Source: Octopus vulgaris (lineage: Eukaryota). Taken from it: DNA of 64,000 bases. Every line of letters starts with the position of its first letter. Within the stretch, counting starts at the first letter, position 1. The stretch spans positions 33,790,001 through 33,854,000 of the forward strand of contig OX597837.1 of the NCBI GenBank assembly GCA_951406725.2, given 5' to 3'. Of the stretch, positions 1-64,000 are shown one piece after another. Position numbers and translations under genes: made by a program. Under the pieces are notes generated by a model. The model saw only the letters and a list, made by a program, of their open reading frames with translations. It made no database searches and was not told the origin of the DNA.

Positions 1-398
1 GGCCAAATACCCAAACCGCTCGGCCACACTCGTGCCTTGCATTTACTTAAGAACACAATAGACTGCCTGATCTGGGAAATGAACCCATGATCTTGTGATC
101 TTAAGTACAATACTTTAACTACAAGGTCATCGTTAACGCACGACACCTTTTGTGAATTCTCTGTTCCTAACATAACTTGCTCTTGGCACCTTTCTGAATA
201 TTCCTACAAATGGAACAATACTCCTGCTAACAATAATATAGGTTCTTGAAGACTCCTACTATGTAATAATGCCCTTTTTGGGGCCACTCTCTTTAACCCT
301 TTAGGGTTGTTAAAATTTATGATCAATAAATTGGTTATGCAGGGTGGGCCAAAAGTCACAAAGGTGTTTCAATATTTAATGAGTTCTGTCTGATTTAA

Positions 399-619
399 CC
401 CTTTTGTTACCGTATTTATTTTGGGGATGCTCTGTGTTTCTTTCAATTACTTTAACTATAACAAAGAATTTAGTAAAATAACTTAGTTATCATTAAGCTA
501 ATGTCAGGAACATAAATTGTGACTAAGGTTTGGTGGAAGATTTTAATTCAAAAGTTATGAAAACAAGACATTCGTACTCAGAGCCAGAGGCGGTTTTGGC
601 CGGGTTAGTAACAAAAGGG
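399..619. mobile_element. piggyBac-type MITE
   Basis: TTAA at 395-398 and 620-623; 12-bp TIR CCCTTTTGTTAC/GTAACAAAAGGG. Confidence 0.8.
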
Positions 620-1020
620 TTAACATGTTTTCTATGGTTGTATACCCTTTCTGATGCCAACGACTTTATCGAGTGTACTGGGTGCTTTATACATGGCAGC
701 AACATGTATATGTGTGCAACAGGCTTCTTTTAGTCTCCATTACCAAATTCACTCAAGGACTTGGTCATCCTGGGTCTGTAGTAGCAGACACTTGCCTAAG
801 GTGTCACACAGTGGGACTGAACCAGAAACCATGTGGTTGCAAAACAAACTTCTTACCACATGGCTGTTCTTTCGTCTATAACACATCTGTATTAAGTACT
901 TCTTCTGTTGTGCTTCATTCATTCATTCAGAGGGTGATTTGTTAACAGAAGACATGACAATATCACTGTTTGTGGCAAGCAGTTTTTGGAGAAACACAAG
1001 AATAAACCAACACATACACC

Positions 1021-1057
<37 letters not shown>

Positions 1058-1204
1058 ATATATATATATATATTATATTAAATTAGAGATAAAACCACTA
1101 TTAGGCAAATCATACAATGAAAAACTTAAGCCAATACATAAGATTATTTAATTTATATTATTTAAATATATAACAAAATTATTAAAAAAATATAATTAAT
1201 ATAA

Positions 1205-1268
1205 CACTACGATCGTTTCATGGCTGTTAATTTCTTTAAATTTTCGAGTTACAGTCATTCATTAGGTG
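1205..1268 (-). ncRNA. Degenerate type-I hammerhead ribozyme motif
   Basis: Minus strand: cac CUAAUGA augacugu...acagccau GAAA cgaucg UA gug; core G5 is mutated to A. Confidence 0.45.
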
Positions 1269-1368
1269 GTTTAAATATTTAACTATAAAATTGGATTCAA
1301 TCCTAAATCTGATTTTTCCCTGTAAGTTTGGATTTATTCCCTAATATTTATTATTAATATATATATAT

Positions 1369-1568
1369 ACTCTTTTACTTGTTTCAGTCATTTGACTGCG
1401 GCCATGCTGGAGCACCGCCTTTAGTCGAGCAAATCGACCCCGGGACTTATTCTTTGTAAGCCCAGTACTTATTCTATCAGTCTCTTTTGCTGAACCGCTA
1501 AGTGACGGGGACGTAAACACACCAGCATCGGTTGTCAAGCAATGCTAGGGGGACAAACACACACACAT

Positions 1569-1605
<37 letters not shown>

Positions 1606-1768
1606 TACGACAGGCTTCTTTCAGTTTCCGTCTACCAAATCCACTCACAAGGCTTTGGTCGGCCTGAGGCTATAGCAGAAGACACTTGCTCAAGATGCCA
1701 CGCAGTGGGACTGAACCCGGAACCATGTGGTTGGTTAGCAAGCTACTTACCACACAGCCACTCCTGCA

Positions 1769-1770
<2 letters not shown>
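1369..1770 (-). mobile_element. tRNA-derived SINE family A (young, about 400 bp, internal (TA/TG)n)
   Basis: Head GG(C/T)GCAGGAGTGGCTGTGTGG...GGTTCAGTCCC with A/B-box-like motifs; tail GAAACAAGTAAAAGAG; near-identical copies throughout the window. Confidence 0.85.
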
Positions 1771-1811
<41 letters not shown>

Positions 1812-1884
1812 ATGTAACTACATGTGACTTGTTGGCAATTTTTTTTTTTCCCCTCCGTCTTCCTTTTCTATTGGTCTTTCTTCT

Positions 1885-1920
1885 GTTTCTGAAGAAGAGC
1901 ATGTGCTCGAAATGTTAAAC
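1885..1920 (+). ncRNA. Minimal type-I hammerhead ribozyme motif (family H1)
   Basis: guuu CUGAAGA a gagc-augu-gcuc GAAA ug UU aaac. Confidence 0.6.
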
Positions 1921-2139
1921 CACCTTTCTTTCCTTCCTTGAGTGTCTGCTAATACTTTGTGCACCACGTCCTCGCATTGTATTTTTTTTTTTTTGTTCTT
2001 CGTGTTTTATAACACATTTTATATTAAGTACTTCTTCTGTTGTGCTTCATTCGTTCCTGCAGGGTCGAGCATCTCATTTTGGTTCCTTTTCATCTCATTT
2101 TGGTTCCTTTTCATCTCATTTTGGTTCCTTTCCTTCCAG

Positions 2140-2236
2140 ATTTCAAGATAAGACAAAAAACGATTGGAGTGAACGACACAAATTTAAAAAAGTCTCAGGA
2201 AAATATGATCTGATTCAGATGGATTACAGCACTCAG
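2140..2236 (+). CDS. PARP2: PARP2 internal exon (end of WGR domain); upstream exons lie outside the window
   Basis: ttccag|A...CAG|gtatat; encodes FQDKTKNDWSERHKFKKVSGKYDLIQMDYSTQ, matching the PARP2 WGR C-terminus (KFxDKTxNxW...GKYDxxxMDY). Confidence 0.9.
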
Positions 2237-2365
2237 GTATATTTTAATTAACAAATGATGATTGCCTCAGATTCCTCGCATCACACTGAACCATTAATTA
2301 CAGGTGTTCAGATAAAGTTTCTGCTTGTTTGTTCGTATATCCATTTTCCCATTCTTTATATATAT

Positions 2366-2580
2366 TTCACTACTGCCCACAAGGGGCTAAACACAGAGGG
2401 GACAAACGGATTATGTCGATTACATCGACCCCAGGGCGTAACTGGTACTTAATTTATCGACCCCGAAAGGATGAAAGGCAAAGTCGACCTCGGCGGAATT
2501 TGAACTCAGAACGTAGCGGCAGACGAAATGCGGCTACGCATTTCGCCCGGTGTGCTAACGAGTCTGCCAGCTCACCGCCT
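2366..2580 (-). mobile_element. SINE family B (GGCGGCGAGCTGGCAGAA head; GCCTTTCATCCTTTCGGGGTCGATAAA central domain)
   Basis: Full-length copy flanked by TSD CATTCTTTATAT. Confidence 0.8.
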
Positions 2581-2911
2581 TATCATTCTTTATATGTGTC
2601 ACCAGAAAGGGTGCTTTTCACAACTGGGATCCAACATAACCCCTGGGGGTTCACACTAGCAAAATAGTAAATAAGGGATCCACAGTAGCATTTTAAATGT
2701 CCCTTTTAAAGTTTTGATCTAAATGTGTCTGTTGCAAGAAACAGCTTCGTTTCTTTCTTTAATGTTTTACACAGTTCACCCTCCGCAAGTTTGTGTGTGA
2801 ATAACAAAAGAGGAATTTTGAAAGACATTGTTATATTTGCCAATTAAATTCACATTATATATTTGGTCTTCGGCTTTATCATTATTATTATTATTATTAT
2901 TTTAGTTTCTT

Positions 2912-2956
2912 TATCAAAACTTTTTCGTCACACATCCTGTGACCTCTTCAGTGACA
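2912..2956 (-). ncRNA. Minimal type-I hammerhead ribozyme motif (family H2)
   Basis: Minus strand: uguca CUGAAGA g gucaca-ggaug-ugugac GAAA aagu UU ugaua. Confidence 0.6.
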
Positions 2957-3155
2957 CTTCATCCCATGTGTCTCCTTTTGCTCTGCTTATTCCATATTCC
3001 AATTCTGAAAGAAGTATCTTTGAAACTAGTTCTTTAACATCGAATGGTTATGAGGGTCCACTAAAATAGTTTGTCTGTCCTTGTTTGTCCTCTCTGTGTT
3101 TAGCCCCTTGTGGGTAATAAAGAAATAGATATATGTATATATGAACGTCATAACA

Positions 3156-3214
<59 letters not shown>

Positions 3215-3401
3215 TTTGACGCTGTTCAAATGCTTCAAGTGATTTAACACCATTTCTCCATCTTCAACCATGTATGTGTATATAAAACAAGCTGAGGGAC
3301 ATGTCTAAGCACGAGGCTTTGGGAGATGCAGATTCCATGAAGAATTGATCCAGTCCACGATGACCAATCCAGCTTAGCATGGAAAGTAGACAGACAACAA
3401 C

Positions 3402-3433
<32 letters not shown>

Positions 3434-3488
3434 CAGCAGTTAAATAGACAGACATGATAAATGATGTGCTTTTTTTTATTTTTGTTAG

Positions 3489-3572
3489 GGAAAAGATGAT
3501 GTTGATGGGAATAAGACGAAGCAAGAAAGTGTCAGCAAAATTCCTGACTCCAAACTTGAACCCTCTCTGCAA
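3489..3572 (+). CDS. PARP2: PARP2 exon (linker and start of helical regulatory domain)
   Basis: ttag|GGA...CAA|gtaagt, 84 nt, phase 0/0; GKDDVDGNKTKQESVSKIPDSKLEPSLQ (SKL marks the domain start). Confidence 0.85.
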
Positions 3573-3689
3573 GTAAGTTTCACTTTGCTTCTGGAAGTCC
3601 CCCCTCCCCTTCTCTCTCTCTTTCTCTCACCACAAACAATGTTGTTCTCTCTACTCTTATACTATAAGCAACACTATGTCCTGTCACTG

Positions 3690-4095
3690 TGTTATGTTAC
3701 TTTATCCATGTTCTGTCTATTAGCTACTTTATACATGTTCTGGCTATAAGCTACTTCATCCATGTTCTGGCTATAAGCGACTTTATCCATGTTCTGTCTA
3801 TAAGCAACATTATACATGTTCTGGCTATAAGCTACTTCATCCATGTTCTGGCTATAAGCTACTTTATCCATATTCTGGCTATAAGCTACTTTATCCATAT
3901 TCTGGCTATAAGCTACTTTATCCATATTCTGGCTATAAGCTACTTCATCCATGTTCTGGCTATAAGCTACTTCATCCATGTTCTGACTATAAGCTACTTC
4001 ATCCGTGTTCTGGCTATAAGCTACTTCATCCATGTTCTGTCTATAAGCTACTTTATCCATGTTCTGGCTATAAGCTACATTATCCATGTTCTGTT
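3690..4095. repeat. 27-bp minisatellite, about 15 units, ending at a PARP2 splice acceptor
   Basis: Unit TTTATCCATGTTCTGGCTATAAGCTAC. Confidence 0.95.
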
Positions 4096-4099
4096 GCAG

Positions 4100-4184
4100 A
4101 AATTGATAAAGTTAATATCTGACATTGATTCGATGAAAGAAACAGTCATTGAAATGAAATACGATGCACAGAAAGCTCCACTGG
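4100..4184 (+). CDS. PARP2: PARP2 exon (helical domain)
   Basis: tgcag|AAA...CTGG|gtaagt; KLIKLISDIDSMKETVIEMKYDAQKAPLG. Confidence 0.92.
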
Positions 4185-4476
4185 GTAAGTTAGGGTTGTT
4201 GATGTATTTGTGTTGCTGTGTAAATGTGTGTGTGTCTGTGTGTGTATTCATAGGTAGGGTTAAAATTAAGGTCCTCTTGAAGCACATCAGCTTATTCCAA
4301 TTCCACATGTAGATGTCTTATTCATGTGAGGTACACATAACAGTTGAAAATTACTTACAGAGTAATTATATCATAACAGGAGATTGGAAAATGTTTTGGT
4401 ATCATTCACAATTACACATATTTCATTTGCTGATGGGAATCACAAAATTGTACATGCAATAGAAAACAAGTAATAT

Positions 4477-4546
4477 ATCTACTATTAGAAATTCTTCAGA
4501 CAGAGAATTGAATATTTCTCTGTTCGAAGAATTTCTAATAGTAGAT
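4477..4546. repeat. Near-perfect palindrome (about 31-bp arms)
   Basis: ATCTACTATTAGAAATTCTTC...GAAGAATTTCTAATAGTAGAT. Confidence 0.85.
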
Positions 4547-5001
4547 GTTGCACATTCATATCTATGTGTTTGTGTATGCCAAACTACATCCCCACTCTTG
4601 GCACTATTTTGTTAGTGAACAGTACAACTGTGTGTAAAGTATATAATGTATTACTACGCTGAATGTCGTCGTCCGTGTATCATGTAAAGCAATAAACACG
4701 TAAACAATAACAATGGTTTTCATTTGGTTGTCCATCCCATTAGAACCCAAACTACACACATAACATGTACACTTATTAGCCATGAGTGCTTTCCACTAAA
4801 AAGTTCCTGGCTTTGGGTAAAAGAAGATACAGGAGAATCAATTAATTATGATTTTATTCAATAAGGTAGACAGACAGTTTGTCGACAGGCAACTTAGACA
4901 GGACAATTGACCGAGTGGACAATTTGCTGGTTCTATCAATAATATAGGCGTACCTTTGTGTAGAAGCTTTCCTCCTCCTTGTTCCGTTTTGATGAACTCC
5001 A

Positions 5002-5359
5002 TGAAGCTCCGGCATCTGGCGACGGACTTGGTAAACACCCACAAAGTTATCAACCACCTCACCAACAACAACACTGAACACCTTTTTGATCTCCATGTGT
5101 CTAACACACGTGGACATGCCTACAAAGTCAGAAAACAACACAGCTCCCATGACTTTCGGAAACATTTTTTCACGCTCAGAGTTGCTGAAGCATGGAACAA
5201 ACTGCCTGCGTCAGTTGTTGACTGCCATGACACTGCATCCTTTAAGGCCCTCATGCTTTCCGAAATCCGCCGAAACTACACCTGATTATATATACACTTT
5301 AGATGAGTTGTAGTGCACCTGAGCACTGTACACAATTATTATTATTATTATTATTATTA
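5002..5359 (+). mobile_element. 5'-truncated CR1-clade LINE (ORF2 C-terminus plus (ATT)n tail)
   Basis: ...NTRGHAYKVRKQ...RKHFFTLRVAEAWNKLP; nearly identical to 13665-14013. Confidence 0.88.
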
Positions 5360-5799
5360 TCGATACTTCCACATGTCGACCTATTGTCCAATCAGCCAAT
5401 GGTTCAATCGGTGAATGGTCTGCACACAATTCAACATATTCCCCTCTCAGATTCACACGCTTACTGCAGTGGTCCTTCAATTTTTTTAAGCCCTGTAAAA
5501 TAACTCAGAAGGTTGGGCCTCCAACCATGCTTTTTGCAATATCCTTAAAGCCAGGAACTTTTCACCCCCCCCCCCCCCCGTACATCTAAAACAAAATATT
5601 TTCATGAACCCTTAATATACTTCTGTGTTTACCCAATTTACTATTTTGCTGGTGTGAAACCCCTAAAATTTTATATTGACCCCACTTGAGAACCATTTAC
5701 CTAAAAGATAAAACTGTCTGTGAAAGAATAATTAGTAAATAAAAACCCTGCTTTGAATGTGAAGCTTTACAATTAGTCTGTTTAATTAAACTTTTCTAG

Positions 5800-5938
5800 G
5801 TCGTTTAACGGTGAAACAGATCCAAGCTGGTTACCAAGCTTTGAAAAAAATTGCTGCCTGTATAGAAAAGAAGAACTTCGGTGCTAGCTTGTCTTCAGCG
5901 TGCGATGAGTTTTACACAAGAATTCCACACACTTTTGG
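5800..5938 (+). CDS. PARP2: PARP2 exon (helical domain)
   Basis: ttctag|GT...TTTGG|gtagg; RLTVKQIQAGYQALKKIAACIEKKNFGASLSSACDEFYTRIPHTFG; phases match neighbours. Confidence 0.93.
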
Positions 5939-6211
5939 GTAGGTATAGAATTTTTCAAAGCTTTTATGTGGTTATTCAATCTTCTAGAAATAGCAGTTAA
6001 ACTACCCAGGCAGGGTAGACAGTTTTGTGCTTGCATTTCCCAGATATCGTGGTTGATCCCAAAGCTCTTCAGTGAGGCTTTGAGTGTATCCCAGAAGCGC
6101 TTTTTCTCTTGGGGTCTCCAACCATGTCTCTCACTTCTCTGGTGACAGTGTTCTCAATTATCCTGCAGAGAACCTACCATTCCTTCTTCCCAACTTAGTT
6201 ACTCTTTACAA

Positions 6212-6590
6212 TTTTACTTGTTTCAGTCATTTGACTGCGGCCATGCTGGAGCACCGCCTTTAATCGAGCAACTCGACCCCGGGACTTATTCTTTGTAAGC
6301 CCAGTACTTATTCAATCGGTCTCTTTTGCCGAACCGCTAAGTGACGGGGACGTAAACACACCAGCATCGGTTTTCAAGCAATGCTAGGGGGACAAACACA
6401 TACACATACACATATATATACATATATATGACAGGCTTCTTTCAGTTTCCGTCTACCAAATCCACTCACAAGGCATTGGTCGGCCCGGGGCTATAGCAGA
6501 AGACACTTGCCCAAGTGCCACGCAGTGGGACTGAACCCGGAACCATGTGGTTGGTTAGCAAGCTACTTACCACACAGCCACTCCTGCGCC
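6212..6590 (-). mobile_element. SINE family A
   Basis: Full-length match to the other family A copies. Confidence 0.85.
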
Positions 6591-6740
6591 TATATAATTG
6601 AATAAATTTCCACTCTTGCACTTGTCTTGCTTTGAAGATGGAATTTATGTTTTTCTCCTTTTGTATTTGATGTGTTGTAAATGAATTTATCCATGGAAAC
6701 CATCTGTCTCATTCATTCTGTTGTGTTGATGTCTGTCCAG

Positions 6741-6804
6741 CATGAGAAAACCCCCTGTAATCCGTGATGAGGAGACAGTGAAAGAAAAGATCCAGTTACT
6801 CGAG
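6741..6804 (+). CDS. PARP2: PARP2 exon (helical domain)
   Basis: tccag|C...GAG|gtagg; MRKPPVIRDEETVKEKIQLLE. Confidence 0.9.
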
Positions 6805-6861
6805 GTAGGAAACATTTTTTTATTCCTTTGTTGTTGAAATATTAAATAAATGTTAAATATA

Positions 6862-7233
6862 GGTGCAGGAGTGGCTGTGTGGTAAGTAGCTTGCTTACCA
6901 ACCACATGATTCCGGATTCAGTCCCACTGCGTGGTACCTTGGGCAAGTGTCTTCTACTATAGCCTCGGGCCGACCAAAGCCTTGTGAGTGGATTTGGTAG
7001 ACGGAAACTGAAAGAAGCCCATCATATATATATTTATGTGTGTTTCCCCCCAACATCGCTTGACAACCAGTGCTGGTGTGTTTATGTCCTCATGCCTTAG
7101 CAGTTCAGCAAAAGAGACCGATACAATAAGTACTAGGCTTACATACAAAGAATAAGTCCTGGGATTGATTTGCCTGACTAAAGGCAGTGCTCCAGCTTGG
7201 TCGCCGTCAAATGACTGAAACAAGTAAAAGAAT
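6862..7233 (+). mobile_element. SINE family A
   Basis: Full-length; inverted relative to 6212-6590. Confidence 0.85.
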
Positions 7234-7604
7234 AAATAGGAAAAATGAAAAACTGATTCTGACACACAAGTTCAGCTTCATGGCATGAAATCTTGGGCAA
7301 GTATCTTGTGCTATAGGCCTGGGCTTACCAAAGCCTTGTGAGTGGATCTGGTACATGAAAACTGTAAGAAGCCCGTTTTGAGTATGTGCGTATATCTTTT
7401 ATTTTTTACTTGTTTTAGTCATTTGACTGTAGCCATGCTGGGGCACCACCTTAAACAGTTTTAGTTGAACAAATCGCCCTAGGACTTATTAACTTTTGAA
7501 GCCTAGTACTTATTCAATCGGCCTCTTTTGACAAACTGCTAAGTTATGGGGATGTAAACACACCATCACCGGTTGTCAAGCAGTGGTGGGGGACAAACAC
7601 AAAG

Positions 7605-7636
<32 letters not shown>

Positions 7637-8813
7637 GTACATGCATACATATATATGACAGGCTTTCAGTTTCACAAAGTTTTGGTGGCCCAAGGTTACA
7701 AAAGAAGACACTTGCCTAAGGTGCCATACAGTAGGACTGAACCTGGAACCATATGGTTGGGAAGTTAAGCTTCTCACCACACAGCCACACCTGCATATGG
7801 ATATAGATGTGTGTATGCATGAATGTGTTTGTGTTTGTTGCTGTGCCTTTGTCTTGAAAGTGTGTGATGGGTGTGTAGTGTATGTGTGTGTGCGTAAATA
7901 AATACATGAATTGTTTCATGATCAAAAAGGGATTTATTTCCATGGGTTATAAGTACACTACATAAAAATGTAAGCAAATGCTACGCATTGCTTGTATAGA
8001 ACACATATTAAAGATGAATATGTTTGTGTGTGTGTGTGTGCGTCATTCGAAACAGTAGCCTGTAGGCATTTTCTCTTTCGTCTCCAAAACGCGGGGCGAG
8101 ATAAATCTGTCTGCTGGTGTGTCAGCTCCGATTGTGTTTCTTTCTCTGTTTTTCCCTTGTATTTATAATATTTGAGACAGCTAGAAAGATAGACATACTG
8201 CAACAGAGTTACTACTTAAGTAGGTCAGCGCTTGTCCAGTTGAACTTCGCCTGACATGGCTGAGGTCGCAGGTCAAAGGGAGATGGTCAATCGCTTTTTG
8301 ACAGAACAAAGAGATCTTTAAATTTCGCGCCTATACATGCATTGGTTTTTGACGACCGATGATTCTTGGATTCGATTTCGAATCTAAGCTTACAGGTGTA
8401 AACAAGTGCCACTGTGTTTATGGAAAGCATATTTGGCCATGGTGAGGAATATTTACTTGAAAACAAGAAAGGGGTTGGCATCGGTTTGGACATCCAGCCA
8501 TAGAAAATCTGCTACATTAGATTCTCTTTGGTCCATGCAAGTATGGAAGAGTGGACATGAAAAACCACGATAATGATGAAGAATTAGATAATAAATTTTT
8601 CCATCGTTTCCATTTACCAAACTTCATTCCCAAGGCACTGATCAACCTGATGCTAGTGTAGAATCTATTTGTCCACGATACAAGCAGCAGGATTGAACCT
8701 GTTGCCATACAGCCATCATATGTCAACAATCATAACAGTCACCACCTACATCATTATCAGCAACACTATTTCTTTGCATGCTCTTAAATTTTTTACTTTT
8801 TTTATTTTCACAG

Positions 8814-8945
8814 GCCTTAGGAGATATAGAGATTGCCATCAATATCCTGAAACAAGGGGACATGTCAGAAAACCCCATCGACAAGACTTACAAATCTCTG
8901 GAATGCGAGCTCTTACCCATCTCTTCAGATCATCCGGATTTCAAG
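8814..8945 (+). CDS. PARP2: PARP2 exon (end of helical domain, start of catalytic domain)
   Basis: cacag|GCC...AAG|gtaag; ALGDIEIAINILKQGDMSENPIDKTYKSLECELLPISSDHPDFK. Confidence 0.93.
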
Positions 8946-9147
8946 GTAAGGCATCTGGTTATGTCCCGTCAGATTTCGACCCTGGACCCTTCCTTCCTTG
9001 GCTGTGAAGATGTGGGTGGGAGAGGTGTGTGTGGGGAAAGACATCTGCCTGTGTAAAAAATTATTTTTAAAAATACCTTGTGTCTAGATGTTGTCATGGT
9101 AACCAAGTAAATGGCCTAAACTGTTTTTTGTTGCCTGTATTTTGCAG

Positions 9148-9272
9148 CTTGTGAGCAACTACCTCCAAACCACTCATGCTGTCACCCACAACAGTTATCG
9201 AATGCAGCTCCTCGAAGTGTACGGCTGCACGAAAATGGCTGAACACAGCAAGTTCATTGATTATGGGAACAG
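9148..9272 (+). CDS. PARP2: PARP2 exon (catalytic domain)
   Basis: tgcag|CTT...AACAG|gtaat; LVSNYLQTTHAVTHNSYRMQLLEVYGCTKMAEHSKFIDYGN(R). Confidence 0.92.
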
Positions 9273-9273
9273 G

Positions 9274-9910
9274 TAATACTACTACTACTACTACTATCAC
9301 CACCACCACCACTAGTACTATCACCACCACCACCACCACTACTACTACTACTATCACCACCATCACCACCACCACCACTACTATTACCACTACTACTATT
9401 ATCACCACCACCACTAGTACTATCACCACCACCACTACTATTACCACTACTACCACTAGTACTATCACCACCACCACTGCTACTATCACCACCACCACCA
9501 CCACCACTACTATCACCACCACCACCACTACTACTACTATCACCACCACCACTACTACTGCTACTATCACCACCACCACCACCACTACTACTACTATCAC
9601 CACCATCACCACCACCACCACTACTATTACCACTACTACTATTATCACCACCACCACTAGTACTATCACCACCACCACTGCTACTATCACCACCACCACC
9701 ACCACCACTACTACTACTATCACCACCACCACTACTACTGCTACTATCTACTATCACCACCACCACCACCACTACTACTACTATCACCACCACCACTACT
9801 ACTGCTACTATCACCACCACCACTACTACTGCTACTATCACCACCACCACTACTACTATTATTACCACCACTACTACCACTATTACTATCACTACCACTG
9901 ACACCATTAT
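9274..9910. repeat. Compound (ACC/ACT/ATC)n trinucleotide satellite
   Basis: Starts at the exon donor; source of the poly-T, poly-V and poly-S/G ORFs. Confidence 0.95.
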
Positions 9911-10239
9911 ATTTCTACTGTTGTGTGTGTGTGTGTGTGTGTGTGCAGCTATGTGCATGCACGCACACACATGTGGTTTAATTAAACTGGTGGCCTGTTA
10001 CTCTGGAGTGTCAACAGCATGTGGCCACTTCTTTAGACAAGTCAGACTGTGCCACTGGGCCAGCTTAAATAAGCTACTATACTTTACACCTGTATTGAGT
10101 TCTTCTCCACATTGTCACCAACACTGTATGCGCGTCAGCGTATATTATATGCATGTGTATTTAGAGAGCGAACTGGTCGTGTTGCTAAGGTCCTGGATTG
10201 TTAACTGCAGGGCCATACCAACCATCAGTGGACCCAACT

Positions 10240-10434
10240 CTCTTTTCTCTCTTTTAATTGTTTCAGTCATTTGACTGCGGCCATGCTGGAGCACTGCCTT
10301 TAGTCGAGCAAATCGACCCCGGGTCTTATTCTTTGTAAGCCCAGTACTTATTCTATCGGTCTCTTTTGCCGAACCGCTAAGTGACGGGGACGTAAACATA
10401 CCAGCATCTGTTGTCAAGCAATGCTAGGGAGACA

Positions 10435-10522
<88 letters not shown>

Positions 10523-10688
10523 TACGACAGGCTTCTTTCAGTTTCCGTCTACCAAATCCACTCACAAAGCTTTGGTCGGCCCGGGGCTATAGCAGAAGAC
10601 ACTTGCCCAAGATGCCACGCAGTGGGACTGAACCCGGAACCATGTGGTTGGTTAGCAAGCTACTTACCACACAGCCACTCCTGCGCCT
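10240..10688 (-). mobile_element. SINE family A
   Basis: Full-length with expanded (CA)n(TA)n. Confidence 0.85.
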
Positions 10689-11420
10689 AATTAAACCATG
10701 TAACAGCATCCATGCTTTTTCTCAGACTATTCACTTCCTTCTCTCCAGACTTTTCCTCTTTCTAAAGAAGAGTCGTACTCAAAACATCACACTCACTCTT
10801 CTTTCCATCTTAAACTGAGAATCAACCTGATTCATTTGCTGTGTACATCCTTTTGACTTTTGCTGTTTTTGTTTATATATATATATGTGTGTGTGTGTGT
10901 ATGTGTGCGTTTTCTATGATGGTTTTTGGTAAGTAATGTTGATTTTTACAATTCTGTAAAGGAAACCCTACTTTTTTTCTGTCAAGGGTTTATATGCCCC
11001 AATATTAGACTATTTTCTTTAGTCATTACATGGTGTTCGCTTATAAGCTTTAAGTTGGGCATCCGGTTATAGAAACCATGTGACAACAGGCAGTTTGGAT
11101 ACTCGACAACTACCCAGCTACCCAGTTCTTGTCAAACTGTCCAACCCATGCCAGCATGGAAAACAGACAGTAAACAACGACAATGATGGACACCTGTCAC
11201 TGAGTATCCAGGCATACGACATCATCCAAACCTCAATTATAGTTACAGACACAGTAAATAGCAGGGACTTATTTTATCAAATTTGATAGGATTTCAACTA
11301 AAAAACATAACTAAATACCACTTTTCAATGATTAAAATCTCTTTTTTCAAATTGTTTATTATTGTTGTTGTTGTTGTTCATTCTACATTCTGTAAGTGTT
11401 TTGTGTTCTTTATTTTCTAG

Positions 11421-11520
11421 AATGTTGTTATGGCATGGATCTCGTCTTACTAACTGGGTCGGTATTCTCAGTCGTGGACTACGTATAGCACCACCGGAAG
11501 CCCCTGTCACTGGTGATATG
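11421..11520 (+). CDS. PARP2: PARP2 exon (catalytic His and donor loop)
   Basis: ttctag|A...ATG|gtcagt; [33 protein letters not shown] (PARP signature). Confidence 0.95.
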
Positions 11521-11630
11521 GTCAGTGTTTACCTTCGATTATATTCCACCTTTATTACTTGCAACACCTGCACGTACACACACACACATGCATGCACATA
11601 CACATAGATATGTATACATACATGCACATA

Positions 11631-11701
11631 TAGGGTGCCCATAAGTTACCTTTATACAATTTGAAGTGTGGAAGTTGTAAAGATAATTTATGGACACCTT
11701 G
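11631..11701. mobile_element. Short Tc1/mariner-type MITE (deletion derivative of 20452-20651)
   Basis: TA-flanked; imperfect TIRs AGGGTGCCCATAAGTTACCTTTA / TAAAGATAATTTATGGACACCTTG. Confidence 0.6.
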
Positions 11702-11775
11702 TATTTATAAAAATATATGCACAAACACATATACATCATTGTTATCATTTAGCATCCATGTTCCATGCTGGTGTT

Positions 11776-12160
11776 GTGGAGGCGCAATGGCCCAGTGGTT
11801 AGGGCAGCGGACTCGCGGTCATAGGATTGCGGTTTCGATTCCCAGACCGGGCGTTGTGAGTGTTTATTGAGCAAAAACACCTAAAGCTCCACGAGACTCC
11901 GGCAAGGGATGGTGGTGATCCCTGCTGTACTCTTTCACCACAACTTTCTCTCACTCTTGCTTCCTGTTTCTGTTGTACCTGTATTTCAAAGGGCCGGCCT
12001 TGTCACTCTCTGTGTCACGCTGAATATCCCCGAGAACTACGTTAAGGGTACACGTGTCTGTGGAGTGCTCAGCCACTTACACGTTAATTTCACGAGCAGG
12101 CTGTTCCGTTGATTCGGATCAACCGGAACCCTCATCGTCGTAACCGATGGAGTGCTTCCC
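11776..12160 (+). mobile_element. tRNA-derived SINE family C
   Basis: Head GGCGCAATGGCCCAGTGGTTAGGGC...GGTTTCGATTCCC; TSD TCCATGCTGG; matches 19498 and 61335. Confidence 0.88.
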
Positions 12161-12488
12161 TCCATGCTGGCGTGGAGAGGAGAGTCTGAGAGAGTCCAGT
12201 GGAATCCAAGGACTGCATCATACACCACCGTCTGCTTTAGCATGGTTTCTTCAGCTTAATACCCTAACAGCACGGATGAGGTGCATTTTTTTGTACCACC
12301 AGCATTATTAAGGTTGCCATGCAGCTCACAAGAGTACAGAACCTGGGGCCAGGGGTGGCGATGGCAGTGTGGTTAAGTTCACTTCCTCGTAAGCGCATGG
12401 TTCCAGGTTCAGACTTTTTAGCATTCGGATTCCTCTGTTAAATGTTCTGCTTATTCATTAACATCATCAAATTGTTTTGAATTAATTG

Positions 12489-12657
12489 TACAGGAGTGGC
12501 TGTGTGGTAAGTAGCTTGTTTACCAACCACATGGTTCCGGGTTCAGTCCCACTGCGTGGCATCTTGGGCAAATGTCTTTTGCTATAGTCCCGGGCCGACC
12601 AATGCCTTGTGAGTGGATTTGGTAGACAGAAACTGAAAGAAGCCTGTCGTATATATG

Positions 12658-12688
<31 letters not shown>

Positions 12689-12906
12689 TTGTGTGTCTGT
12701 GTTTGTCCCCCTAGCATTGCTTGACAACCGATGCTGGTGTGTTTACGTCCCCGTCACTTAGCGGTTCGGCAAAAGAGACCGATACAATAAGTACTGGGCT
12801 TACAAAGAATAAGTCCCGGGGTCGATTTGCTTGACTAAAGGCGGTGCTCCAGCATGGCCGCAGTCAAATGACTGAAACAAGTAAAAGAGTAAAAGAGAGT
12901 AAAGAG
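12489..12906 (+). mobile_element. SINE family A nested in a piggyBac-type MITE (about 12415-13228)
   Basis: MITE sequence (TTTAGCATTC...GAATTAAT | ATCTCATAGCTT...AAAGGGTTAA) resumes after the SINE. Confidence 0.8.
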
Positions 12907-13445
12907 TATCTCATAGCTTTCAGATTTCAGTGATGTGATTGCTTATTTTTAGAACAACATTGTAGGGTAGGTGTGAGAAGCTAGATGTGGCCAGTTTAAA
13001 TCTGGCCCTTAACATTAAGATTATTTTATAAAATGTAATGCTTATTTATTCACATCGTTTTGAATTAATTGTGCATTATCTTGTAGCTTTAGGATTTCAA
13101 TGATGTGATGGTTTATTTTTAGAATGACATTGTAGAGTGGGTGTGAGAGACCCAATCTGGTCAGTTTGAACATAAAATGAGTGGGATATTCTGGCTGGAT
13201 GTGGCCAGTTTGAATACGAAAGGGTTAAGGCAGATTTTCTGTGACAAGGAAGCATTTTCCCTTGGTCTGTCGGTCTTGACTGAATATAGGAAATAATTGA
13301 CACTACCTGTATAACAGTGGCACTCATTTACAACTATCATGCAATGACAAGACAAAGAAACACACGTTCATACAGATACATACACATAGAAACATGATGG
13401 GCTTCTTTCAGTTTCCATCTACCAAATCCACTCACAAATCCACTC

Positions 13446-14013
13446 CAGCAAGACTTTTGTTAGCCGCTCTCCAGCCATCTATTTAAAACTGTATACAGCT
13501 ATGGTACGACCACACTTGGAATTCGCATCATCAGTTTGGAACCCCTATCTTGCTCAGAACATTGACCTCCTGGAATCTGTCCAGAGACGTGCAACCAAAC
13601 GCATACCCTCCATCAGACACCTACCATATTCCGAGCGCCTTGTTTCCCTGGGCATGGATTCACTGAAGCTCCGGCGTCTGGCGACGGACTTGGTAAACAC
13701 CCACAAAGTTATCAACCACCTCACCAACAACAACACTGAACACCTTTTTGATCTCCATGTGTCTAACACACGTGGACATGCCTACAAAGTCAGAAAACAA
13801 CACAGCTCCCATGACTTTCGGAAACATTTCTTCACGCTCAGAGTTGCTGAAGCATGGAACAAACTGCCTGCGTCAGTTGTTGACTGCCATGACACTGCAT
13901 CCTTTAAGGCCCTCATGCTTTCCGAAATCCGCCGAAACTACACCTGATTATATATACACTTTAGATGAGTTGTAGTGCACCTGAGCACTTTACACAATTA
14001 TTATTATTATTAT
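13446..14013 (+). mobile_element. 5'-truncated CR1-clade LINE with open ORF2 C-terminus
   Basis: MVRPHLEFASSVWNPY...LESVQRRATK...YSERL...LRR...TRGH...FFTLRV..WNKLP, then a short 3'UTR and (ATT)n. Confidence 0.9.
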
Positions 14014-14108
14014 TTCATTGTTGTGTCATACTCATGAGTCATGCAACCTCATCTTACTCTTTTGTATCAGACTCCCAATCTAAAACTGACTCTGCATTCT
14101 TTCCACAG

Positions 14109-14207
14109 TTTGGTAAAGGAATATATTTTGCTGATATGTCCAGTAAGAGTGCCAATTACTGTTTTGCAACAAAGAAAAGAAATATTGGTCTGGCACTTCT
14201 TTGTGAG
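14109..14207 (+). CDS. PARP2: PARP2 exon (catalytic Tyr)
   Basis: cacag|TTT...GAG|gtaag; [33 protein letters not shown]. Confidence 0.95.
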
Positions 14208-14895
14208 GTAAGAATTATCTGCTAACTGAATGTTCTTCACTCGAATGTATGTGTATGTATTTGAGGTTATAACAACTAGACGTGTTGGTAGAACCTTCTC
14301 TTAAAAGTGTTTTCAGTGTGCCTTATGTAGAAGTAAATTGTTTTGTACTCTGGAATTTTTTGCATAGCAAAGCAAGTTGTCCATCAAGCAAAGTTGCAGT
14401 TACTTCCCCTTAGTTTGATGGTTTGTTTGATGGTGAGTGATGATTTGTTGATTTATGTGTGCTTGATTCTTTGTCACCATGTGATTAAGGATTTATGATA
14501 TGGTGGTTCTTTTATGGCTTGACTAATGGCTGCTGGATAGTCTGATAATGTCTGATAGTTGTGTTTGATGATATATATGGTGGTGGCTTGTTTGATGATT
14601 TCTGTGTTGTCTGACAGTTTATTTGGTTAATGGTTGTATGATAATTATGTTTGATGATTTATATGATGGTAGCTTACTTGATGATTTCTGTTGTCTGATG
14701 GTTTATTCATTGTCTGATAATTCTTTGATATATGGTGGTGGATTGTTTGATGGTTTCTGTATTGGTCATGATTGTCTGATAATTGTGTTTGATAATATAT
14801 ACAATGGTGGTTTGTTTGATTTCTGTGTTTCCTGATGCTTAAATTGTCATCTGATAATATTTTCTTTTTCTAACAAAATATCAACCTTTGACCAG

Positions 14896-15020
14896 GTGTC
14901 ACTTGGTGAAATTCACGAGCTGTTAGAAGCCAACTATTATGCGGACAGACTACCTCCAGGCAAAAACAGTGTCAAGGGACTTGGTCGTGTGGCCCCTCAC
15001 CCCAGCAGTTACCAAACACA
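14896..15020 (+). CDS. PARP2: PARP2 exon (catalytic domain)
   Basis: accag|GTG...ACACA|gtaagt; VSLGEIHELLEANYYADRLPPGKNSVKGLGRVAPHPSSYQT(Q). Confidence 0.93.
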
Positions 15021-15180
15021 GTAAGTATTTCTAAATATTATTTTATTTTAAATTACCCATCCCACCCTATATATATATATATATATACATATAGGCACAC
15101 ACATTTCACATTTACTACTGCATACACACACGTATATATATATATATATCATCATCATTTATACATATATACATATATAT

Positions 15181-15700
15181 CATCATCATCATCATTTAGC
15201 GTCCGTTTTCCATGCTAGCATGGGTTGCACGGTTCAACTGGGGTCTGTGAAGCTGGAAGGCTTCATCAGGCCCAATCAGATCTGGCAGTGTTTCTACGGC
15301 TGGATGCCCTTCCTAACGCCAACCACTCCGTGAGTGTAGTGGGTGCTTTTTACATGCCACCCGCACAGGTGCCAGACGAGGCTGGCGAACGGCCACGCTC
15401 GGATGGTGTTTTTTATGTGCCACCGACACAGGTGCCAGACGAGGCTGGCGAACGGCCACGCTCGGATGGTGTTTTTTATGTGCCACCGACACAGGTGCCA
15501 GACGAGGCTGGCGAACGGCCACGCTCGGATGGTGTTTTTTATGTGCCACCGACACAGGTGCCAGACGAGGCTGGCGAACGGCCACGATCGGATGGTGTTT
15601 GTTACGTGCCCACAGCATGGAGGCCAGTCGATGCAGTACTGGCTACGGCCACGTTCGGATGGTTTTCTTATGTGCCACCGGCACTGGTACCACAAAGATA
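15181..15700 (-). mobile_element. RTE-LINE 3' end (family E) with an internal 63-bp tandem repeat, about 4 units
   Basis: (CAT)n TTTAGCGTCCGTTTTCCATGCTAGCATGGG...GGATGCCCTTCCTAACGCCAAC; 63-bp period at 15364/15427/15490/15553. Confidence 0.75.
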
Positions 15701-15735
15701 CAAATTCCATTGATGTTCATCTATTTTGATTTGGT

Positions 15736-15778
<43 letters not shown>

Positions 15779-15889
15779 TTCAGTTATGCAGTACCAACAC
15801 TGACATATACATATTCCATAATCCTACACACACATTTAGCACATGCTCTGTTTGTCATTCTATCCTTATACTTCTGTGTTTCTTTACAG

Positions 15890-16043
15890 GAAAGATGGTA
15901 TGATCATACCAAATGGTGCTGGTTCAGACACTGGTGTTGTTAATCCGGCCGGTTACACCTTAAATTACAATGAATATGTTGTCTACGACACGAGGCAAGT
16001 GAAAATGAAATATCTCGTCAAGATTCAGTTCGACTTCAAATAA
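15890..16043 (+). CDS. PARP2: PARP2 last coding exon (catalytic Glu, stop)
   Basis: tacag|G...TAA; KDGMIIPNGAGSDTGVVNPAGYTLNYNEYVVYDTRQVKMKYLVKIQFDFK*; the GYTLNYNEY context is PARP2-type. Confidence 0.95.
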
Positions 16044-16076
16044 TTCCACAGTATTCCTAACAGACAATATCTGTCT

Positions 16077-16112
<36 letters not shown>

Positions 16113-16439
16113 TATATGTTGTTGACATATAACACCAGGACAGCTCCTGTTTGAGCAGATAGACTTATGATGCAGTATGTTCGGACTTTGATCATGTATC
16201 CAATACCTCAATCATCCTAGGTACACATGTCCACTGACGTTCATAAGAGGATCAGGTATGGTTGCTATTTCTAGCGCATCAAGCAACCGCGTGTATGTTA
16301 TGTAGATACATACATACGTACATAGTTATTTTTTTGTTGTAGGTCTCATACTCACCACAAACATGCCACACACCTCCTCATGCCTTTAATTAAAGACAAA
16401 AATCTCAATGTAATTTTGTTATTTTCTTTTTATTATATA

Positions 16440-16944
16440 CTAGCAGTATCGCCCGGCGTTGCTCGGGTTTGTATGGGAAATAACTATATAAGCATTTTTA
16501 GTGAGTTATAGCAAAAAAATGCATTAAAAATGGAATAAAAAATGATGGTAATTTTGGTGTCTTCAAGCCATGAAGTCGTTGTTCTAAAAAGAACGCTGGT
16601 CTCCTTGACAATGCTTTATGACGTTGATTTCCTTACACTCCCTTCCCCACAGCTTCACGAGGGAGGGAAGAAGGGGGAGAAGCAACACAGGTGTGAGCGT
16701 GGACGCCAACTCCGCCGCCATCGACACACGAAAAAATATGCATTAAAATGGAATAAAAAATGATGTTAAATTATTTTTAAAATCGTAGACTCATCGTAGA
16801 CGCACGCTAATACCCAGAAGGGCTCGATATGAATCACAACTATAAGATACCCGGTTTTGGTTAAACTGCACCGCAAAATGTGGGAGTAGTTAGGAATCTA
16901 AATCGTAGGAGACAGACACACAACTTGACTTTTATATATAAAGA
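16440..16944 (-). mobile_element. Non-autonomous Helitron
   Basis: Minus strand A|TCTTTATATATAAAAG...CCCGAGCAACGCCGGG (hairpin)...CTAG|T; no TSD. Confidence 0.8.
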
Positions 16945-17173
16945 TTATCACTATTTTTATTTTCCATCCTTCAAGAAACTAAATACTTTGAGAGTTTTCA
17001 AGTAAAAGAAGATTAAACAGCCAAGTGTATTCAGCATGAAAGGGGCAACGAAGGGATGCCATATATGGCTATTTGTCTTTTTGAGAATGGTAGCTAAATA
17101 TTCTCTTTTTTTTAGCATAGTGATCTGAAAAGGACACATTGGAGAACATAGTCCTAGTGGTATTGTCTCTGGA

Positions 17174-17405
17174 AGGCGGCGAGCTGGCAGAAACGTTAGC
17201 ACGCCGGGCGAAATGCGAAGCCGTATTTCGTCTGCCGTTACGTTCTGAGTTCAAATTCCGCCGAGGTCGACTTTGCCTTTCATCCTTTCGGGGTTGATAA
17301 ATTAAGTACCAGTTACGCACTGGGGTCGATGTAATCGACTTAATACCTACGTCTGTCCTTGTTTGTTCCCTCTGTGTTTAGCCCCTTGTGGGTAATAAAG
17401 AAATA
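17174..17405 (+). mobile_element. SINE family B
   Basis: Full-length; 12-bp TSD GGTATTGTCTCT. Confidence 0.85.
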
Positions 17406-17912
17406 GGTATTGTCTCTTGAAAAAAAAGACAGGACAGTCATTTCTGGAATGTCTACATAGGTCTGCTTGATCAGGGCTGACCTATGGTTAAAAATCATCT
17501 TCACCATTACCATGAACTAGGAATTGTCTTTCCGGATTTTGGTGCCAGAAATTAAAATAAATCGTTGCTGTAGGTGTTGTTGTTTAGATTTAGGTCAGCC
17601 TCGATGCAGCAAAGCAATAATCGCAAGTCTGCTGTTTCTGATAGTATAAGGTAGGTCTGGAGAAGTTGCAGAGGTGTTCTGTACAGGAGGCAAGAGCTAA
17701 AGTCTTTACAGGTAAACCAAGAGACAGACTGGATATAAGAGAAACCAGCTCAACTTTGCAAGAGAAAAGGCTGCACCGTGTTTTTCTTATGGAAAATGAT
17801 AAGTGATCCAAATGGAAGGAACCTGAAGACATGAGAAATGTTGACGCTTTAAGACAGGTAAGTAACAGCCTTATAAAAGGCAGATGTGATGATGTGTATA
17901 TATATATATATC

Positions 17913-18480
17913 CTCATCATTGTTTAACATCTGTTGTCTGTGCTGATGATTTCACTAGGTTTGATGGATCTTCGCAAGCCTGGCATTTCACCTCATCCCA
18001 TGTCTCCCTCTTCCACAGTTTCCTTCCTCTGGTAGAGATCTGCACTTCACACAGCTGTCCACAGCATCACATGACCATAACGCAGTCGTCTCTCTTACAC
18101 ACCACTTTTCTCTCAAGGCACTTACACTCTATCATACACACTAACATTACACATCCAACAAAACATACTAGCTTCATTTCTTTTAAGCCCACACATGTCC
18201 TCAGCAGTCACAGCCCATGTAGCATGGCTGTTTACTCACAGGCATCATACAATTTGCCTTTCACCCTGAGGAAGAAGCCCTTTGTTACCAACAAAGATAG
18301 GAGCTCACTGAATTTTGCTCAACCTATTCTTATTCTAGCTGCTCTTGGAGCATCCACCTCTGCTACTGACTTGGTCACCAGATGCTACCAACTACACTTG
18401 GCATTTGATGGAGTCTATTTTCTGTACATTTCTAGTGTTAATCATACCTGTGCACCTGCCACACACAAAAACTGGTTTCC
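17913..18480 (-). mobile_element. Decayed RTE LINE 3' fragment
   Basis: Minus strand encodes ...RRLRYGHVM... and ends in a family E-like (GAT)n tail. Confidence 0.55.
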
Positions 18481-18596
18481 CTGTTAACCTTCCTCTGATA
18501 TTGCTGCACCTTCCTATATATATATATATACAACGTGTGTACCATTGGCGTTTTTTTTCCTCCGTCTTCCCTTCTCTGGATCTTTCCTTTTCCTAT

Positions 18597-18631
18597 GTTT
18601 CTGACGAAGAGCTCCACTCGAAACGTTAAAC
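18597..18631 (+). ncRNA. Minimal type-I hammerhead ribozyme motif (family H1)
   Basis: guuu CUGACGA a gag-cucca-cuc GAAA cg UU aaac; palindromic AACGUU stem III; flanks homologous to 1850-1990. Confidence 0.68.
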
Positions 18632-18940
18632 CCTCCTTCTTCCCTTCCTTCCTGAGCGTCCAATAATACTATATTTGTTCCACGTTCTTGCGTTGTTGTG
18701 TTTTCATGTTTGGATTAACTATATATATAAATATATTTATACACCGGTGGCCTAGTATATATACAAAGTCAATAGACATGTATAAATTTAAGAAATGATT
18801 TTAGTAATTTCTGAAGTTTAATCAGAATTTTTAATAGCTGCTGATTGAAACTGCGCTTGCGCAGTGGATTTGAAAAATTGTAATATAAGGATGAGACATG
18901 AGTTATATGGTCTCTAATTTATATGTTAATGTTTTGGTGT

Positions 18941-19012
18941 ATCTGCTGATGAGAACTTTGGCTTGCAAATTATTTTATTTGTTAATTAAAGTTCGAAACC
19001 TGAGGTCTGGCT
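18941..19012 (+). ncRNA. Type-I hammerhead ribozyme motif (family H3)
   Basis: CUGAUGA gaacuuu...aaaguuc GAAA cc-uga-gg UC; 7-bp stem II, GUC triplet, weak stem I. Confidence 0.62.
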
Positions 19013-19497
19013 GTAAAACGTTTTTTTTTTTCATTCCCTTCAAAATTGCTCTTAACTGTGGTTTGGACTCTTTGACTGTTCTTTCCAGTATGTTAGGCAA
19101 CCTGTTAAAGGCTTGCCTCTTTGTGTTTAAATGTACACTAATTTTTTTAATTTATATACACACACACACACACTCATATATATATATATATATATCCATA
19201 AGAACTCTAAACACCCCAGTTATAATTAAGTATGTAGTAGCATGTGTATCCAACTCCACCTACAACAGAGTAAGTTTCAACAGAAGCAGGCCTCTACCAT
19301 ATTGAGGTTTTAACTCATGGCTCCAGAGAAACTTATATAGAGAATCCCTCACTTAAACTGAACCTGAGAAGAACCAGAAGGTAGGAAGTAATCTGCTTTA
19401 ATCCTCTTTCACTCCTCTTTAGATGTTGCTATAAGTATCGCTAGGATCTTTCTAACCCTTGTGAAGCACCATACAAACACACGTATACACAATACAT

Positions 19498-19887
19498 GTT
19501 GAGGCGCAATGGCCCAGTGGTTAGGGCAGCGGACTCGCGGTCGTAGGATCGCGGTTTCGATTCCCAGACCGGGCGTTGTGAGTGTTTATTGAGCAAAAAC
19601 ACCTAAAAGCTCCACGAGGCTCCGGCAGGGGATGGTGGTGATCCCTGCTGTTCTCTTTCACCACAACTTTCTCTCACTCTTACTTCCTGTTTCTGTTGTA
19701 CCTGTATTTCAAAGGGGCCGGCCTTGTCACTCTCTGTGTCACGCTGAATATCCCCGAGAACCACGTTAAGGGTACACGTGTCTGTGGAGTGCTCAGCCAC
19801 TTACACGTTAATTTCACAAGCAGGCTGTTCCGTTGATTTGGATCAACCGGAACCCTCGTCGTCGTAACCGACGGAGTGCTTCCCTCC
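19498..19887 (+). mobile_element. SINE family C
   Basis: 12-bp TSD TACACAATACAT. Confidence 0.88.
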
Positions 19888-20451
19888 TACACAATACATA
19901 TTTTTCTTTTTGTTGTATTTCTTTTGAATAATTTTAAAAACACCGTTTGTTTTTTTTATATATTTATTTTTGTTTTTTTTTTTTGCTTTTTATAATAACA
20001 GTAATAATAATACTAATAATAATGTTAATGGTTTGTCAGGAAGATAAACAATTGGCTGGAATGGAATGGAATGGTTTCTCTGCAAAATTAATTACAAGAA
20101 ATTCTTTAGTTTCTACAAAAATTCTAATATTGCATTTCTAAGTATTTAGTTTGTAGTCTTGTTTCTTTCTTTCTGAAACTGTCTTCTGGAATCCTTCTGA
20201 AGAATTTAACCCATTAATATAATCCCAACTGGATCAGTCCATCTTTCCAAAAGTGTGTGTGTGGTGGGTGCTATTTGTTGTTCAAAATCCTTTCTCCCTA
20301 GTTTTACCAGTACATTACTTTTGAAAATTGAAAACTCACAACAACCACAACCCTGGTCCTTTCTGGGTTTCTTTTTTTTTTTTTCTTGATCTTTTCCACT
20401 TTTTTTTTTTTCCTTTTTTGTATATGCAAAGCACAATAGCATATTTATAAT

Positions 20452-20651
20452 CAGGGTGTCTGTAAATTAGCTTTACAATTTGAAAAACGGAGGAAAAAAG
20501 ATAACTTGGCACACAGTTAATTTGAAAACACAGGCAAACACATGAAGTTTTATTAGAAACATCAGAACACTTCCGTATGGGTCCCTGGGTTGTATACAAC
20601 ACATCTAGACGATGCTTATGGTAGTTGTAAAGATAATTTATGGACACCTTG
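20452..20651. mobile_element. Tc1/mariner-type MITE
   Basis: Imperfect TIRs CAGGGTGTCTGTAAATTAGCTTTACAA / TTGTAAAGATAATTTATGGACACCTTG; TA at the right end. Confidence 0.65.
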
Positions 20652-21109
20652 TATCATGTTGACACAGGATCAGTTCCACATAATGTAGAGAGAAGGGTTC
20701 ACTGAGTGAAACTGACCCTATTCTGTTTAGTTTTTATTTTGAGACTGGGAAGATTTGAAAGGCTTTTTACCTTGGTGATGTTTGAATTCACAACTTAAAG
20801 ACTGAAAAAAATACAGCTAAGCATTTTGTCTAGTATGCTAATGACTCCACCAGCTATGATGCTTCCCCTCTACCCTTGCTCGTTAAGAGATACACATATC
20901 GTCAGCCACTAAGGGACATGCTCCAATGGTTACGGTCAAGCAACTGACAAGCAAATCTGTGGTATTGAGCAGAATCTTTGCTGTAGCCCATCTTTTATAC
21001 CAAGACAAAACAATGTACATGATGACACTTCCAATCAGTTAAGATCAGAAGCCATGAGAGTTACTGCTTGTTACTGCAACAGGGCATTTATTATTATCAT
21101 AATATATAT

Positions 21110-22415
21110 ATGGCGGAACCGTTAGCATGCCAGATAGAATGCTTAACAGCACGTTATCCATCTTTACATTCTGAGTTCAAATTCCACCGAGGTCAACTTT
21201 GCCTTCCAACCTTTCAGGGTTAATAAATTAAGTACCAGTGAAATATTGAAGTCGGTGTAATTGACTTATCCTCTCCCTCAACATTGCTGCCCTTGCGGCA
21301 AAATTTGAAACCATTATTATTATTATTATTATTATTATTAAGGCAGCAAACTGGCAGAATCCTTAGCACTCAGGACAAAGTGCTTAATATTTCACCTGTC
21401 TTTATGTTGAGTTCAAATCCCACTATGGTCGACTTTGTCCTTCATCCTTTCAGGGTCAATAAAGTATCAGCTGCATACTAGGGGGTTGATGTGATCAGTT
21501 GTTCCCCTCCTCACAAAATCTAGGTATTGCACCTTTAGTAGAGAGGATTATTATTAATAAGGAGACAGTCTGGCAGAATTCTTATGGTAATGGAGAAATG
21601 TTTTGTGGTATTTCTTCCAACCAAAAATCAATAAAACAGGGTCCTCCCTCAAGTTGAATCACTGAACTTTCCTCCCCCAAATTGCAGGTCTTCTGCCTCT
21701 ATTAGAAACATTTGCTATCATTAAGGCAGAGAGAGGATGACAGAATCGTTAACATGCCAAGCAAAATGCTTAGTAGCATTTCATCCATTTTTATGTTCCA
21801 AGTTCAAATTCTGCTGTGATTGCTTTTATTATATGTTTGGAAAGACCCACAAATTTTGACAATGTCTTTTAAATCATACTTTTGTATATTGTTTATAATA
21901 TGTTGGCCTGAACAGGACAAAATGCATAGCGACATTTCTTCCAGCTTTACATTCTGAGTTCAAATTCCATGAGGTCGACTTATTTTATCAACCCAAAATG
22001 ATGACAAAGTACCAGTTGTGTACTGGGATTGATGCAATCAACAAACCCCTTTCCCATTTGAAGAAAGAGATTTACAACAGTAGAGGGGGTATGTATTTGA
22101 TTTTCTTTATTGTTATCATCATTAATGTTAGTCTTGTTGTTAAAAGTCATTTATGAAAATATTTCATTTTTTTAAAAATATTTGAAACGTCTTCTCAGCT
22201 GTTAGGAGCAGACTCACATCAGTGAGTAATGGCCAACTAGACTACTGTCCAGGTAATATTGTCTGTCTTTACGTTCGGAGTTCAAATTCCGCTGAGGTTG
22301 ATTTGCCTTTCATCCTTTTAGGGTTAATAAATTACCAGTTGCATACTGGGGTTGATGTAATCGACCCCCCCCCTCAAATTTCGGGCCTTGTGCCTAGAGT
22401 AGAAAAGAATATTGT
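21110..22415 (+). repeat. Head-to-tail array of older SINE-B-related units separated by (ATT)n
   Basis: Repeated CTGGCAGAATC...GAGTTCAAATTC...CTTTCATCC...(ATT)n. Confidence 0.75.
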
Positions 22416-23499
22416 CTGCAGAAGGGATACCACAATGCTGTAGCATGGGGAACCTCACATCAGAGAATCCTCCCCATGGATTCTAGGAGAGCACTGTTTA
22501 GATCTTTCCACAGTCCCTGGTATTCACTGTTAACAATGTCCGGCAAGGGAGAGAAATCCCTATTTACAAAACCCGTAACACATCTCAGAATATCATAATA
22601 TTTAAATGGGTCACAAAGACTAAAGATCATTTATAGATGCTGCTGTTGTCCCACCCTCTACTGCTTCTCCCTTCTTTCTGGGGTGGGAATGAGGCCTGTA
22701 CTATCCACAAGAAAGTCTTCAAAAGGGAAAGGAAAAAAAAAGAAAAACAGCCACGTTGGACAATGTAGTTCTCAATGCATTATGCCTGGAAAATGAAAAG
22801 ACAGGATGGTCACATATGGAACAACTTGGATTTTAAGGTTTTCCACTCATAGCTGATCTGATAATAAGCAGCAGCAACAACCACCACCAGATGGAGCTTC
22901 AAAAGGAATTAATTTACAAATGGAAAGATATTTACAATGTTCGTTACCGGATAGAACAACAGGAAAGACAAGTTTGTTAAGATTGAAAGAGAAGTGAATG
23001 AATGTGACTGATCCGATGTTGTATCAAAGATTTAAAACTTTTAATTATGGAAAAAAAATATTTACTTATTTTTATACAATTGTCTCTCACTATTTAACCA
23101 CCCCTATCTCTTACCATGCAGTCAGAATCTGCTTTACCATGCTTACATGATTTAGGTGAGGCAGGATTTTCATGGCCAGATACTCTTTGTGTCACTAACC
23201 CTTCTTTTTATTAAGGGATTTAAAAATTTTTTTACAATTGCAGCATCGAAGGTGTTTATAAGCCATTTAAAAACACACAAAACCCATTAGATTCATTTAA
23301 ATTTAATTTGCCAAAATATTTTCGTCACTATGAGAACGCGACCTGTTCACTGACAAAATTCTGTGCTGCATAAAATTTTTATTCCAGAGGAATTTGCAAT
23401 TGCAAAGCTAACGGACCATTTATTGACAGAACATATTGTCACCATTTATAGCCATAACACAGCATTGACTGCAGACATTCTCACACCTATATTTATGTA

Positions 23500-23835
23500 C
23501 ATGTGGCATGTAAAAAACACCATCCGAGCGTGGCACATAAAAAAACACCATCCGAGCATGGCCGTTCGCCAGCCTTGTCTGGCACCTGTGTCGGTGGCAC
23601 ATAAAAAAACACCATCCGAGCGTGGCCATTTGCCAGCCTCGTCTGGCACCTGTGTCGGTGGCACATAAAAAGCACCCACTACACTCTCGGAGTGGTTGGC
23701 GATAGGAAGGGCATCCAGCTGTAGAAACACTGCCAGATCTGACTGGCCTGGTGCAGCCTTCGGGCTTCCTAGACCCCAGTTGAACCGTCCAACCCATGCT
23801 GGCATGGAGAACGGACGTTAAACGATGATGATGAT
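23500..23835 (+). mobile_element. RTE 3' end (family E) with 63-bp internal repeats
   Basis: Reverse-complement homolog of 15181-15700, ending in (GAT)n. Confidence 0.75.
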
Positions 23836-23946
23836 GTGTATGTGTACATATTTTTTTAAAGAATAAAATTTTTGAATGGTACAACAATGCACTATAATAC
23901 AGACAATGGACTATATACCTGTTGTAATTTAGTTATCCATAGTCTG

Positions 23947-23983
23947 ATATGATATTTCGGAATAATATTCCTTCTTCAGATAT
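23947..23983 (-). ncRNA. Minimal type-I hammerhead ribozyme motif (family H4), core and stems intact
   Basis: Minus strand: auau CUGAAGA a ggaau-auu-auucc GAAA ua UC auau. Confidence 0.65.
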
Positions 23984-25005
23984 TCTTAGATGGAGTCGCT
24001 GCTATAATCGGTTTTCTAACAGCTTTTCTTTTTTATTATGTGGAAGCATCTCAGCAGTGGTCTCAATGTTCCTTCCGGAATTCCTCATGGGAAGTGTGTG
24101 AGGTCGGACATGTCTCAATCTCGTGTTTGCTTGTTCATCCGTAGCGCTGCTTCTAAGTTACGCATTAAACGTGCACCTTCCCTTTTTTCCCCCCACTTCT
24201 CTTTTTTTTTTTTTTTATAAACTACAGGTGAGCATATTATCAAAAACGAACCTACACGCATCCAGATGTGTCTAAATAATGTATTGATTACCAACCTTAC
24301 CATTCTGTGGCACTGCATTGAAGGAATTAAGCAAACAAATTGACCCCGGTGCCTATTTTTCAAGTTTGGTACTTGTTTTATCAGTCTCTTTTGCTGAACT
24401 GTTAGGCTACAGTGACATAAACAACCAGCACCAGTTATGAAGAACTGTTAGGGGACACACACACACGCATATATATTCTATGCATCATTCGTGTATTTGG
24501 TTTGCAAGATTCTTGGCGTGAATGTGTGTTGAAACAAATCTCGTATCTAGAAAGGGTCGTTACACTCACTCCCAAGGCATTAGTTGGCCCAGGACTACAG
24601 TAAAAGACACAGGCCCAAGGCACTGTGATACGGTCAGACTGATGCCAAAGCACCATGACTGCAAAGCAAACTTCTTAACCAAACAGACAGTGACACCTGC
24701 AACCATAGAAGACACAGAATCAAATCAACCTGTTGTGACCATCCTGTCTTTTTCTTTCTTTTTGAACTAAATTATTCAGTGTCCCATTCTTTTAAGATGA
24801 TGCTTGTGTGTAGTCTGAAAGAGATTAAGCTACTATTTCCAGCAGGGCCTTCAAGTTGGGAAATATTTAATATTTATCAAACAATGTTGAGGGGCAAGGG
24901 GTCAATTGACTCCAGTGATGCCAATACATGACTAGGGTTTCTTTATTGTTGTTTAATCCCAGATCATCACAGTTTCAGCTGATCTATGATCAAAAGCATT
25001 CCACT

Positions 25006-25880
25006 CATGACCATCCACTAATGTTTTTTACCTCCTGAGGCACAATATACCTAGGGCTACATGATCTAATGTGCCTTTCTCAGCTATGATCATCCAGTTT
25101 TTTACCTCCCGAGGCACAATATACCTAGGGCTACACGATCTAATGTGCCTTTCTCAGCTATGATCATCCACTGTTTTTTACCTCTCGAGGCACAATATAC
25201 CTAGGGCTACACGATCTAATGTGCCTTTCTCAGCTATGATCATCCACTGTTTTTACCTCCCAAAGCACAATATACCTAGGGCTACACGATCTAATGTGCC
25301 TTTCTCAGCTATGATCATCCACTGTTTTTTACCTCCCGAGGCACAATATACCTAGGGCTACACGATCTAATGTGCCTTTCTCAGCTATGATCATCCACTG
25401 TTTTTTACCTCCCGAGGCACAATATACCTAGGGCTACACGATCTAATGTGCCTTTCTCAGCTATGATCATCCACTGTTTTTTTTACCTCCCAAAGCACAA
25501 TATACCTAGGGCTACACGATCTAATGTGCCTTTCTCAGCTATGATCATCCACTGTTTTTTACCTCCCGAGGCACAATATACCTAGGGCTACACGATCTAA
25601 TGTGCCTTTCTCAGCTATGATCATCCACTGTTTTTTTTACCTCCCAAAGCACAATATACCTAGGGCTACACGATCTAATGTGCTTTCTCAGCTATGATCA
25701 TCCACTATTTTTTACCTCCCGAGGCACAATATACCTAGGGCTACGCAATCTAATGTGCCTTTCTCACTAAATTATCCACTAAAGTTTTTTCCCTCTTGAG
25801 GCACAGTATACCTTGGGCTACATGATCTAATGTGCCTTTCTCAGCTGTGATCATCCACTAATGATTTTTTCCCTCTTCAT
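25006..25880. repeat. About 76-bp minisatellite, about 11 units
   Basis: Unit CAGCTATGATCATCCACTG(T)nACCTCCCGAGGCACAATATACCTAGGGCTACACGATCTAATGTGCCTTTCT. Confidence 0.95.
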
Positions 25881-26274
25881 TATCCCTGGGGCCAAGGGAT
25901 AATCAGCTCTAAACAATGTATTACCAATGAATATAGTACTTACCAAATACCTATTTAATGATACGAAACTGGTCTATTGATGGTTTCAAATTTTGGCACA
26001 AGGCCAGCAATTTTAGGGCTGGTCAATTATATCGACCCCAGTGCTCAGCTGGTACTTATTTTATCAACCCCGAAAGGATGAAAGGCAAAGTTGGCCTCAG
26101 TGGAATTTGAACCGAGAATGCAAGGATGGACAAAATGCCGCTAAGCACTTTGCCTGATGTGCTCACGATTCTGCCAGCTTGCTGCTTAATAATGATAATG
26201 GTTTCAAATTTTGGCACAAAGGCTGCAATGTTGAGGGGCAAGGGGTCAATTGACTCCAGTGTGCCAATACACGA

Positions 26275-26695
26275 CTCTCTTTTACTCTCTTTTAGTTGTT
26301 TCAGTCATTTGACTGCGGCCATGCTGGAGCACCGCCTTTAGTCGAGCAAATCGACCCCGAGACTTATTCTTTGTAAGCCCAGTACTTATTCTATCGGTCT
26401 CTTTTGCCGAACCGCTAAGTGACGGGGACGTAAACACACCAGCATCGGTTGTCAAGCAATGCTAGAGGGACAAACACAGACACACAAACATATACACACA
26501 CATACATATATATATATATACATACATATATACGACAGGCTTCTTTCAGTTTCCGTCTACCAAATCCACTCACAAGGCATTGGTCGGCCTGAGGCTATAG
26601 CAGAAGACACTTGTCCAAGATGCCACGCAGTGGGACTGAACCCAGAACCATGTGGTTGGTAGGCAAGCTACTTACCACACAGCCACTCCTGCGCC
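26275..26695 (-). mobile_element. SINE family A
   Basis: Full-length copy. Confidence 0.85.
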
Positions 26696-26884
26696 TAGGG
26701 TTTTTTATGTTTTTTTTTAATGAACTGTAGAAAGATAAAAGATGAAATTAACCTCAAAAGGATTGTAAGAAATACCACAAAGCTCTGATAATTATGCCTC
26801 CTCAAGAAGAAAGAAGAAAAATACCAAAATATAAGCACAGGTCCCATCACTTATGATTCTGCCCACCCATCACCCTATTATTAA

Positions 26885-27103
26885 CCCTTTAGTGTTCAGA
26901 TTATTCAATCAAACATAATGCCTATTGATTCCCATTGATTTGAATTAATAATGCATTATCCCATATCTTTAAGATCTTGATGGTGTAATTACTTCATGTA
27001 GAATAACATTGTAGGGTAGGTGTGAGAGCCTGGATCTGGTCAGTTTGAACATAAAACAGATTAACTATTTTGGCCGGATATGGCCGGTTTAAATACTAAA
27101 GGG
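26885..27103. mobile_element. piggyBac-type MITE, followed by an inverted partial copy (27108-27313)
   Basis: TTAA|CCCTTTTAGTG...TACTAAAGGG|TTAA. Confidence 0.78.
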
Positions 27104-27999
27104 TTAAAGTGGCCACATCTGGCCCATTTATTCTGCTTGGTTTATGTTCAAACTGGCCAGATCTGGCCTTTTGCACTTATCCTTCAATGTCATTCTAAAA
27201 AATAAACAATCCACATCGTTGTAATCTCAAAGCTACGAGATAATGCAAGATTAATTTGAAATGACATGGATTAATAAGGATTAGATTTAAGAGAGTAATC
27301 TGAATGCTAAAGGGTTAAAGCAACAAGCCGGCAGAATCAGTGGAGCATCCGACAAAAATACTTAGTGGCCTTTCTTCTGGCTCTTGATGTTCTGAGTTCA
27401 AATTCTGCCAAGGTCAACTTTACTCTTCAGGGTTGATAAATAAATAAGTGAAGTACTGGGATCAACAGAACTGAGTTATTCCCTCACCCCAAAATTTCTG
27501 GCTTTGAGCCAAAATTAGGGGGTGGGGGAATGATTAATTCCTTACATAGGCATAAGGCTAGACATATAGAGGGAATTAGTTGATTAAATCAACCTTAGTA
27601 CATTACTGGTATTTGTTTTGTTTTTTTTTGGTTGGGGGGTATCTAACCCAGAAGGATTGAATGCAAAGCTGGTCGTGACAGGATTTGAACCCAGAACATA
27701 AAGGGTCAAAACCAAATACCACAAGGCATCTTATCTGCCAATCCAAAACAAACAAAAATATAAATAAAACTAGTGTTGATAAATGCATGGGCAAAAATCT
27801 TACAACAAAGTTGGGTTTGGATAATTTTGTATGCGACGACAGGGACTCCTCCTAAACCACCACTGACCCAGGTGGAAAACTCTTAGCTAACCATCACTGA
27901 GTGCAGGTTTACTGAAATGTGTAAACTTCCATAGTAACAGACAAACATCAAGGAAATTAGCTGAAGGACCTCATCAGAGTGACCCTGAATTTAAAATAT

Positions 28000-30900
28000 A
28001 ATCTTTTCTTCTAAAGGCACAAGGCCTGAAATTTTGAAGGCAGGGGACTAGCTGATTACACCAGACCTCCCCCCCCCCACACACACACACAAGTGCTTCA
28101 TTGGGACTTAATTTATTGACACCAAAAGGATGAAAGGAAAAGGTCACCTCGGTGGAATTCGAATTCAGAACACAGTGATGGCAGAAATACCACTAAGCAT
28201 TTCGTCCAACATGCTAACGATTCTGCCATCTCACTGCCTTCAATAATAATAATAATAATCCTTTCTACTAAAGGCACAAGGGGGAGGGGCAGTCGATTAG
28301 ATTGGCTAGTATGCAACTGGTACTTAATTTATCAACCCCCAAAAGGATGAGCAGCAAGGTTGACCTCGGCAGAATTTGAACTCAGAACATAGCAATGGGC
28401 GAAATACATCCAGCCCGCTACTGATTCTGCCAGCTGACCTCCTTCCATAATAATAATAATCCTTTCTTATTTCTTTACTGCCCACAAGGGGCTACACACA
28501 GAGGGGACAGACATATGGATTAAGTCAATTATATCGACCCCGAACGGATGAAAGGCAAAGTCGACCTTAGCGGAATTTGAACTCAGAATGTAGCGTCAGA
28601 CGAAATACTGCTAAACATTTTGGCCTGCGTGCTAACGTTTCTGCCAGCTTTCCGCCTTAATCCTTTCTGCTAAAAGACACAAGACCTGAAATTTTTGGTT
28701 GGGAGGGGACTAATCACTTACATTGACTCCCCCAGTGTTTCACTGGTACTTAATTTATCAACCCAGAAAGGATGAAAAGCAAAACTGATCTTGTTAACAT
28801 CTGAACTCAGAATATAGAGATGAACGAAATGCCGCTAAACATTTCGCTTGGTTGACTGAATGCCAGCAATTTAAAGTGGTGGGTGGGGGGTAGAATTAGT
28901 TGATTCCATAACCACCTGTGCGTCAGTTTTCTCAACCCTGAAAAGTAAAGTTACCCCTACTGGGATTTGAAACCAGAGTGTAAAGATCAGCGACAAACAC
29001 TGCTAAGGTTATTTTTTTGATGCCCCTCGCTGCCTTGGGTTATAAATTCTAATTAAGGCACAGCACAAAGTTAGCAATTTTGAGAGGAGGGGCAAGTTGA
29101 TTACAGTGACTCACCCGTACATGACTGGTATTTTATTTCATTAACCGCAAAGCACTTTGCCTGATGTGCTCACGATTCTGCCAGCTTGCTGCTTAATAAT
29201 AATGGTTTCAAATTTTGGCACAAAGGTTGCAATGGTGAGGGGCAAGGGGTCAATTGACTCTAATGAATAAAAGGCAAGGCAGACCCTCAGCAGAGTTTGA
29301 ACTTGGATCATAAACACCTGGAAGATGATGTGCAAATGAATAAATAATAAAAATTAAAAAAAAGACAAGAAGAATAATGAGGATGATAGTTAATTGTTTA
29401 TAGTTTTGAAAGGTTGAGCAAGTCTCTCTGCCAATATTATGTTATACTCACTTCAAGTACAGCAGATAATAAATAGGGGGGCCCTGGTTTTATTTATTAT
29501 GTACTTCCAAAAACAATCAACCCATTTCCTCAGATATGTAATTGAGGCTCCAAGACTGTGGTAGGAAAAACAAAATCTACTTTTAGAACTTCTTCAAAAC
29601 GGAATAACAATCATTTGGGACGAATTTGGAAGAAAATAATAAAAAAAAAAAAAAGGGTGGGTGGGGGTCTCTCCCACAGTTCTTCGGAGAAAAAACAAAC
29701 ACCTGCTCTCAGACAAGAATTAGTGTTAATATGATTAGTTTTTTTTTTCTGAGACAACTCCATCAGAATTTTTTTTTTTTTTTTTGCAATATTTACATCT
29801 ATATAACATTTCAAATGGTTTGATCCCTGGTTGCTGTCGGGTGTTTTTAGTCTTGGCTATGTACATAATAGAGGCCAACGTCTTATCCAGTTCTTTACTG
29901 CGTAAATGTATCTCGGAGAATGGCACCTGATAACAACTGGAGATCAAAACGATCTCGGAATATTCCAATCATACTAACATCGAAGATTTCTTTCATCCTA
30001 CAATCAATCACTTTCTGAATGAAGGCACCATTCCATTCCTATCGTAGACCTTGCTCCACTCCAAACTATACTCAGTTTTGGTGGAAAGAAAGAAAGAACG
30101 GTTAACTAGGCCCCAGGGTGAAATTTTGAGATTGAAAAGTGTGAGGCACTGAACTAAAGTATAATTATATGCCTGGTTGACTTCCTGTCTCTTGTATTAT
30201 CATCATCATCATCATCATCATCACAAACTGAACTATTAAACTGATTTCAGCAGACAATTTCATTTTTAGCCAACACTGATTATCTGCCCTTGGATTGCAG
30301 ACTAGAATCAAAATCTCTACGAAATATAAAATTCAACAGCTACAACTCTACAAATTAATAATAATAATAATAAACCTTTCTACTAAAGGCACAAGGCCTG
30401 AAATTTTGAGGGGAGGGGGGTTTAGTCGATCACATCGACCCCCAGTACTCAACTGGTACTTATTTTATCGACCCCGAAAAGGATGAAAGGCAAAGTCGAC
30501 CTTGGTAGAATTTGAACTCTAAACGGAGATGGACAAAATGCGTTTAAGCGTTTTGCCAGGCATGCTAAGGATTCTGCCAACTGGACGCCTTAATAAAAAA
30601 AACAATTCTTCCATAAGCACAAGGCCACAAATTTATATTATGAAAGATAGAAATGGTCAACTGATTGAATCCTTATTAGTTAAAAAGGGACATTTTTTCT
30701 TTTTATCCAACTTGAAAGAAGACAGACACCACAAGGTATTTTGTCGAACTCTGTTGTCCTCATTCCATCGCCGTAACGATAAGGAAAGAATAATAACAGG
30801 CACAAGACTAAGAATTTGCAGAGAGGGGTTAGTCAATTACTTCGACCCCCCCTCTTCACTGGTACTTTAGTTTATCAACCCCTAGAGGGATGAAAGGTAA

Positions 30901-31860
30901 AGTTGACTTTGGTGAGATTTGAACCCAGAATGCACACCGATCATTCTGCCAATCTACCAATAATAATAATGATTTCAAATTTTGGCACAAGGCCAGCAGT
31001 TTTGAGGAAGAGGCTAAGTCGGTTACATTGACCCCCACCTTAGTATATGACTGGTACTTATTTTATCAACCCCAAAAGGATGAAAGGCAAAGTTGACCTC
31101 GGTGTAATTTGAACTCAGATCATGAAGACAGACAAAATACTGCTAAACATTTTACCCAGTGTGCTGACAATTCTGCAAGCTCACTGCCTCAATAATAATA
31201 ATAATCTTTTCTACTAAAGGCACATGGCCTGAAATTTGTGGGGGGAAGGGGACTAGTCAATTACATCGACCCCAGTGTTTCACCAGTACTTATTTTATCA
31301 AACCCTGAAAGGATGAAAGGCAAAGTTGACCTCAGTGGAATTTGAACTCAGATCATGAAGACAGACAAAATACTGCTAAACATTTTACCCAGTGTGCTGA
31401 CAATTCTGCAAGCTCACTGCCTCAATAATAATAATAATCTTTTCTACTAAAGGCACATGGCCTGAAATTTGTGGGGGGAAGGGGACTAGTCAATTACATC
31501 GACCCCAGTGTTTCACCAGTACTTATTTTATCAAACCCTGAAAGGATGAAAGGCAAAGTTGACCTCAGTGGAATTTGAACTCAGATCATGAAGACAGACA
31601 AAATACCGCTAAACATTTTACCCAGTGTGCTGACAATTCTGCAAGCTCACAATTTGGGGGGGGAAGGGGACTAGTCAATTATATCGACCCCAGTGTTTCA
31701 CCAGTACTTATTTTATCAAACCCCGAAAGGATGAAAGGCAAAGTTGACCTCAGCTGAACTGAACTCAGAACGTAATGACAGACAAAATGCCGCAAACATT
31801 TTTGCCTGGCCTGCTAACAGTTCTGCCACCTCACTGCCTACCAATAATAATAATAATTAA
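28000..31860 (-). repeat. Dense minus-strand arrays of SINE-B-related units, including a recent tandem amplification of about 232 bp (31050-31800)
   Basis: Repeated AAAGGATGAAAGGCAAAGT(C/T)GACCT blocks separated by (AAT)n. Confidence 0.8.
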
Positions 31861-31953
31861 TAATAATTAGATATCTGTGACAAGATCTGCAAGAGTCTTA
31901 ATTTAGTTTAAAGTTACGAATAGTCTTTGGTATCAGCTTGTGTGCTGTAGCAG

Positions 31954-33554
31954 TCAGCTCTTACTGAAGGTGCGCTGTAAACTTGGCTTTTGTTTTTTAT
32001 TCACACGAACTAACATAGAAGGTTTGTACATTCCTAATTTGAGACCATTGACAGCACAGTGCCGGTTGAGATAAACGGAAGGATCAGCAGCAGATTGCTG
32101 GGCTAGAGTCTTGGGGTTGACAGTACGACTAGAAAATTTGCTGTCTGTTGTGAAGCTGTTGAGGGATTCTAACGAGTTGGAATTAGTTGAGTAATTATTG
32201 CTTGGAAGTTGGCATTCGCTCTTTGTTGACCGTCGCCGCATGCTACGGGTATATTCCATCATGTTCTGATGACACCACGAGTCTCCGTTGATTCGAGCCA
32301 CACCAAATTTGATACCAATTTTCTCAGTCGGTGAGAGCGTGTCAGGAGAACAGCACGAGTGCGAACGAAAGCGTTCTTTGGAACGGGGAGGATTCGGAAC
32401 AGTTTCCCAAGATAACTCTGATGGCGACAACGATAAAGGTGTCTTTTCGTCGTCGCCTGACACTTTGAAATTTTCGCTATTTGTTTCAAAGAAGCTGGCC
32501 AAACTGCTCACCTCGTCAGAGGCCTCGGACAGTGCTGAAAAGTCCAGATTGTTACAGCTATCGAGTGAAGGGCTTCGAAGTAACTGGCTCACCTGTTCCT
32601 CTAGACTGTTTTTTGCGTCAGAATCTTCCAGGTGAGAAACAGGTGTTACCACAAGTGAAGCATCTTCAAGATGCTCAGGAACATTGTCAAAGGCGATTAA
32701 AGAATGTTGATTATGATCATTGTCTTCGTTGCCATTAGCAACGTGACAAGAGGCAGATGTGATGGTTGGCCCAGGATCCACAGTTTGAGGAGGACCGTTA
32801 GAAATAGATGCTGGATCAGTTGTTGGGGTTTCTAAATTGGTAATGTTCTGAGTGGGGTCTGGATCTTCAGAATTATTCGCAGAGATCTCAGATATGGAAT
32901 GTAGTAATTCACTTACAGAATGAGGGTCTGTGAGATTAAGGTTCTCTTGACTGTCTTTTATGGAAATATCTGCCGTGTGTGCAAGGTTTTCAACACTGGT
33001 AGCCTGTGGATTCTCTTGTGAAGCCGTTACAGAATCTGCAAGGGAGCTATTCCCAGCATCAGTGTCTTCAACGGCAGTTGTGTCGTCCTTTGAGGACGTC
33101 GTATCAGATGCCAAGTCCACAACAGCTGTGGCGACACTGGCACTTGTGCCACCACCACTGGTGTCGTCTTGGGGAAGACTATCTTGGGAGCTACTTGAAA
33201 GTTTATGATTGTCAGCAGACTGCAATCGCTGCAGTGCATCGGGGAGACGGGTGTTTTCAGAGTTCGATCTTCTTGAGCAATTTGTTTTCTGAGTTTCAGT
33301 TGGTTGGCAACTTTGGTTTGGATCAAAATGGCTATCGAAGCTCTTTGAACGGAATTTACCTGAAAGGCTGGCAGCTTTCCCTGGAACACTGCCTGAAGGA
33401 ACTTGACAAGCAATACGAGGCCCTGCAGTTATGAATCTATTTTTGTGTTTTTTCAGAGCGTTTCGTCCAATAAATAAATGGTTCATAGCTTTCGGCGACT
33501 CAATTGTGGGCGTGATGAAATCTGTGTGTGACTTCTGTTGGTAAGTATTGGCAG
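31954..33554 (-). CDS. TBC1D30: TBC1D30 large terminal exon (Ser/Thr/Asp-rich disordered tail)
   Basis: ttccag|CT continues phase 1 into the 568-aa ORF; contains AMNHLFIG near the start and LKLGMYKP...QRTFSKS* at the end, reminiscent of TBC1D30 C-terminal motifs. Confidence 0.85.
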
Positions 33555-34179
33555 CTGGAAGACAAGAAGAAAAGGAGGAGATGTATGTGTCTGTGTGTTT
33601 GTCTGCATTATATATATACGCATATATATAAAGAAAACGAGATGACAAAGCAATAAACAATTATAACCTTCATTAGCTTATGTCCGTTTCTGCTGAGATA
33701 CAGTGGACTCATCGTTGAGTTCCTGATTAACAAATTATAGCTTCTTCAGAGCTGTGTGTGTTTGTGTGTGTGTGTGCATGTAACAATAATAAAAGAAGTT
33801 AAAATACAGGTTCGTACGTTTGAAAATTCACAACAAAACATTACCATCTGTACAGAGTAAGATGCAGGAAGGTGGTAAGTGGAGTTCAAAGGAAAGGTTG
33901 TGAAAAGTGGCAGAAGACGAAAGAGTGTGAGAGAGGAGGAAGTTTAGTCAGGCAGGATGAAACTGAGGTGACCACATGAGTGTCTCCTCGTCCGGCCTGT
34001 CCGCAGAAGAGCAAATGTAAAAGTTTTCTTCCAATTTCCCTGAGCATCCAATGTTTGTGCTGGATATTATTAGGTCATGATGATGTCCATTATTTAATGT
34101 ATACTTATCTCTCACTGGACAGAATGCTATTTTTGTTGATCTTATTTTAGTGGAATAGTAGATTATATATGTATATATA

Positions 34180-34570
34180 GGCGCAGGAGTGGCTGTGTGG
34201 TAAGTAGCTTGCTAACCAACCACATGGTTCCGGGTTCAGTCCCACTGCGTGGTATCTTGGGCAAGTGTCTTCTGCTATAGCCCCGGGCCGACCAATGCCT
34301 TGTGAGTGGATTTGGTAGATGGAAACTGAAAGAAGCCTGTCGTATATATGTATATATATGTATGTGCATGTGTGTTTGTCCCTCTAGCATTGCTTGACAA
34401 CCGATGCTGGTGTGTTTACGTCCCCGTCACTTAGCGGTTCGGCAAAAGAGACCGATAGAATAAGTACTGGGCTTACAAAGAATAAGTCCCAGGGTCGATT
34501 TGCTCGACTAAAGGCGGTGCTCCAGCATGGCTGCAGTCAAATGACTGAAACAAGTAAAAAAAAAAAAAGA
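34180..34570 (+). mobile_element. SINE family A
   Basis: Full-length copy in the last TBC1D30 intron. Confidence 0.85.
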
Positions 34571-34800
34571 TATATATATATATATATATATATATACATT
34601 AATCCCTTGACTATCACAGATGTTACATTCCAAAACCCCCGCAATAATTGAAAATGCGCGAAGTAGAAACAGTATTGTACTGTATATTATTTCTATAATT
34701 TGTATATATTTATTTTATTATAAATGCAAAAGAACACCATGGGGGAATTGACATAAGCTCAAATAATAAACCACAATATGGCGAGGGATTAATTAATGTA

Positions 34801-34849
<49 letters not shown>

Positions 34850-35542
34850 TTATGTATGTATAATTTATAAGTTTAAAGCTTATAAGTGGTCACTGCATAT
34901 TGACTAAGGAAAATAGTCTAATATTGGGGCATATAAACCCCTTGACAGAAAAAAAAGTAGGGTGTTCCATATGGGTGGGACTCAAATCCACACCTCTATG
35001 TTTTCACAGCAAGTATGCTTACCATTATACCACCATACCTACTTCGGATTTAAGGACTATAATTTTGTTGTGTTGTTTTTATAAACAAACAGATGTTCAT
35101 TTTCTGCAACGGTTTGTTACATCGTTTACCAAATCAGCACAGAAAACACACACACAAACACACACATATATATATAATGTGTGTGTATGAATAAGGTAGA
35201 CTCTCCTATCATGAACAACAGCTGCAGGTTTTGCAATTTTTTGCTGAACAATCTGCAAAGATGATTTGTTTACAGTGGATCAAATCAACATTACCTGTGC
35301 AGATGCAAGGTGTGTCAGATGTCAGAGTGATTGCAGAGCCATGTGAAAGGACATGATTTGCTCAAGAATGCAATGTACAACTCAATCCAGGGATTGAACC
35401 TACAATCTCATGATCACAAGTGCAACACCGTAGTCATGAGGCCACGTGGCCTCACCAACCGGACAGAGGGGTTAAGCAGAGACAGACAGTGAGGAAGAGG
35501 ACAAAAAAACACTGATAGACAGACGGACGGACGGACATTTAC

Positions 35543-35764
35543 CTGACAAAATAATATGGGCTTGAGCTTGTCTTTGGCGCAGCCTTTGGTATTGTTTCTT
35601 CAAGGCACTTAAATCGGTCGTCATTCTTGTCATGTAGGCCGAAGATCGATTCACTGTCAGGTTGTTGGAATCGGTAACTGAAGGCATTCCGTAGATACCA
35701 GGTCCTACCATTGAGATATCATTGCAGTTGGTGTTTGCAGTGCTACTTACGTCTCCTTCTAAAC
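35543..35764 (-). CDS. TBC1D30: TBC1D30 exon 9 (coiled-coil motif)
   Basis: aacag|GT...TCAG|gtaaat; ...DISMVGPG...RMTTDLSALKKQYQRLRQRQAQAHIILS. Confidence 0.9.
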
Positions 35765-37065
35765 CTGTTTTAATTGCCAAAACAGTTGACAGAGTTAAAG
35801 TTCAGTTCTTCAAATTAACAATAGAAATCTCTTACACACTCTCACACACACACACACACACACACACACTCTCACTCACACACACACTCTCACTCACACA
35901 CACACACACTCTCACTCACACACACACTTACTCTCACTCACACACACACTCTTCATTCACACACATTTTTTTTCTTTGATTCTTTGAAGGATTCAGTTTT
36001 CATTTAGAAACCATAAATTGTATGAAATATATCCCAACACCTAAACTGACCCAAGTTCTATGATATAAGCTTCCTGTTTTATAGTGATCTAAATTCTAAA
36101 AAACCTTCCATCAAAATTTTATGTTGATTTATCTTCCAAAAACCAGCTTAAAATTCTTCATAATTTCCAAAATTAATTGAAACAAAACTAATGTATTTCA
36201 ACAGAAATATGGTAACAAAAGGGTTAAAGTGATCTAAATGAAAAGCTTCCTTCTAAATTTCATTTATGTTCCAAAAAAGCAGTTTGATAACGACAAAGAT
36301 ATTTCACTAAATTCTTCATTATTTTCAAAATTCTTTGTCAAAATAGTCTTTTACAAATTCTTGGTAGCCAGGTAAGAAAGGTGCAAAATTACCTCGTTTT
36401 TGTTGTAGAAGCCAGATCAACTCGACACTCCAACCATGAACAAGTCATCTATTTAGAGGCAATAAATACTGTAGATTCTCTAAAAAAGCCATCTTTTTTT
36501 AAGCTAGCAGAGCATGATGTGAGGGAAGTTTGGCTTCTGCTTCTAGCAGGTCAAGAGATTGCACAGGGCTCCTACATTTCTGAATACATAAATGGTGCTC
36601 TAACCAGTTGTGTAGCAAGGCTTTGGGCTGCCCAGTACAGCCATGACCATCCTCCCTTTTTGTTATTCATCTATCACTCATGCTTCTTACTCTGTAAAGA
36701 AGCTGTCAAGCAAGCAGACAAGGGGCTAATGAGGTCCCTTTAGTCATTTCAAAAACATGATTTATCGCACTTAATAGAATGTACTGGGGTGCACTTTCCA
36801 TGGCCCCATTTCTAGAGAGGTCATCATGTTCTCAACGTGGCTAAAGGGACTTCACAACCCCATGGCCCTGCTTGCTCACCACCACTTTTAGAGTGAGAAG
36901 CAAGGATGATAGTGACAAGAGAGATTCTGTGAAAGGTGAGGCTGAGACCCTAGAAGATATCCTGATGTCTGAAGTTTGCTCTTCCCCCTCTAAGTCCCAC
37001 AAAAGAACTTTTGTCATCAACAGCAAGTTTCTTCCCAACAGAAATAAAATGAAGTGAAAACAAAC

Positions 37066-37300
37066 CTTTTGCCTTGTTTGCCGAGTTCAGAGATTGGAGG
37101 TTGAAGAGTCCAGTGAAACAGCGGATGGCTTCCATGTCTTCTTCGTCGAGGTCATCGTCACTGATAGACACACCACCATCAAACTGGTTCACTTTCTTAC
37201 CACTGTTAGCAGTGCCACTAAACGGGCGAATGTTGTAAGTGTATTTCTCCCGTAACTCACTCAGTTGTGGAAATGGGAACGGTGATATTGAGTAGATTGC
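37066..37300 (-). CDS. TBC1D30: TBC1D30 exon 8
   Basis: ttcag|GCA...AAAG|gtttg; AIYSISPFPFPQLSELREKYTYNIRPFSG...SDDDLDEEDMEAIRCFTGLF...; the 3' boundary is fixed by phase. Confidence 0.87.
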
Positions 37301-37437
37301 CTGAAACAGAGACGAGGGTCAGTGGGGAGTTAGAACTGAATTGTCATTTGATATTGTTATTATTATTATTTTTTAGCCATTAGCAACAGAAGCAGTTTTT
37401 GTAAGCACACAGATTATTCTGTCAAATATAATACTTA

Positions 37438-37821
37438 TCTTTATATATAAAAGAGAGGTTGTGTGTCTGTCTCCTACGATTTAGATTCCTAACTACTCCC
37501 ACATTTTGCGGTGCAGTTTAACCAAAACCGGGTATCTTATAGTCGTGATTCATATCGAGCCCTTCTGGGTATTAGCGCGCGTCTACGATTTTAAAAAAGT
37601 TTACCATCATTTTTTCTCATTTTAATGCATTTTTTCGCTATTATATAAGGGAAGTAACTCTAAAAATGTCTACGATGAGTCAACGATTTAAAAAAAAAAT
37701 TTACCATAATTTTTTTTCCATTTTTAATGCATTTTTTTGCTATTTTTTGGCTATAACTCTCTAAAAATGCTTTATAGTTATTTCCCTTACAAACCCGAGC
37801 AACGCCAGGCAATACTGCTAG
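37438..37821 (+). mobile_element. Non-autonomous Helitron (same family as 16440), nested in a piggyBac-MITE remnant
   Basis: A|TCTTTATATATAAAAG...AAACCCGAGCAACGCCAGGC...CTAG|T. Confidence 0.8.
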
Positions 37822-38232
37822 TTTTGAACTAATCAAGCATTATCTCAGCTTTGTGATTGTAAAATTTTAAAATTAACACTAGGGTAGGTGTGATAGGTAA
37901 CATCTGGCTGGCTTGAATGTAAAGCAGGTAGAATGATATGGCCAGTTTAAATGCTAAATGATTAATTTACACATCCAGCTTAACTGGGATGTGTCATTTT
38001 AAATGCCATAAGCCACAGTATTTGTCCTGCAAAAAACCATCTTGTCTTGCATAGTTGTAAAGAGCTGAATAGCACAGAAAATATTGACGGATGAACTTCC
38101 ACCAGCACCGGCAGATGGGACTGTCGGCAGGCTGAGTAGGAATATTCCAGCATTAGACAAAATGCTTTGTGGTATTTCTTCTGACACTTTTTGATCTTTT
38201 GAGGCCAATGTACTTTCATCATCATTGTTTAA

Positions 38233-38452
38233 CCCTTTAGTGTTCAGATTACTCTGTTAAATATAATACTTTTTCACTCAAATTGTTTTTAATTAATCCT
38301 GCATTATCTTATAGCTTTGAGGTTTCAGTGATGTGAATGTTTATTTTTTGAATGTCATTGTAGGTTAGGTGTGAGTGGCCAGATATCACCAGTTTGAATA
38401 TAAAACATATAGAATATTTGGGCCAGATACGGCCGGTTTAAACACTAAAGGG
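38233..38452. mobile_element. piggyBac-type MITE
   Basis: TTAA TSD; perfect 12-bp TIR CCCTTTAGTGTT/AACACTAAAGGG. Confidence 0.85.
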
Positions 38453-38984
38453 TTAAAGTTCGTTTTCCATGCTGGCATGCGTTAGATGGTTTGACAGGAG
38501 CTGGCCAGCAAGGGCGCTGTCCAGACTCCAATTGACTGTTTTGGCATGGTTTCTATGGCTCAATGCCCTTCCTAACACCAACCACTTTACAGAGTGTACT
38601 GAGTGCCTTTTTTTTTTGACATGCCACTGGCACAGGTGTGCCCATATAGCTATGGCACGAGTGCTTTTTATGTGGCACTGGCACCCGTAAAGGACAAGCC
38701 TGCATTTATAGGATGGCAGCGATTTTGATTAGTCCAGCAAGTACCAAGTCAAGCTGAATAGAACAGACAAAAAATTAAAGGCATTCTAGAAGTGACCATC
38801 CCCTTGTTTTGTTCTAGACAATCAAAGACTTGATTATCCAACATGTCCATCCTGTTTTTTGAAGACAGCTGAGAGATTTGGTTGCTATATCTAGCAAATT
38901 GAGTGACCAAATAGAGTCTCCTTTATTGAATCATATTTGCGTGTATGCAAGTATGCCATATATACATGCACACACAATAGACAT

Positions 38985-39046
<62 letters not shown>

Positions 39047-39091
39047 GGCTTAAAATATGCATAAAAATAATAAGGAATTGATGTCATTTAC

Positions 39092-39197
39092 CTTTATTAA
39101 CTTTTCCGGACTGAACTTGTCCCCACTGACCATTTCTTGGGTCAGTTCACCCATGAGAGTATAGAACTCATCAGCACTGCCAACCATTAATATTCTC
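39092..39197 (-). CDS. TBC1D30: TBC1D30 exon 7
   Basis: cacag|G...AAG|gtaaat; RILMVGSADEFYTLMGELTQEMVSGDKFSPEKLIK. Confidence 0.92.
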
Positions 39198-40463
39198 CTG
39201 TGGTGACAGACAGACAGACATGTCAGGATACATAAGACACAGCGACAAAGCTTGGAACAAGAGAACATCCTACAGTAATAAGGAGAAACTCACACACACA
39301 CACATACAACTATTAAAATTGCTTAGAGCCATCAGCTTCTGGTACGTGGCGAGTTTCCAGATAAGAAAGAAACCTTATAAAATGCTTTATGTAATATTGT
39401 ATTATTTGTTTACAAAATATAAGATAGAAAAAAATTGTCAACTTTTATTATATTCATTATATATATTTACGGAGATGTACTCGCATAGCAAGTGATTTGA
39501 TCTGAGATCGTGTGCTCTCAAAAGGCTTTGGTTAGCCTGGAACTATAGTAGAAGACACTTGCCCGTGGCACTGCTCACTGGCACTGAACTCAAAACCATG
39601 CAGACTGGTTTGAATCATTCTCCTTAAATTACCAAAATTAAGATTCCATGATTTAAAATTTCTTGAAAAACAGTTTCAAATTGAAGAACAGCCACTGATT
39701 TTCAATACATCTAGAATCTACTCAAGTCAGAATGAATTCTTGGAGAAATCTTTTCAACTCAATTCTTTAAAGATTTCTCCAAGATGTCTAAAGAAAAGAC
39801 GATGCTATTGTTGTTGCTATTGTTTGCATCCAGCTCAGCTTTGATCAAGGTGATCCATAATAAAAGATGTCCCAGCTGAGATCATCTCAACCTTTATGTT
39901 TTCAAATAAATTGTACATGACACCATGGGTCTTCTCTAGTCTAGCAGAGAGTGTGACTTGAAGGAGATTTGCCTACTATTTCTAGTTACAAGAGAGACTA
40001 GCAAGTAGCTTGCCAGAGCAAGTGCTGCCAACCGAAAGCTCCACGTAACAGAAAGCAGCAAGTTTTAGAAGTCATCAGGAGAGAATCTGGGCACATCATT
40101 TCAGGGCCTTCCTCTTGATGGCTTTACTGTACAGTGGCTCCACCTACTGGATCAAAAGATTAGTATTCAATCACTTTTTTTTTTGCCAATGTGTGATCTG
40201 AGGGAGATTTACATGCTATTTCTAGCAGATCAAGTGACCACTTACAGACCCTCCACCCCAACACTAGTTAAATCACATAACAGAGGTAACCAAGTATGGC
40301 TTGCAGACAATACAAAGCTATCATTTCCAACACACAGCCCAAGCTACAGCAGAAGATAGTTATGATGCAGCACCGTAGGATTGAACCGGAGTCCATGGCT
40401 ACTAAATCCCCAATAACCTGACAGAGAAATGAGAATTATCAGATAGAAATCATGCATGCTCAC

Positions 40464-40635
40464 TTGGACAGTTTGTTCCAGATTACCAATGCTGCTCGTA
40501 GTAATATCTCAGAACCTTCCAGTAATATAGAATCCCACAATCGGAGAACGGTTTTCTTTGGAAGACAAGTTGCAAACAGAGTCAGAAACCATTGCATTGT
40601 GAAGACATTGGTTAATGGAGGCTCATAGATGGCAC
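40464..40635 (-). CDS. TBC1D30: TBC1D30 exon 6
   Basis: gccag|GT...CCAA|gtgag; GAIYEPPLTNVFTMQWFLTLFATCLPKKTVLRLWDSILLEGSEILLRAALVIWNKLS. Confidence 0.95.
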
Positions 40636-40811
40636 CTGGCAAGACAAGAAAAACATGGTTTCAAAATCAGTTTTATTTAACATTTTCAATACCACATCTG
40701 GTTCTTTGATACAAATTCTTTGACATGAAGTGATCTAAATTAAAATTCATCAAAATTCATCTTAATTTATACTCTTTACACCAGCTTAATAACAACAAAA
40801 TGGAGGAATGA

Positions 40812-41022
40812 AAAGAAACATCTGTTTATGTGGGATTTTAATTTAGAAAGAAACATCTGTTTATGTGGGATTTTAATTTAGAAAGAAACATCTGTTTATG
40901 TGGGATTTTAATTTAGAAAGAAACATCTGTTTATGTGGGATTTTAATTTAGAAAGAAACATCTGTTTATGTGGGATTTTAATTTAGAAAGAAACATCTGT
41001 TTATGTGGGATTTTAATTTAGA
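40812..41022. repeat. 35-bp perfect minisatellite, 6 units
   Basis: AGAAAGAAACATCTGTTTATGTGGGATTTTAATTT. Confidence 0.95.
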
Positions 41023-41600
41023 ACATAAGGGGCCTAACAAAAAGATGTGAAAAAGGGGGCAGCAAACTGGCAGTCATCAGAGTATTGTATAGAATGGTTT
41101 GCAGTTTGTCTCAGCTCTGAGCGATCTGAGTTCAAATCTGACTGAGATCAATTTTGCTGCTCATCTTTTTGGGCCAACAAAATAGTAGTCCAGGGGTGGT
41201 AGATGGGTGGTGACACTGCTAAAGCACCAGACAAGAAGCTTTGTGATATTGGCTTTACATTTTAGTAAATTCATCGTTATTTCCAAAATTATTTGAAGTA
41301 AAGGTAAAGTATTTCAACACAATTATGGTGGCAAAAGGCTTAAACTAATTTAAATTAAAATCTTCCTTCAAAATTTATACTCCAGGCACCAGCTTAATGA
41401 CATAACCATGTTGCTAACCATGTTGCATTATGTTGAAAATTAATTGAAACAAAAAACTATTGAGGCAAAAGGTTTAAATTGATTTACATTAAAGTCTTGT
41501 ATCAAAATTCCATGTTAAATTGTTCCAAACATCAGCTTAATAATGACAAGTTATTTTATTAAATAATAAGGATTATTTTATTAAATAGTAAGGATTATTT

Positions 41601-41943
41601 GTGAAGGCGCATGGTTCAGTGGTTAGAGCATCAAGCTTACGATCGTGAGGTTGTGAGTTCAAATCCCGGACTGGGTTGTATGTGATGTTCTTGAGCAAGA
41701 CACTTTATTTTCATGTTGCTCCAGTTCACTCAGCTGTAGACTGTAGAAATGAGTTGCGATGTCACGGGTGCCAAACTGTATCGACCTTTGCCTTTCCCTT
41801 GGATAACATCAGTGGCATGAAGAGGTGAGGCCGGTATGCATGGATGACTGCTGGTCTTCCAAAACAACCTTGCCCGGACTTGTACCTGGGAGGGTAACTT
41901 TCTAGGTGCAATCCCATGGTCAGTCATAACTGAAGGGGGTCTC
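41601..41943 (+). mobile_element. tRNA-derived SINE family D (CORE-like central domain)
   Basis: Head TGGTTCAGTGGTTAGAGC...GAGTTCAAATCCC; CTTGAGCAAGACACTT...CAGCTGTA; TSD AG(T/C)AAGGATTATTT. Confidence 0.8.
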
Positions 41944-42213
41944 AGCAAGGATTATTTGCCAACATAACATGGTAGTAGAATGTTGCTGTTATTTAGCCCC
42001 AGGAAGCATTGTCTCCAGCTGGCTATACAACACACTATGTCCTTATATTTTCAAACAAGGGAGTTTAACATCTCCATTCAGCACAAAACAATATCTATTG
42101 CGATTTCTGGGTTATTTCCCTTCATCAGCACAGAATAACTGTTCGGCTAGAGGTGGCTGCTAAATTCTTGTTTGAAATATATAGTTTTCAAAGTGACACA
42201 CAGTCATTGATCT

Positions 42214-42386
42214 AATAAAGTAGAAAATTTCTATTTGTAAATCTCTTAACGAAAGATATTCAGTAACAGTACTCTAGAGTAAAGATTATTTGCAAACATA
42301 ACGTTGGTAAATAATCTTTACTCTAGAGTATTGTTACAGAATATCTCTCATTGAGAGATTTACAAATAGAAATTTTCTATTTTATT
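42214..42386. repeat. Long foldback (about 80-bp arms), probably a palindromic MITE
   Basis: ...TACTCTAGAGTAAAGATTATTT...AAATAATCTTTACTCTAGAGTA... Confidence 0.8.
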
Positions 42387-42428
42387 TTATTAAAATTCTT
42401 CCTTATTTTCAAAATTTATTGAAACAAA

Positions 42429-42826
42429 GGCGCAGGAGTGGCTGTGTGGTAAGTAGCTTGCTAACCAACCACATGGTTCCGGGTTCAGTCCCACTGCGTG
42501 GCATCTTGGGCAAGTGTCTTCTGCTATAGCCCCGGGCCGACCAATGCCTTGTGAGTGGATTTGGTAGACGGAAACTGAAAGAAGCCTGTCGTATATATGT
42601 ATATATATATATATAAGTGTGTGTGTGTCTGTGTTTGTCCCCCTAGCATTGCTTGACAACCGATGCTGATGTGTTTACGTCTCCGTCACTTAGCGGTTCG
42701 GCAAAAGAGACCGATAGAATAAGTACTGGGCTTACAAAGAATAAGTCCCGGGGTCGATTTGCTCGACTAAAGGTGGTGCTCCAGCATGGCCGCAGTCAAA
42801 TGACTGAAACAAGTAAAAGAGTAAAG
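42429..42826 (+). mobile_element. SINE family A
   Basis: Full-length copy. Confidence 0.85.
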
Positions 42827-44103
42827 TCCATGCATTTCAGCAGAAATATGGTAACAAAAGGGTTAAAGTGATCTAAATGAAAAGCTTCCTTCAACATTTT
42901 ATGTTAATTTATGTTCCATACACCAGCTCAATTAGTGGCAAAGTTATTTTAGTAAATTCTTCATTATTTTGAAAATCCATTGAATCAAAGGCAGTGCATT
43001 TCAACAGAATTATGGTGACAAAAGGGTTAAGCAAAAATATTAATTTGTTATTCCAAAGCGTTAAAAAAAATGAAATTTTAAAACGTGTGTGGGTATACCT
43101 GATTCAAACTGTGATATAAATGGTATAGGCTTTATTAATCCTGGAATAATGAAAAGTAAGATAGACCCTAATGTTATTTGAACTCAGGATGCTAGAATGA
43201 AAGGCATTTAGTTCCATACTTGCCTAGTTTTCTCAGTCCCCCACCACAACCACCACTTTCACTCACAAGAACAGCAATAATGATTTATAACGTCTGTTTT
43301 CCATGCTGGCATGGGTTGGACTGTTTGACAGGATCTGGCAAACCATGGGACTGGGTTGATCTCCAGTGTCAGCTTTGCCATTGTTTCTGTGGGTGGATGG
43401 CCTTCCTAATGCCAACCACTTTACAGTGTATACTGGGTGCCTTTTTCTGTGCCAATGACACTAGTGAGGTCATCAAGTAACTTGCAAGACAGGGAAAGAG
43501 TTGGAAAAAGGCCAAAAAAATCGCCCTTGACTAAGTTTTAGGAGGTGTTATAGTTAACTTAAAGCCTTACCTGTTTCTGAGTATGGTAATATTTTCCTTT
43601 GGCCAAATATTTTCAAGGAGGACTGGAGATAAATGGCACTGCTTGTGTGATGCAATATAAAGGGGTGCACACACATACACATACGTGAGGATTGGCCTGC
43701 AGGAGTTTTGTTCTGGTTCCACATAAAAAAAGCACTTGGGCCAGTCCCACATACAAAGCACCCAGCACACTCTAAAGTGGTTGGCTTTAGGAAGGACACC
43801 CAGCCTTAGAAACCATGCCAAATCAGACTTAAACACAGTACAGCTCTCAAACCGTCCAACCCATGACAGCATAGGAAACAGATGTCAAAGAACGACATGT
43901 TCAAGGGACTTCTTTCAGTCTCTTAAAGGCTTCGGTCAGCCCAGGGCTATAATAAAAGACACTTGCTCAAGGTACCATGTGGTGGGATTGAACCTGAAGC
44001 CACATGGTTAGGAAGCAAGCTTCTTAACTACGCAACCATACTCATGCCCTTGAATATATATAATAATCTTTAAAAAAAACAGAAAGGACAGAAACCCTCT
44101 TAC

Positions 44104-44272
44104 CTGATGCTTCTTCCTGAGCTGCTTTCTGTAGATTTTCCAAGTGCTGAGAGAGATAAGGGAACTTCCAATGCAGCAGATCCCTAAAAACAGCCATGTC
44201 AACAGATAAGGCACGCAAATTGTTGGCAAAATAACTGTCAGGTAGCACATGGTCGATGAGGTAAACCATAAC
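44104..44272 (-). CDS. TBC1D30: TBC1D30 exon 5
   Basis: atcag|GTT...TCAG|gtaag; VMVYLIDHVLPDSYFANNLRALSVDMAVFRDLLHWKFPYLSQHLENLQKAAQEEAS. Confidence 0.95.
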
Positions 44273-45252
44273 CTGATAGAAAAGAAACCAAAGCGATCGT
44301 TAATTAAATGAAGTTAATATAATTAATGGAATCATTAACATGGACAAAACGCTTAGCAGTATTTCTTTCAGTTCTGAGTTCAAATCCTGCCAAAGTCAAC
44401 TTTGCCCTTCATTCTCTCAGGGTTGAAAAAGTTGGAGTCAATATAGTCAACTTGTAGGGATAAAAAGCACTGGTGGTGGTGGTGGTGCCCAGCACACGGT
44501 GTAAAGTGGCTGGCAAAAGGAAGAACATCCAGCTGTAGAAATCATGCCTAAACAGACTGTGGAACCCGATGTGTCCCTTGACCTTGCCGACAGGGGGATA
44601 AACATAGAGGGGACAAACAAGGACAGACAAAGGGATTAAATCGATTACATTGACCCCAGTGCATAACTGGTACTTATTTAATCGACCCCAAAAGGATGAA
44701 AGGCAAAGTCGACCTCGGTAGAATTTGAACTCAGAACATAACTGCAGACGAAATACCGCTAAGCATTTTGCCTGGCATGTTAAGGATTCTGCCAGCTTGC
44801 CGCCCTAAATACACACATTTATACAATGAGCTTCTTTCAGTTTCTGTCCACCGAGCCCACTACTGTAACCTGGGGCTATAGCAGAAAATAGTTGCTGAAG
44901 GTGACAGAGAGTGGGATTGAGCCTGGAACCATGTGGTTGGATAAGGAAACTACTTACCACACAACTATACCTGCATCTATGTCTATAAGCATTCTGAGCC
45001 ACCACAACACCTGAAGGTGTTCCTCTAAAAGATGCTGCAATTTATAAGGAACTGTGATGCACAGAGACAGGGTTGTTTTAGAGCAGGGCCACACTGAGCA
45101 TTTGCCCAGGGAGACCCATAGGTTTAGGGGTTTTAATTCTAATCCATGCATGACGTGCTTCAGTGCACTGATTTTCTTGGAGGCCCCTCAGACATAGGGA
45201 CCCTATTCTGATCTATATATGCTGTGGTTACTGTCAGTAAAAAATATCCAAA

Positions 45253-45636
45253 GGCGCAGGAGTGGCTGTGTGGTAAGTAGCTTGCTTACCAACCACATGG
45301 TTCCGGGTTCAGTCCCACTGCGTGGCACTTAGGGAAAGTGTCTTCTACTATAGCCTCGGGCCGACCAAAGCCTTGTGAGTGGATTTGGTAGAAGGAAACT
45401 GAAAGAAGCCTGTCGTATATATGTATTTATGTGTGCGTGTGTTTGTCCCCCTAGCATTGCTTGACAACCGATGCTGGTGTGTTTATGTCCCCGTCACTTA
45501 GCAGTTTGGCAAAAGAGACCGATAGAATAAGTACTGGGCTTACAAAGAATAAGTCCCGGGGTCGAGTTGCTCGACTAAAGGCGGTGCTCCAGCATGGCCG
45601 CAGTCAAATGACTGAAACAAGTAAAAGAGTAAAGAG
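45253..45636 (+). mobile_element. SINE family A
   Basis: Full-length copy. Confidence 0.85.
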
Positions 45637-46334
45637 TAATGGCTCAATGCACTGATTTTCCCAGGGGACTATAACACTGCTAAGAGGGCTCTGGGTACAG
45701 ATACAAGATTATCTGGATCTTCCTTTGTTGTGTAGTCCTAGGTACACTTTGCCTGGATGAAAAACAGGATGGTCACAACAGGGAAGGCATGCGCTATTTG
45801 AGTAGATATATCCGGAGCTAGTGACCACCACCACATATGATAATGTAATCCTAGATGCACTATGCCTGAATGAAAGACAGGATGGTCATAATTAGAAAGG
45901 GGTGCACTGTTAAATTAGACATATCTGGAGCTAGTGACCACCACCCTCTCTCTCTTTCGGAGAGGCACAAGCACCTACACGCACATATACACACACGGTA
46001 GTAACTTCCGCCTGCCGAATTCAATCACAAAGCTTCGGTCAGCTCGGGGCTATAGCAAAAGACACCTACCGAAAGTGCCACGCAGTGGGACTGAACCCGA
46101 AACCATGTAGCTAGGAAGCAAGCTCCCTAACCACACAGCCATGCCCGGGTCACAAATGGACAAGGTTGTCCTTGATACAACATAAGAGATTCAAAAACAG
46201 AAATGGTGAGCTCGATTCCACAGCCCTGGATCTAAACAACCACTCTCCTCAGCATACCATTGCTGCCATGACCACCACCACCACCACCAAGATATGGAAT
46301 AGCAAGTCGAAGAAGGTTCAAGAACTGTACTTAC

Positions 46335-46520
46335 TTTCAATGCTTCGTCTTCCCTCCTATCAAAGACATCCAGCAATAATGCCGCTATCACATTGAAACC
46401 CTGGCAGTAGCCAACGTTTTTATTCCAGCGAGCATAGGCCAACAGGACACGCTTCAGAACGGCACGTTCTTCCTCGTTGTCATGGCCACTGAAGCTGCGA
46501 CAACCAGTCCGATGGAGATC
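46335..46520 (-). CDS. TBC1D30: TBC1D30 exon 4 (Arg finger DLHRT, Gln finger GYCQG)
   Basis: ttcag|GAT...AAA|gtaagt; DLHRTGCRSFSGHDNEEERAVLKRVLLAYARWNKNVGYCQGFNVIAALLLDVFDRREDEALK. Confidence 0.95.
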
Positions 46521-47046
46521 CTGAAAAAATTAATTTTAGCAGAAAAAGATAAGGAAAAAGAAAAATGAGTTGATTGTTGGATAGAAACAGTTTGGTTGAT
46601 GTTCCCTCCAGCCTTCATCAGGCGTCTTGGGGAAATTTCAAACCTGGGTTCTCGTTCCTGTGGTATTTTTCAATGTAATTATTATTCAGATCACTGCCTG
46701 GAATTGAACTTGGAATCTTTACTGAAGGAGGTTAAGAGTGTTGCTGTTGTTGGTGGTATTCATCATCATCATCGTTTAATGTCCACTCTCCATGCTAGCA
46801 TGGGTTGGACGGTTCAACTGGGGTCTGGGAAGCCAGAAGGCTGTGCCAGGCTCCAGTCTTATCTGGCAATGTTTCTACAGCTGGATGCCCTTCCTAACGC
46901 CAACCACTCCGTGAGTGTAGTGGGTGCTTTTTACGTGCCACCTGCACAGGTGCCAGGCGAGGCTGGCAACGGCCACGGTCAGATTGGTGCATTTTATGTG
47001 CCACCGGCACGGAAGCCAGTCGAGGCGGCACTGGTCATTAAATTAA

Positions 47047-47414
47047 CCCTTTAGTGTTCACATTATTCTGCCAAAATTAATCCTTTTTTATCCACACTGC
47101 CTTGAACTAATCAGGCATTATCTTGTAGCTATGAGATTTTGATGAGGTAGCTGTTGATTTTTCAAACAATATTGTAGGGTTGGTGTGAGAGACCAGATAT
47201 GGCCAGTCTGAACATAAAACAGGCAGAATACTTTTGGCTGGATATGGCCAGTTTAAATGCATTATCTTGTAGCTATGAGATTTTGATGAGGTAGCTGTTA
47301 ATTTTTCAAACAATATTGTAGGGTTGGTGTGAGAGACCAGATCTGGGCAGTTTGAACATAAAACAGGTAGAATACTTTTGGCCGGATATGAGGGCCGGTT
47401 TAAATGCTAAAGGA
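47047..47414. mobile_element. piggyBac-type MITE with an internal tandem duplication of about 143 bp
   Basis: TTAA|CCCTTTAGTG...GCTAAAGGA|TTAA; GCATTATCTTGTAGCTATGAG occurs twice. Confidence 0.75.
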
Positions 47415-47588
47415 TTAAATAACGTCTCAGTCACACAACACAAACTCATGTGAATCCTGCACTAAAGCTGGGTGGGGTGGAGGATGTAAAATGCTAAGAC
47501 AGAACATAAATAAAGGCATGGAAATGGACGTAGCTGGTCAGAAGGAAAGAGATATTTCTAAGATAATTGAATTATGTCTTTTTATTAC

Positions 47589-47714
47589 CTTGACAATTTG
47601 AAGTCCAAGTTTATTGTCGTCTGGATTGCAGCGATCATTAAAAGCAAATCGCACGGTTTTCTCCCAGTCCAGATGGATCTCTTTGATATAATGGTCAGCC
47701 AAACTCAGCCACAC
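47589..47714 (-). CDS. TBC1D30: TBC1D30 exon 3 (TBC domain)
   Basis: ttcag|GTG...AAG|gtaat; VWLSLADHYIKEIHLDWEKTVRFAFNDRCNPDDNKLGLQIVK. Confidence 0.94.
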
Positions 47715-49241
47715 CTGAAGAAATAAATGAAGAAAAAAAAAAGAGAAAAATATAGGAAATTGGGGAGAAAAACAACAACAAACAAATAAGGTTAGAAATG
47801 TATTGGGATTTATAGTAAAGAAAATATCTTGGATGTACATGGTTTCGGGTTCAGTCCCACTGCGTGGCACTTTGGGTAGGTGTCTTCCGCTATAGCCCCG
47901 AGCCGACCGAAGCTTTGTGATTGAATTCGGTAGGTGGAAGTTACTGCCGTGTGTGTATGTGTGCGTATAGCTGCTCAGTGCCTCTCCGAAAGAGAGAGAG
48001 GGTATATAATGGATGAAGCCAAGTCCTAAATTTAGGGGGAGCGAGCATATAAGAAAAAAAAAATGGCACCATGACACACACCAAACAATTTTTAACTTGT
48101 TGATCATACATTTTATAAAAGATGCCAATTTTGAAAAATGTGCTGGGGGGGGGAGCAGTTGCTCCTCTGGCTCCCCTATTAGCTATGCCACTGAATGAAG
48201 CAGAGAGTGGTCTGTGTTGAGAGAATGCATTTCGCTAAATAAAAGTGCTTGAAAAACCATCATTATCATCTAATTTCTGTTTTCCATGCAGGCATGAGTT
48301 GGACTGTTTGACAGGATCTGGCATACCATGGGACTCCAGTATCAGCTTTGCCATTGTTTCTATGGGTGGATGGCCTTCCTAATGCCAACCACTTTACTGT
48401 GTATACTGGGTGCCTTTTTTTTTTCTGCCAATGACACTAGTGAGGTCATCGAGTAACTTGCAAGACAGGGAAAAAGTAGGAAAAAGGCCAAAAAATCGCC
48501 CTTGACTAAGTGTGGGGAAGTATTTGAGAGAAGGGGTTTTATATCAGGTGTTGAGAGGTCAAAGTATGATAAAGGGACAAGCACAGGTGCATTGCTATAG
48601 AGGAGATACATGGTTACCTCATGTTTTATAAAGGTGGATAGGAGTATCTGGGAAGAAGATAAAGATGATAGTAATAGGGTGCCAGAGGAAACCCTCAACA
48701 TGAAAGGTGAGCATAAGAGAGAATAAGGGCAGTGGATCATGGGATGGGGAAAGGGGCAGTTTCATAAGAGGGAGAAGAGAGTGGCAGGTGGTTAGTGATA
48801 GGGGTGGAGGTGAACATAGTGATGAACAAAGGTGAAGCTGAAGTTGATAGGAAATACCAGAATGTAGAGGGGGGAAAAGTAGGAGAGATAAAAGGGGCTC
48901 AGGGAGTAGGGGGCTGATGTGCAAAGTATAGGAGCAGTGGGGAGGGAGATGTGAATATAAATAAGGGTGGCTATAGCAAATGGGGTGTGATGGGAAGAGG
49001 AGAGGGTGTTAAGAATGATAACAGATATGAGAGGGGTTGAAGATGAAGTATGCCAGAGAAAAGGGAAAGATAAATGGAGGTACAGAATGGAAGGGATTGG
49101 CGAAAATGGTGTGGAAAGGGATGAAGATGAGAATAGTATTAAAGGATGATGACATCAATGATACTGCAGCAGAGGATCCAGGCTGGCCAGAACCACGATG
49201 GTGAAACAATCCAAAGAAATTCTCAAAAAGAGAAAGCTTAC

Positions 49242-49372
49242 CTTTCTTCTGAATTCCTCAGGGATTCCAAGAGGGAGTCGTGCAACCCCTTTCATAGCAT
49301 CTACCCATTGTTCGTAGGCGTTCTCACCAACCAATGGTGGTTCAATGCTAAACTTGATTCTGGTGTCAATTC
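49242..49372 (-). CDS. TBC1D30: TBC1D30 exon 2
   Basis: ctccag|GA...AAG|gtaagc; GIDTRIKFSIEPPLVGENAYEQWVDAMKGVARLPLGIPEEFRRK. Confidence 0.92.
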
Positions 49373-50055
49373 CTGGAGAAGAGAAAGGAAAAAAAAAGAT
49401 CAATTAAAAGATGACATGTTGCAATAAAAGAGATTTTGGATGTCATTGAAACTGGATGTTTTAATATTCAGAGTCTGGGATTAACTCTTTGGCATTTAAA
49501 CCAGCCATATTATATATATATATTTCTTTACTACCCACAAGGGGCTAAACACAGAGGAGACAAAGAAGGACAAACAAACGGATTAAGTCGATTACATCGA
49601 CCCCAGTGCGTAACTGGTACTTAATTTATCGACCCCGGAAGGATGAAAGGCAAAGTCAACCTCGGCGGAATTTGAACTCAGACGAAATACGGCAACGCAT
49701 TTTGCCCAGTGTGCTAACGTTTCTGCCAGCTCGCCGCCATATTATATATATATACATATAATAAGAAAATGGAGGAAAAACATCAATGAGAAGTGTGTAG
49801 TTTAATGTATATATAGATGATAAGAAACAACCACTCTATATATACATTATATATACATTAAACTATGGTTTACCTTTTTAATTACCTGCTGCTGTATACC
49901 TTATACCAAGGACCATACTTACTGAAGTAATTACCAGGAGTGCCTTTGGATACATCTATCCCTTAGAGGATTTAAACACCTGTAACTTATACCTTATATA
50001 TATATATATTTATATATATCATCATCATCGTTTAACGTCCGCTTTCCATGCTAGC

Positions 50056-50096
<41 letters not shown>

Positions 50097-50550
50097 AATA
50101 CATACCTATATATACATATATATACATGGACACACACATATGTATACATACACACATATTTATGTAACGTATGTACACACACATACATATACATAAAATA
50201 TACAAGACAATTATACCATAAACATATAGACACACATAATACTCCTTTAAATGCCTGAACCCACAAATATGCCTTATCAGGCAGAATTCCATCTGACTCT
50301 ACCCCAGAAAGAAACAAAAGCAGGTGGCCATGTGGTTTAGTGCTTGCAGCCTCTCTAATTGGCAGCAGAAATGTGATGACATATTACAAGTGTATACACA
50401 CACACGCATGGGATGTAATACATATACACACACCAACAGAAAGGTAGATGCAGACAGGTGTACTTAAGCAAGAGTCCACACACGTGCAACATTGATGTCA
50501 AATATCTAAACAATTAACACACGTGTGTGTGTGTGATGCGTTTATGTATT

Positions 50551-51150
50551 GAGAGGCGGTTGGATGGAACCTACAATCGCCTCCTTATGAGAGCTCAAAA
50601 TCTCTCGTGGAGGCGTCATCCAACCAAAATGCAAATATATGGGAAACTACCACCTGTGTCATCTCTTGTGAAAGGTAGAAGAGTCCAGTTTGCTGGACAT
50701 TGTTGTAGAGCTGAAAAAGAGGTAATTTCTACTCTCCTCCTCTGGAAGCCATCTACTCGCAATACCAGAGGGCGCACACTCTTCGAGAGGCGGTTGGATG
50801 GAACCTACACTCGCCTCCTTATGAGAGCTCAAAACCTCTCGTGGAAGCGCCATCCAACCAAAATGCAAATATATGGGAAACTACCACCTGTGTCATCTCT
50901 TGTGAAAGGTAGAAGAGTCCAGTTTGCTGGACATTGTTTTAGAGCTGAAAAAGAGGTAATTTCTACTCTCCTCCTCTGGAAGCCATCTACTCGCAATGCC
51001 AGAGGGCGCACACTCTCCTACCCTGATGTAATCTCCAGGGATACAGGCATCCAGCAACAGGACCTCTGTAATGCCATGATGGACCGTGAAGTCTGGCGTA
51101 GCATGGTAAATTCCATTGTCTCGACCACGGTCGAACAATGATGGTGATGA
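50551..51150 (+). mobile_element. RTE/RTE-X-like LINE 3' fragment with a 234-bp in-frame tandem duplication
   Basis: RRVQFAGHC.R...LLLWKP...RGR repeated twice, then ...AMMDREVWR...* and a (TGA)n tail. Confidence 0.8.
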
Positions 51151-51535
51151 TTATTGTGTATGCATATACAAAGTAAAAAATAATTCAATACTCATTGTCA
51201 TCATTTAACATCCATTTCCCATGCTGGCATGGGTTGGACAGTTTGATAGAAGCTGGCCAGCAGAAGAGCTGCCTGGTCTCCCTGTCTACTTTGGAATGGT
51301 TTCTACAGCTCGATGCTCTTTAGAAAGATCCATATATTTCAGCAATTGTCAGTCTCATTTCTCAGTTCTTCAGACTCAAGAAATGATCTTGGCAATCTGT
51401 AGAATATGCTAACCTTCCCAATATCAAAATTAAATCTTACAAAGCCAGTAGTTTCTACGGAGAGGGTAAGTCGATTACATTGACCCCCAGCACTTAACTG
51501 GTACTTATTTTATCAGTACAGGTACTTATTTTATA

Positions 51536-51765
51536 AGGCGGCGAGCTGGCAGAAACGTTAGCACGCCGGGCGAAATGCTTAGCGGTATTTCGTCTGTGTT
51601 ACGTTGTGAGTTCAAATTCCGCTGAGGTCGACTTGCCTTTCATCCTTTCGGGGTCGATAAATTAAGTACCAGTTACGCACTGGGGTCGATGTAATCGACT
51701 TAATACCTATGTCTGTCCTTGTTTGTCCCCTCTGTGTTTAGCCCCTTGTGGGTAATAAAGAAATA
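51536..51765 (+). mobile_element. SINE family B
   Basis: Full-length; TSD AGGTACTTATTTT. Confidence 0.85.
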
Positions 51766-51921
51766 GGTACTTATTTTATCAACCCTGAAAGTTTGAAAGG
51801 CAAAGCCTACCTATGCAGAATTTGGACTGGGAACGTAAAGATGGACAACATACTGCTAAACATTTTTCCCAATATGCTAAAGATTCTGCCAGCTCACCAT
51901 TTTATACTTTATATCCAATAT

Positions 51922-52575
51922 TGAGAGAAAAGTTGGGCTTAAGAGGCATCAGATGTGGTGTGCAAGAGAAAAGGTTGCACTGATATGATTGTGTGATGTG
52001 TATGGATGAGAACAGCTGTGTAAAGAAGAGCTGATCTCTAACTGTGAAGGGAACCTGTGGTAGAGGTAGACCCAGGATGACATGGGACGAAGCGGTGAAG
52101 CATGATCTTCGAGCCTCAGAGAAGCAATGAATGGTGACCGAGAGACATTTGGCAATGTGCTGTGTTTGAGAAGACCCACCAAGCCAAGTGGAATCACGGT
52201 CATGACCGATGCTGGTGCCACATAACGGGCACCCATGCCAGTGGCATGTAAAAAGTACCTTTCGAATGTTGGTGCCTCACAAAGGCAATGACCAAGACCT
52301 TTGGCATTATGTCATGTTTGACAAGATGCCCCATCAAGCCAAGAAAAATTGCAGTTGTGGCATACTGGTGTCATACAAATGGCACCTGTGCTGGTGGCAC
52401 ATAAAAGCACCCATTGCACTCTTGTTGTGGTTGGCATTAGGAAGGGCATCCAGCTGTAGAAACCATCCCAAATTAGATTGGAGTCTGGCGCAGCCTTCCA
52501 ACATGTCAGCCCTGGTCAAACCATCCAACCCATGCCAGCATGGACAACGGACATTAAATGATAATGGTGATGATT
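51922..52575 (+). mobile_element. Decayed RTE LINE: ORF C-terminus joined to the family E 3'UTR
   Basis: REKLGLRGI...GRGRPRMTWDEAVKHDL, followed by GTTGGCATTAGGAAGGGCATCCAGCTGTAG...CATTAAATGAT(GAT)n. Confidence 0.75.
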
Positions 52576-52627
52576 GACTTCTCACAAACCAAATTCTTTC
52601 ACTTACAAACACATCATCATCATTTAA

Positions 52628-52936
52628 CCCCTTACCCAACAATTATTTTGAAAATAAATGTATTTTTTCAGACATATTTTTTAATTGTTTTATTTTACTA
52701 TGTTTTGAATGGTGATTTCGAGGTATATTTCAAACCTTATTTATTATGAATTTTAATTCAATAATATTGATTTTAAATTACGGCATTGGGCAGAAACGAG
52801 TTAACCCATTTTTAGACGAAGGAACTCGTTTGCTGTCGATTTTGGTGAGTCTTATCTTTTGACGAGTTAACTCGCCAGAGATAGAAAAAAACGATTTCGG
52901 TCAAAACGCATATATTCGTTTCTGCCGGGTAAGGGG
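52628..52936. mobile_element. piggyBac-type MITE (third family)
   Basis: TTAA|CCCCTTACCC...GGGTAAGGGG|TTAA. Confidence 0.8.
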
Positions 52937-53783
52937 TTAATGTCCATTTTCCATGTTGGCATGAGTTTTAGATACACACACACACACAAGTGAGTGAACA
53001 AACAGCAAACCAAAGCATGTAGCACTCAATACATTTGATAGGAGTTACGTATATTGTTAATAACAGTTTGACTCTGCTCTGCATAACTCGAAGTTTCATG
53101 GATGCGAAGGATATGTTCATCTTATCAGATGTTATGAGCATCTCGATGTGGAGCCAACTCAAACTTATTATATATATTACTGAAGCACACATGTTGTACA
53201 TATACAGGTGTGTGTGTGTGTGTGAGTGTGAACAAAAGTTGAGATCCTTGGAGAGTGGAATCTGTCCATCAATGTGTTGTCAAGTAAAGATCTTTATTCC
53301 CAACCCATCATCATAGTAAAAAAAAAAAAAAAAGAAAAACTCAGGATGGTTTTAACCCCCAAAATACAAGTTCTGTTTTAATTAATGTTGAACAGATGTG
53401 TGTGTGTTTTTATATGTATAAATCCTTAAATATGTTTTAGCCCGAAGGCCGCGGCCATGCTGGGGCACCACCGCTGATATGTATATAAAAGATAGTGAAA
53501 AAAAAAAGATTATCGTCCCGTATTTCAGCAATCTCCAAATGGGACAAGTGCCTTAATGTACACACACACAAAGGAGAGTGGAATTTAATTCAATTAGACA
53601 AAATGTCTGAAAGTGGACCCTCCAGCACAAATCCTCGATCACTAAACATAACAAAAGCACAAAAGCTGACACCCACATAAAGTGGGTTTCGCTTCCTTAC
53701 AGCCAGGAAGCGAGACCTCATCACTGCAGTGACACTGAGGTTAGTTTCTGAAACCTTAATGGAATTCTCAATTATATTAAGAA

Positions 53784-54171
53784 CTAGCAGTATCGCCCGG
53801 CGTTGCTCAGGTTTGTAAGGGAAATAACTATAAAGCATTTTTAGAGAGTTATAGCCAAAAAATAGCAAAAAAATGGAAGAAAAATGATGGTAACTTTTTT
53901 TTTGAGAGTAAAAAAAGGTTGAGTTGCGTCCCCTAGACAGTCTGTGGTTTGTTTTTTTTTTATTCTCGACCCCATGTCGAATTTATCAATTTTTTTCAGA
54001 ACTGGGGGAACTTTTCAAAATTTTCGCTGCGTTAGTTTTGAATTATGATATTGGGCTATGTGTGTGTCAAGTTTCATCAGAATCGGTTGAAAGCCGTGGT
54101 CAGAGTGAGGGTACAAGCAAACAGACACACAGAAACACGCACAGACAAACTGCCGTTTATATAGAGAGAGA
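53784..54171 (-). mobile_element. Non-autonomous Helitron, subfamily with a different 5' half
   Basis: Same hairpin-CTAG 3' end as 16440 and 37438; 5' end A|TCTCTCTCTATATAAACGGC. Confidence 0.75.
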
Positions 54172-54726
54172 TCATATTAAAAAATGGTTTAAATATTTTG
54201 TGTATTGTAAAAGGATTATCAATTTATTGCAGATAAATTTTGACAACGAAATCTTATATGGACCCTCAAATATCATATATGAACCCTGGTTGAGGAGCAC
54301 TGGTGTAGGGCAACGATCAAGGGGATTTTATTCAAACCAGTATGTTTATCCAAAGCACCGTGGCCATCTGATTCCAATCTGGTGGCACATATAACTTGAG
54401 ATTTGGCAGCTGTTTCTAGCAAATCGATCGACCATATGGCGTCAGAGGTTCCGTTAGATAAATAGGATGAGAAAGGTGCCATAGATAAACGATATCACTC
54501 TATATTATATGGTGAAACTCGAAGATACTAAAGTGGTCAGTGTGACAGAGGAGCCGCTAGAAATAGCAGTCAACTGTCCCTGAAATTAAACACAAAAAGT
54601 AACAACAATGAAGTTTTCTAGATGCTCAAAAAGGCAGCAGGGTCATTGTTGGAACGCTTTCCATCACAGTGAAGCCTTCTCAATGAAAACTGACCGAAGA
54701 ATAAACACTCACAACCACTCCATGCG

Positions 54727-54758
<32 letters not shown>

Positions 54759-54759
54759 T

Positions 54760-54989
54760 TGTTTCTTTACTACCCACAAGGGGCTAAACACAGGGGGGAC
54801 AAACAAGGACAGACAAACGGATTAAGTCGATTATATCAACCCCAGTGCGTAACTGGTACTTAATTTATCGACCCCGAGAGGATGAAAGGGAAAGTCGACC
54901 TCGGCGGAATTTGAACTCAGAACGTAACGGCGGCGGAAATACGGCTACGCATTTCGCCCGGCGTGCTAACGTTTCTGCCAGCTCGCCGC
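54760..54989 (-). mobile_element. SINE family B within (AAT/ATT)n
   Basis: Full-length young copy. Confidence 0.85.
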
Positions 54990-55759
54990 ATTATTATTAT
55001 TATTATTATTATTAATATTATTATTAATATTATTATTAATATTGTTATTAATATTGTTATTAATATTATTATTAATATTATTATAATAATAATAATAATA
55101 ATAATAATTCTTTCAACTTTGGGCACAAGGCCTAAAATTCTGGGTTCGGTTGTAAGTCGATTACATCGACTCCCCAGTATTCGACTGGTACTTATTTTAT
55201 CGACTATAAAAAGGCGAAAGGAATTTGGACACAGAACGTAAATAGCCGGACGATACGCCGTTAAGTATTTAATCCGACATGCTAAGTAACAATAATAATT
55301 TACTATAACAAACAACGATCCGACGAGAGGAGCTCCGTGCACTGTTGCTCGCTAAGCTAGAAATAGCAACCAAATTGCCCGCAAATCATCTCACCGTACC
55401 GTCTTGAAAAAGGAAGGATGGATCACATACCGTAGTCCCAGAGCAATGATATACAGGACTGGATGGTCATTTGTGGAGTTGGGTGGAAGAAAGGACTAAG
55501 ATGGTCAACACAGAAAAATAATTGTTCCTAGATCCGATCGGTAAGGACAGAACCGAAGCACAACAGTAACAACATTAATATTATTGTTATCGATGAATAG
55601 GTAAAAACGAGAGATCGAAGACTGCCTGTTCCTAGTGTTTCTCAACCATTCTTTACCTATAAACCCCTTTAATTCCTGTTCTACTCAAGTGGACCCTCAA
55701 AGCCATTCATTCGATGTTTAAAAAATCCTATCATATTTTCATAAATATTACAAGGAATT

Positions 55760-55932
55760 CAGTTCTATATTTAAGAGATGAGGAATTATGTACATTATTT
55801 TACATTTCACGGATATTTGTCCTCATCTTGTTTGTTGTTAACTCGACGTTTCGGCTGATACACCCTCCAGCCTTCTTTAGGTGTCTTGGGGAAGTTTCGA
55901 ACCTGGGTTCCCATTCTTAAGATATTTTTCGA

Positions 55933-55969
<37 letters not shown>

Positions 55970-56188
55970 CTCACTGCCTGAATTCGAACTCGGAATCTTG
56001 AATGAAGGAGGTTAAGGCACTGACCTGAATAATAATAACAACAACAACATCGAAAAATACCTTAGGAATGAGAACCCAGGTTTTGAAATTTCCCCCCAAG
56101 ACACCTGATGAAAGCTGGAGGGTGTATGAGCCGAAACGTTGTGTTAACAACAAACAAGATAAGGACAAATATCCGTCAAATGTAAATA
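55760..56188. mobile_element. Inverted pair of hammerhead-bearing retroelement units (family H5)
   Basis: Arms about 55793-55978 and 56016-56191; 13-bp direct repeat ATTACAAGGAATT at 55747 and 56189; ribozyme motifs at 55840-55885(-) and 56100-56145(+). Confidence 0.72.
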
Positions 56189-57317
56189 ATTACAAGGAAT
56201 TGTATGCAAAAATTGTTAAAATATGTTGTGTATTGTATAAATATAAGCAGCGTATCACACATAAATTTTAACAACAAAACCTTCTAAGGACCCCAGTTGA
56301 AAACCACTGCCCTATTTTGTAAAACATCCAAGAGTGACTTCGACAGAATAATATCAGTAATACTCTGGGGTCGTTTCAGTCGCCTACATCTCGTCCCATA
56401 CAAGGTCAGACAAATCAAAAGAAATTCATAACGTACGCGTATATTTCTCTTTTTGCAAAATTCTTGATGTGAACTTTAGTGTTGAGACATATTTTGTTTC
56501 TCGGGAGGGTCGACCTAATTGATTGATGAACCGAACTAGTAATTGAACAATCGATTAGTTGGTTGGTTCAGTAGTTAACCGACAGCTAACCACTACATAC
56601 ATGTGTTAGAATTGGTCCTCTACATCTGAGAAGCCCCCAACCAACTGCCAAAGTGCCGATACCTTAAGAAGGCACTGACCAACAGGGAATCCTTTGTACT
56701 AGCAGCGAGGGGAAACCCCCTTCACTCATATTCAATTTTGAAACGGGCCTCTCCTGACGTCCCTGAAAGGAAGCACCCCAGGTGAGAAAGAGAAAAAAGA
56801 CGAAAAACCGGTTTAAACCTAGGTACAAGTACCTTAAACCTAAACACAAGACAGTCACTTATGTTGTATATTTACGAATTCCTGACAATTTGATGTTTAT
56901 AATATTTTTCATGCGCTGAGAAAATTCAAACCTTTCTCAATTCACACCTCCGTTACAGGAAACAGAAACATTAGATGCTGCAGCCCTAATAAGGAACCCT
57001 TAAAAAAGGGTTAGATACTCGGGATGGTAATATTTGTAATATCTTTGATCAGAGCCTGCTCACTCTTTCCGCAAATGTGAGGCCTTGTGTCGATGTCAGA
57101 GATGAATAATTGCCAATATTATTACATAAACACGAAGACTCAACGTTTAGATAGAACGTGACAAAGGAAGACGATGATGCGCTGTTGTTCCTGATTCTTT
57201 TCTTCTTTGCAGCAGATGGCATATTAATAATAATAAATTATATCACCACAAAGTGAACATCATATAATTTACAATACAACAACAACACAAATAAGAATGA
57301 ATGGAACGAGAACTCAC

Positions 57318-57453
57318 CAAAGCTCGAGGGGCAACTAGCAGACTTGCCAAACGAAATTGGGGGTTGTTGCAACCGTCGCCTCGGTACAACATCTTGCCGT
57401 TTCTTGTTCTTTTTGAACAACCGAGATTCTAAGTTATTCATAAAGGCGAACAT
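57318..57453 (-). CDS. TBC1D30: TBC1D30 probable first coding exon
   Basis: ATG-initiated MFAFMNNLESRLFKKNKKRQDVVPRRRLQQPPISFGKSASCPSSF, ending G|gtgagt (phase 1, matching the next exon); lies next to a CpG-richer promoter-like region; no homology proof. Confidence 0.6.
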
Positions 57454-57673
57454 ATTTTGGCCGTGGAAACTGAAATGCTGTTCAGCTGGTATTGTCCAGA
57501 ATGGTTCTGGAATCGATATGGAAATTCAGTTATCGAATATGGTGTAGTTTCGGACAGAATTAGGTTCGTTCCACGGAAGAGATAAGCACACATTTCTTCG
57601 ATTTCCCAAATGAAATGATCCCAGGCATTAATAAGTGGTTTTCCATCTCTGTCTCCATTTGCGTGTATGAGTA

Positions 57674-57739
<66 letters not shown>

Positions 57740-59257
57740 GTATTAGTCAGAGAGATTTCGGGTTGATATCGAGATCAGAGAATAAATAAGTAATAAATAA
57801 ATAAACGATGTCAACCGATGTCAAAGAAAGGCCATTTGAACAAAGTGCTCATCCGTTTTGACATACGGTTTGATAAAACGACGACCCGCGACCATTTTTT
57901 GCTTTGAAAAACAGAAATAATTGTAGAGTGGGAAGGCCAAGTGCGCGGCGGGGGCGTTCGGCAAAACCTCTCTCACACCGTTTGGTATCGAACGCATAAC
58001 AACTAGGAAAGGGGCAGTCACAGCAGTTCGAACTACATCAGGAGGAGAAGTGTGATAGCAATATCGTAGTTGTTGTTATTGTTGTTGTCGTCCCGTTTTG
58101 GTAATAACGATGCTGGTGCTAATGGTGGTGTCGCTCTTTCTACTCCTTAAGAGTCCCATCGAAATACTATCGAAGCCATCAGGTTGTAATTGCTAGGCTG
58201 GTCGGTTTGATTGAAAGGGAAAATAGACAAAAGAAAGAGGAAGAATAAGAAGATAAACGAGACGAATGGCCAGGTTTCTTTCTTATTCGCTCATCTGGTT
58301 GTTTTCTCTTTCTTAACTTCCGTCGAGAGAGAGGAAAAGGAAGAAGAAATAAAGCACCATCGATCATTTATCGAATATAATAAAGTGAGCGAGGTTATTT
58401 GGAAATTGAATGAGAGGAGGAGGAAGAGCGAGAGGGGATGGTGTGAGTGGGAATGTATGAGAGAGCGAGTGAGTAAGAGAGAGAGAGAGAAAAAAAGTAT
58501 ATGAGGTAATGAGAGAGAAAGAGTAAGAGATTAAATGAGAACGCCAGTGTCGGAGTGTGGGCGATTTAAGCAGTGAATTGAATGAGTGGGCAGAGAGAGA
58601 GAGACTCATCCATTGAATGAGAGAGAGAGAGAGAGAGAGAGAGTGCAGGGAAAGTGTAAAAAAGATGACTGGAGGAAAATGGAGAGAGTAAGTGAGCGAG
58701 AGAAGCATTGAATAAAGTAATGAGTGAGTGAGGTAACGTCTGGAGTGGGTCTTCTTTGAGGGAAGTAAGTGAGTGGAGCATCAGATGGTTAGAGATTAGA
58801 ATAAGATAATGAGAAAGAGAAAGAGAGAGGGGAAAAAAAAAAAGATAAGTTGCCAATAGGAACCTGTCGCGTATTCAGGAGAAAACGAGTTATAATTTCC
58901 GAGACGGAAATGGGTCAACTGCAATAATAACACCTACATAGTGACTAAAGGAAACGGATTTTCTTTTTATGTTCAATGACAAAAAAACATGGAGTTATTT
59001 CGTTTCGTGAGTTCGACTTTTCGAAAAACACCGTCGACTCCGGAGAGGACACAGAATGACGTTATAGTAAAAAAATAATTGATGAATGAATGAATGAATG
59101 AATTAATGAATGGAAGGGTGGGGGGGGAACATAGGAATATGACGAGAGGAGAGATTTTATAGACAATCCAGTCACGTGATACGATGACACGGGGGTAACT
59201 ATGGAGTTAAGTTTACGGACATATCCTAAAAACCTTGTCGGCCTTAGGATTTTTGAA

Positions 59258-59722
59258 GGATCTTTTCCTTTTGAACGGCAGATGTCAACACAATTTCTAG
59301 TAAACTAAACACTTTTAAACTTCGTATACTGGTAGAATGTGTCAAAATAAAACATTTTTTTCTCTTGGCTTTATTGAGAAAATTCTATATGTTGTAACAT
59401 ATTTCCACTTTAAAATCGAGCTTTTCGGCAATTTTAACCAATCAAATACGTCCATTTGGAGTCAAAACATACCGTGCTGTATGAATATGTCCTCGTTTAA
59501 GAAACAGATTGGGTTTATTTACATTTGCGACGAAAAAAAGATACCCTTCCCCCACCCCTAACCCTAAAATAGATTGAAATATGTTACAACATATAGAATT
59601 TTCTCAATAAAGCCAAGAAAAAAATGATGTTTTATAAACACATTCTACCAGTATACGAATTTTAAAAGTGTTTTGTTAACTAGAAATTGTATTGACATCT
59701 GCCGTTCAAAAGGAAAAGATCC
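59258..59722. mobile_element. MITE with TIRs of about 150 bp and an 8-bp TSD (Merlin-like)
   Basis: TTTTTGAA|GGATCTTTTCCTTTTGAACGGCAG...CTGCCGTTCAAAAGGAAAAGATCC|TTTTTGAA; superfamily inferred from the GG ends and 8-bp TSD. Confidence 0.8.
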
Positions 59723-60889
59723 TTTTTGAATTATTAAACTATCAAAAATTGAAAATCATCATCATATTCAACATCATCCTTATTAAATGTCCATTTTCTA
59801 TGCTGGCAGGGGTTGGTCAGTTTAACAGGAGCTGGCAATGTCAGGAGCCATAGTCTGTTTTGGCCTAGTTTCGACAGCTGGATGTCCTTCCTAACACCAA
59901 CCACTTTGTACTGGGTGCTTTTTACATGGCAACAGAATAAATACCAGCCTTTAAAAAAATAATTAAGTACTGGGGTCAATATATTCGACTAAAATTTCAA
60001 GGCGGTGCCCCAGCATGGCCACAATTTTACTGAAACAAGATGGAAGATTAAACGGGGCATTTTTCTTCCTTGCTTGGATTTTTTTTGTTTTATTTGGTTT
60101 GCAAGATTTTTGATGTGGATTCATTTGCTGAAACTAATTTTGTTGCATTTTAAGAGAGTCAGTTGTGAATGGTGATGCAAAAACTTTGGCCGACTAACAA
60201 CCAATTGAAATTTTCGTCGAATATATTGACCCCAGATACTTAATTATTTTTTTAAAGGCTGGTATTTATTCTGTTGGTCCCTTTTGCAAACTGTTAAGTT
60301 ATGCAAACATAAAAATTTCAATGACCATGGGTGGGGTACCATCATAGGCTTTTTTCATGGCTGTGTGGTAAGTAGCTTGCTTACCAACCACATGGTTCCG
60401 GGTTCAGTCCCACTGCGTGGCACTTTGGGCAAGTGTCTTCTACTATAGCCTCAGGCCAACCATAGCCTTGTGAGTGGATATGATAGACAGAAACTGAAAG
60501 AAGCCCGTCGTGTATATGTATATATATACCAATTGATTGTTTAACCAGCACATCAAACAAACAATCGATTGGTCAGTTGGTTAGATATCTAACCAATTGA
60601 CTAACACTAAAGAAGTGGAATTGAACCTGTGTGTGTTATTATTATAATATAAGGCAGAGAGCTGGCAGAATCGTTAGCATGCTGGACGAAATGCTTAGCT
60701 GTGTATTGTCTGCCGTTATGTTCTGAGTTCAAATTCTGCTGAGGTCGCCTTAGCTTTTCATCTTTTTGGGCTCAATAAATTAAGTACCAGTTGTGTACAG
60801 GGGTTGATGTAATTGACACATACCCTTTACCTAAAATGGCTGCCCTTGTGGCAAAATTCGAAATCATTATTATTATTATTATTATTATT

Positions 60890-60942
60890 GTACTTGCTTC
60901 AGCAGTACATGTATTAAAATTCGAACGATACAGAGAAGATTA
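60890..60942 (+). pseudogene. 3'-truncated U6 snRNA retrocopy
   Basis: GTACTTGCTTCAGCAGTACATGTATTAAAATTCGAACGATACAGAGAAGATTA aligns to the U6 5' half, including the ACAGAGA box; embedded in (ATT)n. Confidence 0.85.
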
Positions 60943-61179
60943 TTATTACTACTACTAAGATGGAGAAGTGGCAGAATCATTTGCATGCTGGGCAAAATGC
61001 TTAGTGGCATAGCACTTGTCTTTACGTTCTGAGTTCAAATTCCACCGAGGTCGACTTTGCCTTTCATCCTTTCAGGATTGATACATTAAGTACCAGTGAA
61101 ACACTGGGGTCAATGTAATCAACTAGTCCCCTCCCCCCAAAATTTCAGGCCTTGTGCCTATAATTGAAAGGATTACTTT

Positions 61180-62085
61180 CTTCCTTTTTGTCTTATTAAC
61201 ACCATTCTTACATGAAAGAAACTCCTCAGATTAACCATCTTTTGTTTATCGATGACTTAAAACTGTTTGCAAAGTCAGAAGACGAAACCGATGCACTTGT
61301 TAAAATGGCATGTTATAGTTGCTAGGATATTGGAGTGGAGGCGCAATGGCCCAGTGGTTAGGGCAGCGGACTCGCGGTCATAGGATCGCGGTTTCGATTC
61401 CCAGACTGGGCGTTGTGAGTGTTTATTGAGCGAAAACACCTAAAGGTCCACGAGGCTCCGACAGGGGATGGTGGTGATCCCTGCTGTACTCTTTCACCAC
61501 AACTTTCTCTCACTCTTACTACCTGTTTCTGTCGTACCTGTATTTCAAAGGGCCGGCCTTGTCACTCTCTGTGTCACGCTGAATATCCCCGAGAACTACG
61601 TTAAGGGTACACGTGTCTGTGGAGTGCTCAGCCACTTACACGTTAATTTCACGAGCAGGCTGTTCCGTTGATTCGGATCAACCGGAACCCTCGTCGTCGT
61701 AACCGACGGAGTGCTTCCATTCCAGGGTATTGGAAGGGAGTATTTGTCATTGCAAAGTGTGAAGGAGTTAATATGGAAAGGGGTTAAGAAGTAACATGTA
61801 AAGAGATTCAATGTTGGTGATCCCAAAAACAACTGCTGTAAACACTTGGTCTGTGCTCATTGCTACATGTGTCTAACACACGTGGACATGCCTACAAATG
61901 TTACAGAGACATATTTAATGAGGTTGAAAATGTTATTGAAAAGCAAACTACATTCCAGAAAATTAATCACAGCCAGCAACAGCTGGCCTGTGAGATTGAC
62001 ATGCTACATTGCTGCCATCTTTAATTGGGTTAAAGAGGAAATAGGTGGGGGGGAGACCTTGATACTAATACATGGTGGTTTACAA
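61180..62085 (+). mobile_element. Decayed R4/Dong-clade LINE RT fragment interrupted by a SINE C copy
   Basis: INHLLFIDDLKLFAKS...DIG, then ETYLMRLKMLLKSKLHSRKLITASNSWPV...IFNWVKEEI. Confidence 0.7.
61335..61723 (+). mobile_element. SINE family C
   Basis: TSD AGG(A/G)TATTGGA. Confidence 0.88.
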
Positions 62086-62429
62086 TAAAGAACAAAACAT
62101 TGTATTCATGGAGCATTGCTTCCCAACCACATGGTTCTGTGTTCATTGCTACATACATATATTGTTATTGGCTTATAGATGATCAATGGAGGGCAGTGAG
62201 CTGGCAGAATCGTTAGCACGCCGGGCAAAATGCTTAGCGGTATTTCGTCTGCCAGTATATCATTCTGAGTTCAAATTCCACTGAGGTCGACTTTGCCTTT
62301 CATCCTTTCGGGGTCAGTTAATTAAGCACCAGTTACACACTTGAGTCAATGCAATTGACTTGATCCCTTTGTCTGTCCTTGTTTGTCCCCTCTATGTTTA
62401 GCCCCCTGTTGTCAATAAAGAAATAAATA

Positions 62430-63649
62430 CACACACACGACAGAAGTAAATAGACACCCCATAAAACATCATTTTCTGTTTATTCTAACTTGTAAAGATT
62501 TATATTTCTTATTAATTGGCACTTTTATGTCTCTTGCTCTATATGTGACTGTTTAATCATGTCATGTATAAAAGAAGCCTTGGAACTGTCTGAATTTCAA
62601 AGAGTCTGTATTTTGGGTCATTCTGAAGGTGGATATAGTCAGTGTAAAATCGCAGAAAACCTTGGGATCCTGCTTTCTACAGTTAATAGAGTTATTGTGC
62701 AATTCACCAGAGAGGGGAAGGAATCCACATCACCTTGTCCAGATCAATCAGGGGCCCCTAACAGGACCCTTCTCTTTGCAAAGAGAAGTGTGGAGGATAA
62801 TCCTCATTGCAAGACCTCTGACATAGCAGAGCAAGTTGCTGTCAGTCCCAGAACAGCTGCCAGATATCTCCACAAACTTGGCTATTATGGCAGAGCAGCA
62901 AGAAAGAAGCCACTTCTTCAACCAGCCAATATCAAGCGGAGAAAATACTGGACCAGTGAGATGGTGAGGAGGCTACTAACATTTTGGGACAGTCATATTC
63001 TCTTGATGAGTCGAGTTTTGCTGTATTTCCTGACAGTGGTCAAGTGTGGGTCTGGAGACTGTGATCAAGAAACTGATGTCAAAAGGTTGCAGTCAACAAT
63101 GAAACATGGCAGCTATTCTGTGATGGTCTGGGGAACAATTTGGAGCAATGGTCAATCAGAGTTGGTGGAGTGTGAGGGAAAGATAAACTCAGATGAATAC
63201 ATATCCATGTTGCAAAAAGGACTCCTTCCAATCTTCTCCAGTGGTGAAATGATTAAAGAAAACTCTTCATACAGCTAAAAAGACAACATTGGTCGGAAGA
63301 GAATGGCATTAGAAAGCTTCCCTGGCCAAGTCAATCACTAGATATGAACCCTATTGAACACCTCTGGGGCATAATGGACAGGATATTTCATAAAATGAAC
63401 CAGAAAACATCCTCAAATCCAGATCTTTTGAGATTACTGAATGAAACAGGGCATGAGATTTGTTAAGAGAATATTCGTCATCTGATCAGTAGCATGCCTA
63501 ATAGGGTCCTTGCATTGAAAAATGCAAAGGGTATGTCTACTAAATATATGATATTCACATTATGATAATTAACAAATAATTTGAATGTATATTATTTAAA
63601 TAGTTTTTAACAATTATAAGGGTGTCTATTTACTTCTGTCATGTCTGTG
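62430..63649 (+). mobile_element. Full-length but inactivated Tc1 (DD34E-type) transposon
   Basis: TA TSD; TIR CACA(C/G)ACA(C/T)GACAGAAGTAAATAGACACCC; HTH ORF from 62559, ARKKP, frameshifted DES, VMVWG, WPSQSLDMNPIEHLW, ..KGMSTKY. Confidence 0.9.
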
Positions 63650-64000
63650 TATATACATCATCATCATCATTTAACGTCTGCTTTCCATGCTGGCATGGGT
63701 TGGAGGGTGTGACTGGAACTGGTAATAAGGAGAGCTGCACCAGGTTCCAGTCTGATTTTGGCTTGGCTTCTACAGCTACATGCCCTTCCTAACACCAACC
63801 ACTCCAAGAATGTAATGGGTGCTTTTCACGTGCCATTCACATAACACTGGCAACGGCCACGACTACAATTTCACGTGCTATAAAATAATACAACTCACAT
63901 TACACTAGAAACCACAAGCTAAACTACATAGCAAAACGTACAATAACGTACAAACCCCTCCGATCCCCACAAAAACAACATATAATATTTTACACACTTC

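What the first reader, a model, noticed from the sequence alone, without database searches (positions are those of the whole stretch)
55747..56201. Hammerhead ribozyme retroelement with tRNA B-box-like motifs, inserted as a TSD-flanked inverted pair
Seen: two arms of about 180 bp in inverted orientation, bounded by a 13-bp direct repeat (ATTACAAGGAATT). The three copies (55840-, 56100+, 46584-) give a textbook type-I hammerhead consensus: gacac CUGAUGA a GGCUG-loop-CAGCC GAAA CG UH gugu, with a palindromic ACGU stem III. Upstream on the ribozyme strand are B-box-like motifs (GAGTTCGAATTC, GGTTCGAAA) and an (AAT)n spacer. Each copy has a defect: 56100 has A.C at the stem II closing pair and 55840 has G5A. 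Known: minimal dimer-acting hammerheads occur in Penelope-like element pseudo-LTRs (which often form inverted arrangements), in non-LTR retrozymes, and in the Pol III SINE-like Sm-alpha repeat of schistosomes. Inference: this may be an undescribed cephalopod Pol III self-cleaving RNA or retrozyme family.
Basis: partly seen in the sequence, partly recalled or inferred. Interest (0 to 1): 0.8.

Follow-up and report, generated by a model that had tools for sequence, protein, structure and literature searches.

The report
Penelope retrotransposon with tRNA-type front end
This is a broken, back-to-back pair of end pieces of an abundant Penelope-type jumping gene, whose ribozyme and insertion pattern are already known, but whose end repeat begins with a tRNA-derived segment that marks where most copies start and likely acts as an RNA polymerase III promoter, a feature not found described for this class.

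Summary
The inverted arms, the 13-bp target duplication and the hammerhead-like motifs are real. They are not a free-standing retrozyme. They are 5'-truncated pseudo-LTR pieces of a Penelope/Poseidon-type element: a 2,655-nt unit with one 835-codon RT + GIY-YIG frame and about 25,000 ribozyme-bearing arms in this genome.

The minimal hammerhead, the inverted pair and the one-long/one-short 3' ends are published PLE features. All three ribozyme copies in the window are defective.

The unusual part is a tRNA-derived head with A and B boxes, 29 nt after the ORF stop and 118 nt before the start codon. Of 65 sampled arms reaching it, 51 end at its first base (±20 nt), so an RNA 5' end lies there, likely a Pol III start. 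The whole unit lacks TTTT (weak support). A B-box signature failed to replicate and RNA-seq was uninformative. Some copy ends pile up just behind the predicted cut, hinting at cleavage.

This scan noted the family earlier on other DNA as a Penelope-carried SINE. Here the head is shown to belong to the autonomous element itself.

The parts
55747..55759 (.). left target-site duplication (13 bp)
55760..56000 (-). left arm: pseudo-LTR positions about +42 to +274 (+1 = first base of the tRNA-like head); long 3' end including the PLE tail; 94% identical to the family model over the body
55840..55885 (-). minimal type I hammerhead, copy A; G5A and a stem I mismatch, predicted inactive
55935..55966 (-). 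(AAT)n spacer of the left arm
55967..56000 (-). 3' half of the tRNA-derived head with the B-box remnant at 55980-55991; A box lost by 5' truncation
56001..56014 (.). junction filler between the arms; the same junction occurs only at the 46.7-kb copy (2 matches genome-wide)
56015..56188 (+). right arm: pseudo-LTR positions about +63 to +241; short 3' end without tail; 96% identical to the model over the body; contains the element's start codon at 56068-56070
56100..56145 (+). minimal type I hammerhead, copy B; core intact, G10.1A and a G.G in stem II; predicted cut after 56140
56189..56201 (.). right target-site duplication (13 bp)
46591..46719 (-). third, more decayed arm of the same family (+43 to +183, 82% to the model); ribozyme broken

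Best explanation
[quoted passage not shown] Shown: the unit order is ORF stop, 29 nt, tRNA-like head (A box +8, B box +53), (AAT)n, ATG at +119, hammerhead at +148 to +193 inside the first codons, then 3' ends at +237-248 or +269-274. Inferred from the Anolis PAc work: the element's RT/GIY-YIG protein nicks both DNA strands about 10-13 bp apart and starts reverse transcription at those two internal sites, one per strand. This would give two outward-facing tails and a target duplication. Inferred: cDNA started in the first 275 nt of an RNA runs off its 5' end at +1 and yields the abundant SINE-like short copies. Whether those RNAs come from solo copies or from the front of the long mRNA is not resolved. 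The ribozyme is predicted to cut after +188 only as a dimer or with protein help, and a minority of templates likely were cut there. The copies at this locus lack the A box and carry broken ribozymes on opposite strands, so they would neither transcribe nor cleave on their own.
For: PLE identity. Upstream of the head, genomic copies continue into a GIY-YIG-type and RT frame. Pfam RVT_1 E 2.4e-10. 51 homologues, most of them 660-900-aa proteins with RVT_1; an Anolis protein at 35%. The majority model has one 835-codon frame, and real copies run from the pseudo-LTR into the ORF (111 exact junction matches). Insertion pattern. Head-to-head pairs occur in 50 of 89 loci, with an exact shared 10-15-mer at the two outer ends in 24 of those 50, and one long plus one short 3' end in 46 of 50, as in PMC11167929 and PMC8557442. 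RNA start. 51 of 65 arms reaching +20 end between +20 and -19: hazard 0.43 and 0.62 per 20 nt, against 0.01-0.11 elsewhere, 0.22 at the (AAT)n, and 0 in five bins from -40 to -139. The mode is at +1. In a second sample, 54 heads start there and 9 run into the ORF, of 87. Genome-wide exact 21-mers: ribozyme 7,194, head 3,681, just upstream of the head 988. No TTTT in 2,655 nt, whereas 40 other PLE frames show 224 runs against 205 expected. Cut site: 22 ends at +189 to +194 against 2 at +181 to +188.
Against: No direct transcription or cleavage data. A B-box C56T excess in ORF-linked heads (24 of 55 against 9 of 65, p 0.0004) did not replicate (11 of 56 against 7 of 55, p 0.44). The TTTT absence is weak: P 0.002-0.09 by null, GGGG is also absent (P 0.03-0.04), the test used a majority model, and 17 of 40 controls lack T5. 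Of ORF-bearing copies that reach the head, 3 continue upstream and 2 stop there, so the long RNA need not start at +1. The head can pair its two ends (p 0.35-0.7), so processing is not excluded. The cut-site peak is post hoc, overlaps a GTTAAC palindrome, and other peaks are as high. Stem II G10.1A occurs in 10% of 248 arms.
Confidence: 0.7

Rival explanations
1. The short unit is an independent non-autonomous SINE or retrozyme (tRNA head plus captured PLE end) that amplifies from its own short masters and borrows Penelope enzymes.
For: Most sampled arms are short: only 13 of 149 extend into the ORF. The unit from +1 to +274 has both boxes and no TTTT, so solo copies could be transcribed and copied again. 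Earlier scan notes read it so (unchecked notes, not support).
Against: The head sits in the ORF-bearing element itself. ORF-linked and head-starting arms have the same age (4.6% and 4.3% non-CpG divergence, p 0.53). Only one position differed in the pooled set (112 against 119 heads), and that difference did not hold in the replication set alone. The start codon and open frame are kept to the 3' end. No tandem arrays of the short unit in 89 loci.
Confidence: 0.12
2. The 5' end at +1 is made by processing of a longer Pol II transcript (RNase P-like cutting of the tRNA-like fold), by a Pol II start that coincides with an old SINE insertion, or by a reverse-transcriptase stop.
For: +1 is also the RNase P position (established knowledge). 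The ends of the head pair with probability 0.35-0.7. D. virilis Penelope uses an internal LINE-like promoter. A short palindrome spans -6 to +5, and 7 of 73 heads show fold-back.
Against: The D, anticodon and T arms are predicted unpaired (p at most 0.013; cloverleaf -2.4 against -14.3 kcal/mol), and ARAGORN finds no tRNA in the model, while the A and B boxes are intact. A 4-bp hairpin is unlikely to stop about 80% of cDNAs, and 56 of the 63 ends called are not fold-backs.
Confidence: 0.15
3. The family is an ordinary PLE; the tRNA-like stretch is a passenger with no role and the clustering of ends is a sampling artefact.
For: No RNA-level support; the B-box test did not replicate.
Against: The step at +1 appears in two samples chosen by different patterns and in whole-genome counts.
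Confidence: 0.03

Closest known systems
Penelope/Poseidon EN+ PLEs, especially Anolis PAc (Frangieh et al. 2024, PMC11167929, parts 1-2 of 4 read) and D. virilis Penelope (PMC2377424, passages)
   Same: Single RT + C-terminal GIY-YIG frame of about 835 codons; pseudo-LTR; hammerhead at the ORF start with the cut downstream of the ATG; two 3' ends about 30 nt apart; inverted 5'-truncated partner; partial tandems.
   Different: tRNA-derived A/B-box head and (AAT)n inside the pseudo-LTR; most copies end at the head's first base. D. virilis Penelope has a LINE-like internal promoter.
Minimal hammerheads of metazoan PLEs (Cervera and de la Pena 2014, PMC4209133, parts 1-2 of 4 read)
   Same: Type I, short stem I, unpaired base before stem II, G10.1-C11.1, palindromic ACGU in place of stem III; pairs on opposite strands 100-700 bp apart.
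   Different: Stem II is 5 bp; otherwise a new member.
TRIMp3 elements Cassandra, Helenus, Ajax (Kojima 2024, PMC10886601, passages)
   Same: A small-RNA-derived Pol III promoter inside a terminal repeat, probably from a SINE insertion.
   Different: Those are non-autonomous LTR elements, and the paper argues that their autonomous partners must use Pol II and should not share the repeat. Here the head is in the autonomous, ORF-bearing PLE.
Schistosome Sm-alpha SINE-like hammerhead repeats (as reviewed in PMC6765202, passages)
   Same: Pol III-type promoter followed by a hammerhead.
   Different: Sm-alpha is non-coding, tandem, with a canonical ribozyme that cuts out units. Here the unit ends are set by PLE priming sites and the ribozyme is inside coding sequence.
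Metazoan non-LTR retrozymes (PMC7229834, passages; bioRxiv 10.64898/2026.07.22.740005, part 1 of 5 and passages)
   Same: Type I hammerhead; relation to PLE pseudo-LTRs.
   Different: Retrozymes are head-to-tail tandem repeats giving circular RNAs. These copies are dispersed and head-to-head.

Membership tests
EN+ Penelope-like element, Penelope/Poseidon type | single ORF with PLE-type RT | tested here: met
   835-codon frame in the majority model; RVT_1 in a real copy; homologues
EN+ Penelope-like element, Penelope/Poseidon type | C-terminal GIY-YIG endonuclease with CCHH motif | tested here: met
   aligned to homologues, one of which (P0043) hits Pfam GIY-YIG; our copies gave no Pfam GIY-YIG hit themselves
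EN+ Penelope-like element, Penelope/Poseidon type | no Zn-finger linker between RT and EN (that linker marks Neptune/Nematis) | tested here: met
   no CX2-5CxxC in the linker, by eye (definition)
EN+ Penelope-like element, Penelope/Poseidon type | pseudo-LTR/partial tandem, inverted truncated partner, 30-40-nt tail at one end | tested here: met
EN+ Penelope-like element, Penelope/Poseidon type | phylogenetic placement with named clade references | not tested
   no named reference set at hand; the nearest named hit is an Anolis protein at 35%
PLE minimal hammerhead | core CUGANGA/GAAA/UH, unpaired base before stem II, G10.1-C11.1, palindromic stem III | tested here: met
   model; core and ACGU intact in 68 of 248 arms, stems too in 49; all three window copies defective
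PLE minimal hammerhead | self-cleavage as dimer or with protein | not testable with these tools
   only an indirect pile-up of ends at +189 to +194
SINE (SINEBase definition, PMC3531059) | tRNA-derived head with A and B boxes; copies begin at the head | tested here: met
SINE (SINEBase definition, PMC3531059) | transcribed by Pol III | not testable with these tools
   RNA-seq uninformative; B-box test inconclusive
SINE (SINEBase definition, PMC3531059) | non-autonomous family dependent on a partner LINE | tested here: not met
   the unit is the pseudo-LTR of an ORF-bearing PLE of the same age and sequence
non-LTR retrozyme | head-to-tail tandem non-coding units | tested here: not met
   dispersed single or head-to-head arms in 89 loci
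non-LTR retrozyme | circular RNA | not testable with these tools
   standard RNA-seq only

The most novel reading that the evidence does not exclude
An autonomous Penelope-like retrotransposon that has swapped its Pol II promoter for a captured tRNA-derived Pol III promoter. Its whole 2.65-kb protein-coding RNA is made by Pol III and kept free of TTTT terminators, internal priming in the first 275 nt spins off tens of thousands of SINE-like copies, and the hammerhead cuts a fraction of templates in vivo. The element would be LINE-like master and SINE in one.
Probability: 0.22. Interest if true: 0.8.

Novelty: new variant of a known kind. Interest (0 to 1): 0.5.

Why it matters
PLE promoters and the role of their ribozymes are poorly understood. 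This family gives a sharply mapped RNA start, two priming sites and a possible cut-site footprint from genomic copies alone. If Pol III makes the ORF-bearing RNA, it would contradict the published expectation that autonomous retroelements must use Pol II and raise the question of how an uncapped RNA is translated. If only the short RNAs are Pol III products, it still shows a direct route from an autonomous PLE to a SINE-like repeat. The locus itself is an ordinary dead insertion.

Tried and rejected
Rfam gave no hammerhead hit at gathering or E-value thresholds; the miRNA hits only reflect the long hairpin. ARAGORN gave no tRNA in the window or the model; at a relaxed score some loci gave tRNA-Ser-like calls on the head.

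Pfam on five short fragments gave nothing relevant. The first mapping reference was mis-built and discarded, and the first full model had deletions and a broken frame and was rebuilt.

The B-box C56T signature did not replicate. The apparent differences at positions 12 and 64 came from query-biased loci L001-L060 and vanished when these were dropped.

RNA: no RNA holder was listed on record. Three 2026 RNA-seq runs gave near-equal read orientations, depth following the DNA copy profile and no start or end sites, so they are uninformative. A short Pol III RNA would be lost in such libraries.

A protein search for other PLE families in the same genome returned only this family (30 of 30 loci), so the controls came from metagenome contigs.

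Whether the long RNA starts at +1 stayed open: too few copies reach the head.

Covariation among copies is not a valid test, since they decay neutrally from near-identical masters. Eight of 79 relatives' loci show the same core with different paired stems.

Lunse et al. 2016 was not held. Repbase, Dfam and the 1994 octopus SINE paper were not available, so the family or its head may be catalogued there. No supplements were read.

Full report
Observation. The locus is as described. A 13-bp direct repeat (55747-55759, 56189-56201) is unique in the window and encloses two arms in head-to-head orientation. A third arm lies at 46591-46719. Each arm has a type I hammerhead layout and each is defective: G5A and a stem I mismatch in the left arm, G10.1A and a G.G in the right, and loss of G12 and the ACGU palindrome at 46.6 kb. 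Rfam has no matching hammerhead model. The host is taken to be an octopus.

What it is part of. The arm is a high-copy repeat: 1,942 exact matches of a 43-mer, 7,194 of a ribozyme 21-mer, and roughly 25,600 ribozyme-bearing arms, estimated from 39 of 139 sampled arms carrying that 21-mer. Walking upstream through genomic copies led without a break into a GIY-YIG-type domain and a reverse transcriptase (Pfam RVT_1 E 2.4e-10). Walking further led back into the same arm sequence, which runs on into the N-terminal coding region. A majority model gives a 2,655-nt unit with one 835-codon frame from +119 to +2,626, numbering from the first base of the tRNA-like head. Most homologues are 660-900-aa RT proteins; an Anolis protein is 35% identical, and the closest (P0001, 55%) keeps the N-terminal residues that encode the ribozyme core. 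The linker lacks the Neptune/Nematis zinc finger. This is a Penelope/Poseidon-type PLE, and the finding is its pseudo-LTR. Copies are about 4.4% diverged at non-CpG sites. Contigs from runs of three further coded organisms cover the head, ribozyme and ORF regions.

Known features. Cervera and de la Pena describe minimal PLE hammerheads with an unpaired base before stem II, a palindromic stem III, dimer action, low activity, and pairs on opposite strands. Craig et al. describe inverted 5'-truncated partners and a 30-40-bp tail at one end. Frangieh et al. show for Anolis PAc two internal priming sites that explain the tail, a ribozyme at the ORF start, protein-assisted cleavage, and no need of cleavage for insertion in vitro. 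All are matched here. Of 89 loci sampled by a tail pattern, 50 have head-to-head pairs, and 24 of these 50 share an exact 10-15-mer at their outer ends. In 46 of 50 pairs one arm ends long (+269 to +274) and the other short (+237 to +248) (one of two rows for L103 was dropped). The window's pair ends at +274 and +241.

The unusual feature. A tRNA-derived head begins 29 nt after the stop codon, with an A box at +8 and a B box at +53. It no longer folds as a cloverleaf. Of 149 arms in the 89 loci, 65 reach +20; 51 of these end between +20 and -19, 1 ends at -25 and 13 continue into the ORF. The hazard per 20 nt is 0.43 and 0.62 there, against 0.01-0.11 downstream (0.22 at the microsatellite) and 0 from -40 to -139. 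At base resolution the mode is +1: 13 of 63 ends called, one of which (L177) is really an ORF-linked copy with an insertion, and 7 of 73 heads are fold-backs. A second sample chosen by a head pattern gave 54 heads starting at the head, 24 truncated within it and 9 ORF-linked, of 87. Whole-genome counts fall from 3,681 in the head to 988 about 65 nt upstream. So most templates that reach the head had a 5' end at its first base, 7 nt before the A box, where SINE-type Pol III transcripts start (established knowledge). No A+B box pair was found in up to 500 nt after 40 control PLE frames (several had little downstream DNA), nor before the ribozyme in the 8 of 79 control loci that had one.

Tests that were weak or failed. 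The unit has no TTTT in 2,655 nt. Expected counts were 2.6-4.7 and P 0.002-0.09 across five nulls, while 40 control frames had 224 runs against 205 expected and only 1 had none. However, GGGG is absent too (P 0.03-0.04), the test used a majority model, and 17 of 40 controls lack T5. A B-box C56T excess in ORF-linked heads (24 of 55 against 9 of 65) did not replicate in new loci (11 of 56 against 7 of 55). Of ORF-bearing copies that reach the head, 2 stop there and 3 continue into an upstream ORF end, so it is open whether the long RNA starts at +1. RNA-seq reads were uninformative. ORF-linked and head-starting arms share age and sequence, which argues against a separate SINE lineage but does not exclude re-copying of solo units.

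The ribozyme. The predicted cut is after +188, 70 nt downstream of the A of the start codon. Among 281 arms with internal 5' ends (pooled loci, partly query-biased), 22 begin at +189 to +194 and 2 at +181 to +188. The window +187 to +193 holds 20 of 78 ends between +160 and +220 (p 4e-4, post hoc). The one-sided shape fits templates cut there. But the site overlaps a short palindrome, and peaks of similar height exist at +227 (probably the tail with its 9-nt tandem repeat) and at +105 to +139. The most variable non-CpG core position is N7, the free one (A in 13%), yet G10.1A reaches 10%. Cleavage is suggested, not shown, and is not what defines the copies' ends.

Mechanism. Most likely an old tRNA-derived SINE head with an (AAT)n tail entered the pseudo-LTR and now supplies a Pol III start (inferred). 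The element's protein primes at two internal sites about 125 and 155 nt into the ORF, one on each nicked strand, giving tail-out pairs within a target duplication (inferred from PAc). Priming within the first 275 nt of an RNA yields short copies that end at +1; priming in a downstream pseudo-LTR yields ORF-bearing copies. This locus lost the A box in both arms, and its ribozymes are broken and on opposite strands, so it is a fossil that could at most form a double-stranded hairpin in a passing transcript.

Novelty. Eight full-text searches listed no paper on a PLE with a tRNA-derived Pol III head, judged from listings and the passages named under Closest known systems. An octopus repeat annotation lists Penelope families without mention of ribozymes (passages). 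Kojima describes such heads only in non-autonomous LTR elements and expects autonomous partners to use Pol II. Repbase, Dfam and supplements were not seen. This scan had already noted what appears to be this family on other DNA, mostly as a SINE carried by Penelope machinery. My data place the head inside the autonomous element. Verdict: new variant of a known kind, interest 0.5.

Noticed in passing
window 56001-56014 and 46720-46736: The left arm here and the 46.6-kb arm break at the same head position and share the same junction filler, found only at these two places genome-wide, although they differ much in decay; local duplication or conversion is unexplained.
   Followed up: partly
window 1889-1912 and 18601-18623 (+): Two further minimal-hammerhead-like motifs of a different sequence, probably stubs of another PLE family.
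   Followed up: no
L032 and L038 (3' of the head); L351-L404 sample: Some copies stop in or just after the head or (AAT)n with no ribozyme body; 11 of 87 heads had no body within the stretch examined, some because of long repeats.
   Followed up: partly
P0001: The closest relative (55%) keeps the ribozyme-coding N-terminal residues; its DNA could not be fetched to look for the head.
   Followed up: partly
L482-L551: Many copies run past the usual 3' ends to +283 and beyond, into the ORF, suggesting occasional priming further downstream.
   Followed up: no
window 31954-33660 (-): 568-codon open frame, probably a large host exon.
   Followed up: no
window 4911-5285, 13390-13947, 50518-51141, 62496-63278: Remnants resembling CR1-type and RTE-type LINE ends and a Tc1-like transposase (names recalled, not tested).
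   Followed up: no
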